Shown one piece after another: positions 1 to 64,000 of a DNA stretch of 64,000 bases. Source of the DNA: Candidatus Latescibacterota bacterium (GTDB lineage Bacteria; Latescibacterota; UBA2968; GCA-2709665). The notes under the pieces are model-generated. The model was not told the origin of the DNA. It made no database searches and worked only from the letters and a program-made list of their open reading frames with translations. A program made the position numbers and the translations under genes. Where the stretch lies: positions 160,001 through 224,000 of the forward strand of contig OZ250150.1 of NCBI GenBank assembly GCA_965237675.1, given 5' to 3'. Positions within the stretch are counted from its first letter, which is position 1. Every line of letters starts with the position of its first letter.

Positions 1-541
1 TATCTTCAAAATCGTCCGCTTTAGAGGCCAGCGTATCCCGCAGCTTCCCGACCATTGGCATCAACCGCCTGTGAATCTCGCTTACGGCCGCAATATGCAT
101 TGCCGAGGGAAACGTATCGTTTGAAGACTGCGCCATGTTTACATCATCGTTTGGATGAATCGGATCTTTGCTGCCCATCCGTCCACCGGCAATCTGAATC
201 GCCCGGTTGGATATCACTTCGTTGGCGTTCATGTTTGTCTGTGTGCCACTTCCCGTCTGCCAGATTCGTAGCGGGAAATGGTCGTTCAGCTTGCCCTCGA
301 TAACTTCGTCGGCCGCCTGCACGATAAGATGCGCCTTTTCCGACGACAGCTTTCCCAGTTCGCGATTCACAAGCGCGGCCGCTTTTTTCAGAATGCCGAA
401 CGCTCTGATCAGCTCCCGGGGCATGCGTTCTTCGCCAATATCAAAATGAATCAGCGCCCGGGCCGTCTGAGCACCGTAATACCGGTCTTCCGGAACCAGA
501 ATTTCTCCCATACTGTCCGTTTCAATCCTATATCCCTCCAT
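1..541 (-). CDS. fumC: Class II fumarate hydratase, 5' part (runs off the window)
   Basis: Manual translation of the minus strand: [29 protein letters not shown]...[30 protein letters not shown]...[21 protein letters not shown]; GGAG RBS upstream. Confidence 0.95.
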
Positions 542-579
542 CTCTCCTTCTCCTCTCATATAGCGCGTTGGTACGAGTT

Positions 580-1047
580 TAGTGTCCCGTCCCGGAAATA
601 TATTACCATTCATCCACCGATTCATCCCGTCTCGCTGCGTTGCTAAAAGGCGGTGAGACGGAAGACGGAAGAGGTAAGCCGTGTTAGTTACTTTCCCGTA
701 TCACTCGTCTGCAAATGGACACTCGTTGTGCGAAACGAGAAGTGGATTGCGCAGCGCAGCGTAAGACCTACCCCCTAACCCCCTTCCTGAAGGAAGGGGG
801 AAACTGTCGTCGGTTGAAGACAGATTGATCGATGAATAAATCCAGGCGTCATATTGTGATCGCGCGACACCCGGTTCTGCTCCCCCTCTCCCCCTTTCCT
901 TTAGGAGAGGGGGCCGGGGGGAGAGGTCACGGCGCTGACGTCAACTGATTGGGTTTTTGATTCAAGCTGACGGCTGATAGCTGATAGCTGTTTTTTCTGC
1001 TTCTGGTCGGCCGAATTTAGGCAATCTCTTTCCGGGACAGAACACTA
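580..1047. mobile_element. MITE-like element, copy 1, with terminal inverted repeats and nested repeat cargo
   Basis: Ends TAGTGTCCCGTCCCGGAAA / TTTCCGGGACAGAACACTA; core CCGATTCATCCCGTCTCGCTGCGTTGC shared with 4302-4480 and 13430-13574. Confidence 0.75.
767..926. repeat. Inverted pair of CCCCCT(T/C)TCC...GGAAGGGGG REP-like hairpins nested in the MITE
   Basis: cctaccccctaacccccttcctgaaggaaggggg (~767-800) and ccccctttcctttaggagagggggccggggggagagg (~890-926) are oppositely oriented family members. Confidence 0.65.
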
Positions 1048-1321
1048 GGCGTTGCCGAGCATTTCAAGATACAAAAACAGAACTTTCCCGGCAACCCCGT
1101 CCGGTATTTTTCGGACCATCATCAATAAACATAACGGTATATATTATTATCTTGCTTTTAAAATTAATTCTTCTTATCTTTAATCCACCGTTAATCTTCT
1201 TTGGCCACCACACCTGTCGAGAGGTGCCGCGCGGCAAAGTCCCCTCAGGCGGCTTACAGTCCGGAACAGAAACCCAACGGGAAGAAACGTCTGATACAAA
1301 CTATCCGAAGGAGACGCTTGC

Positions 1322-2221
1322 GTGCTGATTCAAAGCCTGAAAATCTTCTGCGACCTCATCGATACCCAGAGTTTTTCAAAGACGGCTGTGCTGAATGGCG
1401 TGACGCAGTCCGCGGTCAGCCAGCAAATCAAGAGCATTGAAAATCGCCAGGGCAAACCGCTGCTGGAGCGCCATAAGCGCAAGATCGGCCTTACCAAAGA
1501 GGGAGAGGTATTTTACAAGGGCGCCGGCGACATTGTAAGGCGCTATGACGAAATGTTACAACGCGTCGAGGCTCTCGACGGTGTCGTATCGGGCACTGTT
1601 CGCCTTTCCGCAATCTACAGCGTGGGCATGCGTGAACTCGGGCCGTACCTCAAGACCTATCTCAAAGCCTACCCCAAGGTCAACTTCCGGCTCGACTACA
1701 GCCACACGCCCCGGATCTACGACGACGTCGCCAGCGGTGAAATCGACTTCGGCGTGGTCGCCTTCCCAAGACCCCACCGCAATATCAGAATGATACCGTT
1801 CTCCGAAGACAATATGGTGGTGGCATGCCCGCCCATGAATCCGCTTGCAGCGCGGGACAACGTCGCCGTGAACGACATCGGCGATCATCCGCTGATCCTC
1901 TTCTCCCAGGAAACCCACACGCGTCAGGCGCTCGACCAGTTCTTTCGTAAGCACCGTATTCAACCCAACATTGTCATGGAATTCGATCACATCGATACAA
2001 TAAAGGATGCCGTCGAAGTGGATCTCGGCATCTCCATCCTTCCTGAACACTCCGTGGGCCTGGAACACAAGGAAGGCACATTGAAAGCGCTGACCATCGA
2101 GGGCGACGTCCTCACCAGACCCCTGGGCATCTTGCACAAACGTGGCCGGAGCCTATCGGTCGCCGCCCGGAAACTGCTCGAGGTGCTCACCAACGGGAAG
2201 GCTCCAACCACCGAATCGTAG
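1322..2221 (+). CDS. LysR-family transcriptional regulator
   Basis: N-terminal HTH SFSKTAVLNGVTQSAVSQQIKSIE, LysR substrate-binding domain, 299 aa. Confidence 0.95.
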   Translation: MLIQSLKIFCDLIDTQSFSKTAVLNGVTQSAVSQQIKSIENRQGKPLLERHKRKIGLTKEGEVFYKGAGDIVRRYDEMLQRVEALDGVVSGTVRLSAIYSVGMRELGPYLKTYLKAYPKVNFRLDYSHTPRIYDDVASGEIDFGVVAFPRPHRNIRMIPFSEDNMVVACPPMNPLAARDNVAVNDIGDHPLILFSQETHTRQALDQFFRKHRIQPNIVMEFDHIDTIKDAVEVDLGISILPEHSVGLEHKEGTLKALTIEGDVLTRPLGILHKRGRSLSVAARKLLEVLTNGKAPTTES

Positions 2222-2361
2222 ACGCTCTTCTTTGGATACCCCTCCGGTTTCGGCGCAGGCCGCCGAACGCATCTGTGCAATCGGCCGATTCCTGATTTAC
2301 CGCCCCGGACAACTACGATCATACGTCTCTGTTCTTCCGAAACGAGCCACTTCCCGGATTG

Positions 2362-3066
2362 TCATTCTGCGCGGCTATTGCCGGCGACCATTTCGTGAAT
2401 CAGGTATCGAAGAAACCGGACACCCGTGCGGAAAGAAGGCGCCTTCGATTCTCCTCCTACCCGGTTCCCCTCCCACGTCGGAATCTCCTCGATTCGCATC
2501 CGTTGTTTCATCGCCTGGATCGTCATCTCATATTCGATGGTATATCCCATCGATCCGGGGTCGAGCTTGAGAAATGCCCCGCGTGTGATCCCTCGAAACC
2601 CGTTGATTGCATCCGTCACAAACGATCCCCGGTTCCAGAGTTGATTGGCGATCCACGTAAACATCTGATTCGTCCACTTTCTCAGCGGCAGAGAATCGTC
2701 GTCCTCCTCGTTCCGGGAACCCGAAAGGAACCGGGACGCAATCGCCATATCGGCGCCATTTTCGATGGCAGCGAAGAGTCGTGGGATATCGTTCGGATCT
2801 TCATTTCCGTCGGGGCTGAAGAAAACCAGGCCCTCTCCGCTCGAAACCCGAACCGCCAACCGAAACGCCTCTCCCCGCCCGGGTCGTTGCTGGTCCACCA
2901 ACCGAATGAGATGGGATGACAGAACCTCACGGGTACCGTCCGTTGACCCGCCATCGACGGCGAGCACCTCGTCGGCGATTTCCGCCAGATTCGGGCCGGT
3001 TGAGAACAGCCAGCGAACGCCCTCGACCTCGTTGAGTGTCAGCAGAACAAGAGTTCGTTTGACCAT
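2362..3066 (-). CDS. GT2 glycosyltransferase (DPM1-like)
   Basis: TLNEVEG, VDGGSTDGT, DGNEDP and DMAIASRF motifs. Confidence 0.9.
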   Translation of the reverse strand: MVKRTLVLLTLNEVEGVRWLFSTGPNLAEIADEVLAVDGGSTDGTREVLSSHLIRLVDQQRPGRGEAFRLAVRVSSGEGLVFFSPDGNEDPNDIPRLFAAIENGADMAIASRFLSGSRNEEDDDSLPLRKWTNQMFTWIANQLWNRGSFVTDAINGFRGITRGAFLKLDPGSMGYTIEYEMTIQAMKQRMRIEEIPTWEGNRVGGESKAPSFRTGVRFLRYLIHEMVAGNSRAE

Positions 3067-3097
3067 AGAGTACCCCAAACCCGGTCTTCGGCGACAC

Positions 3098-4300
3098 CTA
3101 ACCGCCCCTGAAGAAACGCCCGAAGAGTTCCGCGATACGATCCAGGTCGGTTAACGTTAGGTCCTGGTGGCAACCGATATAGAACCCGCTTCCGTTGATC
3201 CATCTGGCAACGGGAAAATTCGCCTCGTTGATGTCCAACAGGCGCTGGTAGAGTGGCTGATTGGTTAGTGGAAGCATCTCGCGCGTCTCAACCCGGTTCT
3301 GCTCCAGGAAATTCACGAATGCGTCCTTTTTACGATCTTTCAGGACAATCGGAAACATCATAAACGAATGTTCACTCTCCGGACGAACCGTGGGAAGCTG
3401 CAGAACCGCCTGGTGTTCGGACAAACTCTGAATCAGATGGGCGGCATTTTGCCGCCTGCCGGCGATCATCTCCTTCCCGACTTCAAGCTGCGCCAGCCCC
3501 AGAGCGGCCTCCATCTCGGTTAATCGGAAGCTGTATCCGAGACTTACGAAAGAAAATCGCCGGGCAACAATTTGTCGAAGTTCCTCCGGCGATTTCTCGT
3601 CGTCGTCGTCTATATTCAGATACGTCGAATCCCTCCCGTGGTTTATCAGCGATCTCAGGGTTTTCGCATAATCGGGATGGTTGGTCGTATTCAGACCGCC
3701 CACTCCCGTGGTCAGCAGGTGGGCCGCATAGGTGGAAAAACATCCGATTTCACCGAAGCTTCCGGCACTGCGTCCCTTGTATCTCGCAAACATCGTCTCG
3801 GCCGAATCTTCAATGACCTTGAGACCGTACCGCCCGGCAAGCTCGAGGATAGGATCCATGTCGCAGGGCTGTCCGAAAACATGCACGGGAATTATCGCCC
3901 GTGTACGGGACGTGACCGCGGCCTCGATCTTTTCCGGGTCCAGTTCGTAGTGGATTGGATCGACATCCACCAGCACGGGTCGCATTCTTCCATGGAAGAC
4001 GATATTGGCCGTTCCCGCAAACGTCACCGCGGGCAGGATGACTTCGTCCCCGTCGTCCCACCCATGCAATTCCTTCAGCGCAACCAGAGCGACCTGCAGG
4101 GCGCTCGTCCCGCTGTTGCTCATCACACCGAACCGACAGTCGTGTGCCCGTGCGAATTTGGCCTCGAACGCCTGGGTCATCGGACCGTAAGACAGCCGAT
4201 TGTTGTCGAGAGCCTCGTTGACCAGCGCCCTGGCGCGGGGACTGATGTTTAACGTACCGACGCCGATTACCGGCGGCCGGATTTCACGATTCTCGGACAC
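3098..4300 (-). CDS. DegT/DnrJ/EryC1/StrS-family PLP-dependent nucleotide-sugar enzyme
   Basis: SNSGTSAL, IIPVHVFGQPCDM, VIEDSAE; His at the usual PLP-Lys position (FSTYAAHLLTTGVGG). Confidence 0.9.
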   Translation of the reverse strand: MSENREIRPPVIGVGTLNISPRARALVNEALDNNRLSYGPMTQAFEAKFARAHDCRFGVMSNSGTSALQVALVALKELHGWDDGDEVILPAVTFAGTANIVFHGRMRPVLVDVDPIHYELDPEKIEAAVTSRTRAIIPVHVFGQPCDMDPILELAGRYGLKVIEDSAETMFARYKGRSAGSFGEIGCFSTYAAHLLTTGVGGLNTTNHPDYAKTLRSLINHGRDSTYLNIDDDDEKSPEELRQIVARRFSFVSLGYSFRLTEMEAALGLAQLEVGKEMIAGRRQNAAHLIQSLSEHQAVLQLPTVRPESEHSFMMFPIVLKDRKKDAFVNFLEQNRVETREMLPLTNQPLYQRLLDINEANFPVARWINGSGFYIGCHQDLTLTDLDRIAELFGRFFRGG

Positions 4301-4301
4301 C

Positions 4302-4480
4302 TGGTGTCCCGTCCCAGAAAGTTGTCACCATTCATCCCTGTCTGCGTGCGTGAGGCAGCACGCACAGGCAGGCGCCGATTCATCCCGTCTCGCTGCGTTG
4401 CCTGCGCTGAGCTTGTCGAAGTGCCAGCCGGGCGACTCGACGGCCGAATTTAAGCAATCTATTTCAGGGACAGAACACTA
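4302..4480. mobile_element. MITE-like element, copy 2
   Basis: Ends TGGTGTCCCGTCCCAGAAA / TTTCAGGGACAGAACACTA; shared core; inserts CCTGTCTGCGTG...CACGCACAGGCAGG and CTGAGCTTGTCGAA. Confidence 0.75.
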
Positions 4481-4510
4481 GAACCCGCCTCCAAGTACCG
4501 GCCTGTCCCT

Positions 4511-5458
4511 CTAAGATTTGCGCGGCTGCTTCTCGTACCACGAAATCATCCGCCGCAGCCCTACCTCCAACGACGTTGCGGCTTCAAATCCAAAATGCCG
4601 CTTCGCCCGCGTCACATTCACGCATCGCCGCGGCTGTCCGTTCGGCCTGGTCGGGTCCCAATGAACCCGGCCGGTGAATCCCGCGAGATCCTGAATTTTC
4701 TCCGCGAGCACCCGGATTGAAATCTCCTCTCCGGATCCCAGGTTGATCGGCTCTGACAGATCGTACAATTCCGAAGCGAGCAATATGCCCTCAGCTGCAT
4801 CCTCGACGTACAGATACTCACGTGTGGGCGATCCGTCTCCCCACAGCGTGACATGGTCTATGTCCCGATTATTCCGGGCATCCAGGATCTTTCGCACGAT
4901 AGACGCGAGCCCGTGGGACGTCTCCGGGTCGAGGCTCTCTCCAGGTCCGTAAAGGTTCGCAAGCAGCAGATGAATCGCATTGTAGTCGTATTCCTCGCGG
5001 TAGGCCTGGCTCTGCACCAGCATCATCTTTTTGGCCAGCCCGTAGGGTGCGTTTGTCTCCTCCGGATATCCGTCCCAGAGGTTCTCCTCCCGAAAAGGAA
5101 CGGGCGTCGACTTCGGATAAGCACACACCGAGCCGATACCTACGAACTTCGGTACCTCGAAACGTCGGGCCTGTTCGAGAAGATGGGCGCCCATGACCAG
5201 ATTATCGTAAAAAAAACGCCCTGGATACCGCTTGTTGGCGCCAATACCGCCGACCGAACCGGCCAGGTGGATGATCAGGTGCGGGCGCGCGACTTCGTAC
5301 ATGCGCCGTACGGCTTCCTGCTCACGCAAGTCGTGGTCCCGGCTGCGTGGCACGAATATTTGACGGCATCCCCGTTCGCGCAGTTTCCGCACCACAGAAC
5401 GGCCCAGAAAACCGGCGCCGCCGGTAACCGCAACCCGTTTTTCGGTCCAGAAACTCAT
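4511..5458 (-). CDS. fcl: GDP-L-fucose synthase family (GDP-4-keto-6-deoxysugar epimerase/reductase)
   Basis: VTGGAGFLG, HLAGSVGGIGAN, CAYPK, PYGLAKK, WGDGSPTREYLYV, GQPRR. Confidence 0.9.
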   Translation of the reverse strand: MSFWTEKRVAVTGGAGFLGRSVVRKLRERGCRQIFVPRSRDHDLREQEAVRRMYEVARPHLIIHLAGSVGGIGANKRYPGRFFYDNLVMGAHLLEQARRFEVPKFVGIGSVCAYPKSTPVPFREENLWDGYPEETNAPYGLAKKMMLVQSQAYREEYDYNAIHLLLANLYGPGESLDPETSHGLASIVRKILDARNNRDIDHVTLWGDGSPTREYLYVEDAAEGILLASELYDLSEPINLGSGEEISIRVLAEKIQDLAGFTGRVHWDPTRPNGQPRRCVNVTRAKRHFGFEAATSLEVGLRRMISWYEKQPRKS

Positions 5459-5614
5459 TCCTCGTTCCTCACGATCTTCCGTGTTTGCCAATTTCTGCGG
5501 AAAGGTATGTGGAATCGCGCCCGGGGTCAAGCCAAAAGCGGCAAAAACCACTGCCGAAGGGCCCGGCCACAACACGGTGACGGGGCCTGACCCCCGGGTA
5601 TGTTCGGCGAGCGC

Positions 5615-6547
5615 TCACGTTTCGCGCAACAGCCTCTGGGCGGCGTTGTACGGATCGTCCTCGCCCAAGCGGACCCTGGCTGCGGCCCGGTCCAGGCATT
5701 CGGGGCCCAATGCCGCGTCGAACTGGAGCGCCAGACGCGCTTCCACCCGCTCCCGCAGTTCACGCCGGATCTGCCGCTCGCGCAAACCTGCCAGCCTGTC
5801 TTCTGTTTTCAGATGGCACCCGTACGCCAGAAGCGTCTCGAAGAGTTCCTTCACACCCCTGCCCTCAGTGCCAACCGTTCGTACAAGCCGCCTCTCCCAG
5901 CCGTCGACTTCGCCCCGAGCATGGAGGGTTTCCCTGAGTTCTCCCGCCAATTTGTCCGCTCCCGGCCGGTCGGATTTGTTCAGCACAATCACATCTGCAA
6001 TCTCCAACACGCCCGCTTTCAACACCTGGATTTCATCACCCGACTCGGGCACGAGGGTCAGTACAACGGCATCGGTGCAATGGGTCACGTCCACCTCGGT
6101 CTGCCCGACCCCTGCCGTCTCCACGAGCACCACGTCCTTTCCCATGGCTTCCATTACCCGTACCGCGTCTCGCGCCGCACGGCACAGTCCGCCTGTCAGA
6201 CCCTCGTTCCCCATACTTCGAATAAACACTTCCGGGTCGCCCGACAGTCCTTGCATCCGGATCCGATCGCCCAGCACGGCGCCTCCGGTAAACGGGCTGG
6301 AGATATCCACGGCCAGAATACCCACCGCGCTTCCGGCCTTCCGGAAGCGGGGCGCGAGACGACCCACGAGCGTACTCTTGCCCGCTCCCGGCGGACCGGT
6401 GATGCCGATCCGATAGGCGTTTCCCGTTGACGGATACAGGTCGGTAAGCAGCGACACCGCACAGGTCTCCCGCCGCTCAATGAGCGTTATTGCCCGCGCG
6501 GCAGCACGGATATCGCCCGCGAGGATTCGGCCGGCCATATCTCTCAT
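5615..6547 (-). CDS. meaB: Methylmalonyl-CoA mutase-associated GTPase MeaB/ArgK
   Basis: GITGPPGAGKST, LAVD.SSPFTGGAVLGDRIRM, VETAGVGQTE, NKSD; ATGA overlap with the upstream gene. Confidence 0.93.
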   Translation of the reverse strand: MRDMAGRILAGDIRAAARAITLIERRETCAVSLLTDLYPSTGNAYRIGITGPPGAGKSTLVGRLAPRFRKAGSAVGILAVDISSPFTGGAVLGDRIRMQGLSGDPEVFIRSMGNEGLTGGLCRAARDAVRVMEAMGKDVVLVETAGVGQTEVDVTHCTDAVVLTLVPESGDEIQVLKAGVLEIADVIVLNKSDRPGADKLAGELRETLHARGEVDGWERRLVRTVGTEGRGVKELFETLLAYGCHLKTEDRLAGLRERQIRRELRERVEARLALQFDAALGPECLDRAAARVRLGEDDPYNAAQRLLRET

Positions 6548-6939
6548 TTCACGGCTTCCCGGAGGCACGCGATAATGTCGCCTGTATGAGTTCCCGGGCC
6601 CCAGAAGAACGCGAGCCCTCTGGCCTTGAGCGCCTCCTGATCGGCCGGCGTTATGATGCCGCCGCCCACCAGCAGTATGTCATCCGCACCCCGCGCCCGG
6701 AGGAGATCCATCACCTTGGGGAAGATCGTCAGATGGGCTCCTGAAAGAGAGCTGATACCCAGCACATCCACGTCTTCCTGGATCGAGGTGTTCACCACCT
6801 CCTCCGCCGTGCGGTGCAGGCCGGTATAAATGACTTCCATCCCCGCATCCCGCAACGCGCGCGCCACGACCTTGGCGCCCCGGTCGTGCCCGTCCAGACC
6901 TAACTTTGCAATCAGAACGCGTATTTTGCGACTGTGCAT
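6544..6939 (-). CDS. Cobalamin-binding subunit of an acyl-CoA (methylmalonyl-CoA-type) mutase
   Basis: KLGLDGHDRGAK (DxHxxG), SSLSGAH, VGGGII; GGAGG RBS. Confidence 0.93.
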   Translation of the reverse strand: MHSRKIRVLIAKLGLDGHDRGAKVVARALRDAGMEVIYTGLHRTAEEVVNTSIQEDVDVLGISSLSGAHLTIFPKVMDLLRARGADDILLVGGGIITPADQEALKARGLAFFWGPGTHTGDIIACLREAVK

Positions 6940-6965
6940 ATTCGCCTCCCCAAGCGTGACCCTCT

Positions 6966-7440
6966 TCACGTAGCACTCGCCCCGCGCCTGGAGACGATTG
7001 GGACCAGCGGCCCGCGGATTCGCTCCTCATCGACCGTATTGTAGTCCTTCTCAGCGCTGGGAAATGCCGCTGCGGTCACACCAGCCTGCGGTAGACGACG
7101 GTTGGGATTCACACCGAAGAGCAGGAGGCCCGCAACTGACGCGTTATCACCGTCTCCGGCAGCAACCAGTAAGTCGGAGTTGAGCAAAAGGCGCCGCCAG
7201 CTTTCGACGTCGGCCCTGCCCGGCACTGATCGCTTCAGAACATCACGGAGGTAGTTCTCGATCCGGCCGATGTCCAGGCTCTCCAACCCCATACCTGCCT
7301 CGCCGGCGGCCGAAAGCCCGAGAATGAGCTCGGCGTCGGCGCAAGCTCCAGTTCCTCGATTCGCATGAACACTTCCCGCTCCCCGGCGGCGAGACGTTCC
7401 GCCTGACCAGGCGTAATACCATACGTAGTTCGCACGCCAA
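6966..7440 (-). pseudogene. Chimeric remnant: AlbA_2/RecG-C-type ATP-binding protein fragment preceded by a TrlF-like AAA ATPase fragment in another frame
   Basis: LDIGRIENYLRDVL...LLLNSDLL...SVAGLLLFGVNPNRRLPQAG...IRGPL, and YGITPGQAERLAAGEREVFMRIEELELAP; neither has a complete gene structure. Confidence 0.55.
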
Positions 7441-8051
7441 GGTGGTCTTGCACCACCACCGCGGGTTGCTCGTGGGGCAACTCCTGGTGCTGTTGCGGCG
7501 CGATTAACAACGCTCATCGTCTATGGTGATGCGTACGATCCGGACGCGCTGCGGCCTCGCGAAATTGCAGTCTACAAGCGTCGCCCATTTTGAACAGGCT
7601 TGCCGTGCATTCGAGTAAAATACAACCGAACATGGTTACGGGAGCGAGACTGTCGGCCGAGTCTGACAGACCGATATTATACCGGTCGGAACAGCTTAAA
7701 ATAGGCTAAGATGTGCATAAGTGTCAATCGGATTCTCTACGTTACAGCAGAAATAGCTGATTGGAAAAGACCCCGCCGGCGTCTCTCCCTTACTCAAACG
7801 CTTCTAAACTTTGCAGAGCAAAAATGCCTCCCGATAAGATCAAGGCGGAAACCCCGATCGGCCCGACGCCGTCCCTATCCACAATTCCCGCAAAGCGGGT
7901 TCCCGGATTATTCCGTTGCCTTTGGTATTCTCCCGTCCACACGCGTACTCGCACATCGCCGGTTGCGCATCCGCGACTCAATCCTTATATTCACCCCATT
8001 CACGTGAAATCGTACCACACGCCTATTCTCCGTTCATGAAAGGACTCGATC

Positions 8052-8918
8052 ATGCTCACCCGGGAACAGATCGAAGCTTACCATGCCGACGGTTTTCTTG
8101 GCGTGGAAGGGGTGTTTACGACAGAGGCAGTTGACGACCTCAGGCGGATCACGGATGACTTTGTCGAAAAATCCCGGCAGATGACCCGGAGCGACAGCGT
8201 GTTCGACCTGGAACCCGGTCACTGCGCCGAAACACCTCGCCTCAGACGGATCAAGGAACCCACGCACCAGCACGAGATCTATGCCGGAGCCCGAACCGAT
8301 AAGAGAATATTGGAGATCGTTTCGCGGCTCATTGGCCCCAATATTCGTTGCAACGGCGAAAAACTCAACATGAAATCCGCGGAATTCGGCAGCCCCGTCG
8401 AGTGGCACCAGGACTGGGCCTTTTACCCCCATACCAACGACGACCTCCTGGCCGTGGGAATCGCCATCGACGCGATGACTTCGGAAAACGGCTGCCTCCT
8501 GGCCATTCCGGGATCCCACAGAGGACGTGTGTACAACCACCACCAGGACGGGCATTTCGCGGGCGCCGTTACCGAGACCGATTTTAACGCCGAGGGCGCC
8601 GTATCCATCGAAGTCGGCGCCGGCGGTGTTTCGATCCACCACGTTCGCGCGCTGCACGGCTCAGTACCCAACACGTCAAGCCGACCCCGCCGTCTGCTGC
8701 TCTTCGCCTACGCCGCCGCGGACGCCTGGCCTCTTGTGCCGCCGGTAACGGACTGGGAGGCATTCAACGCGAAGATCGTCGCCGGAAGACCCACGTACGA
8801 ACCCCGTCTTACGGATGTTCCCGTCCGGGTACCCTATCCGCCGGCGCCAAGGGGCGGCTCCATCTACGAGATTCAAACCACCCTGAAAAACCCCTTGTAT
8901 GGCAGAAAGGCCGGATAA
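8052..8918 (+). CDS. Phytanoyl-CoA dioxygenase (PhyH) family Fe(II)/2OG oxygenase
   Basis: WHQD, ENGCL..IPGSH, LHGSVPNTSSRPRR. Confidence 0.93.
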   Translation: MLTREQIEAYHADGFLGVEGVFTTEAVDDLRRITDDFVEKSRQMTRSDSVFDLEPGHCAETPRLRRIKEPTHQHEIYAGARTDKRILEIVSRLIGPNIRCNGEKLNMKSAEFGSPVEWHQDWAFYPHTNDDLLAVGIAIDAMTSENGCLLAIPGSHRGRVYNHHQDGHFAGAVTETDFNAEGAVSIEVGAGGVSIHHVRALHGSVPNTSSRPRRLLLFAYAAADAWPLVPPVTDWEAFNAKIVAGRPTYEPRLTDVPVRVPYPPAPRGGSIYEIQTTLKNPLYGRKAG

Positions 8919-9691
8919 TGGAGGCACCGGTATACCTCGATCCCGACAACGTTTCCGATTTCCACCGGAACGGTTACGTCCTGGTCGAAGACCTCTTCAG
9001 CGAAGACGAAGTCCGCATTCTGCTCAATGCCGTTGAAACGGGCGCGCGGGTGGCCGGGAACACCCGTTCCACGTCCGACGCATCGGGAAAGACGTCCAGG
9101 TTGGCTATCTGGCACGAACTGGGCAACGACATCTGGACCGCGGTGTCCACGTGTCCCCGCATTGTCAACAATATCCGTATCCTTCTGGGTGAAGAGGTCG
9201 CCTTCTTCCACGGCAAAGTGATGTTCAAAGACGCCCATGAAGGCGGGGCGTGGGAATGGCACCAGGACTACGGATACTGGTATAGTCAGGGATTCGTCTT
9301 TCCCCGCATGATCAGCGCATTTATCGCCCTGGACGAATGCAAGCGGGAAAACGGCTGCCTGAGGGTTCTGCGCGGATCCCATCTCCTGGGGCGGCTGGAT
9401 CACGTCAGAGTCGGCACCCAGACCGGCACCGATCCCGTAAGGATCGCGGGTATCGAACCCCTGTTGGATTGCGTCTCCTGCGAGATGCCGCCCGGCTCGG
9501 TCCTCTTCTTTCACTGCAATCTGCTGCATTCCTCGACGCCCAATACGTCCAGCCGCCATCGGCGGTCATTCATCATCTGTTACAACGCTCTGGGCAACCC
9601 CCAACTCATTGAGAAGAAGACCGCCGACCCATACCCCTGTCCGGTGGGGCCGGACGACGCCATCTCCAGGTACGGACCGGTCCCTGGATGA
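8918..9691 (+). CDS. PhyH-family Fe(II)/2OG oxygenase
   Basis: HGKVMFKDAHEGGAWEWHQDYGYW, LLHSSTPNTS; TAATG overlap with the upstream gene. Confidence 0.93.
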   Translation: MEAPVYLDPDNVSDFHRNGYVLVEDLFSEDEVRILLNAVETGARVAGNTRSTSDASGKTSRLAIWHELGNDIWTAVSTCPRIVNNIRILLGEEVAFFHGKVMFKDAHEGGAWEWHQDYGYWYSQGFVFPRMISAFIALDECKRENGCLRVLRGSHLLGRLDHVRVGTQTGTDPVRIAGIEPLLDCVSCEMPPGSVLFFHCNLLHSSTPNTSSRHRRSFIICYNALGNPQLIEKKTADPYPCPVGPDDAISRYGPVPG

Positions 9692-9791
9692 CCCTGAACA
9701 GGGTTCCCGCTGACGCACCTGCTGAAACCGCGGTCTTGCGTCGATGCGTTTCAAGGGCATCCCTCAATGCCGACGGACTCCAGTAGCATCC

Positions 9792-10832
9792 CTACCCGCT
9801 CAATACCTCTTGTTCACGGTCCATTCCCGTCAGGGGCAACTCGACCCATGCGGCGTTCCTGGCATGGGAGACGTGAAAGCCCACAATGGCTTCCAGCGTC
9901 TGCACGGCTTCCGATGCCGCGTACGGAAAACCGGCTCCACCGTCCAGCCAATCCACAATCTCGCCCACCGCCCGATCCATTGAAGAGGAACCCTGCGGAG
10001 CCGGCCAGGCATCCCGCCGCCCGTCCCAGAATTCCAGGGTCACGTCCCTGCCGTCAAGACCGGCGCAGCCCTCCGTCCCGTGGATCGAAATCCGCGGCGG
10101 CACCATCGCATCATCCGCGGCGTCTACCGTGCAGATCAGTCCGCACTCCAGGCGCAGCATGCCCCAGCCCCCGGGGTCGCGGAACTGTTCGCCTCGGCAA
10201 TCCGGCTTCCCGGCCGGATCCAGTGTTCCCGACACCGCCTCTACAGCCCGCCCCGTCAACATCTGGATCGTATCGATCATATGCGTACCTACGTTGCCCA
10301 GCCGCCCTGAGCCCCATTGCAGGGTTGCGGAGGTCAGCTCTCCCAATGCGCCGTCCGCCACGAGGTCGCGCAGACGCCTGGCGTTAGGCTGAAACCGCCG
10401 GTTGTGGTTCACGACGAGCAGGGTACCGGCGTCTTCACAGGCCTTCCGCATCCGCTCGGCGTCTGACACCCGGGTCGCGATGGGTTTCTCGCAATAGACG
10501 GCGCGCACACCCTGTCTCGCGCATGCGACCGTGATGTCGACATGAAAGGGCGCATAAGTCGCCACACTTACAATATCGAGTGTCTCCCCAGCCAGCATCT
10601 CACGCCAATCGGCGTAGGTCGGCGCGCCCGTGCGGGCCTGAAAACGCTCCCGGCGTCCCTCGTCCCGGCTGGACCCGGTGGAGATAACGACACGGGGATG
10701 CCCGCTCAACGCATCGGCATGGGTTCCGTCCAGATCGCTCACCGATTGTCCTACTGCGTCGCCGGATACCTGGTCTGCGCCGCCGATAAAGCCCAGGCCC
10801 ACAATTCCGGCACGGTAGGTTTTGCCAGTCAT
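9792..10832 (-). CDS. Gfo/Idh/MocA-family oxidoreductase
   Basis: AGIVGLGFIG, VYCEKPIA, NHNRRF, GTHMID. Confidence 0.92.
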   Translation of the reverse strand: MTGKTYRAGIVGLGFIGGADQVSGDAVGQSVSDLDGTHADALSGHPRVVISTGSSRDEGRRERFQARTGAPTYADWREMLAGETLDIVSVATYAPFHVDITVACARQGVRAVYCEKPIATRVSDAERMRKACEDAGTLLVVNHNRRFQPNARRLRDLVADGALGELTSATLQWGSGRLGNVGTHMIDTIQMLTGRAVEAVSGTLDPAGKPDCRGEQFRDPGGWGMLRLECGLICTVDAADDAMVPPRISIHGTEGCAGLDGRDVTLEFWDGRRDAWPAPQGSSSMDRAVGEIVDWLDGGAGFPYAASEAVQTLEAIVGFHVSHARNAAWVELPLTGMDREQEVLSG

Positions 10833-10947
10833 GAAATCTCCTCTTCCGGTTCAATTTTCGGCGATTCGACGTTCCGGTCCATCTCGCTTGTCGCAATATC
10901 CAGCTGGATGTCGATCGGTCGGTCGGGTTCCGCCGGCTCGGGATTCC

Positions 10948-11607
10948 TCATCCATCCAGTTCCACTGCCCGCCAGAGATACCAGCTTGCCACTGACCGGT
11001 ATGGACGCCACCGTTCGCCGTGTTGCAGCAGGCCCGCGGGCTCGGGCAACTCGCTCAACCCGTAGGTCAGCATAAACCCCTTTTTTACCCCCAGGTCTTT
11101 AACCGGCAGCACGTCGGCCCGGCCCAGATCGAATATCAACATCATCTGCACGGTCCATTCCCCCACCCCCCGGACGCGGGTGAAGCGCCGGATGATCTCG
11201 TCGTCGGGCATCCCATTCAACCGCCGCCCCGATGGAACCGCGCCCTCGAGGGTCTTTGCGGCAAGGTCTTTCACGGCCGCCACCTTGGCCCGGGACATCC
11301 CCGCACCGCGGAACGCTTCGTCGGGTACAGCCAATATCTGTTCCGGCTCAGGATGTGTCTCTTGAGGAAACAAAGCCAGAACGCGGCCGTAGATCGCCCC
11401 GGCTGCCTTTCCCGAAAGCTGCTGGTGGATAATCGAGCGCATCAACGCCCGAAACGGATGGTGCGGCGTCTGCGCTTCCAGCAGGCAGGGTCCGGCGCGT
11501 TCCATCAGACCTCCCAGCGCGGGGTCCACCCTTGAAAGCGCCGCAACCGCTTCTTCAGGATCGTAGGTCAATCCACCTTCGATTTCCGGCACTGCGTCGC
11601 GACTCAT
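10948..11607 (-). CDS. DNA-3-methyladenine glycosylase II (AlkA/HhH-GPD)
   Basis: SIIHQQLSGKAA, RGVGEWTVQM, DVLPVKDLG, WRPYRSVASWYLW. Confidence 0.92.
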   Translation of the reverse strand: MSRDAVPEIEGGLTYDPEEAVAALSRVDPALGGLMERAGPCLLEAQTPHHPFRALMRSIIHQQLSGKAAGAIYGRVLALFPQETHPEPEQILAVPDEAFRGAGMSRAKVAAVKDLAAKTLEGAVPSGRRLNGMPDDEIIRRFTRVRGVGEWTVQMMLIFDLGRADVLPVKDLGVKKGFMLTYGLSELPEPAGLLQHGERWRPYRSVASWYLWRAVELDG

Positions 11608-11648
11608 GAGATTATCTTTGGGCAATTGACGTCTCGTTTGGCCCGCCG

Positions 11649-12644
11649 TCAGCGCGCAAGTAGACGCGAGGCGCAACTCCCTTTGTGTTCTTTCCCGATT
11701 TCGCACCTCAACGTCGTGGCCAGAGCCACTGCGCCCAACAGGCCTGAATTGCCTTTCAGCCGTGCGGGAAGAATTTTCAGATGCGGCCGGTGCACGGGCA
11801 TCAGAAACCGATCCACCTGTTCGCGCAGCGGATCCAGCAGCACCCGGCCGGCCTTGGCCACGCTGCCGCCGACCACAATGGCTTCGGGCGCAAGCGCATT
11901 CATTGCAGCCGCCATTCCCATACCCAGGTATTGACACGTCTCATTCACCAGTTCCAGGGCGAGCCCGTCGCCCGTCCGCGCCGCGTCGAAAACCGCCCTG
12001 GCGGTAATCGGACCTCCCGCCGCCTTCCGGATGCCGTGGCCCTGTCGGGGCTTCCTGCGTACCGCCTCTTCCCCGCGGCGCCCGATGGCCGTGCCCGAAC
12101 AAATTGCTTCGAGACACCCCCGATTGCCGCAATCGCAAAGCGGCCCCTCGGGAAGGACCGGCACGTGTCCGAGTTCACCCGCGTTACCGTTCGCTCCGCG
12201 GTAAATCTCACGTTCGATTATAATCCCGGCGCCGATACCCGTTCCGATATTGTAGTAGATCAGGTGCCGGCAGCCCTTGCCCGCTCCGAACGTGAATTCG
12301 CCCAGCGCGCCCACGTTGGCATCGTTATCCACAATTGCCGGCACGCCAAGCGCCTTTTGAATCGTCTCCGGAATTGTCACGTTGTCCCACCCCGCCACGT
12401 GTGTGGAATTGACGATTCGCTGGGCCTCGAAATCCACTGGGCCGCCAAAGCTGATTCCGCACGCCGATACTTCTGTTGGGGAAGACGCAAGCAACCGGAG
12501 TCCCTCTTTGAGAATCCGCTCGATCATCCACTCGGCGCCCCCGGAGCGATCGGTGGAACGGGTCACCTGTTCCACAATCCGACCGTCGGATGTGCCCAGT
12601 GCCAGACTGAAGTTGGTGCCGCCGATATCGACCGCAAGAATCAT
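11649..12644 (-). CDS. ROK-family sugar kinase
   Basis: AVDIGGT, DNDANVGALGE, GELGH, CDCGNRGCLE. Confidence 0.93.
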   Translation of the reverse strand: MILAVDIGGTNFSLALGTSDGRIVEQVTRSTDRSGGAEWMIERILKEGLRLLASSPTEVSACGISFGGPVDFEAQRIVNSTHVAGWDNVTIPETIQKALGVPAIVDNDANVGALGEFTFGAGKGCRHLIYYNIGTGIGAGIIIEREIYRGANGNAGELGHVPVLPEGPLCDCGNRGCLEAICSGTAIGRRGEEAVRRKPRQGHGIRKAAGGPITARAVFDAARTGDGLALELVNETCQYLGMGMAAAMNALAPEAIVVGGSVAKAGRVLLDPLREQVDRFLMPVHRPHLKILPARLKGNSGLLGAVALATTLRCEIGKEHKGSCASRLLAR

Positions 12645-12654
12645 GGACGCCGCC

Positions 12655-13419
12655 TCAGTCCGCCAGGCCGCGGGCGCGAAGGTAGTCCAGCGACTGCTCG
12701 ACCCGTCGTTCCACGTCCCGCCGCGTCAGCGATTCGCCCCTGACCCCCTCCAGTTCCAGCGTGTAGGGCCCGTTGCGTCCCTCGCTGGCGAATATCCTAA
12801 AAATAGCGGGAAAATCCACAATCCCCTCACCAAGTGCGGGAAAATGCCAGGTCTGAAAGGCGCCGTTCGTTTCCTTCAGATGAACGGCGGCCACCGCGTG
12901 GGACACCCTTCGAAACTGCTCGACCGCATCCACGCCTTCGTTGTAATAGTGGACGTTGGCCGTATCGAAATTGATCCGGATATTGGGATGATTCACGTTG
13001 CGCATCGTCTCCAGCGCCACATCGGCATTCGTGACCAGGTCCGGATGCGTTTCCATGGCCACGACAATCCCGCGTTCGGCGGCGGCGTCACCGATGTCCT
13101 GCAATCTTCCGTAGACAAAATCCCGGTCTATACCTCCGGTCTTTACACTCGTGAACACCAGGGCTACCCCCATCTCAGCGACGGTATCCAGGGAGCGTGC
13201 AAATCGCTGGACCGCGTCGTCGGCGTGCATCTGACAGCGGATGATGAGACTTGATGGACGCAGTCCGAAACGGTTCAGTTCACGCTGCGCCGCACCCGCT
13301 TCCTCGGGCTCAGGGCATGGAATCTCCACGTTGGTCAGACCGATCCGGGAAAGATGCTCGTACGCCCCGTCTCGATACTGTCGATAGCTGTTCAGGTTGC
13401 ACGCAATCAGGTTTGACAT
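12655..13419 (-). CDS. Sugar phosphate isomerase/epimerase (xylose isomerase-like TIM barrel)
   Basis: AMETHP, NFDTAN, HLKE, GEGIVDF, LELE metal motifs. Confidence 0.88.
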   Translation of the reverse strand: MSNLIACNLNSYRQYRDGAYEHLSRIGLTNVEIPCPEPEEAGAAQRELNRFGLRPSSLIIRCQMHADDAVQRFARSLDTVAEMGVALVFTSVKTGGIDRDFVYGRLQDIGDAAAERGIVVAMETHPDLVTNADVALETMRNVNHPNIRINFDTANVHYYNEGVDAVEQFRRVSHAVAAVHLKETNGAFQTWHFPALGEGIVDFPAIFRIFASEGRNGPYTLELEGVRGESLTRRDVERRVEQSLDYLRARGLAD

Positions 13420-13429
13420 TGTTCCTCCT

Positions 13430-13574
13430 TAGCAGCCCGTTGAAAAAGTCCATCCGGTCTGCGTGCGTGTGACAGCACGCACAGGCAGGCGCCGATTCAT
13501 CCCGTCTCGCTGCGTTGCCAGCCGGGGGACTCGACGGCCGAATTTCGGCAATCTATTTCCAGGACAGAACACTA
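13430..13574. mobile_element. MITE-like element, copy 3 (different left end)
   Basis: Right end ATTTCCAGGACAGAACACTA and shared core; left end is TAGCAGCCCGTTGAAAAAGTC. Confidence 0.7.
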
Positions 13575-14828
13575 TCCATACCGTACCCACCGGATCATCT
13601 CCGAAAGGGTCGCCCGTTTGCCCCGCATTAAAATCCCGACCCGGTAGATCCGCGCGGCGGCCCACATCACTCCGGCAATGGTTGCGATCAGAATCAAAAC
13701 CGACGCCGCGATCTCAATCCACGGAGGCGTGTGGACGTTGACCCGCACAATCATGATCATGGGAGAAAAAAACGGAATCAGCGACATCACCACGGATGGG
13801 GTGGCGTTGGGCTGCCGGGTGATAAACGTCATTACAAGCAGCGAAAGGATCATTGGCACAATTACGAGGATTTGCAGGTGCTGTGCATCCTGTTCGGTGT
13901 CGCAAATAGCGCCGATAATTGCATAGAGTGTGGCGTACAGAAAATAACCCAGGACAAAATAGACACCGAAGTAAACCATCATGCCCGATTCGATCGCAAA
14001 CGGCAGGTTCGGCCCGTACGCCATCTCGCCGTATGCGGAGGCCAGCAGACCCACGCCGATCCAGACCGTGACCTGAACCAGGCTGGCGGCTCCAATGCCC
14101 AGAATCTTGCCGGCCATCATCTGCAACGGATCGACCGACGAAAGCATCACCTCCACCATGCGGGTGGACTTCTCCTCCAGGACGCCGCGCATGACCATGA
14201 TTCCATATACGATGGTTACCAGGTACAGCAACATGGCGAAAGCAAACGAAGAGAAATATTCCCGGGCAAAGCCGCTTTTCTTCTCCTTTCCCTTTACAAT
14301 TTTCACCGTCTTCATCTGCACCCGCCGGGTCCATTTTCTCACCGCTTCGGGGTCCAGCCCCCGCTCTGCCAGCCGGTGGGCAACCACGACATGCGTCAAC
14401 GCGCTCCGCAATCGCCCGACCTTGCGGATATCGCTCACATTCTTACCGTAAAATCCGGCCTCGCCCTTCTCAAAAACGTCTGGCGGCACCACCAGGTAGG
14501 CATCCAGCCTGTTGTCATTGATCTCATCAGTCAGTTGCCGCCGTGTGGTTTCCAGGTCAGGACCGGGCGACACTTCCTGCAGCAGATATTCCACCCGGCC
14601 ATCCTGAAGTCTTTCGTCAAGGCGCGACTCGAGTGGCCGGTACAGGATTCCGGTCTGGTCGACCACGGCCACACGCTTTTGTTTGTCGACGTCGACCTGC
14701 GCCAGAAAGACAGGAACCAGGATGCTCGCCACGACAAAAACCGGCACCAGAAACAGCCCGATCAGGAAACTCTTCTTGCGCACGATCTCGATAAATTCCC
14801 GCCGGACGATCGTCAGTGTCTTATTAAT
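13572..14828 (-). CDS. ABC-2 type permease (NatB/YhaP-like); start uncertain
   Basis: Frame open upstream as INKTLTIVRREFIEIVRKKSF; GVLEEKSTRMVEVMLSS, GKILG, IPFFSPMIM, RIYRVGIL. Confidence 0.9.
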   Translation of the reverse strand: MNKTLTIVRREFIEIVRKKSFLIGLFLVPVFVVASILVPVFLAQVDVDKQKRVAVVDQTGILYRPLESRLDERLQDGRVEYLLQEVSPGPDLETTRRQLTDEINDNRLDAYLVVPPDVFEKGEAGFYGKNVSDIRKVGRLRSALTHVVVAHRLAERGLDPEAVRKWTRRVQMKTVKIVKGKEKKSGFAREYFSSFAFAMLLYLVTIVYGIMVMRGVLEEKSTRMVEVMLSSVDPLQMMAGKILGIGAASLVQVTVWIGVGLLASAYGEMAYGPNLPFAIESGMMVYFGVYFVLGYFLYATLYAIIGAICDTEQDAQHLQILVIVPMILSLLVMTFITRQPNATPSVVMSLIPFFSPMIMIVRVNVHTPPWIEIAASVLILIATIAGVMWAAARIYRVGILMRGKRATLSEMIRWVRYG

Positions 14829-15738
14829 TTTGGCCGTCCCCGGTTTCTTCGCCGCGTACAGCCATCACGAAAATATCTCTTAGAGACGGCTCCGAGACTT
14901 CGAACCGGTGGATCCGAGCACCGGACAGTGCACTTCGAAGCAGGTCGCCAGGGTCGGCGCCGGTTTGGAGTTCGACCTCCACGTGATTCCCTCGATGCTC
15001 CACGCGCCGAACCAGCTTCGTATTCTTGAGAAAATCGTCACTCCCATGAAAAGCGATACGCAACCGGTTTTTTTTATACAGGGACTTCAATTCCGGTACG
15101 GTGCCTTCCAGTACCTTCTTTCCACGATTGATCAGACAGATCCGGTCGCAAAGCGCTTCCGCATCCTCCATCTGGTGGGTGGAGAAGATGAGGAGCTTTC
15201 CTTCACGCTTCAAGGTCTGCATAATTTCCTTCAGGACGGCCGCGTTGATCGGATCGAGCCCGCTGAAGGGCTCGTCGAGAATCAGCATGTCGGGTTCATG
15301 AAGTACAGTCGCGATGAATTGCAGCTTCTGTTGCATTCCCTTGGACAACTGGTCCACAGGTCGGTTCGACCATTCCGCCAGGCCCAACCGTTCCAGCCAT
15401 TTTTCCGCGCGGCCGGCCGCTTCTGTCCGGGAGAGCGACTTGATCTCCCCAAGAAATACCAGCAGATCCATGACACGCATTTTGGGATACAGCCCTCGCT
15501 CCTCCGGAAGATATCCCACCCTGTCCTTCGAGAGTCCCGTTCCGCCGTTGCCATAATCGATCTTACCCGAATCCGGCGCATAAATCCCCAGGATCGTACG
15601 AATCGTCGTGGTCTTGCCGGCGCCGTTAGGACCCAGCAAACCGAAAATCTCGCCGGCCGCGATATCGAGATCCAACCCATCCACCGCCCGGACGCCTTCG
15701 AAGGTTTTCGTGACCTGCTGGAGCACAATCCTGCGCAT
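14824..15738 (-). CDS. ABC transporter ATP-binding protein (NatA/YhaQ-like)
   Basis: GPNGAGKTT, LSKGMQQK, ILDEPFSGLDP, STH, C-terminal PSLRDIF. Confidence 0.95.
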   Translation of the reverse strand: MRRIVLQQVTKTFEGVRAVDGLDLDIAAGEIFGLLGPNGAGKTTTIRTILGIYAPDSGKIDYGNGGTGLSKDRVGYLPEERGLYPKMRVMDLLVFLGEIKSLSRTEAAGRAEKWLERLGLAEWSNRPVDQLSKGMQQKLQFIATVLHEPDMLILDEPFSGLDPINAAVLKEIMQTLKREGKLLIFSTHQMEDAEALCDRICLINRGKKVLEGTVPELKSLYKKNRLRIAFHGSDDFLKNTKLVRRVEHRGNHVEVELQTGADPGDLLRSALSGARIHRFEVSEPSLRDIFVMAVRGEETGDGQN

Positions 15739-15927
15739 ATGATTCTCCCGGACTGATCCGAAGAGTGGCGGAAAGCGCGGGCTATTATATGTTACCGAAT
15801 GCTGAGAACCCACACCTTGAACAGGCATAAAATACGAGCACGGGGAAGGGCGCGCAACAGGACTTTCCCGGCGGTTGAATGAAACCGGGGCGGCGCGAGA
15901 CGGTTGCATCGGTTGCCGGATATTACG

Positions 15928-15994
15928 AAAAAAGGCGCCGGCCGTACGGGGTACGATCGGCGTCTTTCGGGAGGGATGCAGCATGGTTGTATCC
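15928..15994 (-). ncRNA. Candidate small RNA or terminated leader (~67 nt)
   Basis: Follows a TGAAAC-N16-CGTCTAA promoter; 5' hairpin, CCCUCCC, then a long hairpin with U6 tail. Confidence 0.45.
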
Positions 15995-15996
15995 GC

Positions 15997-16025
15997 TTAG
16001 ACGCGCTCCGGGCGGGAAGGTTTCA
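15997..16025 (-). promoter_or_regulatory. ECF-sigma-type promoter TGAAAC-N16-CGTCTAA
   Basis: Matches the SigW/SigM-type consensus TGAAAC-N16-CGT. Confidence 0.6.
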
Positions 16026-16315
16026 GATTTTAACGAGTATAAATCAATTTGCTTATGCGGTCATAACCCTTTTTTGCCAGGCCTGCCTGTCGGGCATAGC
16101 GCCTCTCGGCCAACAGGCAAGCGGCGCAGGCAGGGATTCAGCGTTGTGGTACCACTCATCCACAACCTGCGGAAACAACATCAATGATGGGCTTGACACC
16201 CAAGCGTAAAACCGTCGGATAAACAGGGGTATCTACAATCTATCGAACGCCCGTGAAGTAAAATTGAATACAAATGCCGGTGCGACCTGCGGCTGGGGTT
16301 GCCGTATTGTTGGAT

Positions 16316-16344
16316 TTGACAATGTGTGAATTACAGTTTACAAT
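16316..16344 (+). promoter_or_regulatory. Sigma70 promoter of the TA operon with overlapping operator-like inverted repeat
   Basis: TTGACA-17-TACAAT; TGTGAA...TTTACA across the spacer and -10. Confidence 0.75.
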
Positions 16345-16350
16345 TGTATC

Positions 16351-16677
16351 GTTGAGATCAAGATCTATCAAAATCCCAATGGCATTGAGCCTTTTGCAGA
16401 ATGGCTTTCTCCTATCAAGGACAAAGTGACGGTTGCCAGAATCCGAAATCGTCTGAGGCGAATTGAAGAGACTGGGAATTTAGGTAATTATCGCTCAGTG
16501 GGTAATGGTGTCTTTGAATTTCGGCTTCAGTTTGGAGCAGGATACCGGGTCTATTTTGGCAGAATAGCAGACGATGCCATTTTGCTATTGCGAGGAGGTG
16601 AAAAAGGTTCGCAAAGTCGGGATATTGAAAAGGCAAAAGCAGACTGGAAAGAGCATAGTTCAAGGGAGCAAAAATGA
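16351..16677 (+). CDS. RelE/ParE-family addiction module toxin (HigB-like, toxin-first); start uncertain
   Basis: VEIKIYQNPNGIEPFAEWL...ARIRNRLRRIEETGNLGNYRSVGNGVFEFRLQFGAGYRVYF...GGEKGSQSRDIEKA. Confidence 0.88.
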   Translation, partial: VEIKIYQNPNGIEPFAEWLSPIKDKVTVARIRNRLRRIEETGNLGNYRSVGNGVFEFRLQFGAGYRVYFGRIADDAILLLRGGEKGSQSRDIEKAKADWKEHSSREQK

Positions 16678-16983
16678 GTGCCTACCGGAACTTCAGAGAC
16701 TATCATGATTGAGCAGCTACGCGATCCGGAGGACGCGAAGGTATATCTTTCCGTTGCGCTTGACGATTATGAGATAACCGGGGATATGGAAGCGTTCTTA
16801 CTGGCAGTTAGAGACGTTGCAGAGGCGCAGGGTGGAATGTCTAAGTTGGCCGAGCGGGTCAGCCTGACTCGTGAGGGACTTTACAAAGCCCTTTCCGAAA
16901 ATGGAAATCCGCAGCTCAACACGATGGGCGAAATTCTGCATGGATTGGGATTCAGGTTTTCGATAGAAGCGCGAGAAAACTGA
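16678..16983 (+). CDS. Addiction module antidote protein (HTH)
   Basis: FLLAVRDVAEAQGGMSKLAERVSLTREGLYKALSENGNP. Confidence 0.9.
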   Translation: MPTGTSETIMIEQLRDPEDAKVYLSVALDDYEITGDMEAFLLAVRDVAEAQGGMSKLAERVSLTREGLYKALSENGNPQLNTMGEILHGLGFRFSIEAREN

Positions 16984-17138
16984 GTGCAACTCCACATCGA
17001 AATCTTCGAACTTGCATTCAATGCGGCCACGCCGATGTGCCGCTTTTTCCTCCCGTTGGGAACGTCAAGCTAATGGAAGGAACCTGGCACGGCGCTTAGC
17101 TGGCATCGGCTCCGTGTGAATATTGGTTATAATTCCCG

Positions 17139-17175
17139 AAAAAGAAGGCACCCGCATTCGCAGGTGCCCTTTTTT
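17139..17175. terminator. Bidirectional intrinsic terminator downstream of tRNA-Leu
   Basis: aaaaagaaGGCACCcgc-attc-gcaGGTGCCcttttt. Confidence 0.75.
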
Positions 17176-17179
17176 GATC

Positions 17180-17266
17180 TGGTGCCGAAGGTGGGACTCG
17201 AACCCACACGGGCTTGCGCCCACTGGATTTTGAGTCCAGCGCGTCTACCAGTTCCACCACTTCGGC
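17180..17266 (-). tRNA. tRNA-Leu(CAA)
   Basis: GCCGAAGTGGTGGAACTGGTAGACGCGCTGGACTCAAAATCCAG, long variable arm, GGTTCGAGTCCCACCTTCGGCACCA. Confidence 0.97.
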
Positions 17267-17391
17267 GCCATTGAACTCAGGATCAACAAATATCCCCATA
17301 CCCGCCGAGCGTGTCAAGAGAAAACAGGCGCTTTATTCGCCGCCTTTGTTGACGGTAAAGAAAATGGCAGGCGGGACGGAAGTGCAGAGCG

Positions 17392-17988
17392 CTACCGCAT
17401 CCGATCCGCCACGGGCGGACCCAGAATCTCCTGGTAGATAATCGCCTTGCGGACCGTTTGCGGCTTGAAATCAAGATCGATCTTTCGTCGACGTGTTCCA
17501 CGGCGAGGATCCTGAGCCAAACGAAGGATTTCCGGCGAGGGGTCCCGGACCTTTTCGGCCGCGGATCCGGCCTCGGCGGCAGGTATCCCAAGGCGCGCCC
17601 TTTCTATTTCCGCACTGCCGACGCGCTCTTCGTCCGGCCGGACGATATCCACCTCCCGGAATTCCTCCCCTTTGTACGCTTCACTCACGGGGCGCGCGCC
17701 CCGTATCTCCCGAAACTCATCTCCCGTGTCCGCCTCGCTCACCCGGCGCGTACCCCTTACCTCCCGAAATTCGCCGCCCGGCTTCGGCTCCCAGAATACA
17801 TCCTCCTCCTCCGGAAAATCGACGTCCCCCTCAACGGTTACCGTGTCCCCGCCATGCCTGCCCGCCGGCGAAAAGCCCCGGTCCTCTTCATCGAGCTCCC
17901 GGCGGCGACGCGCTTCCATGACCTTATTGATCAGCGCAAAAATCACACTGATTACCACCAGCAGAATAATGGTGAGTTCGAAACCCAT
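17392..17988 (-). CDS. YqfB-like membrane-anchored protein with internal 18-aa repeats
   Basis: N-terminal TM helix; C-terminal VRKAIIYQEILGPP; third gene of the nfeD-floA operon. Confidence 0.7.
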   Translation of the reverse strand: MGFELTIILLVVISVIFALINKVMEARRRRELDEEDRGFSPAGRHGGDTVTVEGDVDFPEEEDVFWEPKPGGEFREVRGTRRVSEADTGDEFREIRGARPVSEAYKGEEFREVDIVRPDEERVGSAEIERARLGIPAAEAGSAAEKVRDPSPEILRLAQDPRRGTRRRKIDLDFKPQTVRKAIIYQEILGPPVADRMR

Positions 17989-17991
17989 GGC

Positions 17992-18990
17992 TTACGATTC
18001 TCCCTGGTCCTGTTCGGATTCAGAACTCTCCTGGGTGTCGGCGATTCCCTCGCGCATCGAGGTATCCGCCTGGATATTCTGCATCCGGTAATAATCCATC
18101 ACGCCCATATTGCCGCTGCGGAACGCCTCGGCCATCGCCAGTGGCACCTCGGCCTCGGCCTCCACCACCTTGGCCCGCATCTCCACCACCCGCGCACTCA
18201 TCTCCTGCTCGTGTGCGACGGCCATCGCACGCCGTTCTTCTGCCTTCGCCCGTGCGATCTTCAGATCGGCCTCCGCCTGGTCTGTCTGGAGTTTCGCGCC
18301 GATATTATCTCCCACATCGACGTCGGCGATATCAATGGAAAGGATCTCATACGCCGTACCCGAATCCAACCCTTTCCCCAACACTGTCTTTGAAATCAGA
18401 TCCGGATTTTCCAGCACGGCCTTGTGTGTTACCGAGGAACCGATTGTTGTCACGATCCCTTCGCCGACCCGCGCGACTATCGTCTCCTCACCGGCGCCGC
18501 CGACCAACCGATCAATGTTGGCGCGCACGGTGACCCTGGACGTTGCCTTGACCTGGATGCCATCTTTGGCCACGGCCGTGACCATCGGTGTGGAAATCAC
18601 TTTGGGATTGACGCTGACCTGTACGGCCTCGAGCACGTTACGGCCGGCAAGGTCGATGGCCGCGGCACGCTCAGTGGTAAGGTTGATCCCGGCTTTGTCC
18701 GCCGCGATCAGGGCAGTGATCACGTTCTCCACGTGCCCTCCCGACAGAAAATGCGCTTCCAGGAAGGAAGTCGGGATCGCCAGCCCGGCCTTGGTTGCGC
18801 TGATCTGAGCTCCCAGGATAAGTCGCGGGGAAACGCGGCGCAGGCGCATCCCCACAAGTTCGCCAATTCCGATCCGGACACGGGCCGCAAGGGCCGAGAT
18901 CCACAGCCCGAACGGAATAAAATAAATGAACAGAAACAGTGCGACGATTACTGCGACAACACCAAACAAAAGCGCAATTCCTTCGAACAT
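17992..18990 (-). CDS. floA: Flotillin-like protein FloA (YqfA)
   Basis: [63 protein letters not shown]. Confidence 0.95.
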
Positions 18991-19050
18991 ATCACGGCTC
19001 CTCTGCTAACTTCCGCCTAATGAACCGGACTCACTAAAATCGGGTGGTCC

Positions 19051-20394
19051 CTAACCCGTCTGCTCGGTTTTGCGAACCACAATCCGGTTACCTTCAACCT
19101 CGACCACCGTGATCGGACTATCCTTTTCGATAAACTCGCTATCCGCAGCCACGTCGACCCGACGCCCGTCTATCAGACCCGTACCCGAGGGGCGCAGAGG
19201 TGTAAAAGCCACCCCCTCTTTGCCCACAAGAGCACCATGGTTCGAAGTGGCGATATAGCCCGCCTCGCTGCGTTCTTCCGCCTGAAGTACAAGCCAGTTC
19301 CATGCCGACGTGTGCGGCAATATTTTAAACATCAAGCCGGCGATCAGAATCGTGGTGACAAACGCCAGCAACAGCGGCTGGGCGCCAATGCCCACGGACT
19401 CCCACGTCCACAATTCCGGGCGTCCCATCAGACTCAGGAAAAGGCCGGCAAACATCAAGACAACTCCCGGGATGGCCAGCATGCCGAATCCGGCAATATA
19501 AAACAGGTCGGCGACCACCAGAATCACCCCAACCAGAAAAAGCAGCACTTCCGTCCAGTCCGCCAACCTCACCAGCAGATGGCTGCCGAAAAACAGCCCC
19601 AGACAGATTAACCCCAACGTACCGCCGACGCCCCAACCCGGGCTCTGGATCTCAAAAATCAAGCCCAGGAAGCCGAGCGACATCAGCAGTGACGCCACAT
19701 AGGGATGCGTCAGCCAGCGCACAACCTGCTCCGACCAGTTTACGGACTGACGAGTGACCCGTGCCCGATCCAGTTTATAATATGACAGCACGGCCTGAAG
19801 TTTTTCGCCCTCGCCCGTTGCCGTAATCCGGTATTCCGCGATTTTCGTCGCAACCGCCTCGTTTGTGGTGAGTGTGAGCAGCTTTCCTTTCGGAGCCAGA
19901 TCCTCAATATCCACGTCTTCGTCGACCATCGCCTCGGCCAGTTCAGGGGGGCGGCCTGTCTTCTCGGCCGTTGCCTTCATCTCGTTGCGAAAATACGAAA
20001 TCACCTTTTCACTTGCCTTCTTGCCCTGCATATCTACGGCCGTAGCCGCGCCGATGGTTCCCCCATCGACCATAACGATATGCCGGGTGGCCAGTGAAAT
20101 CAACGCGCCGGCCGAAATCGCCCGCGGGTTGATGAAGGCAATAGTTTTCACGTCGCTGTAAAGAATCGCATCCCGGATGACCAGGGCCGCGTCCAGTGCG
20201 CCGCCAGGGGTGTCAATTTCGAAGATCACCGCCGACACCCCTTCTGCCTCCGCATCATCCATGACCCGCGAAACAAAAGCCGCGAGCCCTCGCTCAATGG
20301 TTCCCTCGATTGGCACGACGTAGACCGACCCCTGTGCCCGACAAACGGCCGGCAGGAGCAACACCATTATCAGGACGCAAAAAGAAACGCGCAT
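19051..20394 (-). CDS. nfeD: NfeD/YqeZ membrane-bound ClpP-like serine protease
   Basis: IDTPGG, AISAGALI, AEAMVD, GKLLTLT, TM region, C-terminal TPLRPSG OB domain. Confidence 0.92.
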   Translation of the reverse strand: MRVSFCVLIMVLLLPAVCRAQGSVYVVPIEGTIERGLAAFVSRVMDDAEAEGVSAVIFEIDTPGGALDAALVIRDAILYSDVKTIAFINPRAISAGALISLATRHIVMVDGGTIGAATAVDMQGKKASEKVISYFRNEMKATAEKTGRPPELAEAMVDEDVDIEDLAPKGKLLTLTTNEAVATKIAEYRITATGEGEKLQAVLSYYKLDRARVTRQSVNWSEQVVRWLTHPYVASLLMSLGFLGLIFEIQSPGWGVGGTLGLICLGLFFGSHLLVRLADWTEVLLFLVGVILVVADLFYIAGFGMLAIPGVVLMFAGLFLSLMGRPELWTWESVGIGAQPLLLAFVTTILIAGLMFKILPHTSAWNWLVLQAEERSEAGYIATSNHGALVGKEGVAFTPLRPSGTGLIDGRRVDVAADSEFIEKDSPITVVEVEGNRIVVRKTEQTG

Positions 20395-20446
20395 ATCGGA
20401 GAACTTCCTCAACGATTGGGATTTTAGCGGCATCAATCTCAATATC

Positions 20447-20475
20447 AGTGTACCGTATTCGGTTTAAATTGTCAA
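20447..20475 (-). promoter_or_regulatory. Sigma70 promoter of nfeD-floA
   Basis: TTGACA-17-TACACT on the minus strand. Confidence 0.7.
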
Positions 20476-20578
20476 TGGGTTTCAAACCAACCGACGGGGG
20501 TGAAAGGACCGCGTGCTATGTTGTTTTCCAGCTTGACATCAACGCCGGATCCTTGTATTTTTACGCGAAAAAACAGGT

Positions 20579-20654
20579 GGCGGCGTAGCTCAGTTGGCAG
20601 AGCAGTGGAATCATAATCCATGGGTCGGGGGTTCAAGTCCCTCCGCCGCTACCA
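20579..20654 (+). tRNA. tRNA-Met(CAT), elongator type
   Basis: GGCGGCGTAGCTCAGTTGGCAGAGCAGTGGAATCATAATCCATGGGTCGGGGGTTCAAGTCCCTCCGCCGCTACCA; TTGACA-17-TATTTT promoter at 20533-20561. Confidence 0.95.
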
Positions 20655-20786
20655 AATTACCAGCCGCCGGTCCTGGCGGCTTCGTCATTTAACACAAGCC
20701 CCCGTGGTCGAATGCCCGGGGGCTTGTTCCATTCGGCGTTTTTTCGAGGCCCTCCTCAAGATCGCGCTGTCCACGCGCAGAAGCCT

Positions 20787-21110
20787 CTATTGTTGGTTCA
20801 TGTCGCGATGAATGACTCCCAGGTCTCCCTGCAGATCGTCGAGGTCGTATTGGAAAGGCACCCTGGAGAAACGGGCATAGTCCATCATTTCCCATATGGA
20901 CACCCCTGCATCGTGCGCAGCGCGCGCGAGCGTGAGCTTTCTTTCGCCGTACAGACGCGCGTAATGCTCCATCTTCCATTGATGAATTGCTTTCGACAGC
21001 AGCCGGCGGACCGTTGTTGAGCGATCTGACTGCTCGACATCTTCTATCAGTTCCAATCCCCGGACCAACTCCGATGGAAGCCTGGTGCCCACCATCTGTT
21101 CCATTTTCAT
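20787..21110 (-). CDS. UPF0175-family antitoxin-like protein
   Basis: RHH-like N-terminus, LYGERKLTLARAAHDAGVSIWEMM, YDLDDLQGDL. Confidence 0.85.
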   Translation of the reverse strand: MKMEQMVGTRLPSELVRGLELIEDVEQSDRSTTVRRLLSKAIHQWKMEHYARLYGERKLTLARAAHDAGVSIWEMMDYARFSRVPFQYDLDDLQGDLGVIHRDMNQQ

Positions 21111-21622
21111 TCATTCACCTCCCTTGCGAGTCTCAATACTTCCGCTACAACAGTTGGCGAGAGCCACAAGATCTGACCGAGGTCACGAACTGCGACCTCC
21201 ATTTCTGCCAGGTTGAGATGGCGCCGCAGGCACGCTTCCAACAATACTCCCGCCGTACCCACATGTTCGACCGACATGACCGCAGCCACGCTTCGAGCCT
21301 CCTTGTCGTCGACGATCAACCGCAGTCCCCTCCCGTCTGCGAGTGCGATGGACTCCACTTCTCCCCGACCCAACCTGGACGGTCTGTCCAAACGCCTCGC
21401 GAGCGCACGCTCTCCCTCTTTCAGGCGAACCTCCTTCAGCCAGCGGTCTTCCAAGGCGGCCTCGAGTTGTGCGACATCCGGGGCACGAATAGCCCTGCCA
21501 GCGTCGATGGTTTCCGCCCGTACCGCGGGAGCGATCAGCACGCTGCCGTACAAATCCCGCAGGACGCTCAGGCGCCGCACCTTGACAAGGGCGATCAACG
21601 GGGAGGCATCGGCTACGATCAT
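21107..21622 (-). CDS. PIN-domain protein (DUF3368/VapC-like)
   Basis: IVADASPLIAL, LGRGEVESIALA, IVDDKEAR, VGTAGVL. Confidence 0.9.
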   Translation of the reverse strand: MIVADASPLIALVKVRRLSVLRDLYGSVLIAPAVRAETIDAGRAIRAPDVAQLEAALEDRWLKEVRLKEGERALARRLDRPSRLGRGEVESIALADGRGLRLIVDDKEARSVAAVMSVEHVGTAGVLLEACLRRHLNLAEMEVAVRDLGQILWLSPTVVAEVLRLAREVNE

Positions 21623-21772
21623 TTGAATTTCCCGAAGGCATGATCCATCGTCGCGACAAAAAGTTAACAAAAAATACAATTGTTTGCAACGCCAATGTCA
21701 TGTATCCGCGACAATCCACATCCAAGGCCCGACATCCATTCGGCCCTGCATGAATCCGACCGGGATACCATA

Positions 21773-22828
21773 CTATCCGGCGGTGACTTCGTGGCGGATA
21801 AAGGGATGTGAACAGGGATACCCCTCCGTCGCCCACATCGCCCGTTTGTCCGGGCATATGATGACACCGCTGTCCGTATGCAGCCCGGCCTGACCATGCT
21901 GGCAGATACCCACCGGGTCGGCGTGGAATCGGTACATCTCGACCAACCCTTCAAAGCTCCGCTTGACCTCTCTCTCCATTTGGGGGAGCAACGCGATACG
22001 CGCATGGCTGTTTTCCAACAGGGGCGATTCCGGATCATCCTTCCCGACAAGCTCTTTTCCAAGACAGTGGTTGGTCTCCCACACCGCGGCGTCGGAACCT
22101 GACGGGCGTCTGATGGTCTGCCCCGCCACGTGTTTCTCCAGAATCGCCACGTCGCCGGTCGCGTCGCCCATCAGAACGCTCATTCCGTGCATTGGAACCT
22201 CATATTGGGCGCACAACGCCTCGGCCTCTTCGACGGAACGGCACTGTTCCGCCATCAAGGGCAACAGAAACAAAACCGGAACCCCGTCCTGACGGCGTTC
22301 AAATCCGGTCAATCCCGTCATGCCGAACCCGAACCCGGCCTCGTTGACCGCCGCCGCCGTCCAAATGGTTCCGACAAAGTGCATCTGTACAGATCGCAGT
22401 TTGCCGGAAGGCGCCGCCTGATGAATCGCGTTGGCCCCCAGCTCTCTCTTACCGAGATCGTCGGATTTCCCCAACCATGCATACCCGTTGCGGTCGGCAA
22501 ACCCGAAGACGGTACATGCGGGCGTAGAGAACTCATCCAGATCAAAGACGAGATTGAGCTCGAACACGTCTTCAAAGGGTAGCCCCGCGCCCATCGCAAT
22601 GCCCTCGATTTCCCGGACCATCCCGGGAAACAACCGGGCGATCTGCTCCGTCCACAGGTCCACTTTGCGCTTCCGCTCATCCGGCGCCAGCCCCGGGCGC
22701 CAACCGCCTTCCCCGTCGGCAAACTCCTCCCGGTATCGATCTATCAGACCGGCGATCCGATCCGATGCCGCGCGACCGTGGGCAATACCTCTTGTCAACG
22801 CGTCGCCTTCGGTTTCGAGATAGAACAC
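21773..22828 (-). CDS. Peptidase C45 / acyl-CoA:6-APA acyltransferase family Ntn-hydrolase
   Basis: RGIAHG, EIEGIAMGAG, AC|T nucleophile, VNEAG, TNH, ICQH. Confidence 0.85.
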   Translation of the reverse strand: MFYLETEGDALTRGIAHGRAASDRIAGLIDRYREEFADGEGGWRPGLAPDERKRKVDLWTEQIARLFPGMVREIEGIAMGAGLPFEDVFELNLVFDLDEFSTPACTVFGFADRNGYAWLGKSDDLGKRELGANAIHQAAPSGKLRSVQMHFVGTIWTAAAVNEAGFGFGMTGLTGFERRQDGVPVLFLLPLMAEQCRSVEEAEALCAQYEVPMHGMSVLMGDATGDVAILEKHVAGQTIRRPSGSDAAVWETNHCLGKELVGKDDPESPLLENSHARIALLPQMEREVKRSFEGLVEMYRFHADPVGICQHGQAGLHTDSGVIICPDKRAMWATEGYPCSHPFIRHEVTAG

Positions 22829-22972
22829 AAACGCCTCACTGTCATTTCAATGATCCGTGCCGTGGCTAAGGCCGCCCACCGGAAGCCCCGGCCGAACCGG
22901 CCGCGTCCGCGAACCGAAATGTCGTATTTCAGTTCATGACAACCCGGGTTGGACATGGGCAGGAAACGGCGG

Positions 22973-23857
22973 TCAGGGTCCCCTGTGTTTACCCATCTCC
23001 AGCGCCATCGCCCGCACGTGTTCCGGGCCGGCCCCGCAGCAGGATCCCAGATAGCGGATATCCGCCGCCATCGCATCCCTTGCGAATCGGGCGAATTGGG
23101 CCGCGGTTGCAGAGGGCCGCTCCCACCAGGAATGCCAGGCCGAAGGCTGGCAGCAGACCGGCACGTCTACCGCCCGCCGCATCCGGGATGCGAACTCCAG
23201 CATATCGGTTGGCGGGCAGATGCAGTTCAACCCCACCACGTCAGCGCCGGCATCCGCCAATTGTCTGGCGCATTCCGCCGGCGAGAATCCGTCGAACGTA
23301 TTCGCGTATCCCTTTCCCTCCATGCTCACAGTCACCACGAGCGGGAGTCCCGCTCCTCTGGCCAGTGCGACTGCCAGAAGCGCCTCGTCCAACCACGAAA
23401 AGGTCTCCAGAATCAGGAAATCGACGCCCCCGCCGCAGATCCAGGGCAGCTGCTCGTCCAGCCATGCGCGCGTTCGGGCCCGCTTTTTTACATCGGACGG
23501 ATCGTAATCCATATAGGTAATGCTCGGACTGTTCAAATTGCCCGCGACCAGCGCATCGTCGCCCGCCACCTCGCGAGCGATCCGGCAGGCCGTGGTATTG
23601 ATTTCCTTCGCGCGATCCCCGAAACCCGCCGGCTTCAGCATATTGGACGTACCGAAAAACGTGAGCGTCTGCAGGACCTCGGCCCCCGCGTCCTTGAACT
23701 CCTGCGTCAGCCTGCGCACCTCCTCCGGGTGTGTTGCCACCACCTGCGGCGTCATGGCTCCCATTCTCACAAAACCCCGAAGCCGCAGCCCCATCAGGTA
23801 CCCCCCGTCTCCCAATACGAAGCCCTTTTCCAGACGCTGCAACAATCCTTCAGCCAT
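22973..23857 (-). CDS. Homocysteine S-methyltransferase family protein (BHMT-like)
   Basis: LGDGG, AGAEV, ILETF, GLNC and GSCCG zinc ligands. Confidence 0.9.
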   Translation of the reverse strand: MAEGLLQRLEKGFVLGDGGYLMGLRLRGFVRMGAMTPQVVATHPEEVRRLTQEFKDAGAEVLQTLTFFGTSNMLKPAGFGDRAKEINTTACRIAREVAGDDALVAGNLNSPSITYMDYDPSDVKKRARTRAWLDEQLPWICGGGVDFLILETFSWLDEALLAVALARGAGLPLVVTVSMEGKGYANTFDGFSPAECARQLADAGADVVGLNCICPPTDMLEFASRMRRAVDVPVCCQPSAWHSWWERPSATAAQFARFARDAMAADIRYLGSCCGAGPEHVRAMALEMGKHRGP

Positions 23858-23908
23858 CTGTTAAAATGCCTTTCGTGAATCAGAAGAATTGTCGGGTTGA
23901 CAAAAGTC

Positions 23909-24002
23909 GGTGAGAGGGGAGACGTTAGACGGGAGAGGACCACGCCCGACACCGACAGTCTTTCGCGCCTTGCCTTTTCTACCGTCTTCCGTCTCACGTC
24001 TT
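23909..24002. repeat. Inverted heptamer (GNGAGAC/GGAAGAC-type) tandem arrays
   Basis: ggtgagaggggagacgttagacgggagagg ... ctaccgtcttccgtctcacgtctt; similar unit at 651-675. Confidence 0.55.
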
Positions 24003-25292
24003 ACCCGGGGCTGGGCCGGATGGGTGGAGTGGCTGGCCCCTCGCCTCCTGCAACAACGCGATCGCTCCTTCGCGGATTTGCGCCTCGGATTCCATCTCCA
24101 GGGGCGCGAACAACACCTCTCCATCCCCCTCAACACGTGCGTGCGCCGTTGGCAGATACCCGACCTCGGGGCACGGGTTGCACAAGAGCAAAACACGGTC
24201 GAACGCGGCGGCCTCTCGAATGGCAAACGCAGTCTCCACAAAGGGCTCGCCGGGAATATGGATCAACGCGTTATTGCCGAGTACGACCGCACGAAAGTCG
24301 AACGAACAGGAGGTTTGATCCCTGTAAGTCTGCGCCAGCCAGTATTCGTATCGCGCGAGTCCCTCTGCCGCGGGGGGATTCGCCTGCCATTCCTTCCGCG
24401 CCGCCTCGACTTCGGCCACGGGCTGTCGTTCGATTTGAACCGTGCGCTTGAAAAGCATCAGTTCCACATCCGCTCGTGGCTTGAGTCCATCGCAGATATC
24501 CAGAGTCGTTCGCGCCAGCGACCTGCCAATGCGCCCGCAGGGATCATCCGTTTCGCGAATAGGATGCACGTTACCCAGCGCGCCCTGGATGAAAAGGCCG
24601 TCGATTTCCCTTTCGGCAAGCACCCCGGCCACCACACCGGGGTAATCCGCCGAGATGTTGCCCCGCAAGTCCCACATTGCAAGTGCATGACACCCGAAAT
24701 TCGTCAGCACGATCGGCCGCTTGCCGTCCCTGTCGAAGCGAACGACGGCTACCTGTCGATCCACTGCGTCGTATTCCAGATCGTCTGGCGGCCTCGGAAA
24801 CTCCGTCAGTGAAACCATCCGCAGATTGCCCTGGCTATCGTGCGCGCGGCGGTTGTATTGCAGGCCCGGTTCGGCCGGCCCCGCTCCGACTGCCACGCGG
24901 GCAGGCGAGACGTCGGCCCGGGCAATTCGTACCGCCTCAGCCGCAGCCCTTGCGTAACGCGCCTCGTTTCCGAATTCCTTCAGAGCCTCCGTGGGTTGAT
25001 TCACGTAATACTGGAACAGTGTCGGTCCGGTGCCCATATGGCTGGCGCCCGGTAGAATCCATGCGGGGTCCACGTCGGTTTCCGCCAGATCGGTGACCAT
25101 CATATCGAAACAGATATGGTCGAACAGGAACATGTCCGCCGCCAGAAACGTCACCTGCCGGTCGCCCTGCCGCACGTGCAGCGCCCGAAAATAGATCGGA
25201 TCGTAGATCTCGAATGAATCGTGAGGCGCAGGTGTTATATCCACTTTGCCAAATCCCGCCAGCATCTGTCCGTTTGTGTTCGATTCGTTCAT
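23994..25292 (-). CDS. Neutral/alkaline ceramidase N-terminal-domain-like hydrolase
   Basis: AGFGKVDITP, DPIYFRAL, ASHMGTGP, NRR, NFGCH, ISADYPG, QGALGNV, PGEPFVE. Confidence 0.8.
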   Translation of the reverse strand: MNESNTNGQMLAGFGKVDITPAPHDSFEIYDPIYFRALHVRQGDRQVTFLAADMFLFDHICFDMMVTDLAETDVDPAWILPGASHMGTGPTLFQYYVNQPTEALKEFGNEARYARAAAEAVRIARADVSPARVAVGAGPAEPGLQYNRRAHDSQGNLRMVSLTEFPRPPDDLEYDAVDRQVAVVRFDRDGKRPIVLTNFGCHALAMWDLRGNISADYPGVVAGVLAEREIDGLFIQGALGNVHPIRETDDPCGRIGRSLARTTLDICDGLKPRADVELMLFKRTVQIERQPVAEVEAARKEWQANPPAAEGLARYEYWLAQTYRDQTSCSFDFRAVVLGNNALIHIPGEPFVETAFAIREAAAFDRVLLLCNPCPEVGYLPTAHARVEGDGEVLFAPLEMESEAQIREGAIALLQEARGQPLHPSGPAPGKT

Positions 25293-25657
25293 GAGATGCT
25301 TCCTCTCTTCAGGGAAGAGACGCTGCCCTGACAGATGACGCCGTCATGGTCGCCGTGTCGACCCCTTTTGACGCGGGCAGGTCGCCGGTGATCACCCATC
25401 ATAATATGAACCATCATTGCTGTCAAGTCGTGATGCGCCGGGCTCGACGCCCTGCCGTGAACAGGGCTGCGGCGCGGGATTAAATGCTTGACATTGGAGA
25501 TCACGCGCGGCTATATATTTCAGTGCCATCACAAAGTCGGGTTGAAGTCGCGCGTACCGGCGCCGTATATTGAGGTGGCGTCTCCCGGCGTCCTCCCGCG
25601 CCAGAACCCTCAGACCCGGAGACCGTCCTTCCACCCCAGCTGAGAGGCTGAATTCCG

Positions 25658-28600
25658 ATGGCTGATTTTCTTCACACAGGTACTTTAGCGGACGTACTGG
25701 CGTCCGGCGTATTCCTCTTTCTGCTGATCGGTACGGCAAGGCCGGTGTTTGCGTCCGGCGGAAGAGCTTATTATACGGATGCCAGGATGGATGTGATCCG
25801 GTACAATCTGGCGCACTACGACTGGGCTCGGGAGCAGAGTTCGGGAATCATAGAAAGGGCGGAGCATTGGGCCAGTTACGAAGACGCGAAGCTGCGCACC
25901 CTCGTTTCACCGCCTCAGGTACCGCGGGGATATCAGGTGCACAACGATGGGTGTCCGGTACACGGCGTCAAAGTCCATGAACTGGGACTATACAGGTGGA
26001 TCATTGACTTTGAGAGGCCCTATAAAGTGACATGTCCCGTGGGCGGAGAGACGTATCCATCCAGCGATTTCGAGGCATTTCTGGCCACGGGCATGGAAGA
26101 CAGGTCCCTGTTGACCGGTCCTTACGCCGACGATGGATGGGGGTGGCATCGTCCCGGAGACCCGGTGCCGGCCAACTACTGGTTTGTGGCATATTACGCA
26201 CACTGGAGCATGATGCGATTCCTGATGGAGGCGATCGAAGTCCTGGGCAAGGCCACCGTGCTTGCGGATGATGATGTTGGGGCGCGACGGTACGCGCATA
26301 AATGTGCGCTTCTGCTGTGGCAGCTGGCGGAATATTACCCCGACTACGAATACGAACGGCAGTCAAGGGAATCGAAGGAGCACAATCCCAACTATACGGG
26401 CAAGTTGTTCAATATGATCTGGGAAACCCGACCGCCCCATACCTGCGCGATTGCTTACGATGCGGTGCGCCCCTATCTGGACGCCGACGTCGTACTCCAG
26501 TGCATCGCGGACAAGACAGGCCCGGAGATCGACTCGACAATTCGGGAGCGGTTGCTACTCGAGGCGGCCAGGTGCATTATGGACGCGTCAGGCGGGCGGA
26601 TCAGGGGCAACTACGGAATGCATCAGAAGGCGCTGCTGACGCTGGCGCGGGTGCTGTCGACTTCCGAAGGTCGTCCGCACAGCGACGAGATGATACAGTA
26701 CGTGTTGGCAAATCCGAACCAGGTAAGAGACACGGATATGGGTTTGCGGGATGCGCTTGAGAATCTGGTCTACCGAGACGGAATGCCTCACGAGTCTCTC
26801 GGGTACAATGACATCTGGGTACACGATTTGACTGAATTGGCTTCTCTGATGGTGGATATGGGCGTGAATCTGTTCGAGCACCCGCGATACAGAAAGCTGG
26901 TGACCTGGGCGTTTGACGTTTGTATTGCGGGAAAGTTCACCCCTTCCACCGGGGATTCCGGCGATATGTTTGCTCAGGGCGGCGCGTGGCAGCCAGCCGT
27001 ATGCCAGATCGCGCTGCCGTATGTGAACGACGCCCGCCTCGCGTGGGTTCTGAAGACGCAGCCGGGCGTCCGCCAGGATCTGTTCACCAAACCGGTTGAG
27101 GCGCAGCTTTCGGAACTTCCGGAAGAAGAGGACCCCGAGATCGGGAGACGGTCGTTTCATTTTCCCGCGTACGGGATGGCGAATCTTCAGTGCGGGAACG
27201 AAACGAACCGGTCGGCCGTTTCCTTTTTTTATGGCGACCACCAGGCCCACCGGCACTATGATCAGTTGAACATTCTGTTTTTCTCCCACGACAACGCGCT
27301 GTTGACCGATATCGGGTACCCAGAGCAGACGGATTCGTTCAACCACCGGCTCGCGGGGTTTTTCACCAATACGGTGGCGCACAATACGGTGGTGGTGGAT
27401 GCAAAGCGGCAGGGGCGTGGGCCCGGAAGGCTGCACGGACTGATAACGGAGGGTTTCGCACAGGCCGTGGATGCGTCCTGCGAGGGCGCCTACGCGGACA
27501 GGGTTGATCTGTATCGGCGCGCAAATATGCTGGTGGAGGCGGCGCCCGGACAGCACTATCTCTTTGACGTATTCTACGTGAACGGGGGCCGGCAGCACGA
27601 CTACATGCTTCACGGCAATCAGGCGGAGTTTGTCTGCCGGCCGGCCCTTGGGCCGGTTCGGGAATCGGGGACGCTGGCGGGTGGGGACGTGCCCTACGAG
27701 CAGTTTTACGACGATCCCGAGTTGAAGGACAAACGCCTGTCCAGCGTTCCGTATACCGGGTACCGGGGTAGCGGGTACCAGTTTCTGTACAATGTGCAGA
27801 AGGGACATCTGGATGTCGACACGATTGCCGAGTGGCGGCTTACGGAGCCCATTGAGGGCCAGCCGGAACGCCCGTGGCGGGGCATCGGACTCCGTGCGCA
27901 TCTGATCGGACGGGATGAGGCACTGTTCGCGTGCGACGGACCGGTCCAGAAATACAAATACCTGCCGGAGAGCGTGAAGTTCCTGGTGCGCAGGCGGGCC
28001 GGACCTGATCTTTCCAGCCGGTTTACCACGGTGTTCGAGCCATATAGGAACAAGGGCTGGATCCGGCATGCGACACAGATTGAATTGAAGCCGAACGGCG
28101 CTGGGGCCGCCGCGGTCCGGGTGGAAATGGAAGATGGGAGCACCCACTATCTGTTTCACGCCCTGGATTCAAACCGGGAGCATACGATGGAGAACGGCTT
28201 CAGGGTGGCCGGGCAGATGGCCGTTCTGGCGCTTGACAACCTGGGCCGTCCGGTTCGGGCGATGCTATTCAACGGCAAGATCCTCGGGATGGGCGATTTT
28301 CAGATGTCAGGAATGGGAATGCGACGGAGCCGGATCGTGTCGGTGGACTACACGCAGGGGACAATCCAGCTTGCCGACGCCGCGATCGGAGATGAACTGC
28401 CGCCCGGGCAGGCGATTCCGGTGACGTCGGATGGTTTCTCGGGCAGTCTGACGCTGGCGAAGGTTATTGACCGGCGGCGTTTTTCAATTGGGGACGAAGA
28501 CGTGAGGGTGGCAGGCGGACCGGTTCTGGAAGTCGACGCGGAACGCCTTATCACAAGCGCGTCCAATCCGCACGCGCACACGGGGATGACGCTGTTGAAC

Positions 28601-28798
28601 AGCCGGAACGAACCCCAGGGACGGTTGGCGGAGAAGGTGGACGGTGGTTGGCGGATCGACCGCGAGGGTAGAGGGCCGATGACCTCGGAAGACTTCCCCG
28701 TGGCCGTCGGCGATGGGGGACCGCGGTATTCGGTGGCAATGGTCGGCGCGGGCGATTGGGCGGAGATACCGAGTATCGTGCGGTTTTCCAGGACGTGA
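25658..28798 (+). CDS. Large heparinase II/III-like protein (alpha/alpha toroid plus beta-sandwich)
   Basis: DDGWGW, NYGMHQ, DGMPHESLGY, HRHYDQLNI, DIGYP, TVAHNTVVVD; signal-like N-terminus. Confidence 0.8.
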   Translation: MADFLHTGTLADVLASGVFLFLLIGTARPVFASGGRAYYTDARMDVIRYNLAHYDWAREQSSGIIERAEHWASYEDAKLRTLVSPPQVPRGYQVHNDGCPVHGVKVHELGLYRWIIDFERPYKVTCPVGGETYPSSDFEAFLATGMEDRSLLTGPYADDGWGWHRPGDPVPANYWFVAYYAHWSMMRFLMEAIEVLGKATVLADDDVGARRYAHKCALLLWQLAEYYPDYEYERQSRESKEHNPNYTGKLFNMIWETRPPHTCAIAYDAVRPYLDADVVLQCIADKTGPEIDSTIRERLLLEAARCIMDASGGRIRGNYGMHQKALLTLARVLSTSEGRPHSDEMIQYVLANPNQVRDTDMGLRDALENLVYRDGMPHESLGYNDIWVHDLTELASLMVDMGVNLFEHPRYRKLVTWAFDVCIAGKFTPSTGDSGDMFAQGGAWQPAVCQIALPYVNDARLAWVLKTQPGVRQDLFTKPVEAQLSELPEEEDPEIGRRSFHFPAYGMANLQCGNETNRSAVSFFYGDHQAHRHYDQLNILFFSHDNALLTDIGYPEQTDSFNHRLAGFFTNTVAHNTVVVDAKRQGRGPGRLHGLITEGFAQAVDASCEGAYADRVDLYRRANMLVEAAPGQHYLFDVFYVNGGRQHDYMLHGNQAEFVCRPALGPVRESGTLAGGDVPYEQFYDDPELKDKRLSSVPYTGYRGSGYQFLYNVQKGHLDVDTIAEWRLTEPIEGQPERPWRGIGLRAHLIGRDEALFACDGPVQKYKYLPESVKFLVRRRAGPDLSSRFTTVFEPYRNKGWIRHATQIELKPNGAGAAAVRVEMEDGSTHYLFHALDSNREHTMENGFRVAGQMAVLALDNLGRPVRAMLFNGKILGMGDFQMSGMGMRRSRIVSVDYTQGTIQLADAAIGDELPPGQAIPVTSDGFSGSLTLAKVIDRRRFSIGDEDVRVAGGPVLEVDAERLITSASNPHAHTGMTLLNSRNEPQGRLAEKVDGGWRIDREGRGPMTSEDFPVAVGDGGPRYSVAMVGAGDWAEIPSIVRFSRT

Positions 28799-28975
28799 TC
28801 GTGTTGGGAGCAGCGGCGACGGTCGAAGTGCGACGCCGCTGCTTCTATACGGCCTGACAGCGTCAGGGCGGAAAGCTCGCGGTTTGGAAGGTCGGCTGGA
28901 TTTTAGAAAGTTTCACGCGGACAAAGACGATAGCAAGTCAATTCCCCTGTCCGCCGGAATCGCCCGGGTTTTCTG

Positions 28976-29980
28976 ATGGCGGGAAAAAACAAGACGATCG
29001 GCGCGCTCATCGAGGTCCGTCGAAAGGGTGTGGCCTGGCTGCTGGATCATATTAACGCGGACGGGTCGCTGGGAGATAAAACCGAGGGGTTCCATTTTTA
29101 CCGGGCGCCGTGGACGTTCTCGATTGTGGGCGAAACCGGGCCGGCGACGCGGGTTTGCGCCTGGATCCGACGGGAGATGTTGACACCGGAGGGCAGGATC
29201 GAAGGGCCGTATCGCGTGTTCGACGATGCGTACGCCTATCGGAATGCCACGCTGATTGTCGGCGCGCATCTGGCGCGGCAGTATGACTTGAGTTATGGGC
29301 TGATGCCGGATCTGCTTTCGTGGCAGGATCGCATATCGGGCGGATTTCACAACGACCGCGTGGCCGACGGACGCAGGAGTGACCGCATGGATATTCCGTA
29401 CGCATGCGGGCCCGGGCTGGCCTGCCTGGCAACGGGTCGTCTGGATGTAGCGCGATCGGTTTACCGGTTTTTGCAGCGGATGTATTCAGCGCAGGCGGAA
29501 TTGCCCGAACGGTTCTACTATGCCTGGTCGTGCGAGGAAGGCGGGGCGATTACCGGATTTTCAGTGGACGAGGCCTTCTGGCATGTGGTGGAGAACCGCG
29601 CGGACCGGCCGCAGCGCTGGACAGTCGGAGGCATCGCGGCGGGTTTCCTGTGTCGGCTTTATATGGCCGACCCTCACCCCGAATACCTGGCGCTCGCCCG
29701 TCGTTATCAGGCCTTTTCGATGGCGGCGACCGATGCACAGTTCAAGTACGCGCAGGCATGCAAGAGCAGTTGGGGTAGCGCTCTTTTGTATCAACTGACC
29801 GGCGAGCAGGCGTACCTGGATTGGGCCTGCCGGATGGGAGAATGGTACGAGCGGTTGCAGAAGCCGGAGGGGTACTGGCACTGGGAGGGACACGAGACGC
29901 TGGGATCGCGTATCGAGCTGACGCTGGAATTTGCCATGCACGTGGACACGTTGATCGGCTGTCTCGGTTCCCGGATGTGA
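28976..29980 (+). CDS. Hypothetical alpha/alpha-toroid protein (prenyltransferase/squalene-cyclase-repeat-like)
   Basis: KGVAWLLDHINADGS, WQDRISGGF and LQKPEGYW QW-like repeats. Confidence 0.6.
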   Translation: MAGKNKTIGALIEVRRKGVAWLLDHINADGSLGDKTEGFHFYRAPWTFSIVGETGPATRVCAWIRREMLTPEGRIEGPYRVFDDAYAYRNATLIVGAHLARQYDLSYGLMPDLLSWQDRISGGFHNDRVADGRRSDRMDIPYACGPGLACLATGRLDVARSVYRFLQRMYSAQAELPERFYYAWSCEEGGAITGFSVDEAFWHVVENRADRPQRWTVGGIAAGFLCRLYMADPHPEYLALARRYQAFSMAATDAQFKYAQACKSSWGSALLYQLTGEQAYLDWACRMGEWYERLQKPEGYWHWEGHETLGSRIELTLEFAMHVDTLIGCLGSRM

Positions 29981-29992
29981 GGAGGATGCGCA

Positions 29993-31006
29993 GTGCGGGC
30001 TCTTGTGACCGGGGCGACAGGCCGAATCGGACGACACCTGGTACGGGCGCTGGCCGAGGCAGGGCATACCGTCCGGGCACTGGTGATGCCTCACGACAAC
30101 CGGGTGACGCTTTTGGCCCCGGAGGTGGAGGTGGCATACGGGCGTCTCGAAGCGCCTGCCTCGCTTGGCCCCGCTGTTGAGGGGATGGACGCCGTATTTC
30201 ATCTGGCCGGAGCATTGACTTCGGGAGGCGGCACGGAGGAGGAATTCGTCCATGTCAACATCCAGGGCACCTATCAATTGCTGAAGGCCGCGCGCGTCCG
30301 GGCGCCGGGGCTTGCACACTTCGTGTATGCCAGCAGCGATGCCGTCTATTTCGAAAGGCCGGACGCGGACGCCCGTTACCTGCCCGTGGACGAAGACCAT
30401 CCCCGACTGGCCGGAACGGTATACGGTGCAAGCAAGATCGGCGCGGAGGAACTCTGTCTGAGTTTCGGCCGCGGTTTTGGCGTACCCATAACGATCTTGC
30501 GATTTGGCGCTACCGCGGATGCCGGGGAACTCGTCAATCCCGAAAGCGTATTCGCTCGCTGGCTGTTTCTGAACGCGGCGATGGACCATCTAAGGGCGAT
30601 ACCCGCGTTGAACGGGGCGCAGTCGAAAACGCTGGCGGCTTTGGAGTCGTTGTATTCCGGCATCGAGCAACTCGTCGTTTACGCGGATTGCGACGGGAAC
30701 GCCGAGGTTCGGCAGTGGGCTGACGCGCGCGATATTGCCGAGGGATGTCTGCGCGTGCTCGGGGCGACGTCGGCCGTGGGACAAGTATTCAACCTGGGTG
30801 GACGCGAACCGCATTGCGCGGAGGAATTCGTAACCTTCCTGGCTGCACGGTTGAATCTGCCGCATGTAAAGGCCTGTATTCCAACCGCACGACGGCCCTG
30901 GTATATCACCAGCGACAAGGCGAAACGCATCCTGGGCTATGAAGCCAGGTACACGGTGTTTGATATGGTGGAAAACGCGATCCGGATGCGGGAGACGTCG
31001 GGATGA
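29993..31006 (+). CDS. NAD-dependent epimerase/dehydratase
   Basis: VTGATGRIG, FHLAG, YASS, YGASK. Confidence 0.9.
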   Translation: MRALVTGATGRIGRHLVRALAEAGHTVRALVMPHDNRVTLLAPEVEVAYGRLEAPASLGPAVEGMDAVFHLAGALTSGGGTEEEFVHVNIQGTYQLLKAARVRAPGLAHFVYASSDAVYFERPDADARYLPVDEDHPRLAGTVYGASKIGAEELCLSFGRGFGVPITILRFGATADAGELVNPESVFARWLFLNAAMDHLRAIPALNGAQSKTLAALESLYSGIEQLVVYADCDGNAEVRQWADARDIAEGCLRVLGATSAVGQVFNLGGREPHCAEEFVTFLAARLNLPHVKACIPTARRPWYITSDKAKRILGYEARYTVFDMVENAIRMRETSG

Positions 31007-31770
31007 ATCTTGCGTGTTGTGTGTGGGCGATCGAGGGATCGGAAAACGAGATTTTGGCCCGCGCGGCCGGGTTGGGGTTTCAGAAGATCGACGTACGGCC
31101 GTTCGCTTTTTCTTCGCACGAGGCGCGGCTGAAAATCCGGGAACACGGGCTTTCGGTTTCCTGTATCGCGGCATCGTTCGGGCTGCCGGAAGGTGCGATA
31201 CTGGGGAGCAATGACCTGGAATCCGCGACGGGAGCCGCATCGTATCTCGACCGGGCGCTGGCCTATGCCGCTGGTCTGGGAGCGTCCACGGCTTACGTCG
31301 TTCCGGAACGGGATCCGGCGTATCTGGACGTTTATGCGGCGGAATTGAGGAAGGTGGCCGAACGGGCCGGCGAATTGGGTGTACGGATGTGCGTGGAACA
31401 TTTCCCGGGTTCGGCGCTTCCCACGGCCGCCGTAACGACCGCATTCTTGCGGGATGTGGGGCATCCAAACCTGTTCCTCCTGCTCGATATCGGTCACGCC
31501 CAGATGTCCGGCGAAGACCCGGCAGCGGTAATTTCGAACGCGGGGCTCCTGCTGGGTTATGTCCATCTGGACGACAATGACGGATCGCGTGATCTGCACC
31601 TGGGTTTGACGGACGGGATTCTGACCGAGGCGGTGCTGAGCGATACCATTGCCGCCTTGAGGGATATCGGCTACCGCGGCGGTCTGAGTCTGGAGTTACA
31701 CCCCGGTCTGCCGGATCCTCCGGATGCCCTCAGACGCAGCAGGGAAATTGTACTGCGTGCGATACGATGA
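31003..31770 (+). CDS. Sugar phosphate isomerase/epimerase (TIM barrel)
   Basis: CVEH, LDIGH, VHLDDNDGSRDLH, GYRGGLSLE. Confidence 0.88.
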   Translation: MNLACCVWAIEGSENEILARAAGLGFQKIDVRPFAFSSHEARLKIREHGLSVSCIAASFGLPEGAILGSNDLESATGAASYLDRALAYAAGLGASTAYVVPERDPAYLDVYAAELRKVAERAGELGVRMCVEHFPGSALPTAAVTTAFLRDVGHPNLFLLLDIGHAQMSGEDPAAVISNAGLLLGYVHLDDNDGSRDLHLGLTDGILTEAVLSDTIAALRDIGYRGGLSLELHPGLPDPPDALRRSREIVLRAIR

Positions 31771-31875
31771 AGAATGGACATTGGCCGAAAACGGCCGGAT
31801 GACGGCAACGGCGCGTCTATCGTACCCGCATTTGATCCGCGACGGTGTGGCATCAAAAGATACGGAATGACTGAT

Positions 31876-32142
31876 TCAAACCGTGTGTTTGGGAGGTCGA
31901 GCCGGAACACCTGCCAACAGCCCCTGAGCGCTTATATCTTCATCAAGGTCAGGCCAGCGAACCCCGATTCCATCGCCAATAATTTCGTGGTTGGCGCGTT
32001 CCTCCGGCGTGGCCTCCGACAGCCGCCACGACCAGACAAGAGGAACACTGATTGTACGACCATCAACAAAGTCGGCTGTAATGAAATCATCAGTAACCCG
32101 GAGAATCTGAATTCTCGGTTCCGGACTACCCGCAATGTTCAT
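31876..32142 (-). CDS. DUF2442-family protein (TA antitoxin-like)
   Basis: DGRTISVPLVWSWRLSEATPEER, GVRWPDLDEDISAQGLL. Confidence 0.9.
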   Translation of the reverse strand: MNIAGSPEPRIQILRVTDDFITADFVDGRTISVPLVWSWRLSEATPEERANHEIIGDGIGVRWPDLDEDISAQGLLAGVPARPPKHTV

Positions 32143-32362
32143 CCCAGTTCTCCAAAATGAGAATTAGATTGGCTTGAATTACTCGGCGAATTCGATTGAG
32201 TTCATGAGAAGAAAAATCCAGATTTTTGCACAGACAAATTGGTTCGAGCCAGAATTTGCAGATCCGTTTTTCACGCTGAACGTGTATATGTTTCGGTTCA
32301 TTGCAGTCGAAGCTAAAGAAGAAAAATCGATAGGGACCGGCAATGTCTCTGATAGTTGGCAT
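32126..32362 (-). CDS. DUF4160-family protein (TA toxin-like)
   Basis: MPTI..GPYRFFFFSFDCNEPKHIHV..CKFWLEP..WDEH. Confidence 0.9.
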   Translation of the reverse strand: MPTIRDIAGPYRFFFFSFDCNEPKHIHVQREKRICKFWLEPICLCKNLDFSSHELNRIRRVIQANLILILENWDEHCG

Positions 32363-32688
32363 TTTTAAAAGGCATCGGGTGTACAATCAAAAGATTAGTA
32401 AAAATTCGGTATGGCGGCCACAGCTCAGTGTTGAGTCGGTTTTCCATGACCTGAGACAACCGGGCAGTATATGACGTGTGTAATCGTGTGAATATATGCT
32501 GATGTGTTTTTAAAATCAAGAGCGTTCAAAGTGCCCCGATACGCACCTGCTGTATGGGTGTCAGCCGATATGCTATAAGTGAGGTCGAGGGGAGTTGAAT
32601 CAAGCGCGTGGATTGACGCCGTGACGTTTACGGTCGAAATCCGGCGCAACGGAAGCAGGGCCATCGAGCCCGGCGCGAGGAGGACAGG

Positions 32689-33795
32689 ATGCGTATAGAT
32701 AGCGACAAAGTCTACTTGTTTCGAACCGGGATAACCGGAAACGAGGCGCCTTTTGAGATGTACAGAGACCTGGCTTTTGAGGCGCTGCGGGGGGTGGACC
32801 TGACCCTGCCGAAAGAGGGAACGGTACTGCTCAAGCCGAATGCAACGGTCCTGTTTCCGGCGGAGAAACGAATTGTGACCCACCCTGGCTTTCTGGCGGG
32901 TATGGCCGACGCGCTCGTGGAGAAAGGAGCCGACGCGAGCAGACTGGCGGTCGCGGACGGACAATCCGGCGAACAGCCGGACAGCGGGAATACATGGACG
33001 GGGGCGGGGTACACGAAGATGGCGGCCAGCAGAAAGCTGACGTTGACCGCATTGAACGATCGGCCGAGCAGGGGAGTTCCGGTGCCCGGCGGGGTGGTGT
33101 TCGAAGCCTATCCGATTTATAGGGATGTGACCGACTGCGCATTCTTTTTCAATGTGCCGCTGGCGAAATGCCACAACCTGGGATGTACGACCCTGGCCAT
33201 CAAGAACCTGATGGGAATCCTGGCGCGGCCGGAGCGTCATCTGTGTCATATACAGGATGTCGACCGGCCGTACGAAAACGGAATCTGGCGGCTGACGGAG
33301 AGCGGGTTGAGTCTGTTTGAAGACCGGTTTTACCACAAACTATGCGACCTGGTTTCCGCCCTGCGTTCGCTGAAAATTCCCCGCCTTTGCATGGTCGACG
33401 GGTTGGTCGGAAGGGATGGCACCGCGTTTAACGAAGGCGAGAATCATCCGCTGGGTTGGACGCTCATAGGAGAAAACGAGGTACACGTGGACGCGGTTGC
33501 GACGTATCTGATGGGGCTGGATCCGGAGACGACGCCCTATTTGAGATTCGCGGCCCTTCGCGGCCTGGGCAGCAACAGGCTGGATGAGATCGACGTGGTG
33601 GACCTGGCAGGCGGCGGGACGATGGACAGGCAGGCGATGGCCGAGGTTCGTTCGGAAAAGATATTGATGCCGATCGCCCGTTACGAGGGCGGCTATTATA
33701 ATCGGTATCGGACGGACGGTTCCGTGGTGCCCTGGCGCATTGACGACGTGAACAAGCAGCGGCTCGCAGACGGATTGGAGGCAATCGCGGTGTAG
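32689..33795 (+). CDS. DUF362 domain protein
   Basis: VLLKPN, VTHP, NVPLAKCH, TLAIKNLMG, VDGLVG, DAVA..LMG. Confidence 0.85.
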   Translation: MRIDSDKVYLFRTGITGNEAPFEMYRDLAFEALRGVDLTLPKEGTVLLKPNATVLFPAEKRIVTHPGFLAGMADALVEKGADASRLAVADGQSGEQPDSGNTWTGAGYTKMAASRKLTLTALNDRPSRGVPVPGGVVFEAYPIYRDVTDCAFFFNVPLAKCHNLGCTTLAIKNLMGILARPERHLCHIQDVDRPYENGIWRLTESGLSLFEDRFYHKLCDLVSALRSLKIPRLCMVDGLVGRDGTAFNEGENHPLGWTLIGENEVHVDAVATYLMGLDPETTPYLRFAALRGLGSNRLDEIDVVDLAGGGTMDRQAMAEVRSEKILMPIARYEGGYYNRYRTDGSVVPWRIDDVNKQRLADGLEAIAV

Positions 33796-33859
33796 GTGGG
33801 CGCTCGCTGGCAATACGGGCTATTTCCTGGCATGCTTGTTGACATAACCGGAGAATGGG

Positions 33860-36250
33860 ATGGACCAGACGACTGTAGCGCCTGAATACCGGATGCCGCC
33901 GGGCGAGATTGCGGCGATTCTGGACGCCCCGACCACACCCGATATCAGCGTCGACCCCAACGGGCGGTGGATGCTCGTGCTCACGAAGCCGAGCCTGCCG
34001 CCCATTTCTGAATTGGCCCGGGAGGAGTTGCGCCTGGCGGGCTTGCGTATCGACCCTGACGCTAACGGTTTGAGCCGGTCGGGGCATTATACGGGACTCA
34101 CACTGAAACGAATTTCCGATGGAACGGAACGCCCGGTGACGGGTTTGCCGCCGGAGGCCCGGATCGCGTGGCCGCGATGGGCGCCCGACGGGCGTTGTTT
34201 TGCATTTACCGTCCGTGACGAAACCGGGATCAGGCTGTGGCTGGCGGAAGTAGATTCCGGCCTGGCGCGACAGGTGTCGGAGATCCGCTTGAACGCGGTC
34301 TTCGGCGCGCCTTTCCACTGGATACCCTCAGGACACGGAACGGCGAACGTCGGTTCGCTGATCGTCCGGGCGGTGTTGGAAGACCCGGGTGAAATTCCCG
34401 TGGCGCCTGCGTTTCCCGTCGGGCCGGAGATACGGGAGAATGCGGGGCAATCGGCGCCTTCGCGGACCTATCAGGATCTGTTGTCCGGGGCGCACGACGA
34501 GTCACTCTTTGAGTACTACACCGCGTCCCGGGTCGTGATGGTCACATCCGAAGGGGACCAGCGGGAGATCGGAAGGGAAGGATCGATTCGCCGTGCGGAG
34601 CCGGCGCCGGGCGGCGACTATCTTCTGGTGGAGATCCTCCACCGGCCATTTTCATACCTGGTGCCGCACTACCGGTTTCCGGTTCGGGTTGAAGTCTGGG
34701 ATTTGGAGGGTCGGGTGGTTCGCGAACTGGTGGATGCGCCTCTGGCGGAGAATGTACCCATCGCGTTTGACGGCGTGCCCGCCTGCCCGCGATCGTTCCG
34801 GTGGCGCAACGACGCGAACGCGACGGTGTGTTGGGTGGAGGCACAGGATGGCGGCGACCCGTCCGCAGCGGCCGACTTGCGAGATTGCGTGTATGCGCTT
34901 TCCGAGCCCTTTGAGGGCGCGCCAACGTTGTTGCAGTCTCTGGAGCTTCGGTTCGCGGGGTTGGCCTGGGGAGACGGCGCGATGGCGCTGGTGGCCGAGC
35001 GGTGGTGGCAGACCCGCCGGGCCAGAACCTGGCGGTTTGAGCCAAACGGGAAAACCACGGACCGTGAGTTGCTTTTCGACCGGTCGTGGGAGGACCGGTA
35101 CAGTGATCCGGGTACGCCGCTGTTGACGTCAAATGCCGCAGGGCGGAGTGTACTGCTGACGGGTGATGGCGGCAGGCATCTTTTTCTGGTAGGCAACGGC
35201 GCATCTCCAGACGGGGAATTCCCATTCCTGGATCGGCTCGACCTGAACACGAAGGCGACAAAGCGATTGTGGCGATGCGAGCCGCCGTATTACGAGCAGC
35301 CCATCAAATTGATCGATAAAGCGGAGCGTCTGTTGTTGACGCTCCGCGAATCGACCGAACGCCCGCCGAACGTGTTCATGCGGGCGCTGAAGGCCCGGGA
35401 GGTCAGGGAGTTGACCACGTTCCCCCATCCGGCGCCACAGCTTGCCGAGATTCGGAAGGAGCTCATTCATTACCGGCGAGCGGACGGGATCGGCTTAAAC
35501 GGCACCCTTTATTTGCCGCCAGGGTATTCCGTTGAACAGGGACCCTTGCCCTTGCTGATGTGGGCGTATCCGCGTGAGTTCAAAACCGCCGATGCCGCCG
35601 GCCAGGTGACGGGTTCTCCGTACAAATTTACCCGGGTGGACTGGACGTCGCCCCTGCCCTGGTTAACACAGGGATATGCGGTTCTGGACGGCCCGTCCAT
35701 GCCAATTGTGGGAGCAGATGGCCAGGAAGGCAATGATTCGTACGTAACCCAGCTGGTGACCGGCGCAGAGGCGGCTGTTGAGGAAGTCGTGCGCCGGGGC
35801 GTTGCGGACCGTAACCGCATTGCGATCGGTGGACATTCCTATGGCGGGTTTATGACAGCCAATCTACTGGCGCACTGCGATCTGTTTCGGGCGGGCATTG
35901 CCCGGAGCGGCGCTTATAACCGTACGCTGACGCCGTTTGGTTTCCAGTCGGAAGAGCGCACCTTATGGCAGGCGCCGGAGGTTTATTCTGCCATGTCCGC
36001 ATTTATGCATGCCGACAAGATAAAGGCGCCGCTGTTGTTGATTCATGGCCAGGCCGACAACAATTCAGGGACGTTTCCCATGCAGAGCGAGCGGCTCTAC
36101 AACGCGCTGAAGGGCCACGGCGCAACAACGCGCCTTGTGATGCTGCCCCATGAGAGCCATGGGTATAGAGCGCGTGAATCGGTAATGCACGTATTCTGGG
36201 AGATGACGGAATGGCTGGCCCGCTACGTGAAAAATCATGAAAGAGGCTGA
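33860..36250 (+). CDS. S9-family peptidase (glutamyl endopeptidase-like)
   Basis: Beta-propeller N-terminus; GGHSYG, GIARSGAYNRTLTPFGFQ, HGQADNNSGTFP, ESHGY. Confidence 0.93.
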   Translation: MDQTTVAPEYRMPPGEIAAILDAPTTPDISVDPNGRWMLVLTKPSLPPISELAREELRLAGLRIDPDANGLSRSGHYTGLTLKRISDGTERPVTGLPPEARIAWPRWAPDGRCFAFTVRDETGIRLWLAEVDSGLARQVSEIRLNAVFGAPFHWIPSGHGTANVGSLIVRAVLEDPGEIPVAPAFPVGPEIRENAGQSAPSRTYQDLLSGAHDESLFEYYTASRVVMVTSEGDQREIGREGSIRRAEPAPGGDYLLVEILHRPFSYLVPHYRFPVRVEVWDLEGRVVRELVDAPLAENVPIAFDGVPACPRSFRWRNDANATVCWVEAQDGGDPSAAADLRDCVYALSEPFEGAPTLLQSLELRFAGLAWGDGAMALVAERWWQTRRARTWRFEPNGKTTDRELLFDRSWEDRYSDPGTPLLTSNAAGRSVLLTGDGGRHLFLVGNGASPDGEFPFLDRLDLNTKATKRLWRCEPPYYEQPIKLIDKAERLLLTLRESTERPPNVFMRALKAREVRELTTFPHPAPQLAEIRKELIHYRRADGIGLNGTLYLPPGYSVEQGPLPLLMWAYPREFKTADAAGQVTGSPYKFTRVDWTSPLPWLTQGYAVLDGPSMPIVGADGQEGNDSYVTQLVTGAEAAVEEVVRRGVADRNRIAIGGHSYGGFMTANLLAHCDLFRAGIARSGAYNRTLTPFGFQSEERTLWQAPEVYSAMSAFMHADKIKAPLLLIHGQADNNSGTFPMQSERLYNALKGHGATTRLVMLPHESHGYRARESVMHVFWEMTEWLARYVKNHERG

Positions 36251-36267
36251 ACAGAAGGTTGATAGAA

Positions 36268-37683
36268 ATGCAGAACGATAACCGGACAGCGAAGACATCT
36301 TCGGATCCAAATCCGGCTGCGGCCATCGGGGAACTCCGATCGATGCTGGGCGATCGGATGCATACGGACGAGGAGATCCGGGAAGCCCATGCACAGGACG
36401 CTTCCTACCATACGCCCCGATTGCCGGACGCGGTGGTCTTTCCCGTCTGCAATGAAGAGGTGTCACAGGTCGTCAGGATCTGCGCGCGCTATCGGACGCC
36501 GATGGTGCCGTATGGGACCGGCACGGCCGTGGAAGGCGGAATTGTCGCGCTTCAGGGCGGGGTATGTATCGATACGAGCCGTATGAATCGTATCTTGAGG
36601 GTATATAAGGCAGATCAGGATGCAACGGTGGAGTCCGGGGTGACGAGGAAACAGCTGAACCGGCATTTGAAGGACACGCGGACCGGATTATACTTCCCGG
36701 TGGATCCCGGAGCGGATGCCTCACTGGGTGGAATGGCGGCGACCCGAGCATCGGGCAGTACGGCGGTGAGCTATGGAACGATGCGTGAGAACGTCCTGGG
36801 ACTGACGGTCATACTGGCTGACGGGAGTAAGGTTCACGCGGGGGGGCGGGCAAGGAAATCGTCCGCAGGGTACGACCTGGCGCATTTGTTCGTCGGATCC
36901 GAGGGTACCCTGGGTATCATAACGGAGGTGACGTTGAAGCTGATAAGGGTTCCCGAGGCCGTATCCGCGGCAGTCTGTGCGTTTCCGAACATTTCGTCGG
37001 CGGTGAATACGGTCATCGAGATCATGGCCGCGGGGATATCCATGGCGCGGATCGAGCTTCTGGACGAGGTTCAGATGGGGGCAATCAACGCCTACTCCGG
37101 GTTTGATTACCGAAAGGCACCGACCCTGTTTTTCGAGTTCCACGGTTCTGAAACGGCAGTCACCGAGAGCGTGGCGGCGGCCAGGCGGATTGCCGGAAGG
37201 TACGGCGGTGAAGATTTCCGATGGGCGACCGGTCAAAAAGAACGCGACCGTCTCTGGCAGGCGAGGTACGACGCCTATTACGCGTCGCGCAGCATGCGGC
37301 CGGGTTCGGTGGGATACGTGACGGATGTGTGCGTTCCGGTTTCAAGACTGGCGGACTGTATCTTGAGGACGAAAGACGAACTGAAGGCGTCAAGACTGAT
37401 CGCACCCCTGTTCGGACACGTTGGCGACGGAAATTTCCACGTGGTGTTCCTGATCGATCCGAACTGCACCGACGAGCTTGCCGAAGCGCGTCAGTTCGGT
37501 GAACGGATCGTTGACCTGGCCCTGGAGATGGGAGGAACCTGTACCGGTGAACACGGGATCGGAATGGGTAAACTGGCAGCCCTGGAGCATGAACATGGTG
37601 AAGGGGTGAAGGTGATGCGGGCGATTAAGAAAGCACTGGACCCGGACAATATCATGAATCCGGGAAAGGTGGTGAGGGTTTGA
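36268..37683 (+). CDS. FAD-linked oxidase (D-lactate dehydrogenase/GlcD family)
   Basis: PVDPGADASLGGM, GSEGTLGIITE, GHVGDGNFH, TGEHGIG, DPDNIMNPGK. Confidence 0.93.
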   Translation: MQNDNRTAKTSSDPNPAAAIGELRSMLGDRMHTDEEIREAHAQDASYHTPRLPDAVVFPVCNEEVSQVVRICARYRTPMVPYGTGTAVEGGIVALQGGVCIDTSRMNRILRVYKADQDATVESGVTRKQLNRHLKDTRTGLYFPVDPGADASLGGMAATRASGSTAVSYGTMRENVLGLTVILADGSKVHAGGRARKSSAGYDLAHLFVGSEGTLGIITEVTLKLIRVPEAVSAAVCAFPNISSAVNTVIEIMAAGISMARIELLDEVQMGAINAYSGFDYRKAPTLFFEFHGSETAVTESVAAARRIAGRYGGEDFRWATGQKERDRLWQARYDAYYASRSMRPGSVGYVTDVCVPVSRLADCILRTKDELKASRLIAPLFGHVGDGNFHVVFLIDPNCTDELAEARQFGERIVDLALEMGGTCTGEHGIGMGKLAALEHEHGEGVKVMRAIKKALDPDNIMNPGKVVRV

Positions 37684-37714
37684 GGCCTGGAGAAACCGAC
37701 AAAAAACTGCACAT

Positions 37715-37793
37715 AAGAATAAATATTCTTGCCATTTGGCTTTTTTTGGGTATTATTGGAATAATACTCCCATATTATGGAATAATTTTCGTG
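37715..37793 (+). promoter_or_regulatory. ARG-box-like sites and promoter of the arg operon
   Basis: AAGAATAAATATTCTT (37715), TGGAATAATACTCCCA (37757) and TGGAATAATTTTCGTG (37778), in 21-bp phase; TTGCCA-16-TATTAT. Confidence 0.7.
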
Positions 37794-38255
37794 AGCGAAA
37801 AACAGGAACGGCAGCGGCGAATTCTCGACTTCATCGCATCCCGGTCAATCGGGACCCAGAAGGCCTTGAGCGACGCGCTCAAAGCGGCGGGAATATTGAC
37901 CACACAGTCTACGCTCTCGAAGGACCTGAAACAACTGGGAATCGTGAAAACGCCGGACGGCGCGGTTGGTTTCCGCTACCAGGTGCATGTCGAAGAGTCC
38001 CAACCGTATGGCAACCGGTCGGATCTGCTGGCGCGGGAGTTGCGGGATTTCGTCGTCGATCTGGGCGGAGCGGGACATACGCTCGTGCTGAAGACGATTA
38101 CCGGTCACGCGCAGGGCGTTTGCGAGGCGATCGACGGAGTCGGATGGGCCGAGGTCGTAGGCACGATCGCAGGGGAGAATACGATCTTCATCCTGTGCCA
38201 ATCCGTGGAAAAACGCGAGGTGCTGAGGGAGCGGATTCTGAATATTTCGGGATAA
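37791..38255 (+). CDS. argR: Arginine repressor
   Basis: KQERQRRIL, TQSTLSKDLKQLGIVK, VVGTIAGENTIFI. Confidence 0.93.
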   Translation: MSEKQERQRRILDFIASRSIGTQKALSDALKAAGILTTQSTLSKDLKQLGIVKTPDGAVGFRYQVHVEESQPYGNRSDLLARELRDFVVDLGGAGHTLVLKTITGHAQGVCEAIDGVGWAEVVGTIAGENTIFILCQSVEKREVLRERILNISG

Positions 38256-38411
38256 TCGAACCGGGAGAATGAACGGCATGCGATATGATGCAGCAAGCCG
38301 CGTCTCGACGCCGTCGGCAGGAACGGGAATGAAGCGTGAGGCGTGGCCACACCCACGTTTTTCGGAACCCCCGACACCTGAGGGGGCACATGAATCCGCG
38401 GGAGGATCCGC

Positions 38412-39359
38412 GTGGTTTTGAGAGTTGGCATTTACGGCGATACGGGGATGGTTGGCCGGGAAATCGAACGGGTGCTGGCTCAGCACGACCGTGCGGAGAT
38501 CGGTTTCCGACAGAATTCAAGGCGCCGGCTGGGGGCCCTGGACGAGTGCGAACTGGTATTTCTGGCTACAAAAGACCCGGAGTCGATGCAATTCGCGCCG
38601 CAAGCGCTGGCGGCGGACACACGTGTCATCGATATGAGCGGCGCTTTCCGGCTGCCGAAGGCGCTCTTCGAGGCGGGGTACGGGATGGAACACCTCGAGC
38701 CCGAGCTGCTCGCAGAGGCGGTTTACGGGATGCCCGCCCTGTTTGCCGACCGGATTGCCGGCGCGCGATTGGTGGCCAACCCGGGCTGTTATCCAACCAG
38801 CGTCATTCTGGCTCTGAAACCGCTGAAAGGAATGGTGCAGGGGGAAGCAACGGTGGTGGCCACGTCGGGAAATTCGGGCGCACGCCGGGACGTGGAGGAT
38901 GAGCCCGACGAGGTAACGTACAACTTCGGCCGGCGCCACAAGCACGTCCCGGAGATGGAGGTCTACTCCGGGTTTCGGGTGAATTTCACGCCGATTGTGT
39001 TGCGGTCGATATTTGCGGGTATCAACGCCAATATTCGAATCGAACTGGCCGACGAACTGAAGGCGCTTCCCGGGCAGGAGGCAGCCAGCCGTCTGAACGA
39101 CGCAATCGCATCGGCGTATACGGAGGAGGACCTTGTCTGTCCTGTCGAAGATTCGGCGGACAAGCAGTGGGGCACGCGCGACGTGGTCGGAACGCACAAG
39201 TTGGCGATCAAGCTGGGGGTGGACGAAGGCTTTGCCTATATTTGCTCGATGGAGGACAATCTGGGCAAGGGGGCAGCAAGCCAGGCGGTTGAGAATATGA
39301 ATCTGATGCACGGGCTGCCCAGACTTTACGGGATCGACGGGGTTTACAGCACCGGCTGA
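38412..39359 (+). CDS. argC: N-acetyl-gamma-glutamyl-phosphate reductase
   Basis: IDMSGAFRL, VANPGCYPTS, SGNSGA, HKHVPEM, DNLGKGAASQAVENMN. Confidence 0.92.
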   Translation: MVLRVGIYGDTGMVGREIERVLAQHDRAEIGFRQNSRRRLGALDECELVFLATKDPESMQFAPQALAADTRVIDMSGAFRLPKALFEAGYGMEHLEPELLAEAVYGMPALFADRIAGARLVANPGCYPTSVILALKPLKGMVQGEATVVATSGNSGARRDVEDEPDEVTYNFGRRHKHVPEMEVYSGFRVNFTPIVLRSIFAGINANIRIELADELKALPGQEAASRLNDAIASAYTEEDLVCPVEDSADKQWGTRDVVGTHKLAIKLGVDEGFAYICSMEDNLGKGAASQAVENMNLMHGLPRLYGIDGVYSTG

Positions 39360-39552
39360 GCCATTGGCCGATACCGGCCGCCCGCAAGTGCGGAGCTGTG
39401 GTGACACGTGTCTTCCGAAGTACGGCGTTACGGGCAGCAGAGCCGTCATTGAAAAGGCAGCCGGGTTGCGTTTTTTTGAGTCGAAACCCGGAGCGCGCTG
39501 TATCGGCCGGATGCTGGCTATCGCGCCGTGTTTTCGTGTGAAGGATCGTGCA

Positions 39553-40437
39553 ATGGAGCAATTCATCCAGAAAGCCGCTGCGCTGGTGGAGGCGTTTCCG
39601 TATATCCGTTCGTTTCGTGACAAGATTGTGGTCGTGAAATACGGCGGCAGCGCTCAGCCGGAGGATGGTGGATCGGATACGATTCTGGCCGATCTGGTCT
39701 TTATGGAGACGGTAGGAATGCGGCCGGTGGTTGTGCATGGCGGCGGCAAGGAGATCAGCAGACGCCTGAAGGACGCCGGGTTGGAGTCGAAGTGGATTGA
39801 CGGATTACGCGAGACAAACGCGGCGTCGATGCAGGTCGTAGAGGATACGTTGTTCGGGGTCGTCAACAGGCGGATTGTGGCAGGGATTCAGGCGCTGGAC
39901 GGCAGCGCCCACGGGATGTCGGCAAAGGACGCCGGCATTATGCACGTTCGTAAACACTATGCACAGGCGGAGGTGGGCGGGAAGAATACGGCGGTGGATA
40001 TCGGGTTTGTGGGTGACGTGCATCGGGTGGACCCCGCGCCGGTTCAAGAAGCCTGCAAGAAAGAGACCATACCGGTGATCGCGCCGATCGGTCTGGGTTC
40101 CGACGGCAGGAGTTACAATGTGAACGCGGACACGGCCGCGGGGGAGATTGCGCGAACGCTCCAGGCCGAGAAGCTGGTTTTTCTGACGGATGTAAACGGG
40201 ATTTTGAGAGATAGCGCCGATCGGGAATCCAGGATTTCAACGCTGCGCGTAAACGACGTGGCGGGCCTGATCCAGGACGGTACGGCAAAAGGGGGTATGA
40301 TTCCAAAACTTCAGGCCTGTGTGCGTTCGGTAAAAGGGGGCGTGAAGAAAACCCACATTGTAGATGGACGTGTTCCACACGCGTTGCTGCTCGAAGTTTT
40401 CACGCGTGAAGGGATCGGCACCGAGATTGTTCAATGA
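39553..40437 (+). CDS. argB: Acetylglutamate kinase
   Basis: VVKYGG, VVVHGGG, YNVNADTAA, GGMIPK, GTEI. Confidence 0.95.
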   Translation: MEQFIQKAAALVEAFPYIRSFRDKIVVVKYGGSAQPEDGGSDTILADLVFMETVGMRPVVVHGGGKEISRRLKDAGLESKWIDGLRETNAASMQVVEDTLFGVVNRRIVAGIQALDGSAHGMSAKDAGIMHVRKHYAQAEVGGKNTAVDIGFVGDVHRVDPAPVQEACKKETIPVIAPIGLGSDGRSYNVNADTAAGEIARTLQAEKLVFLTDVNGILRDSADRESRISTLRVNDVAGLIQDGTAKGGMIPKLQACVRSVKGGVKKTHIVDGRVPHALLLEVFTREGIGTEIVQ

Positions 40438-40490
40438 ATCGGGCACGCGGACCGTGCAGTGTATAAGGAACCCAACAACCGGGGGAATGG

Positions 40491-41690
40491 ATGATGGATA
40501 CGAAAGAGATAATCGATCTGGAGCAAAGCTACATTCTGCAGACCTATGCACGGCCCGACTTTGTCCTGGAACGGGGAGACGGGGTGCATCTGTTCGACAC
40601 CGATGGGAAACAGTATCTGGATTTTGTAAGCGGGTTGTCCGTAAATGCGCTGGGTTACAACAACCCGACCATTTGCGATACGATGACGGCGCAGGCGGGG
40701 AAGCTGATCCACGTCTCCAACCTGTATCATACGGTTCCCGCGCCTCGGTTGGCGGCAATGCTGTGCGAACGTTCTTTTGCGGATCGCGTATTCTTCTGCA
40801 ATAGCGGAACGGAATCCTGGGAGGCTGCGCTGAAGTTTGCGCGGAAGTGGGGGTACAGGAATTTCGAGGAACACACGAAGTATAAGTTCATTGCGATGAA
40901 CAACTCGTTTCACGGGCGCACAATGGGGTCGGTTTCCACCACGGGTCAACCGAAATTCCACAAGGGATTCGGACCCATGCTGCCCGGAATCTCGTTCGCG
41001 GATTTCAACGATCTCGAATCGGTGGAGCGGCTGGTTGACGCGGAGACGGTGGCGGTGATTCTGGAGCCCCTCCAGGCCGAGGGCGGCATTCATTCGGCAG
41101 ACCCTTCGTTCCTGGAAGGGCTGCGGCAGTTGTGCGATGAGATGAAGATGCTGCTCGTGTACGACGAGATCCAGTCCGGACTCTGCCGGACCGGGGCCCT
41201 GTTCTGTTACGAACACTATGGGGTGACGCCGGATATCATGACCCTGGCCAAGCCCCTGGCCGGCGGGCTGCCGATTGGCGCGACATTGATGAGCCAGGCC
41301 GTTGCCGACGCCGTGGAGCCGAGCGACCACGCGGCCACTTTCGGCGCGCATCCGGTTTGCTGCGCCGTTGGCATCGAGGTCTTCAGGCAGCTTTCCGAAC
41401 CGGGATTCATCGCGGGCGTCAGGGCCAAGGGCGACCATATCCAAAGCCGGCTGAACGCGCTGAAAGACCGGTATCCGGACAAAATCACGGAGGTTCGCGG
41501 CAGGGGGTTGATCGCGGGCGCGGTGATGGCCGACGTCCCAGCCGCGGATGTGATGGGCGCGTTTCGGGAGCGGGGGATTCTGGTGTGCGCCGCAGGGCCC
41601 GATGTAGTGCGCTTCCTGCCGCCTCTGGTGATTGAGACGGGGAATATCGACCACGTTATGGACGTGTTTGAAGAAATCTTGAAGGGCTAG
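40491..41690 (+). CDS. argD: Acetylornithine aminotransferase
   Basis: YLDFVSG, FFCNSGTE, SFHGRT, EPLQAEGG, DEIQSG, LAKPLAGG. Confidence 0.95.
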   Translation: MMDTKEIIDLEQSYILQTYARPDFVLERGDGVHLFDTDGKQYLDFVSGLSVNALGYNNPTICDTMTAQAGKLIHVSNLYHTVPAPRLAAMLCERSFADRVFFCNSGTESWEAALKFARKWGYRNFEEHTKYKFIAMNNSFHGRTMGSVSTTGQPKFHKGFGPMLPGISFADFNDLESVERLVDAETVAVILEPLQAEGGIHSADPSFLEGLRQLCDEMKMLLVYDEIQSGLCRTGALFCYEHYGVTPDIMTLAKPLAGGLPIGATLMSQAVADAVEPSDHAATFGAHPVCCAVGIEVFRQLSEPGFIAGVRAKGDHIQSRLNALKDRYPDKITEVRGRGLIAGAVMADVPAADVMGAFRERGILVCAAGPDVVRFLPPLVIETGNIDHVMDVFEEILKG

Positions 41691-41720
41691 CTGAAGGACG
41701 ATGGAAAAGGAGCGTGTGTG

Positions 41721-42974
41721 ATGAGGGTGGAAGAACTTCGGGGAAAGCGGATTGCGCTGGCGGCTTCAGGCGGGCTGGACAGTTGCACGGTCGCGCGCTG
41801 GCTGGCCGATCAGGGGGTCGAGGTGGTGAGCATAACCGCGGATATCGGGCAGCCGGATGAGGACGATATCGAGGATATCGGGCGGCGGATGCTGGCCTGT
41901 GGGGCCGTGGAATCGGTGATCCTGGATCTGAAGGCGGACCTGGCCGAGGAGGCGATCACAATGCTTCTCGCCAACGCCGTGTATGAGGGCGGGTACTGGA
42001 ATACCACCGGTCTTGCCCGACACGTCACCACGCAGGGGATTCTAAGAGAGATGCTGGCGAGCGACATCGACGTGCTTTCGCATGGCGCCACGGGCCGCGG
42101 GAACGATCAGGTACGTATCCAACTAGTCGCGAATATGCTTTCGCCCGCCATCAAAGTGTACGCGCCGTGGCGCGACGACGCGTTCCTGGAGCATTTCGGC
42201 GGACGGCGGGAGATGATCGCCTACTGCCAGGCCCGAGACCTGCCCATAACGGCAACGCAGGACAAGCCGTATTCGACCGATGCAAATCTGTTGGGGTTGA
42301 CCCATGAGGCCGGCAAACTCGAATATCTCGACGTGGCGGCAGACTTCATCGAGCCCGGCATGGGGGTTTTTCCGCAGGACGCGCCCGACCGCGCGGAGAC
42401 GTTTTCAGTGACACTGGAGGCGGGTCGCCCGGTACTCATGAACGGGGAACCCGTGGATGCCGTGTCCGCGATCGCCACGGCCAACGACGTTGCCGGGCGC
42501 CACGGAGTGGGCATTGGAATCCACACGGTTGAAAACCGGTTTGTCGGCATCAAGTCCCGGGGCGTGTACGAAAGCCCGGGGCTCACGTTGCTGGGTTCGT
42601 GTTACCAGTTCCTGTTGCAGCAGGTGCTGGACAGGCGGGCGCGGCGATTTTACGATTCACTTTCCTCGGCGCTCGCCGAGCAGATTTATCAGGGATATTA
42701 TTTCGACCTGTCGTCGCAGATGATACGTGGCGCCCTGGCGCCGGTACGGACGTTGGCGGCGGGCTCGTTGACCGTGTCGGTCTACAAGGGCACGGTAACC
42801 TATCAATCCTCCTCGGCAGTGACGCATTCGCTGTATTCGTCCGAATTGTCCTCGATGGAAGCGATCGGGGATTACGACCATAGGGATTCGGAGGGGTTTC
42901 TGAATGTGTTGGGCGTCAGCGCCAAGGCGTTGAATGCTTCGGGCCAGGTGGATGAAGGACTGCCGGAAAACTGA
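41721..42974 (+). CDS. argG: Argininosuccinate synthase
   Basis: ASGGLDS, HGATGRGNDQVR, YSTDANL, ENRFVGIKSRGVYE. Confidence 0.95.
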   Translation: MRVEELRGKRIALAASGGLDSCTVARWLADQGVEVVSITADIGQPDEDDIEDIGRRMLACGAVESVILDLKADLAEEAITMLLANAVYEGGYWNTTGLARHVTTQGILREMLASDIDVLSHGATGRGNDQVRIQLVANMLSPAIKVYAPWRDDAFLEHFGGRREMIAYCQARDLPITATQDKPYSTDANLLGLTHEAGKLEYLDVAADFIEPGMGVFPQDAPDRAETFSVTLEAGRPVLMNGEPVDAVSAIATANDVAGRHGVGIGIHTVENRFVGIKSRGVYESPGLTLLGSCYQFLLQQVLDRRARRFYDSLSSALAEQIYQGYYFDLSSQMIRGALAPVRTLAAGSLTVSVYKGTVTYQSSSAVTHSLYSSELSSMEAIGDYDHRDSEGFLNVLGVSAKALNASGQVDEGLPEN

Positions 42975-43033
42975 AAGATCCGGAGTCTGTAACCGCGATT
43001 CATTCGGAGACGGTGGTAATTTCGGAGAATTCG

Positions 43034-44440
43034 ATGGACGGATCTGTAGAAAAACCCTGGTCGGGGCGGTTTGATAAGCCGTCGGATAGAAGCATGGAGC
43101 AATTCAACGCGTCCATCGGGTTCGACCGGCGGCTCTACAAGGCGGACATCGCCGGGAGCCGGGCGCAGGCGAAAGCGCTCGCGAAGATTGGTGTCTTGAA
43201 GCCGCAGGAAATGGAATATGTCCTGAATGGGTTGGACCAGGTGGAAGTGGAAATCGCCGAAGGGCGCCTCCCGCTGGGCGAACACCTGGAAGACATACAT
43301 ATGGCGGTGGAGGCGCGGCTGATCCAGATTGTGGGCGAGGTGGGCGGCAAGTTGCATACGGGGCGCAGCCGGAACGATCAGGTGGCGCTGGACGAGCGGC
43401 TGTATCTGCGGGAGGCAGCACGGGATACCGTTGCCGGAATCGACCGGCTGCAGGCCGTCCTCGTGGATTTCGCGGATCGGCACATCGACGTTTTGATGCC
43501 GGGATATACGCACTTGCAACAGGCGCAGCCCGTGCGCCTGTCACACTATACAATGGCATTGTTCTGGATGCTGGATCGGGACCGGGGACGGTTCGCGGCA
43601 TGCTCCGATCGGGCGGATGCGATGCCGCTCGGGTCGGGGGCATTCGCCGGCAGCGCCTATCCTATCGACCGGAAATTTCTGGCCTCGGAACTGGGTTTCT
43701 CACGGATAACCGAAAACAGCATCGACGCGGTGAGCGACCGCGACTATCTGCTGGAGTATCTGTCCGCCGCTGCAATTCTGATGGGACACCTGAGCCGGTT
43801 CTGTGAGGATCTGATAGTATGGTCGTCGTCGGAGTTTCATTTTATCGAACTGGACGACGCGTACAGCACCGGGTCGAGCATGATGCCGCAGAAAAAGAAC
43901 CCGGATTCACTGGAACTGATCCGCGGAAAGACGGGTCGGGTGTATGGCAATCTGATGTCGCTGTTAACCGTGATGAAGGGATTGCCCCTCACCTATTCGA
44001 AAGATCTGCAGGAGGACAAAGAGGCCTTTTTTGATACGGTCGATACGGTCAATCAGGTGCTGACGGTGTTTGCCGGCGCGTGGGAAACAATGACGGTCCG
44101 GTCGGAGCGCATGCGCGAAGCACTCGACGGCACGATTGTGGCGACGGATCTGGCGGATTATCTGGTGCGTAAGGGGTTGCCCTTTCGGGAAACCCACAGG
44201 ATCGTGGGCAGGCTGGTCCGGAAGGCCCTGTCGCAGGGACGGCGCCTGGACGAACTGGACCTGCGAACGTTCCGCTCCGAGTGCGATCTGTTTGAGGCGG
44301 ATGTCGCGGAGTCGCTTTGCGCCGAGGACAGCGTCGACAGGCGCGAACTGGCCGGTGGAACGGGTTATCAGGCTGTGCTGGGACAGATCCGCAATGGGAG
44401 ACAGTTGCTCAGGGGGAGAACCCGGGGAGCGGCAGGTTGA
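43034..44440 (+). CDS. argH: Argininosuccinate lyase
   Basis: WSGRF, EDIH, HTGRSRNDQ, GSSMMPQKKNPD, DLQEDKE. Confidence 0.97.
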   Translation: MDGSVEKPWSGRFDKPSDRSMEQFNASIGFDRRLYKADIAGSRAQAKALAKIGVLKPQEMEYVLNGLDQVEVEIAEGRLPLGEHLEDIHMAVEARLIQIVGEVGGKLHTGRSRNDQVALDERLYLREAARDTVAGIDRLQAVLVDFADRHIDVLMPGYTHLQQAQPVRLSHYTMALFWMLDRDRGRFAACSDRADAMPLGSGAFAGSAYPIDRKFLASELGFSRITENSIDAVSDRDYLLEYLSAAAILMGHLSRFCEDLIVWSSSEFHFIELDDAYSTGSSMMPQKKNPDSLELIRGKTGRVYGNLMSLLTVMKGLPLTYSKDLQEDKEAFFDTVDTVNQVLTVFAGAWETMTVRSERMREALDGTIVATDLADYLVRKGLPFRETHRIVGRLVRKALSQGRRLDELDLRTFRSECDLFEADVAESLCAEDSVDRRELAGGTGYQAVLGQIRNGRQLLRGRTRGAAG

Positions 44441-45072
44441 AGTCCTTCAGCGAGCGCGACGTGCGGCGACACTACGATCTCCTGCAACACAGACCCGAAC
44501 TTGGCCTCACGCAACTGAAAGCCATGGACGGAGACCATGTCATCGGCATCGGGTTGTTCGATAACGAGGCCGATTTCGTGTCGGAATGCCGTCGGTACAA
44601 TGGGTTGGGCACGCTATACGTGGGTGTGAATCCGAGGTCGAATCGGCTGTTGCAGGACTACGGCGGATTGAAGAACCGCATGCGCACCCTGTTCATGGAC
44701 GTGGTTGCGGAAGGCGATATCGACTTTATAACCGGCATGGCCGTTTTCGATCCGGAACGGCTCGTCAGTCCTGCCCGGAAATTTCTGCGCGACGCTTCCG
44801 TGCTTACGGAGCGGGAGGTATTCATCCCCCTCGATACAGCGATGCCTGTATCCCGGGAATCGCTGCACGAGGTCCGGCGGCGGCTGGGCATATGGCTTTA
44901 CGGCAAGGGCGAGTCCGACAGGATCGATGTAATGCAATGTGTACGGGTGGTGGGGACGGCGGTACCGCATGGTGGGTGGTTCAAGCGTCGAGCGGTGTTT
45001 AAGAAATATCGGCCCTACATCATGGATGGTATTACGTCTGAGATCGAGGATCCAAAGGACGGGCCGGTTTAA
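44437..45072 (+). CDS. Hypothetical protein resembling a RepB/AEP primase domain, apparently without catalytic motifs
   Basis: TTG start overlaps the argH stop; GLFDNEADFVSECRRYNG..LYVGVNPR and RVVGT motifs. Confidence 0.55.
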   Translation: MKSFSERDVRRHYDLLQHRPELGLTQLKAMDGDHVIGIGLFDNEADFVSECRRYNGLGTLYVGVNPRSNRLLQDYGGLKNRMRTLFMDVVAEGDIDFITGMAVFDPERLVSPARKFLRDASVLTEREVFIPLDTAMPVSRESLHEVRRRLGIWLYGKGESDRIDVMQCVRVVGTAVPHGGWFKRRAVFKKYRPYIMDGITSEIEDPKDGPV

Positions 45073-45258
45073 CGATGCCCGAGACGGAACTTTCGGTCAG
45101 ATGGGGCGTCTACGAGGCGGCGTTATGTGCCGGCTAACCCCAGGCGCGCGGGTCGACGACCCGCTTTTTTATTGACGTTATCGGCTCAGGCGCTTGACCT
45201 TCCACAATATCCGCCTTACATTGAAGTCCTGCCGGGAAGTCACCTCACATCCAGGGAG

Positions 45259-46287
45259 ATGGTAATGTTTCGAAAAACAATCGCTGTGCTGTGCGCCGGT
45301 TGTCTGCTGTGGACCAGCGTCGTTGGCGCGGGTCAGGCGTGGGCGACTGAATCCACAAGTGATAAGGCGGTGGAGGACGAAAAGGATGGCGAAGAACCTG
45401 TCAAAACCGTCCGAACGATTGAAAGCAAAGACGACGCGGGGTGGTCCATCGTGGATGTGAGGCAAATTGAGGGGAATCTGGTGGTCCTCAGCCCACTCGT
45501 GGGCCCGGAAATCGACCTGGAAGAGAGCAACCGGTACTCGATCCTCCAGGGGCGTAGCGTCTACAACGAGAGGGTTCCCATACGGTTCCTCGACGTGGCT
45601 GTTCCCGGTCTCCAGACAGCCACTTTTCTGAAACTTGGAGAACGCGTCGTGGTGAGGATCCGGTACCGGTCGGGCTCGGAGATCGAGGACAGGACGATGC
45701 CGGTAGGGGACGAGGATACGCTCCGACGGCTACGGGAATACGTCGAGCATTTCGACGAGGTTCGGAAGGGAAAATATAAGATCGGATTTGAATCCTCGTT
45801 GCCCGAAGATGCGGAGTACCCCAAATATACCGATCGGGAAGTATCCTTCGTAGAGCGGCGCACCCGCGCCGGGATCACGCGCCGTCTTCCAGGCGGGGTG
45901 GTTCTTAAGAACGGTGAGCGGATACAGGGGCAACTTTTACCGGAATTCGACGACGGAAACATACTGGTCCAATCCGGACTCGATGCCCGGCGTGTTCCGG
46001 TTGAGGATATCGAACGGGTCCTGTTCCATCGGGGGAAGCGTTCGACAAAGATTGGCACCGCTTTCCGGATGGGTATCGGTGGCGCCGTGTCGGGTGCAAT
46101 TCTCGGTGCGCTGGCCGCCTGGCAGTCGAACTCGCCCGTTAAAGAGACAGCGATTCTGTTCGGATCGATATCGGGCGGAATCGGGTTTCTTACAGGTCTT
46201 TTCCGCTCGAGAGGCGGTCCCGGCAAACGTGAGTTTGTGCTGGGTCCTGTAAAAGACGACAGGGATCGTAAATCGGACAAGGAATGA
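45259..46287 (+). CDS. Hypothetical exported protein with an Sm-like beta domain and C-terminal glycine-zipper helices
   Basis: Signal peptide; VLKNGERIQGQL...VPVEDIERV; GGAVSGAILGALAA; TTGACC-17-TACATT promoter upstream. Confidence 0.7.
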   Translation: MVMFRKTIAVLCAGCLLWTSVVGAGQAWATESTSDKAVEDEKDGEEPVKTVRTIESKDDAGWSIVDVRQIEGNLVVLSPLVGPEIDLEESNRYSILQGRSVYNERVPIRFLDVAVPGLQTATFLKLGERVVVRIRYRSGSEIEDRTMPVGDEDTLRRLREYVEHFDEVRKGKYKIGFESSLPEDAEYPKYTDREVSFVERRTRAGITRRLPGGVVLKNGERIQGQLLPEFDDGNILVQSGLDARRVPVEDIERVLFHRGKRSTKIGTAFRMGIGGAVSGAILGALAAWQSNSPVKETAILFGSISGGIGFLTGLFRSRGGPGKREFVLGPVKDDRDRKSDKE

Positions 46288-46426
46288 GATTGGGGGAACG
46301 GGAACCCGGATTCGAACCTGGCTGATTTTTCGCCCGGGTCCCGTATCTCAACCGGGGTGCTGCGACGTTTCTGAATGGGGATGGCTGGAAGCCGATCGCT
46401 GGTGGCCGCGTGACCCGGAGGGAGAA

Positions 46427-46948
46427 TTGACAATCCTGGCGTATCAGCACGAAAGTCCGGATGTTCATGAGTCGGCCTTTCTGGCCAACGGGGCGGTACT
46501 CATCGGAAGGGTGTGGGTCGCGTCGGAGGCCAGTGTCTGGTTCAATGCCGTTCTACGGGGCGACGAGGAGCCGATCCGGATCGGCAAAGGATCCAACATC
46601 CAGGACGGCGCAGTCTTACATACCGATCCTGGATGTCCGTGTACCGTGGGCGAATACGTAACGGTGGGACACAACGCGATCTTGCACGGTTGCGCGGTGG
46701 AGCGCGGGGCTACGATAGGAATGGGCGCAACGGTGTTGAATCATGCGAGGGTCGGCGAGGAATCGCTGGTTGCGGCCGGTGCACTTGTGCTGGAAGGCAT
46801 GGAGATCCCGCCTCGAACGCTGGCGGCGGGTGTGCCCGCCAGGATACGGCGGGAACTGACGGATGATGAGATCGCGCGTCTCAGGAAAAATACCGATGGG
46901 TACATAAATCGGAGGGAAGTCTACAAGGGACTGAAATCGAAAGCTTAG
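46427..46948 (+). CDS. Gamma carbonic anhydrase family (hexapeptide repeat) protein
   Basis: WFNAVLRGD, NIQDGAVLH, VGHNAILHGC, AGVPA. Confidence 0.92.
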   Translation: MTILAYQHESPDVHESAFLANGAVLIGRVWVASEASVWFNAVLRGDEEPIRIGKGSNIQDGAVLHTDPGCPCTVGEYVTVGHNAILHGCAVERGATIGMGATVLNHARVGEESLVAAGALVLEGMEIPPRTLAAGVPARIRRELTDDEIARLRKNTDGYINRREVYKGLKSKA

Positions 46949-47048
46949 CGTTGAAAATCGCTGCTGGCGGACTTTGAATGGTTTTCGGGGTCCGCCTTTA
47001 TTATTAATTCACCGTACCGCTGGAGCCATTGAGGCAACCTGTGTGAAG

Positions 47049-47072
47049 GTGGGGCAGACATTCCTGTCTGCC
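47049..47072 (+). repeat. REP element (GTGG-type)
   Basis: GTGGGGCAGACATTCCTGTCTGCC hairpin. Confidence 0.8.
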
Positions 47073-47129
47073 CGTCTCAATGTCCCTCTGCCAGAATGCA
47101 TATAGATGAAAGGCTTGCGCCGCCTTCGT

Positions 47130-47275
47130 AAAGCCGATACTCGTGGTGGCGCTTGAGTCAGAGCAGACGCGCTTCCTGGAAGGCGCGGCGTTTGTCACGG
47201 GGGATCGCGCCAGCGAGGCGAAATGTGGTCCAATAGATAGCGTCGTCCTTTTTCCAGTGAGGGAGACGGCGGCGA
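47130..47275 (-). pseudogene. REP-associated tyrosine transposase (RAYT) N-terminal fragment
   Basis: RRRLPHWKKDDAIYWTTFRLAGAIPRDK...RLL*LKRH, with in-frame stop and truncation. Confidence 0.7.
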
Positions 47276-47325
47276 GTCGTGGCCTGCCCAGACATAGGAT
47301 TCTGAGGTTTGGGATTTGTGTACGT

Positions 47326-47350
47326 GAGCAGACAGGAATGTCTGCTCCAC
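47326..47350 (-). repeat. REP element (GTGG-type), inverted relative to the copy at 47049
   Basis: Reverse complement GTGGAGCAGACATTCCTGTCTGCTC. Confidence 0.8.
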
Positions 47351-47678
47351 CCTTTTTAGCTTTGGTTCGAAGTATCGCCTGAGCGCATCAACCATCCGGG
47401 AGAAGACGCCTGAACGTGCTTCCATTTCCCGACGCAGCACGGCGCCACTACCTCCTGTCTGCGTGCTGAAACGCACATGCAGGCTGGTCAGGACGCCGCG
47501 TCGGAGGCGACTTCCATCTTCCTGGCGCATCGACTTGCAAGAGCGAACCGGACATAATATTCTTGAACTTACACGGTATTTTTCTCCAAACTCATTGATA
47601 TAACATTATTTGCGTCACCATAATACAATGAATTGTGTAAGGAAATCGCTTTTATATCGATTGTTCATGTGAAATACT

Positions 47679-48056
47679 GTGGATCCCACACCAGAAATTA
47701 CCGAGAGATTCGAGCAGGGCATCCGCGAGTTCAATTCGGGCGACTTTTATTCGTCTCACGACACGTGGGAGGACGTCTGGATGGATGTGCGAGGCCCGGA
47801 ACGGCCCTTCTTCCAGGGGATGATCCAGGTGGCCGTGGGATATTATCATCTGACGTGTGAGAATTTCGCGGGGGCGGAGCACCTGCTGACCCGGGGAATT
47901 CAGAAGCTGAAGGCATTCAGTCCGTGCCACCGGGGACTCGATACCGGGGACATGGTCCGCAAGGCGGCGGCGGTGCTGGCGGAGGTCCTCGAGATCCGGG
48001 CGGGCAGGCGGAAGGCATATCGATCGGAGATTGCGCCGAGGATTCGAAGGGTTTGA
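47679..48056 (+). CDS. DUF309 domain protein
   Basis: GIREFNSGDFYSSHDTWEDVW, FFQGMIQVAVGYYH. Confidence 0.88.
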   Translation: MDPTPEITERFEQGIREFNSGDFYSSHDTWEDVWMDVRGPERPFFQGMIQVAVGYYHLTCENFAGAEHLLTRGIQKLKAFSPCHRGLDTGDMVRKAAAVLAEVLEIRAGRRKAYRSEIAPRIRRV

Positions 48057-48105
48057 CTTTTTACTGATCGCCAATGTCAACGATAAGGGCCTTCCGGCCC
48101 TTTTT

Positions 48106-49283
48106 TTATTTTTCGACGTGGAAGATGGCCGTGCGAGTGGCGGCCTGTAAGCTGTTCAGGTCGGTCACGGATACCCGGATGCGGCTGAAGCCGGGTTTGA
48201 GATAGGGCGGCATCCAGTTCGAAGTAGATCGCCTCCGTGGCATCATCGCCGTTCCGCTCGTAGCTCACGACCACCTCCTCTGCTCCCGCTGCGACAATTC
48301 TGCGCACAAGCGACGATAACGCGCCGAAGAACCCCTTCCCCAAACGGGCGTCCCGTTGTATCGAATAGGAAACCCGGTATCTGTTTCTTCCGAACGCGTC
48401 CCGATGCAGGTTGTAAAGTTCATAGTAAATGTGGATGTTTGTGTCCTGACGGTAGCTCCGGCTCGGCATCGGCACCACCCACAGATTCTCTTTCTTGAAT
48501 TTCCCTTCCCGTGTCGTTTCCGTGATGTTCCAGCACAATTGCAGATCGCTGATAGTGAGCGAGTCCACATAGTCAGGGACGTTCAAATCCTGGAGATAAA
48601 CCCCCCATTTGCCGGAGGTCCGGTCCACAAGCTGGACGGCAAGACGGTAGTCTCCCGGAGCGACCTCAAACCGCATCAAGTCAGGCGCGAAGATCCCACG
48701 GGAATACTTTCTCCCCAAAAAACGTCCTGGCATACCACACCCTCCGGAAATGCTCCGCCTCCCGCACCCTACCCGCCGACACCAGCGCCATGTCCCGTTT
48801 CTTCCAGAATGCCCGAAGCCATTCCTCCTTTTCCTTCCCCGATTTGGCCTTATAGGTCTCAAGCTCCGCCGGGAAGGTCACAAGAGACAGATCTTCATAC
48901 AACGCACGCTCGCTGTCGGGCAGCGCGTGAAAAACCTTCTGGAATAGCGCAACGGCCAGGTCCACGTCGCCCAATGCCGCGTGTGCCTGTGCCGCCACCG
49001 GCAGGAGCCGTGAATCCGGCGACGAATCCGCAAGGGCGGGTTCGAGCGCCTTCAGCGCCGCCGCATATTTATATTGCTCGATATACGTCATCGCAAGGCC
49101 CCGATACCCCCGAATATCTCCAGGTAGAATCTCCAGATAGGCGTAACCCAGTCGAACCCATTCCCGGGCGTCACGCAGCGCTTCCAGTGACTCCGCGGGG
49201 CTCGCGGCAGTGCTGTAACGAGACAAAGGAAGAATCAGAAGCAGCACGACTAACGTCGATGCAAAAATCGCTTTCGCGCGCAT
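48106..49283 (-). pseudogene. Decayed TPR-GWxTD-family gene (internal deletions and frameshifts)
   Basis: Segments align by eye to 60133-62346: WVRLG.AYL, AFWKKRD, EHFRRVWYART, PGDYRLAVQL, VVPMPSRSY, IYFELD. Confidence 0.85.
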
Positions 49284-49401
49284 CACTCTACCCTTCCCTA
49301 TGGATTTTGTTTTTCTTCCTGCGGACCGTGCATCAGAAACATACGATGAAGAAAAACTGCGAAATCTGTTTAGATTCCCCGAATCTACCCTCCAATGAGT
49401 A

Positions 49402-49434
49402 AAGACACCGATTCGCCTTTACCGGTTCAGTAAA
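49402..49434 (-). promoter_or_regulatory. Conserved GWxTD upstream motif, copy A (ECF-like promoter)
   Basis: TTTACTGAACC-N15-GTGTCTT. Confidence 0.7.
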
Positions 49435-49565
49435 ATGTGGATCTGATTTGAAGACACGGTCGAATGGACGCAAGGCACTGTATTCGTTTTGCCAGAACTC
49501 ACATCCTTGTTTGAATCCGGCCGCTCTCGGCCTGTTTCACAAGATCTGAATTTATGAAATGCTCG

Positions 49566-49594
49566 TTGACATAAACCGGGGGCCAAGGTATATT
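49566..49594 (+). promoter_or_regulatory. Sigma70 promoter of SDR-GNAT-lipoprotein genes
   Basis: TTGACA-17-TATATT. Confidence 0.75.
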
Positions 49595-49680
49595 GATTTA
49601 GGGTTGTAAGATGTTATTAATTGGCAACGTAGCCGATGGCTATGGGCAATTTCGACCAGACGACACCAAAGGAGTTTTCG

Positions 49681-50469
49681 ATGCGGTTAAAGGGGAAGGT
49701 CGCCTGGATTACAGGCGGCGGCGCAGGTATTGGCAGGGCCGCGTCAATGCGGTTCGCGACGGAGGGCGCGAAGGTGGTTGTACTCGAAATGGACCAGGCG
49801 CGTGGGCAGGCCGTCATTGAATCGATCCACCGGGCGGACGGCGAGGCGGCGCTCGTGGTGGGCAGCGCAACAGATGAGGCGGACGTGAACCGCGCGATCG
49901 AAATGGCCATGAAAAGGTATGGCGGCCTTGATATTCTGGTGAACAATGCCTATTATTGCCATGGTACTCATGTCCTGGAGATCGAGCCGGAATTATGGGA
50001 CCGAAATATCGAGGGATGCCTGAAGAGCGCCTATCTGTGCAGCCGGGCGGCGCTTCCGCATATGATCCATCGCGGTGCCGGATCGATTGTGAATATATCG
50101 TCCGTCAATGCGATCATGTCGTATGGCGAAAGTGCGTATAGCGCGGCAAAGGCAGGCGTCATTTCACTCACGAAAACAATGGCGGTGGATTACGGCCCGG
50201 AGGGGGTGCGGGTGAATGCAATCTGCCCGGGAACCATTGACACGGAAGGGTGGCAGCCCGTACTGGAAAAGGATCCGGAAATATTCGAACGCATTGCGCA
50301 GGTCTATCCCCTCAAGCGCGTCGGAAAACCCGAGGAAATCGCCAACGTCGCGCTCTTTCTGGCCTCGGACGAGGCATCGTTCGTTACCGGTGCGGTTGTT
50401 GTCGCCGATGGGGGCGTGACATCGGGAAATCCGGCTTTTCTGGATCATGTAGCGGGTAAACTCTCGTGA
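49681..50469 (+). CDS. Short-chain dehydrogenase/reductase
   Basis: TGGGAGIG, LVNNA, YSAAK, VRVNAICPG, VADGG. Confidence 0.95.
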   Translation: MRLKGKVAWITGGGAGIGRAASMRFATEGAKVVVLEMDQARGQAVIESIHRADGEAALVVGSATDEADVNRAIEMAMKRYGGLDILVNNAYYCHGTHVLEIEPELWDRNIEGCLKSAYLCSRAALPHMIHRGAGSIVNISSVNAIMSYGESAYSAAKAGVISLTKTMAVDYGPEGVRVNAICPGTIDTEGWQPVLEKDPEIFERIAQVYPLKRVGKPEEIANVALFLASDEASFVTGAVVVADGGVTSGNPAFLDHVAGKLS

Positions 50470-51404
50470 GCATAACCCTTCGAGTGCGCGATGCGTCCGT
50501 TTCAATTCAGGATCTCGTGGACTTGATGGCGCGTTGTGCCGACGGGGGTGGAGACGTGACGCCGCCAACCATGGAGACCCTCGAAAATCTGCGTAGTGAC
50601 GAGATTGTGCTGGCGTTCGATGGGCCGACGCCCGTGGGTGTCTGCTCGCTTTCATTGGACGGAGGTAGCGGATACGCGGTGCTGAGATTCCTGGGAGTCC
50701 TCCCCGAACAACGCCGCGCGGGTGTGGGACGCCGGCTCCTGGTGTACGCCGAGGCCGTCGCCGGGGAAAAGGGGCACGAAGCACTGCGGACGGGCACGAA
50801 CATCGCCAGCGACGACGTTGCGGCGGTTCGACTGCTTGAACGGACAGGCTGGAAACCCATGTTCGGCGCGGGGTTGCGAATGTGGCGTGAACTCACGGAC
50901 CTTCCCGAGGCGAAACCGCCGCCGGGGTACCGAATCAGGACTTACGAAACGGGCGACGATTCGGCATTCGTTCGGATCAAGAATGCCGCTTTCTTGAGTG
51001 AAGGCGGCGGCCGGGCGTGGACGGAAGTGGACTTCCAGAAAGAATATCTCGACTCACCGTATTTCGAGCCGGCGCGGGTCCTGTTTGCTATTTGCAACGG
51101 TGAACCCGTGGGCACGACCACGGCTTGGACGGCGATGAATTGGGGCAAGGAAGTCGGTCTGATTCACTGGGTGGCGGTTGTACCGGAACACCGGAGAAAA
51201 GGTTTGGGGTGGGTGTTGAACGTCCGGGCGGTGCATAAATTGAAGGAACTGGGGTACGGGGATGCGATCCTGAACACCAGCGAAACGCTGGAATCGGCCG
51301 TTCGCCTGTACCACCGGCTGGGTTTTGAGGTGGTTGTCCGGCGCGCGGTTTACGAGAAGCCGCTGGGTGGAGGTCGCAAACCGTCCTTCATTTCACAGAA
51401 TTGA
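50466..51404 (+). CDS. Tandem GNAT acetyltransferase (MshD-like)
   Basis: Two motif-A repeats: GVLPEQRRAGVG and AVVPEHRRKGLG; AVRLYHRLGF. Confidence 0.88.
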   Translation: MSITLRVRDASVSIQDLVDLMARCADGGGDVTPPTMETLENLRSDEIVLAFDGPTPVGVCSLSLDGGSGYAVLRFLGVLPEQRRAGVGRRLLVYAEAVAGEKGHEALRTGTNIASDDVAAVRLLERTGWKPMFGAGLRMWRELTDLPEAKPPPGYRIRTYETGDDSAFVRIKNAAFLSEGGGRAWTEVDFQKEYLDSPYFEPARVLFAICNGEPVGTTTAWTAMNWGKEVGLIHWVAVVPEHRRKGLGWVLNVRAVHKLKELGYGDAILNTSETLESAVRLYHRLGFEVVVRRAVYEKPLGGGRKPSFISQN

Positions 51405-51446
51405 ACGCTGCAGCGTGGAATCTGGCCGGGTGAGAGGCTGACGGAA

Positions 51447-51965
51447 ATGAAGGGGCGGCTGGGAATACTATTGATCTTCTGCCTGGGCTGTGGATCGTCG
51501 GATCCCGTAGGGGTCGTTGAACCGAGACCCGACGCCACGGGTGTGATGGTGTCGGTTGCGGTATTGGATCTGAATACGTACCTGGTAAACGTCTCGCGAA
51601 CCTACGAAACGGTGAATCTGATGAATGCCGAATTCGGGTCCATCACCCAGGGATGGTCGGGCGGCGTGGTTTCGAGGTACTGGACACGGCAGTTCATGTC
51701 GAATTTGATCGCCCGTTTGGAGACTTTGCAGGTGCAGGTACGGGACATTCGGCCGAACGATAGCGAATTGCGGCGGATTCACGCCAGCTACGAGCAGGGG
51801 CTGGCCACCTTCCGCGAGGCGTTTGACGCATTTGTTAACCTGATCGATTTCCCTACGTCTGAGGGCATCGATGGCGTGAACCTGCTGATATTCAGAGGCA
51901 ATAAGCGCATAGACGAGTTTCAGCTAATGTTGAGCAATCTTGCAGGACGACAAATTCGGTTCTAA
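51447..51965 (+). CDS. Hypothetical lipoprotein
   Basis: Lipobox-like LLIFCLGC; helical body. Confidence 0.7.
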   Translation: MKGRLGILLIFCLGCGSSDPVGVVEPRPDATGVMVSVAVLDLNTYLVNVSRTYETVNLMNAEFGSITQGWSGGVVSRYWTRQFMSNLIARLETLQVQVRDIRPNDSELRRIHASYEQGLATFREAFDAFVNLIDFPTSEGIDGVNLLIFRGNKRIDEFQLMLSNLAGRQIRF

Positions 51966-52260
51966 TCCATTTGTAGCACTTCTGAGGCCCGGATTCGATC
52001 CGACTTCGGTGTGTTGGCAGGGAATTCAAGAATAATCCCCTATTCGATCCTGTCAGCATCCTCTCCCCGTCTTACATTTCATCGCGATGCTTTTCCATCG
52101 ACGTGTAATGATCGCGCTAGCGGACATGCCATCGCAGTCTGCCCGCCCTGGTATGACGCAGACCGATCCGACGATTCCGTCAGAGACAGGAATACTCGTG
52201 AAATATTGTCCAGGCTCCATTCTTCGACCGAACGCAGGCGGCACTGTGCCGAGAGACTTT

Positions 52261-55200
52261 ATGCGCGCGGCAGTCCTGGCCGTGATCGCCCTATGCATCC
52301 TTGGCGCGGCGGCGCCGGCGTGGTCCCAGAACCCGGAACTGGTGCTGTCCGTGTCATCGCTGACTTTGACGGAGGGTTCCAGCGCCAGTTATACGGTTAA
52401 GCTGGAAGCAGAGCCGACGACCACCTTAACGGTGTACATTACCGGTACGTCAGGAACAGACCTTACATTGAACGAAGAATCGCTGACGTTCACCACGGAC
52501 AACTGGAACTCCCCGCAGACGGTAACGGTGTCGGCAGGTGAGGACGGAAACGAGGTCAATGATATCGAGAAGCTGAAGCACATTGTATTTGGAGATTGCT
52601 GCTGCGGACGCCTTAGCGGCGAAATTCCCGTTACCGTGGTCGACAACGAAAGGTTCAATCTGGTGCTTTCGCCTGCCTCGCTGACGGTCGGCGAGGGTGA
52701 AAGCGCCACCTACACCGTCAAGCTGGCGTTGCAACCGACGGGAAACGTGACCGTGACCATCGGCGGTACTTCGGGGACTGACCTTTCGTTGAACAGATCC
52801 ACCCTGACGTTCTCCACCGGCAGCTGGAATTCCCCGCAAACGGTGAGGGTCACCGCGCGCCAGGACGAGAACCGAAGTCATGACAGCGAGACGATCACAC
52901 ACACCGCCTCGGGCGGCGGCTACGGGTCGGTCAGCGAGGATCTCCCGGTTACCGTGACGGACGACGACGTGCCCGATCTGGTGTTTTCGCCCGCCTCGCT
53001 GACAGTCGGCGAGGGAGAAAGCGCCACCTACACGGTCAAGCTGGCGGCACGACCCGATAGTGACGTATCTTTGGACGTAGACGCTTTTTCCGGAGATAAC
53101 CTCACCCTGGACAAGTACGAACTGACGTTCACCACCAACAACTGGAACAACCCCCAGAGGGTGAGAGTGACCGCAGGCCATGACCCTGACGGGGCCAACG
53201 AAAATGCAGGGGTGTGGCACGCGGGCTCGGGCGGCGGCTACGGGTCGGTGTTCAAGTTCATCCACGTTACTGTGACGGACGACGATACACCGGATCTGGT
53301 GTTGTCGGAGCGTTCGCTGACGATCAACGAAGGAGAACATACCACCTACACCGTGAAGCTGGCAATCGTGCCGACGGGCAACGTGACGGTGACCATCGGC
53401 GGCACCTCGGGGACCGACCTTACATTGGACAAGGATGAACTGACGTTCGACACCAACACCTGGAACTCCCCGCAGACGGTGAGGGTCACTGCCGACACGG
53501 ATCCGGACGGAACCAATGACAGCGAGACGCTCACGCACACGGCGTCGGGCGGTGACTATGGGTCGCTGAATAAAGACCTGCCCGTTACCGTGACGGACAA
53601 GGACGCACCCAATCTGCTGCTGACACCCGGCTCGCTGGCGATCGACGAGGGCGACAACAGGACCTATACGGTCAAGCTGACGACCCTGCCCACGGGCGAC
53701 GTGACGGTGACCATCGGCGGCACCTCGGGGACGGACCTTTCGTTGGACAAGAACACCCTGACGTTCACCACCAATACCTGGAGCTCACCCCAGACGGTGA
53801 GGGTGACCGCCGGCACGGACCCGGACGGAGCGAATGACACCGCCACGTTGACACACAGGGCTTCGAACGGTGGCTACGGAGGGGTAAACAAGGACCTTCC
53901 CGTTACGGTGACGGACCCCGACCCGGTGGGGCTGGTCCTGGCGCCGGAATTGCTTGGGATCAACGAGGGCGGAAATGAAACCTACACCGTGAAGCTGGCG
54001 ACGCAGCCGACGGGTCGCGTTACAGTGACCGTCGGCGGCACCGCGGGGACCGACCTTTCGTTAAACAGGTCGTCCGTGACGTTTACCACAACCACATGGA
54101 ATTCGCCGCAGACGGTGAGGGTCACGGCACGCACGGATCCGGACAACATTAATGACAGCGAGACGCTCACGCACACGGCATCGGGGGCCGACTACGGGTC
54201 GGTGAGCAAGGACCTTCCCGTTACCGTGACGGACAAGGACGTGCCCAATCTGTTTCTGTCACCGGGCTCGCTGACGATCGACGAGGAAAACAACAGGACC
54301 TATACCGTCAAGCTCGCGACACAGCCCACGGGTAACGTGACGGTGACCATCGGCGGCACATCGGGGACCGACCTTACATTGGACAAGGATGAACTGACGT
54401 TCGACACCAACACCTGGAACTCCCCCCAGACCGTGAGAGTGACAGCTGACCAGGACCCGGACGGGGCGAATGACAGCGAGACGCTCACGCACAGGGCCTC
54501 GGGCGGCGGCTACGGGTCGGTGAGCAAGGACCTTCCCGTGACCGTGACAGACAATGATACGCCGGATCTATTGCTTTCGGAGCGATCGCTGACGATCAAC
54601 GAGGGAGAAAATACCACCTACACCGTAAAGCTGGCGACACAGCCGACGGCCACCGTGACGGTGACCATCGGCGGCTGGTCGGGGACCGACCTCAGTTTGA
54701 ACAATTCCGCATTAACATTCACCAGAACAACCTGGAACTCCCCGCAGACGGTGAGGGTCACAGCCGACACGGATCCGGACGGAACCAATGACAGCGGGAC
54801 ACTCACGCACACGGCGTCGGGCGGTGACTATGGGTCGCTGAATAAAGGCCTGCCCGTTACCGTGACGGATAAGGACGCGCCCAATCTGTTGCTGACGCCC
54901 ACCTCGCTGACGATCGACGAGGGTAGCAACGAAACTTATACCGTCAAGCTGGCAACGCTGCCTTCCGCCGACGTGACGGTCACCATTCGGATTCCGTCGG
55001 GGACGGACCTTTCGTTGGACAAGAAAACCCTGACGTTCACCACCAATACCTGGAGCTCCCCTCAGACGGTGATAGTGACCGCCGGCCAGGATCCGGACGG
55101 GGCGAACGATACCGCCACGCTCACGCACACGGCCTCGGGCGGCGACTACGGATCGGTGAGGGCCGACCTCTCGGTTACGGTGACCGACAACGACCCGGTG

Positions 55201-58200
55201 GGAATGGTGCTGTCTCCGGTGTTACTGGAGGTCAACGAAGGCGAAAGCGCCACCTATACCGTCAAATTGGAGACACAGCCCACGGGTAACGTGACCGTGA
55301 CCATCGGAGGCTGGCCGGGGACCGACCTTTCGCTGAACAGGACCTCCGTAACGTTCACCAGGTCGACCTGGAACTCCCCGCAGACGGTGAGGGTCACGGC
55401 ACGCACAGACGCGGACATGGCAAATGACAGCGAGACGCTCACGCACACGGCCTCGGGGGGCGACTACGGGTCGGTAACCAAAGACCTTCCCGTTGCCGTG
55501 ACGGACAAGGACGTGCCCAATCTGTTTCTGTCGCCTGGCTCGCTGACAATCGACGAGGGAGACGACAAGACCTATACCCTCAAGCTGGCGACGCTGCCCA
55601 CGGGTGACGTGACGGTGACCATTGGTGGCATTTCGGGAACCGTCCTTACATTGGACAAGAATGAACTGACGTTCACCACCACGACATGGAACTCCCCCCA
55701 GACCGTGAGGGTAACGGCTGACGAGGACACGGACAAGACCGATGACAGAGAGACGCTCACGCACACGGCGTCGGGCGGCGGCTACGGAGGGGTCAACAAG
55801 GACCTCCCCGTGACCATTAACGACAACGATAAGCCGCGCTTGATCCTCTCGCGGAATTCGCTGACGATCACGGAGGGCGGAAGCGGCACCTACACGGTAA
55901 AACTGGCGACGCCGCCTGCCGCCGGCGTGACGGTGACCATTGGCGGCACCTCGGGGACCGACCTTTCCTTGAACAATGCCACACTGACGTTCGACACCAA
56001 CACCTGGAACTCTCCGCAGACGGTGAGGGTGACGGCCGGCCAGGACACGGACACGACGAATGACAGCGCGACGCTGACGCACATGGCCTCGGGCGGCGGC
56101 TACGATTCGGTGAGCAAGTACCTCCCCGTCACAGTGACGGACAACGATACGAGCCAGAGGCGGGTGGTGACAGCGGTGCAGGTGTCGTTTGCGCGCGCGA
56201 CCTACACGGCGACGGAAGGTGGTGGCACGGCGACGGTGAGCCTGTCATTGAACAAGAACCCCAGGCGTAAAGTGGTGGTCCCGCTGACGGTCACGATGAA
56301 TGGCGGCGCAACACTGGACGACTACACCGGTGTGCCGGAAAGCATCACGTTCTATAACGACCAATTGAAAAAGACCTTTGACGTCACCGCCACCGACGAC
56401 GCCGTAAACGATGACGGCGAGAGCCTGACTATCGGCTTCGGCAGATTGCCAAGTGGGGTCAGCACGGGCAGTCATGCGACGTCACTGATAAACCTGCGGG
56501 ACAACGACGCTGTGGTCAGAGTGTATTTCGACCAGCCGACCTATACGGCTGAAGAGGGTGGCGCCGCCGCAACCGTGCTCGTACGCCTGAGCAAGGATGC
56601 CATACGCGACGTAACGATTCCATTGACAGCGGTTTTTGAAGGCGGCGCGACGGAAAACGACGTTGTCGGTGTGCCGGAGCAAATCACCTTTGGTCGTGGA
56701 GAATCGGAAAAGACCTTCAATGTCACCGCCACGGACGACGACGTGGATGACGACGGTGAGAGCCTGACACTCGGGTTCGGCACGTTGCCAGACGGGTTCG
56801 ATCCAGGCAAGACTGCCACGACTTCAGTCAATATCAGGGACAACGATGACCCGGTGGTTACTGTATCTTTCGGCCAGGCGACCTACGAAGGTGTGGAAGG
56901 CGGCGGCGCCGTGGTCGTTCGAGTGCGTTTGAGCGCGGATCCCGAGCGGCAGGTCTCGATTCCATTGACGGCGACACCGGGTAACGGCGCCACGGCAAGT
57001 GATTTCTCCGATGTGCCCGAAAGCATTGTCTTCACCAGCGGCCAGACGGCAAAGGACTTCGTTGTTACGGTTATCGATGACGACATAGACGACGACGGCG
57101 AAACCCTGACTTTCGCCATTGGCACCCTGCCCGAAAGGGTCAATGTGGGAAGTCCCTCAACGACTGTCCTGCGCCTTTCCGACAATGACGATCCGGTGGT
57201 AACGATCTCATTTGGCGCGGAGGAATACACGGCCGAAGAGGGCGGCCAGGCGGCAAGTATAACCTTGAGTATGAGCGCAGACCCCGAACGCCGGGTCACC
57301 ATTCCACTGAACGTGACTCCTGGTAACGGCGCCACAGAGGCGGACTACAGAGTATCGCCGAACGTGACCTTTGACAGCGGCGAAACGGAAAAGACAGTTG
57401 AACTGGTCGCGGTTGATGACGACGTCGACGATGACGGCGAGACCGTGGCGCTCGCATTTGGCGCCCTCCCGGCCATGGTCAACGCCGGTGACCGCACGAC
57501 CGCCACCGTTACGTTGACCGACAACGACGAACGCGGTGTGATCGTATCGGTTTCGGAATTGGCGATTCCCGAAGGGGATGCCGGCAGCTATTCGGTAGCG
57601 CTGCGCAGCAGGCCGACAGGTACGGTTACTATAAATGTGACGGGTATGGAAAATACCGACGTGTCGGTAGACCCGTCTCAATTGACGTTCACGGCGCAGG
57701 ACTGGGACGTTCCACAAGAGGTCGGAGTCCGCACGCAGGACGACGACGACGCGGTCGCGGATCGGGTGACGTTAAATCACGTGGCGAGCGGAGGGGACTA
57801 CGGGAACGTGGTGGCGCCGTCCGTCGTCGTAACGGTCATCGAAGACGAAATGCCGGCGATGACCGTGGGGAACCAGCGTGCCACAGAAGGCGCGGGGGCG
57901 ATGGTATTCACCGTTACACTGGATATGCCGAGCAGTGAAGAAGCCACCGTGAAATACGCAACCTCCAACGGCACGGCATTGGCAGGCGAGGACTACAGGA
58001 CAACGCAGGGCACCCTGCGCTTTGCCGCGTTGCAGACGCGGCAGACGATCAGCGTGTCGCTCATCGACGATAGTGTAGATGAAGACCCGGAGACGTTCAC
58101 ACTGTCGCTGACCGAGCCTGTGAATGCGACGCTGAGTGTCGGCAGGGCGGTTGCTACGGGAACGATAGATGACAACGATGCCGCATCGGAAGCGCTGGAG

Positions 58201-59661
58201 GTATTGCTATCCAGTGTGGGAAGGATGGTGGCGACGGATGTGATTCACGTTGTCAGCGGGCGATTTGATCAACCCGAAGGGGTTGATCCTGCGCTCACGC
58301 TGAACGGCTTGCCGGTGGAATTGAATGGCGGGAAGGAACCTGGTAGCGCGAAGGATGCCACGGCTCCGGGCAACACCTTGACATGGGGATCGGATGCGGA
58401 TATCTGGATGCCGCTGGAAACGCAGATTTCCCACCCCTATGGTCTAAGCGTACCGGCGTCTCATCTGCGCGAGGTCGATGTCTGGGATGTGCTGTCGGAC
58501 AGCGACTTCGAGATGCCGCTTAAGCGCGCGGACAGAGTCAGTTCCTGGATCCTCTGGGGACAGGTCACACTGACCGGTTTTTCGAGTCTGCCGAACGCCA
58601 TACGCAGGATGGACGCGGATGGCTTCACCGGCTATCTCGGCGTTGAGTACCGGATGCGAGAGAATCTGCTGTTGGGAATGGCGCTGACGCACAGCAGGGG
58701 CGATCTGGACTATAACAACGTTAACTCCCGAAACACACTCGTGCCCAGCGATTATGGCATTACCAGTCTCCTGCCCTATGTCCACGTGCAAGTACGCCCC
58801 AGGTTGGGTATTTGGGGATTGAGCGGCTATGGGCGCGGCAGCTCGGATATGAGGGACCTGATCGGGTTCCACGACGCGGACATGACACTGCTGATGGGGG
58901 CGGCAGGGGCCAGGCAGGACCTGTCCAGGTGGCATGGCATCGGCTTCGCGGTGAAGGGAGACGCCTTTTTCGTGCGGACCGAATCTGATGGGAGCGCACG
59001 GTTGCCGGAAATTCGTGTCGATGCCAAGCGGGTACGCTTGATGATTGAAGGCCGGCGGACCCTCGCCTTCGATCCCGTATTGCGTCTGACGCCGAGTGTT
59101 GAAATTGGCGGGCGATGGGACCGGGGGCATATTGAGAATGGTGCGGGCATAGACGTAGGCGGTGGCATTCAAATCGCACACGCAGAGCGCGGCGTCAGCC
59201 TGTCCACACGCTTGCGATATCTGTTGGTACACCAGCAGGACGCCCGCGAGGAATGGGGCGTCAGTCTGATTTTGCGGGTCGATCCGGGATTGGCCAGACA
59301 GGGAGTTGTGCTGGATGTATCGCCGGTTTGGGGTGCGCAGGGCAGTGGTGCGGAAGCCATATGGCGTAGCCGGGCGGGCCTGGGGATTGGGAGTCTGGCG
59401 GGGCCGGAGCGTGCGACGAACGTGAGACCGGACCGCATGGAATTCAATTTTGGATACCGGCTGTTGACGCAGGAAAGGAAAGCGTCGCTGACCCCATACG
59501 GTGGGTGGACAACGGGTGTCCTCGGTTTTCAGAGGTATCGCGTAGGGAGCCGGCTGGTTGTTGGAAGGGGTGTAGATATGAATCTCGAAGGTATGCGCCA
59601 GAAAAGTGCAGCGGGTCCCGGCGCCTATGGGTTGATGCTGCGAGGGCGGATGAGATGGTAG
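52261..59661 (+). CDS. Giant surface adhesin: ~18 Ig-like/Calx-beta repeats plus C-terminal autotransporter beta-barrel
   Basis: Signal peptide MRAAVLAVIALCILGAAAPAWSQ; 106-aa repeats (LTFT..WNSPQTVRVTA..D.D); Calx-beta-type DDDVDDDGE motifs; barrel with PSVEIGGRWDRG and terminal Trp. Confidence 0.88.
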   Translation: MRAAVLAVIALCILGAAAPAWSQNPELVLSVSSLTLTEGSSASYTVKLEAEPTTTLTVYITGTSGTDLTLNEESLTFTTDNWNSPQTVTVSAGEDGNEVNDIEKLKHIVFGDCCCGRLSGEIPVTVVDNERFNLVLSPASLTVGEGESATYTVKLALQPTGNVTVTIGGTSGTDLSLNRSTLTFSTGSWNSPQTVRVTARQDENRSHDSETITHTASGGGYGSVSEDLPVTVTDDDVPDLVFSPASLTVGEGESATYTVKLAARPDSDVSLDVDAFSGDNLTLDKYELTFTTNNWNNPQRVRVTAGHDPDGANENAGVWHAGSGGGYGSVFKFIHVTVTDDDTPDLVLSERSLTINEGEHTTYTVKLAIVPTGNVTVTIGGTSGTDLTLDKDELTFDTNTWNSPQTVRVTADTDPDGTNDSETLTHTASGGDYGSLNKDLPVTVTDKDAPNLLLTPGSLAIDEGDNRTYTVKLTTLPTGDVTVTIGGTSGTDLSLDKNTLTFTTNTWSSPQTVRVTAGTDPDGANDTATLTHRASNGGYGGVNKDLPVTVTDPDPVGLVLAPELLGINEGGNETYTVKLATQPTGRVTVTVGGTAGTDLSLNRSSVTFTTTTWNSPQTVRVTARTDPDNINDSETLTHTASGADYGSVSKDLPVTVTDKDVPNLFLSPGSLTIDEENNRTYTVKLATQPTGNVTVTIGGTSGTDLTLDKDELTFDTNTWNSPQTVRVTADQDPDGANDSETLTHRASGGGYGSVSKDLPVTVTDNDTPDLLLSERSLTINEGENTTYTVKLATQPTATVTVTIGGWSGTDLSLNNSALTFTRTTWNSPQTVRVTADTDPDGTNDSGTLTHTASGGDYGSLNKGLPVTVTDKDAPNLLLTPTSLTIDEGSNETYTVKLATLPSADVTVTIRIPSGTDLSLDKKTLTFTTNTWSSPQTVIVTAGQDPDGANDTATLTHTASGGDYGSVRADLSVTVTDNDPVGMVLSPVLLEVNEGESATYTVKLETQPTGNVTVTIGGWPGTDLSLNRTSVTFTRSTWNSPQTVRVTARTDADMANDSETLTHTASGGDYGSVTKDLPVAVTDKDVPNLFLSPGSLTIDEGDDKTYTLKLATLPTGDVTVTIGGISGTVLTLDKNELTFTTTTWNSPQTVRVTADEDTDKTDDRETLTHTASGGGYGGVNKDLPVTINDNDKPRLILSRNSLTITEGGSGTYTVKLATPPAAGVTVTIGGTSGTDLSLNNATLTFDTNTWNSPQTVRVTAGQDTDTTNDSATLTHMASGGGYDSVSKYLPVTVTDNDTSQRRVVTAVQVSFARATYTATEGGGTATVSLSLNKNPRRKVVVPLTVTMNGGATLDDYTGVPESITFYNDQLKKTFDVTATDDAVNDDGESLTIGFGRLPSGVSTGSHATSLINLRDNDAVVRVYFDQPTYTAEEGGAAATVLVRLSKDAIRDVTIPLTAVFEGGATENDVVGVPEQITFGRGESEKTFNVTATDDDVDDDGESLTLGFGTLPDGFDPGKTATTSVNIRDNDDPVVTVSFGQATYEGVEGGGAVVVRVRLSADPERQVSIPLTATPGNGATASDFSDVPESIVFTSGQTAKDFVVTVIDDDIDDDGETLTFAIGTLPERVNVGSPSTTVLRLSDNDDPVVTISFGAEEYTAEEGGQAASITLSMSADPERRVTIPLNVTPGNGATEADYRVSPNVTFDSGETEKTVELVAVDDDVDDDGETVALAFGALPAMVNAGDRTTATVTLTDNDERGVIVSVSELAIPEGDAGSYSVALRSRPTGTVTINVTGMENTDVSVDPSQLTFTAQDWDVPQEVGVRTQDDDDAVADRVTLNHVASGGDYGNVVAPSVVVTVIEDEMPAMTVGNQRATEGAGAMVFTVTLDMPSSEEATVKYATSNGTALAGEDYRTTQGTLRFAALQTRQTISVSLIDDSVDEDPETFTLSLTEPVNATLSVGRAVATGTIDDNDAASEALEVLLSSVGRMVATDVIHVVSGRFDQPEGVDPALTLNGLPVELNGGKEPGSAKDATAPGNTLTWGSDADIWMPLETQISHPYGLSVPASHLREVDVWDVLSDSDFEMPLKRADRVSSWILWGQVTLTGFSSLPNAIRRMDADGFTGYLGVEYRMRENLLLGMALTHSRGDLDYNNVNSRNTLVPSDYGITSLLPYVHVQVRPRLGIWGLSGYGRGSSDMRDLIGFHDADMTLLMGAAGARQDLSRWHGIGFAVKGDAFFVRTESDGSARLPEIRVDAKRVRLMIEGRRTLAFDPVLRLTPSVEIGGRWDRGHIENGAGIDVGGGIQIAHAERGVSLSTRLRYLLVHQQDAREEWGVSLILRVDPGLARQGVVLDVSPVWGAQGSGAEAIWRSRAGLGIGSLAGPERATNVRPDRMEFNFGYRLLTQERKASLTPYGGWTTGVLGFQRYRVGSRLVVGRGVDMNLEGMRQKSAAGPGAYGLMLRGRMRW
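52657..56150 (+). repeat. Eleven 318-bp intragenic tandem repeats (plus a diverged first unit)
   Basis: Unit starts at 52657, 52975, 53293 ... 54565 ... 55837. Confidence 0.9.
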
Positions 59662-59689
59662 GTGGGGAGAAGCAAATTCAACATCCACT

Positions 59690-59885
59690 TCTCCCAAATT
59701 CCCTGCCTCCGGCGGGTTCCTTTTGACACGACCAAAAGGAATCAAAAGTCGCCGCTGGGCACGGAGCCTGCCATATGCATAGCGCGAATCGCCTCAGAGG
59801 TGGTTCGCGGAAAAGCAGCCCCGCGGCGTCTGAGCGGCGCCGTTCTTTTTGGCCCTTTTTCTTTGGCGAGAAAGAAAAAGGGCGT
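59690..59885. repeat. Structured intergenic repeat with two T-rich/A-rich hairpins
   Basis: ttccttttgacacgaccaaaaggaa and ccctttttctttggcgagaaagaaaaaggg. Confidence 0.5.
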
Positions 59886-60009
59886 AAGAAAATAGGGATT
59901 TAGATCCTCCGCCCAGGGCGGGTCCTTTCAGGACCCTTTTTTTATTTTTCGTCAGACGACGGGCCTGGTGGCCGTTCTTTTTTGGGAAGAGTACTTAATC
60001 TTCACTAAA

Positions 60010-60042
60010 TTTACCGAACCCGAGCCCTACAACATGTGTCTT
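60010..60042 (+). promoter_or_regulatory. Conserved GWxTD upstream motif, copy B
   Basis: TTTACCGAACC-N15-GTGTCTT. Confidence 0.7.
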
Positions 60043-60132
60043 ACGATTAGGAACGGGCACATGCCGAATCTCCGTGGCAGGCGGCGCCTTATGCCGACCG
60101 ACCTCGACCAAACCATCAACTTCAAGGCAGGG

Positions 60133-62346
60133 ATGGATTCTATCGGGACTGCTTTCCTTCTCGTGGTCGTTATATTCATTCCACTGGTTTCACCCGCGGC
60201 TGAATCGGATTCGCTAGAGTCGCTTGAGGCGGCGACGCATTCTGATCCTAAGGACGGGCGCGCATGGGTGCGCCTCGGGCACGCCTATCTTGATGCGGGT
60301 GACTACAAGCGGGCAAAAGGGGCGTTCAGGAAGGGCATTCGAAGTAACAGTCGGGCCGATGGATACAACGGTCTGGGGCTGGCTTACATGCGCGATCCGG
60401 GCTCCAGGGCGGTGAACAGGAAGGCTTTCGAGTACTTCAGGCGGGCGCTGGCGGCCGATCCCGGCTATGCCGAGGCCAGAATGAATATCGCCCGCCTGCA
60501 GATACAGTTGGGGCAACTGGACGCCGAGAAGGCCCTGAAGGAAGTCATCAAGCACCATCCGGGCTATGCGCCCGCATACCTCGCCCTTGCGGAATGGTTT
60601 CCGGATGGATACGAAGACCGGAGCGTGGTCCTGTATGAGCGGTACCTGGAGTTGCGGCCGGACGACCTGGACGGACACTACGGTCTGGCACTGGCATATA
60701 CCGGGCAACACCGATATGTTCGGGTGCTTGCAATTACGAACCGGGTACTCAAGCAACATCCTGGGTCCGGCCGTTTCCTGCCGCTGGCTGCGCAAGCATA
60801 CACCGCACGAGGTGACGCTGATAGAGCTCTGCAGCTGTTTGACACCTATTTTGGACTCATATCCGAGACAGAGCTGAGGCTTTATAAGGATGTTTCACTG
60901 ATCGCGTCTACCAAGGAGGTGAAAGCGTACAGCTCCAAGCCTTCCGAAGAGGCGGAACACTGGCTGAAGGCGTTCTGGCGCCAGCGGGATCCAACGCTGG
61001 TTTCCGGGGGAGCGCACCGCCAGGCGGAGCACTACCGGCGTATCTGGTACGCACGCACCTATTTTTCCGACAAGATGCATCCCTGGGACCGGCGGGGGGA
61101 GGTTTATATCCGTTACGGTGAACCGGACTATCGTTCCAGATCCGACCGGACCAACAAACCTGCCAGCCTGGATGTACAGTCGGTGAAGGAATTGATCTAT
61201 TTCGTTTTGAATGGGGTGGAGACCTTTGACGTCGAAAAGTACGACCTCGCGTTCACCGATCCGATATATCCAATATCGAGGTTTCTTCTCGGCGGAAACC
61301 GGGTCGCCTGGGAATCATGGGTTTACACCGACGTCGGCGGTGGGATTGAATTTGTGTTCACGGATGAAGCCGGAAACGGAAAGTGGGACTTCGCGCTGCC
61401 TCCACCTATTGATCCGATAAACCCCGACCTTCGGAAAATCAGCCGACTCATGAAGTACAATCCCGCGGTCGTATTTAAGGATGTGGTCTACAGGACGCCG
61501 GATTATTTCGATCTGCCTCCGGGTGTAGAGCCACTGGAGTTCTACTATGACCTTGCCACCTTTGACGGTGGGCCGGGTCGCACCAGGATGGAGATATATT
61601 TCGGCATCCCCGTGGAACACATCACAACCAGGGAAATCGAAGATCGCCTGCTGTCCCAGGTTGAATATACAGTTGCCGTGGTTGACGAGGAAGGTGAGAT
61701 GATTCACCGGGAACGGGACCGGCTCGCGTTTGCAGGACAGCAGAACGCGAAACCGGGTACGTTCGTGCCCCAGATAATAACGGTACGGTTGCCGCCGGGG
61801 GCCTATCGGCTCGCCGTTCAGTTGACGGATCTCTATTCGGACAAGTGGGGGCTGTATCATCAGGATCTGGATGTGCCGGCATATGGAGATTCTCTCAAGC
61901 TGAGCGACCTGGAATTGGCGTGGGGAATATCGAAGACCCGCGGAGCCGCCAAATTCCAGAAAGGCGATGTCTCGGTGGTCCCCATGCCCAGCCGGAGTTA
62001 TGGGAGAGGCCAGAGCGTATTCATTTACTATGAGGTGTATCACTTACTGAAGGATGAGTTCGGTCAAACCCGTTACCAGGTGACTTACACGCTGCGGCAA
62101 AACATCAGGCGGGGATTCAACCCGTTCGGCGCCCTGGCGGCGAAAATACGCCAGTTTGTCCGCAAAGCGGAACCGGAGTTGGTGATAAGCTATGAGCGAG
62201 CGGGGACGGATTCCTCCGAGCCCATCTACTTTGAGCTGGATACGAAAAAGGTAAAGCCGGGTCTTCATCAGATAGAAGTCACGGTTAAAGATCTGAATTC
62301 AAGCACTTCGGCTTCCACGAACGCGGTATTCCGGTTGGATGGATAG
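60133..62346 (+). CDS. Exported TPR + GWxTD-like domain protein with C-terminal Ig-like domains (start uncertain, 60061-60133)
   Basis: Signal peptide, TPRs, FWRQRDP, EHYRRIWYA, PWDRRGEVYIRYGEPD, WESWVY, IEFVFTD. Confidence 0.88.
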   Translation: MDSIGTAFLLVVVIFIPLVSPAAESDSLESLEAATHSDPKDGRAWVRLGHAYLDAGDYKRAKGAFRKGIRSNSRADGYNGLGLAYMRDPGSRAVNRKAFEYFRRALAADPGYAEARMNIARLQIQLGQLDAEKALKEVIKHHPGYAPAYLALAEWFPDGYEDRSVVLYERYLELRPDDLDGHYGLALAYTGQHRYVRVLAITNRVLKQHPGSGRFLPLAAQAYTARGDADRALQLFDTYFGLISETELRLYKDVSLIASTKEVKAYSSKPSEEAEHWLKAFWRQRDPTLVSGGAHRQAEHYRRIWYARTYFSDKMHPWDRRGEVYIRYGEPDYRSRSDRTNKPASLDVQSVKELIYFVLNGVETFDVEKYDLAFTDPIYPISRFLLGGNRVAWESWVYTDVGGGIEFVFTDEAGNGKWDFALPPPIDPINPDLRKISRLMKYNPAVVFKDVVYRTPDYFDLPPGVEPLEFYYDLATFDGGPGRTRMEIYFGIPVEHITTREIEDRLLSQVEYTVAVVDEEGEMIHRERDRLAFAGQQNAKPGTFVPQIITVRLPPGAYRLAVQLTDLYSDKWGLYHQDLDVPAYGDSLKLSDLELAWGISKTRGAAKFQKGDVSVVPMPSRSYGRGQSVFIYYEVYHLLKDEFGQTRYQVTYTLRQNIRRGFNPFGALAAKIRQFVRKAEPELVISYERAGTDSSEPIYFELDTKKVKPGLHQIEVTVKDLNSSTSASTNAVFRLDG

Positions 62347-62503
62347 TCACGGACCGCTCCCATCGCTCGACGATATTCGACGAAGATCGGGACCGGTCGA
62401 ATCACGAATTTGAAACTGAAATGGTTTGATATTGCCGTCAGAGACGGAAGGGAGGGCCTCGCGGCCCTTTTTCTTTGTGTAAGGATGGAGAATTATCCCG
62501 GAT

Positions 62504-62536
62504 TTTACCGAACCCGGGCTCGAGAACGAGTGTCTT
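62504..62536 (+). promoter_or_regulatory. Conserved GWxTD upstream motif, copy C
   Basis: TTTACCGAACC-N15-GTGTCTT. Confidence 0.7.
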
Positions 62537-62666
62537 ACCATGTGAAAGGGATGTATCCGCCGACCCTGTTGCAAACCCTTCCGCCAGGTTGTTTTTCCAG
62601 ACTCTCAATCCAATCACGGATGGCGGGCGAGATCCTGCCGCTTTAGGGATGCAAGGAGCCGCGAAA

Positions 62667-64000
62667 ATGGTTCGTTTTGCATTAGCCGTTTGCCTGTTGG
62701 CGCTGTGCGCCACCCGTGTCGATGCCAGACGATCCGATCCGGCGAGGGTGGACTCGATGCTGGCCGTTGCAGCGGATACGCTGCTTCATAGGGACACGCG
62801 CGAAGCCCTGCTGAAGCGTGCGCTGAGGCACGACCGGTCTGGAAAGACAATGCACGCTCTGGCGCGGTTTTACATGGCCCAGGGCACGCCGGTATCCCGT
62901 CAGACAGCGGGCAGATGGCTGCTGCGGGCCCGGCAGCGGGAACGGAAAAACACGGAATATCTGGCAACTTCCTCTGAGTTGCTGTGGCGGTCCTTGCAGC
63001 GTCCGAACTCCTACCGAAGAGCGCTCGAGGTTCTGGCGCTGGATCCAAATCATGTCGAGGCGCTCTTCTGGGCGGGACGTTTTGTGGTCTGGTCCTGGGA
63101 GATGACCTATTTCACGGATATGCCTGATGACGACACCGAAACGATGCTCGGGAGATATTCAATCAGCGGTAGAAAAACCCTGACGTACGTTGAGTATCCG
63201 GACCTGCAAATTGACCGCGGAATCGCGTACCTGACCCGCGCCATCAGCGCGGATCCCGTCCACTGGCCGTCTCACCAGTACCTCGGGCTATCCTACTACG
63301 CAGCCGGGATGCCCGAGCCCCTCATCGACCTCTTCGAAGCCTATCGAAAGCGGCGTCCGGAGAATTGGAATGCCCACTTTTTCGTGGGCCTCGGCTATCA
63401 GATGAAGGGCGACCTGGAAGCGGCCTATCTGGCGTACGTGGATGGACTGAACCGGATGACTGAAACGGCCCGCAGGTTCATGCAGTCGATCTTTCTGATT
63501 CGAGACCCTGTTCAGGAAAAACGGGGCGGGGCGCCTCCCGGCGAAGAGGAGATCCGCAAGTTCTGGTTCGGGAAGGACCCCATGTTTTCGACTCCGGTGA
63601 ATGAGCGCTTGCTGGAACAGTGCCGGCGCGTGGCGTACTCGAACCTTCGGTTCTCCGATCCCATCAACGGGCGTGAAGGTTGGCAGACCGACCGGGGGCA
63701 GGTCTATATACGATATGGTGACCCGCGTGTCCGCTTTATGAAAGATCCCGCCAGGGGTCGGAAGGAAATATGGGGGTATGGCGAGTTTACGGTGGTGTTT
63801 TTTAATACGGTTTCGTGGGACTCCTGGCTGTTCGGATTGGCCAGGCTGGGAAATAAACGCCTGACACTCGAACAACTGGTGAAGGCGGTACCCGACATCT
63901 ATGAGCATCCTCTGCAATATGACGCCCCCTACCAGACTGCCCAGTTTCGACATGAAGACGGCACGACGCGCGTGGAAGTGTATTACGCCCTTCTGGATGA
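62667..64000 (+). CDS. Exported TPR + GWxTD domain protein (runs off the window)
   Basis: Manual translation: MVRFALAVCLLALC..., TPRs, FWFGKDP, NERLLEQCRRVAYSNLRF, GWQTDRGQVYIRYGDP, EIWGY; AAGGAG RBS. Confidence 0.9.
   Translation, partial: MVRFALAVCLLALCATRVDARRSDPARVDSMLAVAADTLLHRDTREALLKRALRHDRSGKTMHALARFYMAQGTPVSRQTAGRWLLRARQRERKNTEYLATSSELLWRSLQRPNSYRRALEVLALDPNHVEALFWAGRFVVWSWEMTYFTDMPDDDTETMLGRYSISGRKTLTYVEYPDLQIDRGIAYLTRAISADPVHWPSHQYLGLSYYAAGMPEPLIDLFEAYRKRRPENWNAHFFVGLGYQMKGDLEAAYLAYVDGLNRMTETARRFMQSIFLIRDPVQEKRGGAPPGEEEIRKFWFGKDPMFSTPVNERLLEQCRRVAYSNLRFSDPINGREGWQTDRGQVYIRYGDPRVRFMKDPARGRKEIWGYGEFTVVFFNTVSWDSWLFGLARLGNKRLTLEQLVKAVPDIYEHPLQYDAPYQTAQFRHEDGTTRVEVYYALLD

Follow-up and report, generated by a model that had tools for sequence, protein, structure and literature searches.

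A candidate autoregulated ECF sigma factor regulon covering a sub-family of GWxTD proteins in a Latescibacterota bacterium

Introduction

Several bacterial systems couple an extracytoplasmic function (ECF) sigma factor to events in the envelope. In E. coli, RpoE, RseA and RseB make up an autoregulated ECF sigma/anti-sigma pair with a periplasmic third partner. FecI–FecR–FecA and the ECF/anti-sigma/SusC-like transducers of Bacteroidota PULs are examples of cell-surface signalling. In B. subtilis, SigW of the SigW–RsiW pair recognizes a -10 box that reads CGTA. Extracts of PMC8103513 give as ECF hallmarks AAC at -35, CGT at -10, co-transcription with the anti-sigma and autoregulation, and its section 6.1 describes the regulation of RpoE. 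In an extract of PMC3817407, ECF promoters are found by the logic of autoregulation, and FecI-like sigmas are described as lacking it.

The system described here starts from a stretch of 64,000 nucleotides of a Candidatus Latescibacterota bacterium (the window) and shares several features with RpoE–RseA–RseB. A two-domain sigma appears to share its transcript with a single-pass anti-sigma, under a promoter that it would read itself, the -35 box is of the GAAC type and the -10 box contains GTC, and an exported third protein of the operon is predicted to hold the periplasmic part of the anti-sigma. Unlike RseB, to which it has no sequence relation, this partner is a GWxTD protein; the anti-sigma is of the zf-HC2 type (HxxxCxxC) with about 37 periplasmic residues, and where envelope-repair genes might be expected, the putative regulon consists of paralogs from a family whose function is unknown. 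As with FecA and the SusC-like proteins, the envelope protein with a predicted contact to the anti-sigma is itself a member of the family that the sigma would regulate, and a private N-terminal extension marks it off from the targets, as in TonB-dependent transducers. The partner here, however, is a TPR-GWxTD protein and not a TonB-dependent barrel, a single sigma would act on several paralog loci scattered through the genome and not on one locus per sigma, and, unlike the FecI-like sigmas, this sigma apparently autoregulates. By NCBIfam, the sigma is most similar to SigW (PRK09641, TIGR02948), which likewise has a zf-HC2 membrane anti-sigma, whereas the -10 box is GTGTCTT here and both phylum and regulon are unrelated.

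Three motif copies in the window

The window contains exactly three copies of the pattern TTTACYGAACC-N15-GTGTCTT, each free of mismatches in a scan allowing up to two; none of 100 dinucleotide-preserving shuffles has a match. The features concerned are as follows.

48106..49286, minus strand: locus 1, a degraded TPR-GWxTD gene (201-aa ORF, two frame breaks, internal deletion of about 250 aa)
49402..49434, minus strand: candidate promoter copy 1, TTTACTGAACC (-35 box, GAAC core), N15, GTGTCTT (-10 box)
52087-59661: giant protein of 2524 aa with Calx-beta, LapA and fn3_6 domains
59920..59936, plus strand: terminator-like hairpin and T-run ending the adhesin unit, 73 nt 5' of copy 2
60010..60042, plus strand: candidate promoter copy 2, TTTACCGAACC-N15-GTGTCTT, 38.8 bits
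60133..62346, plus strand: locus 2, TPR-GWxTD protein of 737 aa (profile matches, AlphaFold2 model)
62449..62472, plus strand: terminator-like hairpin ending locus 2, 31 nt 5' of copy 3
62504..62536, plus strand: candidate promoter copy 3, TTTACCGAACC-N15-GTGTCTT, 38.4 bits
62667..64000, plus strand: locus 3, TPR-GWxTD gene that continues beyond the window (about 679 aa when read from the genome)

An initial annotation of the window had described three copies at fixed spacing, some 90–130 bp 5' of TPR-GWxTD genes and in the same orientation. This description holds: with the most plausible start codons, the distance from the motif end is 118 nt to ATG 49283 (locus 1), 90 nt to ATG 60133 (locus 2) and 130 nt to ATG 62667 (locus 3). 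Terminator-like hairpins lie 31–73 nt 5' of copies 2 and 3, which indicates that each of these genes is its own transcription unit; another such hairpin lies directly 3' of locus 1. The giant adhesin that had been placed between the loci is confirmed as an ORF of 2524 aa; it is without the motif and is absent from the corresponding place in a relative.

ORFs downstream of all three copies match TPR models. The GWxTD domain model TIGR04514 (cut-off 28) scores 51.0 bits at locus 2 and 57.6 bits at locus 3, and 25.4 bits at locus 1, where truncation of the gene brings the score under the cut-off. Its 201-aa ORF ends within the GWxTD domain, and the remainder lies in another frame, about 250 residues short compared with locus 2 and with a second frame break close to its end. 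Orthologs of locus 1 are intact in other genomes of the genus (L085; a 460-aa open-ended ORF). Thus two of the three TPR-GWxTD genes originally proposed stand, whereas the third is a broken remnant. The proteins are as divergent as had been stated, with 26% identity over 187 aa between loci 2 and 3 and 43% over 169 aa between locus 2 and the N-terminal part of locus 1. In the locus 2 protein, a signal-like N-terminus is followed by TPR repeats to about residue 290, a GWxTD alpha/beta domain to about residue 460 and two Ig-like beta-sandwich domains, a layout drawn from profile matches, an AlphaFold2 model (pLDDT 87.1) and fold matches.

Genome-wide occurrence of the motif

The exact pattern occurs four times in the 5.6 Mb genome, and six times when one mismatch is allowed. 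A position weight matrix (PWM) finds seven sites at 30.6–40 bits (39.6 bits for copy 1) and a next best of 17.4; since the matrix was trained on those same seven sites, only the gap in score is informative. All seven lead into transcription units with GWxTD genes, at 64–176 nt from the start codons: six head GWxTD units and the seventh heads the operon of an ECF sigma factor. A genome-wide search for further members, as the initial annotation had advised, therefore yields a small, non-random set.

The genome has 28 GWxTD matches, 27 of them above the TIGR04514 cut-off. With up to two mismatches, the motif is found in 5 of the 28 upstream windows vs 1 of 3000 random windows. Only these 5 of the 28 paralogs carry it within 500 nt of the start; two others have it 1.0–1.6 kb upstream with intervening genes between, and for 16 the motif is absent from the 12 kb upstream on the same strand. 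The proposed co-regulation of GWxTD paralogs thus survives for a sub-family and not for all 28, and the regulon predicted from these sites has seven promoters for 28 paralogs.

Conservation of the boxes

Compared pairwise, the seven genomic copies have a mean identity of 0.87 in box 1 and 1.00 in box 2, vs 0.33 in the spacer and 0.28 in each 60-nt flank. The boxes are kept by selection and not by recent copying, as had been supposed from the differing spacers. In the paralog tree, a quick one from which the 201-aa fragment of locus 1 was excluded, the paralogs with a motif are spread out: they take 4 changes for 6 rows, a figure that 370 of 500 label shuffles equal or undercut.

These values bear on whether the motif might be a functionless relic of gene duplication or belong to a conserved leader RNA at the 5' end. 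The downstream genes are indeed paralogs and one copy precedes a pseudogene, but the flanks and spacers are at random-level identity, the motif-bearing paralogs form no clade and the boxes are kept across 15 genomes. The 5' leaders of the three loci show no more structure than shuffles do (z -0.47, +0.42 and +1.39), and these regions have no Rfam match; the Rfam search of the window returned only two tRNAs, both distant from the loci. A relic or leader is consequently highly improbable.

Orthologous sites vary in how far the window copies are kept. Those of copy 1 in other genomes of the genus have the variant GTGTCCT. At copy 2, G012 keeps TTTAACGAACT-N15-GTGTCTT, and in G008 the promoter region of locus 2 has been replaced, with the gene itself still present. 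For copy 3, the spacer is identical at the orthologous sites of G008 and G012.

An ECF sigma operon behind a motif copy

The seventh site lies 1.65 Mb from the window, in front of the sigma gene.

G000:C1:1876919-1876951, minus strand: motif copy before the sigma gene, TTTATCGAACC-N15-GTGTCTT
G000:C1:1876232-1876843, minus strand: gene for an ECF sigma of 203 aa, 1.65 Mb from the window

The initial annotation had called for an ECF sigma gene carrying the motif, and one is found here, 108 nt downstream of the motif end. Its product matches Sigma70_r2 (1e-17; residues 39–107) and Sigma70_r4_2 (2e-18; residues 140–192), with no region 1 or region 3 match in the profile search, and scores 109.9 bits with TIGR02937 (cut-off 42.9). 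Against the equivalog models it stays below the cut-offs for PRK09641 (SigW; 141 bits, cut-off 209), TIGR02948 (128 bits, cut-off 243) and TIGR02939 (RpoE; 106 bits, cut-off 236). The anti-sigma gene starts 5 nt after the sigma stop, and from this spacing the two are probably co-transcribed. The encoded protein has a zf-HC2 match (7.7e-12) with one hydrophobic span ahead of its short periplasmic part. A GWxTD gene follows after a 5-nt gap, and then a second GWxTD gene. By coordinates, the order of sigma, anti-sigma and GWxTD N-domain is kept in 15 of 15 genomes of the genus.

The motif is most likely the promoter for this one genus-specific sigma, with a -35 box YGAACC and a -10 box GTGTCTT, and the most likely, putative regulon is one in which the sigma activates its own gene together with some of the exported GWxTD proteins. 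The assignment of motif to sigma follows the autoregulation logic: the sigma gene lies behind its own motif copy, an arrangement that would give positive autoregulation. After release from the anti-sigma, RNA polymerase with this sigma would initiate a few nucleotides after GTGTCTT at seven places, one being the sigma operon and the other six the units that begin with TPR-GWxTD genes, among them the three of the window. Part of the 28-member exported paralog family would then be induced together. We infer the promoter status, the identity of the reading sigma and the start position. With respect to the ECF hallmarks, AAC is present in 7/7 genomic sites and in 15/15 sigma-operon sites; CGT is found in 14/15 of the latter and in only 3/7 of the former, and the part of the -10 box that never varies is GTGTC. 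The copy that precedes the dead gene of locus 1 counts against this assignment, as do the replaced promoter region of locus 2 in G008 and the small number of promoters, seven for 28 paralogs.

The two boxes could instead be bound by a transcription factor, whether activator or repressor, and not be the promoter itself. One site (C1:1936142) has a sigma-54-like TGGTAC-N5-TTGCA 127 nt upstream of it and adjoins a gene for an enhancer-binding protein, which implies that at least one of these units is under other regulators as well. Such a -24/-12-like element is seen at one of the seven sites, with none at the other six and none near the three window loci. Moreover, the boxes are asymmetric, with neither a direct nor an inverted repeat, and keep a fixed 15-nt spacing; the GAAC/GTC cores, the single orientation relative to the genes, the position at 64–176 nt and the copy before the sigma gene all fit a promoter. 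A transcription-factor site is therefore quite improbable.

Distribution across the genus and phylum

Orthologs of the sigma, at 76–82% identity, are found in 14/14 other genomes of the genus, whereas the best match is at most 39% identical in 26/26 genomes of other genera. The motif follows the same boundary: GAACC-N15-GTGTCTT has 76 matches vs 4 for the control in the 14 genomes of the genus, and 10 vs 18 in the 26 others. The phyletic ranges of sigma and motif thus coincide. In an upstream alignment of the 15 sigma orthologs, GAACC is invariant, N15 is constant and the spacer varies; the -10 box is GTGTCTT in 14 and GTGTCAT in one.

Five complete genomes of the genus hold 29 GTGTCTT matches, 21 of which lie 919–1234 nt 5' of a GWxTD domain on the same strand. 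The other eight comprise five sigma operons, one match 3.5 kb upstream and two off any listed domain, one of these two being the ortholog of window locus 1. GWxTD genes or the sigma operon are thus headed by 26 of the 29 matches. Three GTGTCAT matches in these relatives are all distant from any GWxTD domain. GWxTD domains number 30–35 in the relatives.

The motif might also be an ECF-type promoter read by another sigma, with the sigma operon as one more target in a cascade. About 18 ECF-type sigma matches are found in this genome, and sigma cascades are described in the extract of PMC3817407. However, only this sigma gene carries the motif upstream (the remaining sites reach at most 17.4 bits), its range matches that of the motif exactly (14/14 vs 0/26), and GWxTD genes lie inside its own operon. 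Control by another sigma is accordingly unlikely. The proposal that a single ECF sigma governs these loci gains support from the motif before the sigma gene, its rarity and the co-distribution.

Across the phylum, tblastn with the sigma and anti-sigma finds an ECF gene within 6 kb of only 1 of 80 GWxTD loci; its absence near the other 79 indicates that the link to a sigma is not general to the GWxTD family. Dyad enumeration for 77 of the 80 loci returned no GAAC/GTC dyad and only signals of ortholog groups, for instance ATAAA-N16-GTCAA in 17 loci. A relaxed GAACC...GTGTC match is found upstream of 8/80 loci, and five of these (L077, L080, L081, L084 and L085) are in genomes that share match coordinates with G007, G006, G011, G004 and G014 of the same genus.

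A possible three-part envelope device

The GWxTD protein of the sigma operon has an N-terminal domain of 366 aa that occurs nowhere else in the genome. In a complex model, this domain is set against the conserved periplasmic helix of the anti-sigma with a score of 0.72 (0.01 for the best control), which suggests that the operon may encode a three-part envelope signalling module. The anti-sigma tail comprises residues 127–163, and on the N-domain side the predicted contact stretch is at about residues 78–134 in alignment numbering. A further, tentative possibility is that the module is a trans-envelope device, in which the GWxTD N-domain would grip the nearly invariant, C-terminal periplasmic helix of the anti-sigma, the state of the GWxTD protein would gate the sigma, and the sigma would then induce divergent GWxTD paralogs. 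G021, of another genus in the same family, has a homolog of the N-domain protein at 38% identity; its gene is preceded neither by a sigma or anti-sigma gene nor by the motif, and the ORF upstream of it resembles a receiver-domain fragment.

As to what GWxTD proteins do, a PDB sequence search with one returned nothing (best E-value 0.24). A likeness to transglutaminase and protein 4.2 in Foldseek was rejected: it has a TM of 0.17–0.19 and an rmsd of about 21 A and comes from the two C-terminal beta-sandwiches. VIA-align identifies generic Ig-like sandwiches (Z 9–11) at residues 187–303 and 306–458 of the model, in which residues 1–180 are the GWxTD domain. On such models, a catalytic reading of GWxTD proteins is not warranted. 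A full-text literature search gave no paper naming GWxTD, TIGR04514 or PF20094, and it points to no studied regulator in Latescibacterota: for Latescibacter with ECF the titles and abstract openings concern microbial community surveys and not sigma factors.

Significance

The mechanism of an autoregulated ECF regulon is textbook; what makes the case interesting is the content of the regulon and the predicted third partner. If the three-part device exists, it would apply the logic of TonB-dependent transducers (FecA, SusC-like) to an uncharacterised non-barrel family. GWxTD proteins are a large family without a known function, and the putative regulon gives them a first defined regulatory handle: one sigma, one anti-sigma, a 33-nt candidate promoter, a list of paralogs that would be co-induced and a candidate sensor paralog. 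Statements that can be tested at the bench thereby become available for an orphan domain family of an uncultured phylum.

Motif copies and genes in the window

A search of the window for TTTACYGAACC-N15-GTGTCTT that tolerated up to two mismatches returned exactly the three copies reported in the initial annotation, all without mismatch, and 100 dinucleotide-preserving shuffles produced no match. The copies and the likely starts of the genes behind them are:

49402-49434, minus strand: motif copy 1, exact match
49283, minus strand: likely ATG of locus 1, 118 nt after the motif
60010-60042, plus strand: motif copy 2, exact match
60133, plus strand: likely ATG of locus 2, 90 nt after the motif
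62504-62536, plus strand: motif copy 3, exact match
62667, plus strand: likely ATG of locus 3, 130 nt after the motif

As read from the sequence, a purine-rich stretch precedes each start codon. All three open reading frames (ORFs) match TPR models and the GWxTD domain model TIGR04514, and their N-termini are hydrophobic and signal-like as judged by eye. The arrangement described earlier, with a motif 90-130 nt upstream of a TPR-GWxTD gene on the same strand, is present at three loci, although the gene at locus 1 is a remnant. Locus 1 (window 48106-49286, minus strand) has decayed to a pseudogene that has lost internal sequence and carries two frame breaks: its 201-aa ORF stops within the GWxTD domain, the C-terminal part lies in another frame, ~250 residues are absent relative to locus 2, and a second frame break is found close to the gene end. 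The decayed gene still lies behind a perfect copy of the putative promoter. At loci 2 and 3, terminator-like hairpins with T-runs are located 73 nt before copy 2 and 31 nt before copy 3, which argues that each gene is a separate unit. The 2524-aa adhesin with Calx-beta/LapA domains (window 52087-59661, plus strand) has no upstream motif. Rfam matches in the window are limited to two tRNA genes (17183-17266, minus strand; 20579-20651, plus strand).

Distribution of the motif across the genome

The source genome (5.6 Mb, 58% G+C), in which the window spans C1:160001-224000, contains four sites with the exact 33-nt pattern, two more that differ from it at one position and a seventh, GWxTD-linked, that differs at two. 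When the seven are used to build a weight matrix, which is therefore circular for them, they score 30.6-40 bits, whereas nowhere else in the genome exceeds 17.4; the empty gap below the sites is the informative part, and it sets them clear of random occurrence. Sites 1-3 precede the three window genes, and the other four are on the same contig (C1):

C1:1121866, minus strand: precedes a 256-aa Kelch-repeat ORF, a 1151-aa GWxTD gene, a Phosphodiest-family gene and a 1256-aa GWxTD gene
C1:1936174, minus strand: precedes a series of GWxTD genes with Kelch lipoproteins
C1:5397188, plus strand: precedes an 820-aa GWxTD gene, then an SLBB/Tcp10_C-repeat protein
C1:1876951, minus strand: precedes an ECF sigma gene

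Genes downstream of a shared site would probably be co-transcribed. The proposed enrichment upstream of GWxTD paralogs is found (a match with at most two mismatches in 5 of the upstream windows of 28 GWxTD model matches vs 1 of 3000 random windows), but it involves only a sub-family of the paralogs. In C1:1920001-1938000 and C1:1108001-1124000 (stretches L002 and L003), long GWxTD proteins (1140-1256 aa) are recurrently paired with a Kelch-repeat lipoprotein-like gene (360-397 aa) that comes after each long GWxTD gene, and one pair of GWxTD genes flanks a Phosphodiest-family gene.

Mean identity among the seven sites is 0.87 and 1.00 in the two boxes, compared with 0.33 in the spacer and 0.28 in the 60-nt flanks. 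In a maximum-likelihood tree from a quick search (27 paralogs, 201-aa fragment excluded), four changes are required to account for the six genes directly behind a motif; 370 of 500 label shuffles needed as few or fewer, so motif-headed genes are no more clustered than shuffled ones. Box identity and this scatter bear out the earlier view of selective conservation over recent duplication.

The C1:1936174 cluster carries an additional element. TGGTAC-N5-TTGCA, resembling a sigma-54 -24/-12 promoter, is found at L002 16287-16302 (minus strand; about C1:1936287-1936302), 127 nt ahead of the ECF motif that leads the cluster and directly after a gene for a GAF-AAA+-HTH enhancer-binding protein. The two elements together suggest that this GWxTD/Kelch cluster may have tandem promoters. 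No sigma-54-like element was found near the other six motif sites, including the three in the window.

The sigma operon

A genome-wide check for an ECF sigma gene carrying the motif identified one, with the motif (C1:1876919-1876951, minus strand) 108 nt ahead of its ATG. The 203-aa product matches Sigma70_r2, r4_2 and the ECF model TIGR02937 (109.9 bits); its nearest named models are SigW and RpoE, with scores far under the equivalog cut-offs. By the features examined, the protein is an ECF sigma factor but neither a SigW nor an RpoE equivalog. A 163-aa zf-HC2 anti-sigma factor begins 5 nt past the sigma stop codon; it carries HxxxCxxC and a single hydrophobic span, and its C-terminal tail is ~37 residues long. 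A GWxTD protein of ~1111 aa with a signal-like N-terminus begins 5 nt past the anti-sigma stop, and a 777-aa GWxTD gene comes after it. In one genome only (G002, a relative; stretch L043), a ~110-nt insertion parts the sigma gene from the anti-sigma gene and holds an inverted repeat, AAGACAGCTTC and its complement.

Published ECF hallmarks are AAC at -35, CGT at -10, a co-transcribed anti-sigma factor and positive autoregulation (PMC8103513); autoregulation logic is the usual route to finding ECF promoters (PMC3817407). The sigma operon with its own upstream motif appears to match both. We infer that the motif is a promoter, and that it is read by this sigma factor.

Conservation and turnover in relatives

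The 14 other genomes in the genus each encode one sigma ortholog (76-82% identity), and the best match is at most 39% in 26 genomes from eight other genera of the same order. Across 15 aligned sigma upstream regions, GAACC is invariant, N15 is constant and GTGTCTT is present in 14 (GTGTCAT in G007), with variation in the spacer and in the T-rich stretch 5' of GAACC. GAACC-N15-GTGTCTT has 76 hits vs 4 for a reversed-pattern control in the 14 same-genus genomes, and 10 vs 18 in the 26 others; the strict 33-nt motif occurs in 9 of the 14 and in none of the 26.

Five same-genus genomes are single contigs, and their GWxTD comparison used 150 of 162 domain matches. Among the matches listed, 21 of 29 GTGTCTT hits are 919-1234 nt before a same-strand GWxTD domain, the position expected of a site just before the gene. 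The others comprise five sigma operons, one hit 3.5 kb upstream and two without a nearby listed domain; of these two, G008:3506010 is orthologous to window locus 1. Three GTGTCAT hits in these genomes are all distant from any GWxTD domain among the matches listed. Given the parallel genus distribution and the GWxTD linkage of the hits, motif, sigma factor and GWxTD association travel together. This shared distribution supports the proposal that a single ECF sigma factor co-regulates GWxTD paralogs, with its scope narrowed to a sub-family.

Individual loci vary. Intact locus 1 orthologs occur in other same-genus genomes, with the -10 variant GTGTCCT. The promoter region of the G008 locus 2 ortholog (L061 4850-5250) has been replaced and has no recognisable motif; ~190 nt are also inserted just past its start codon. 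G014 lacks the adhesin and locus 2 at the corresponding position; there, a locus-2-like promoter comes directly after a 172-aa lipoprotein-like ORF and stands ahead of a locus-3-like gene (stretches L163 and L166, from G041, whose pattern-hit coordinates match G014). Compared with the window, this layout indicates rearrangement within the genus.

GWxTD protein structure and a candidate third component

The locus 2 protein, as modelled with AlphaFold2 (48 sequences; pLDDT 87.1, pTM 0.83), has a TPR solenoid up to residue ~290, then an alpha/beta GWxTD domain up to ~460, and lastly a pair of beta-sandwich domains. Fold searches matched the N-terminal part to TPR proteins and the C-terminal part to generic Ig-like sandwiches (VIA Z 9-11, rmsd 2-3 A, ~100 residues). 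A catalytic core shared with transglutaminase/protein 4.2 was rejected (TM 0.17-0.19, rmsd ~21 A), the weak matches being due to the tandem sandwich domains. Judged on the model, the fold matches imply no function.

Residues 1-366 of the operon GWxTD protein (the N-domain) gave nothing better than E 0.7 by blastp against 28 paralogs, and tblastn of the source genome at E 1e-3 or better found only the domain's own gene. Among 168 Latescibacterota genomes, 152 have no match and 16 do: the source genome, the 14 same-genus genomes (one copy each, always beside the sigma gene) and one of another genus (38% identity). The last 26 residues of the anti-sigma factor are nearly invariant in 13 aligned orthologs, above the rest of its extracytoplasmic part. 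Complex prediction pairing the N-domain (13-row alignment) with anti-sigma tail residues 127-163 scored 0.72, whereas the best of three controls scored 0.01; in the calibration of the method, 116 of the 157 solved complexes but just 2 of the 215 mismatched pairs attained that mark, counts that apply only roughly here, as the alignments were custom. Runs share at least 76% of contacts, with pLDDT at least 71 for the partner and only 43-46 for the N-domain. The predicted contacts join tail residues 137-162 to N-domain residues 78-134, the domain's most invariant stretch. The prediction supports possible binding between the two, both of which are expected to be periplasmic.

Proposed mechanism

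No paper found in a literature search named GWxTD, TIGR04514 or PF20094, and literature naming 'Latescibacter' with 'ECF' looks unrelated by its titles and abstract openings. In the Fec and PUL systems, the partner that signals to the anti-sigma factor is a TonB-dependent transducer, a family member set apart by an N-terminal extension of its own. The module described here would work like an autoregulated ECF/anti-sigma module, and its predicted third partner, the operon GWxTD protein, recalls RseB and, more closely, the Fec/PUL transducers. An envelope signal would relieve the anti-sigma factor, possibly via this specialised GWxTD protein acting as a sensor, and the released sigma factor would guide RNA polymerase to YGAACC-N15-GTGTCTT, boosting its own operon and switching on six more units led by divergent TPR-GWxTD genes, some of which may take in Kelch, phosphodiesterase-family and SLBB-domain neighbours.
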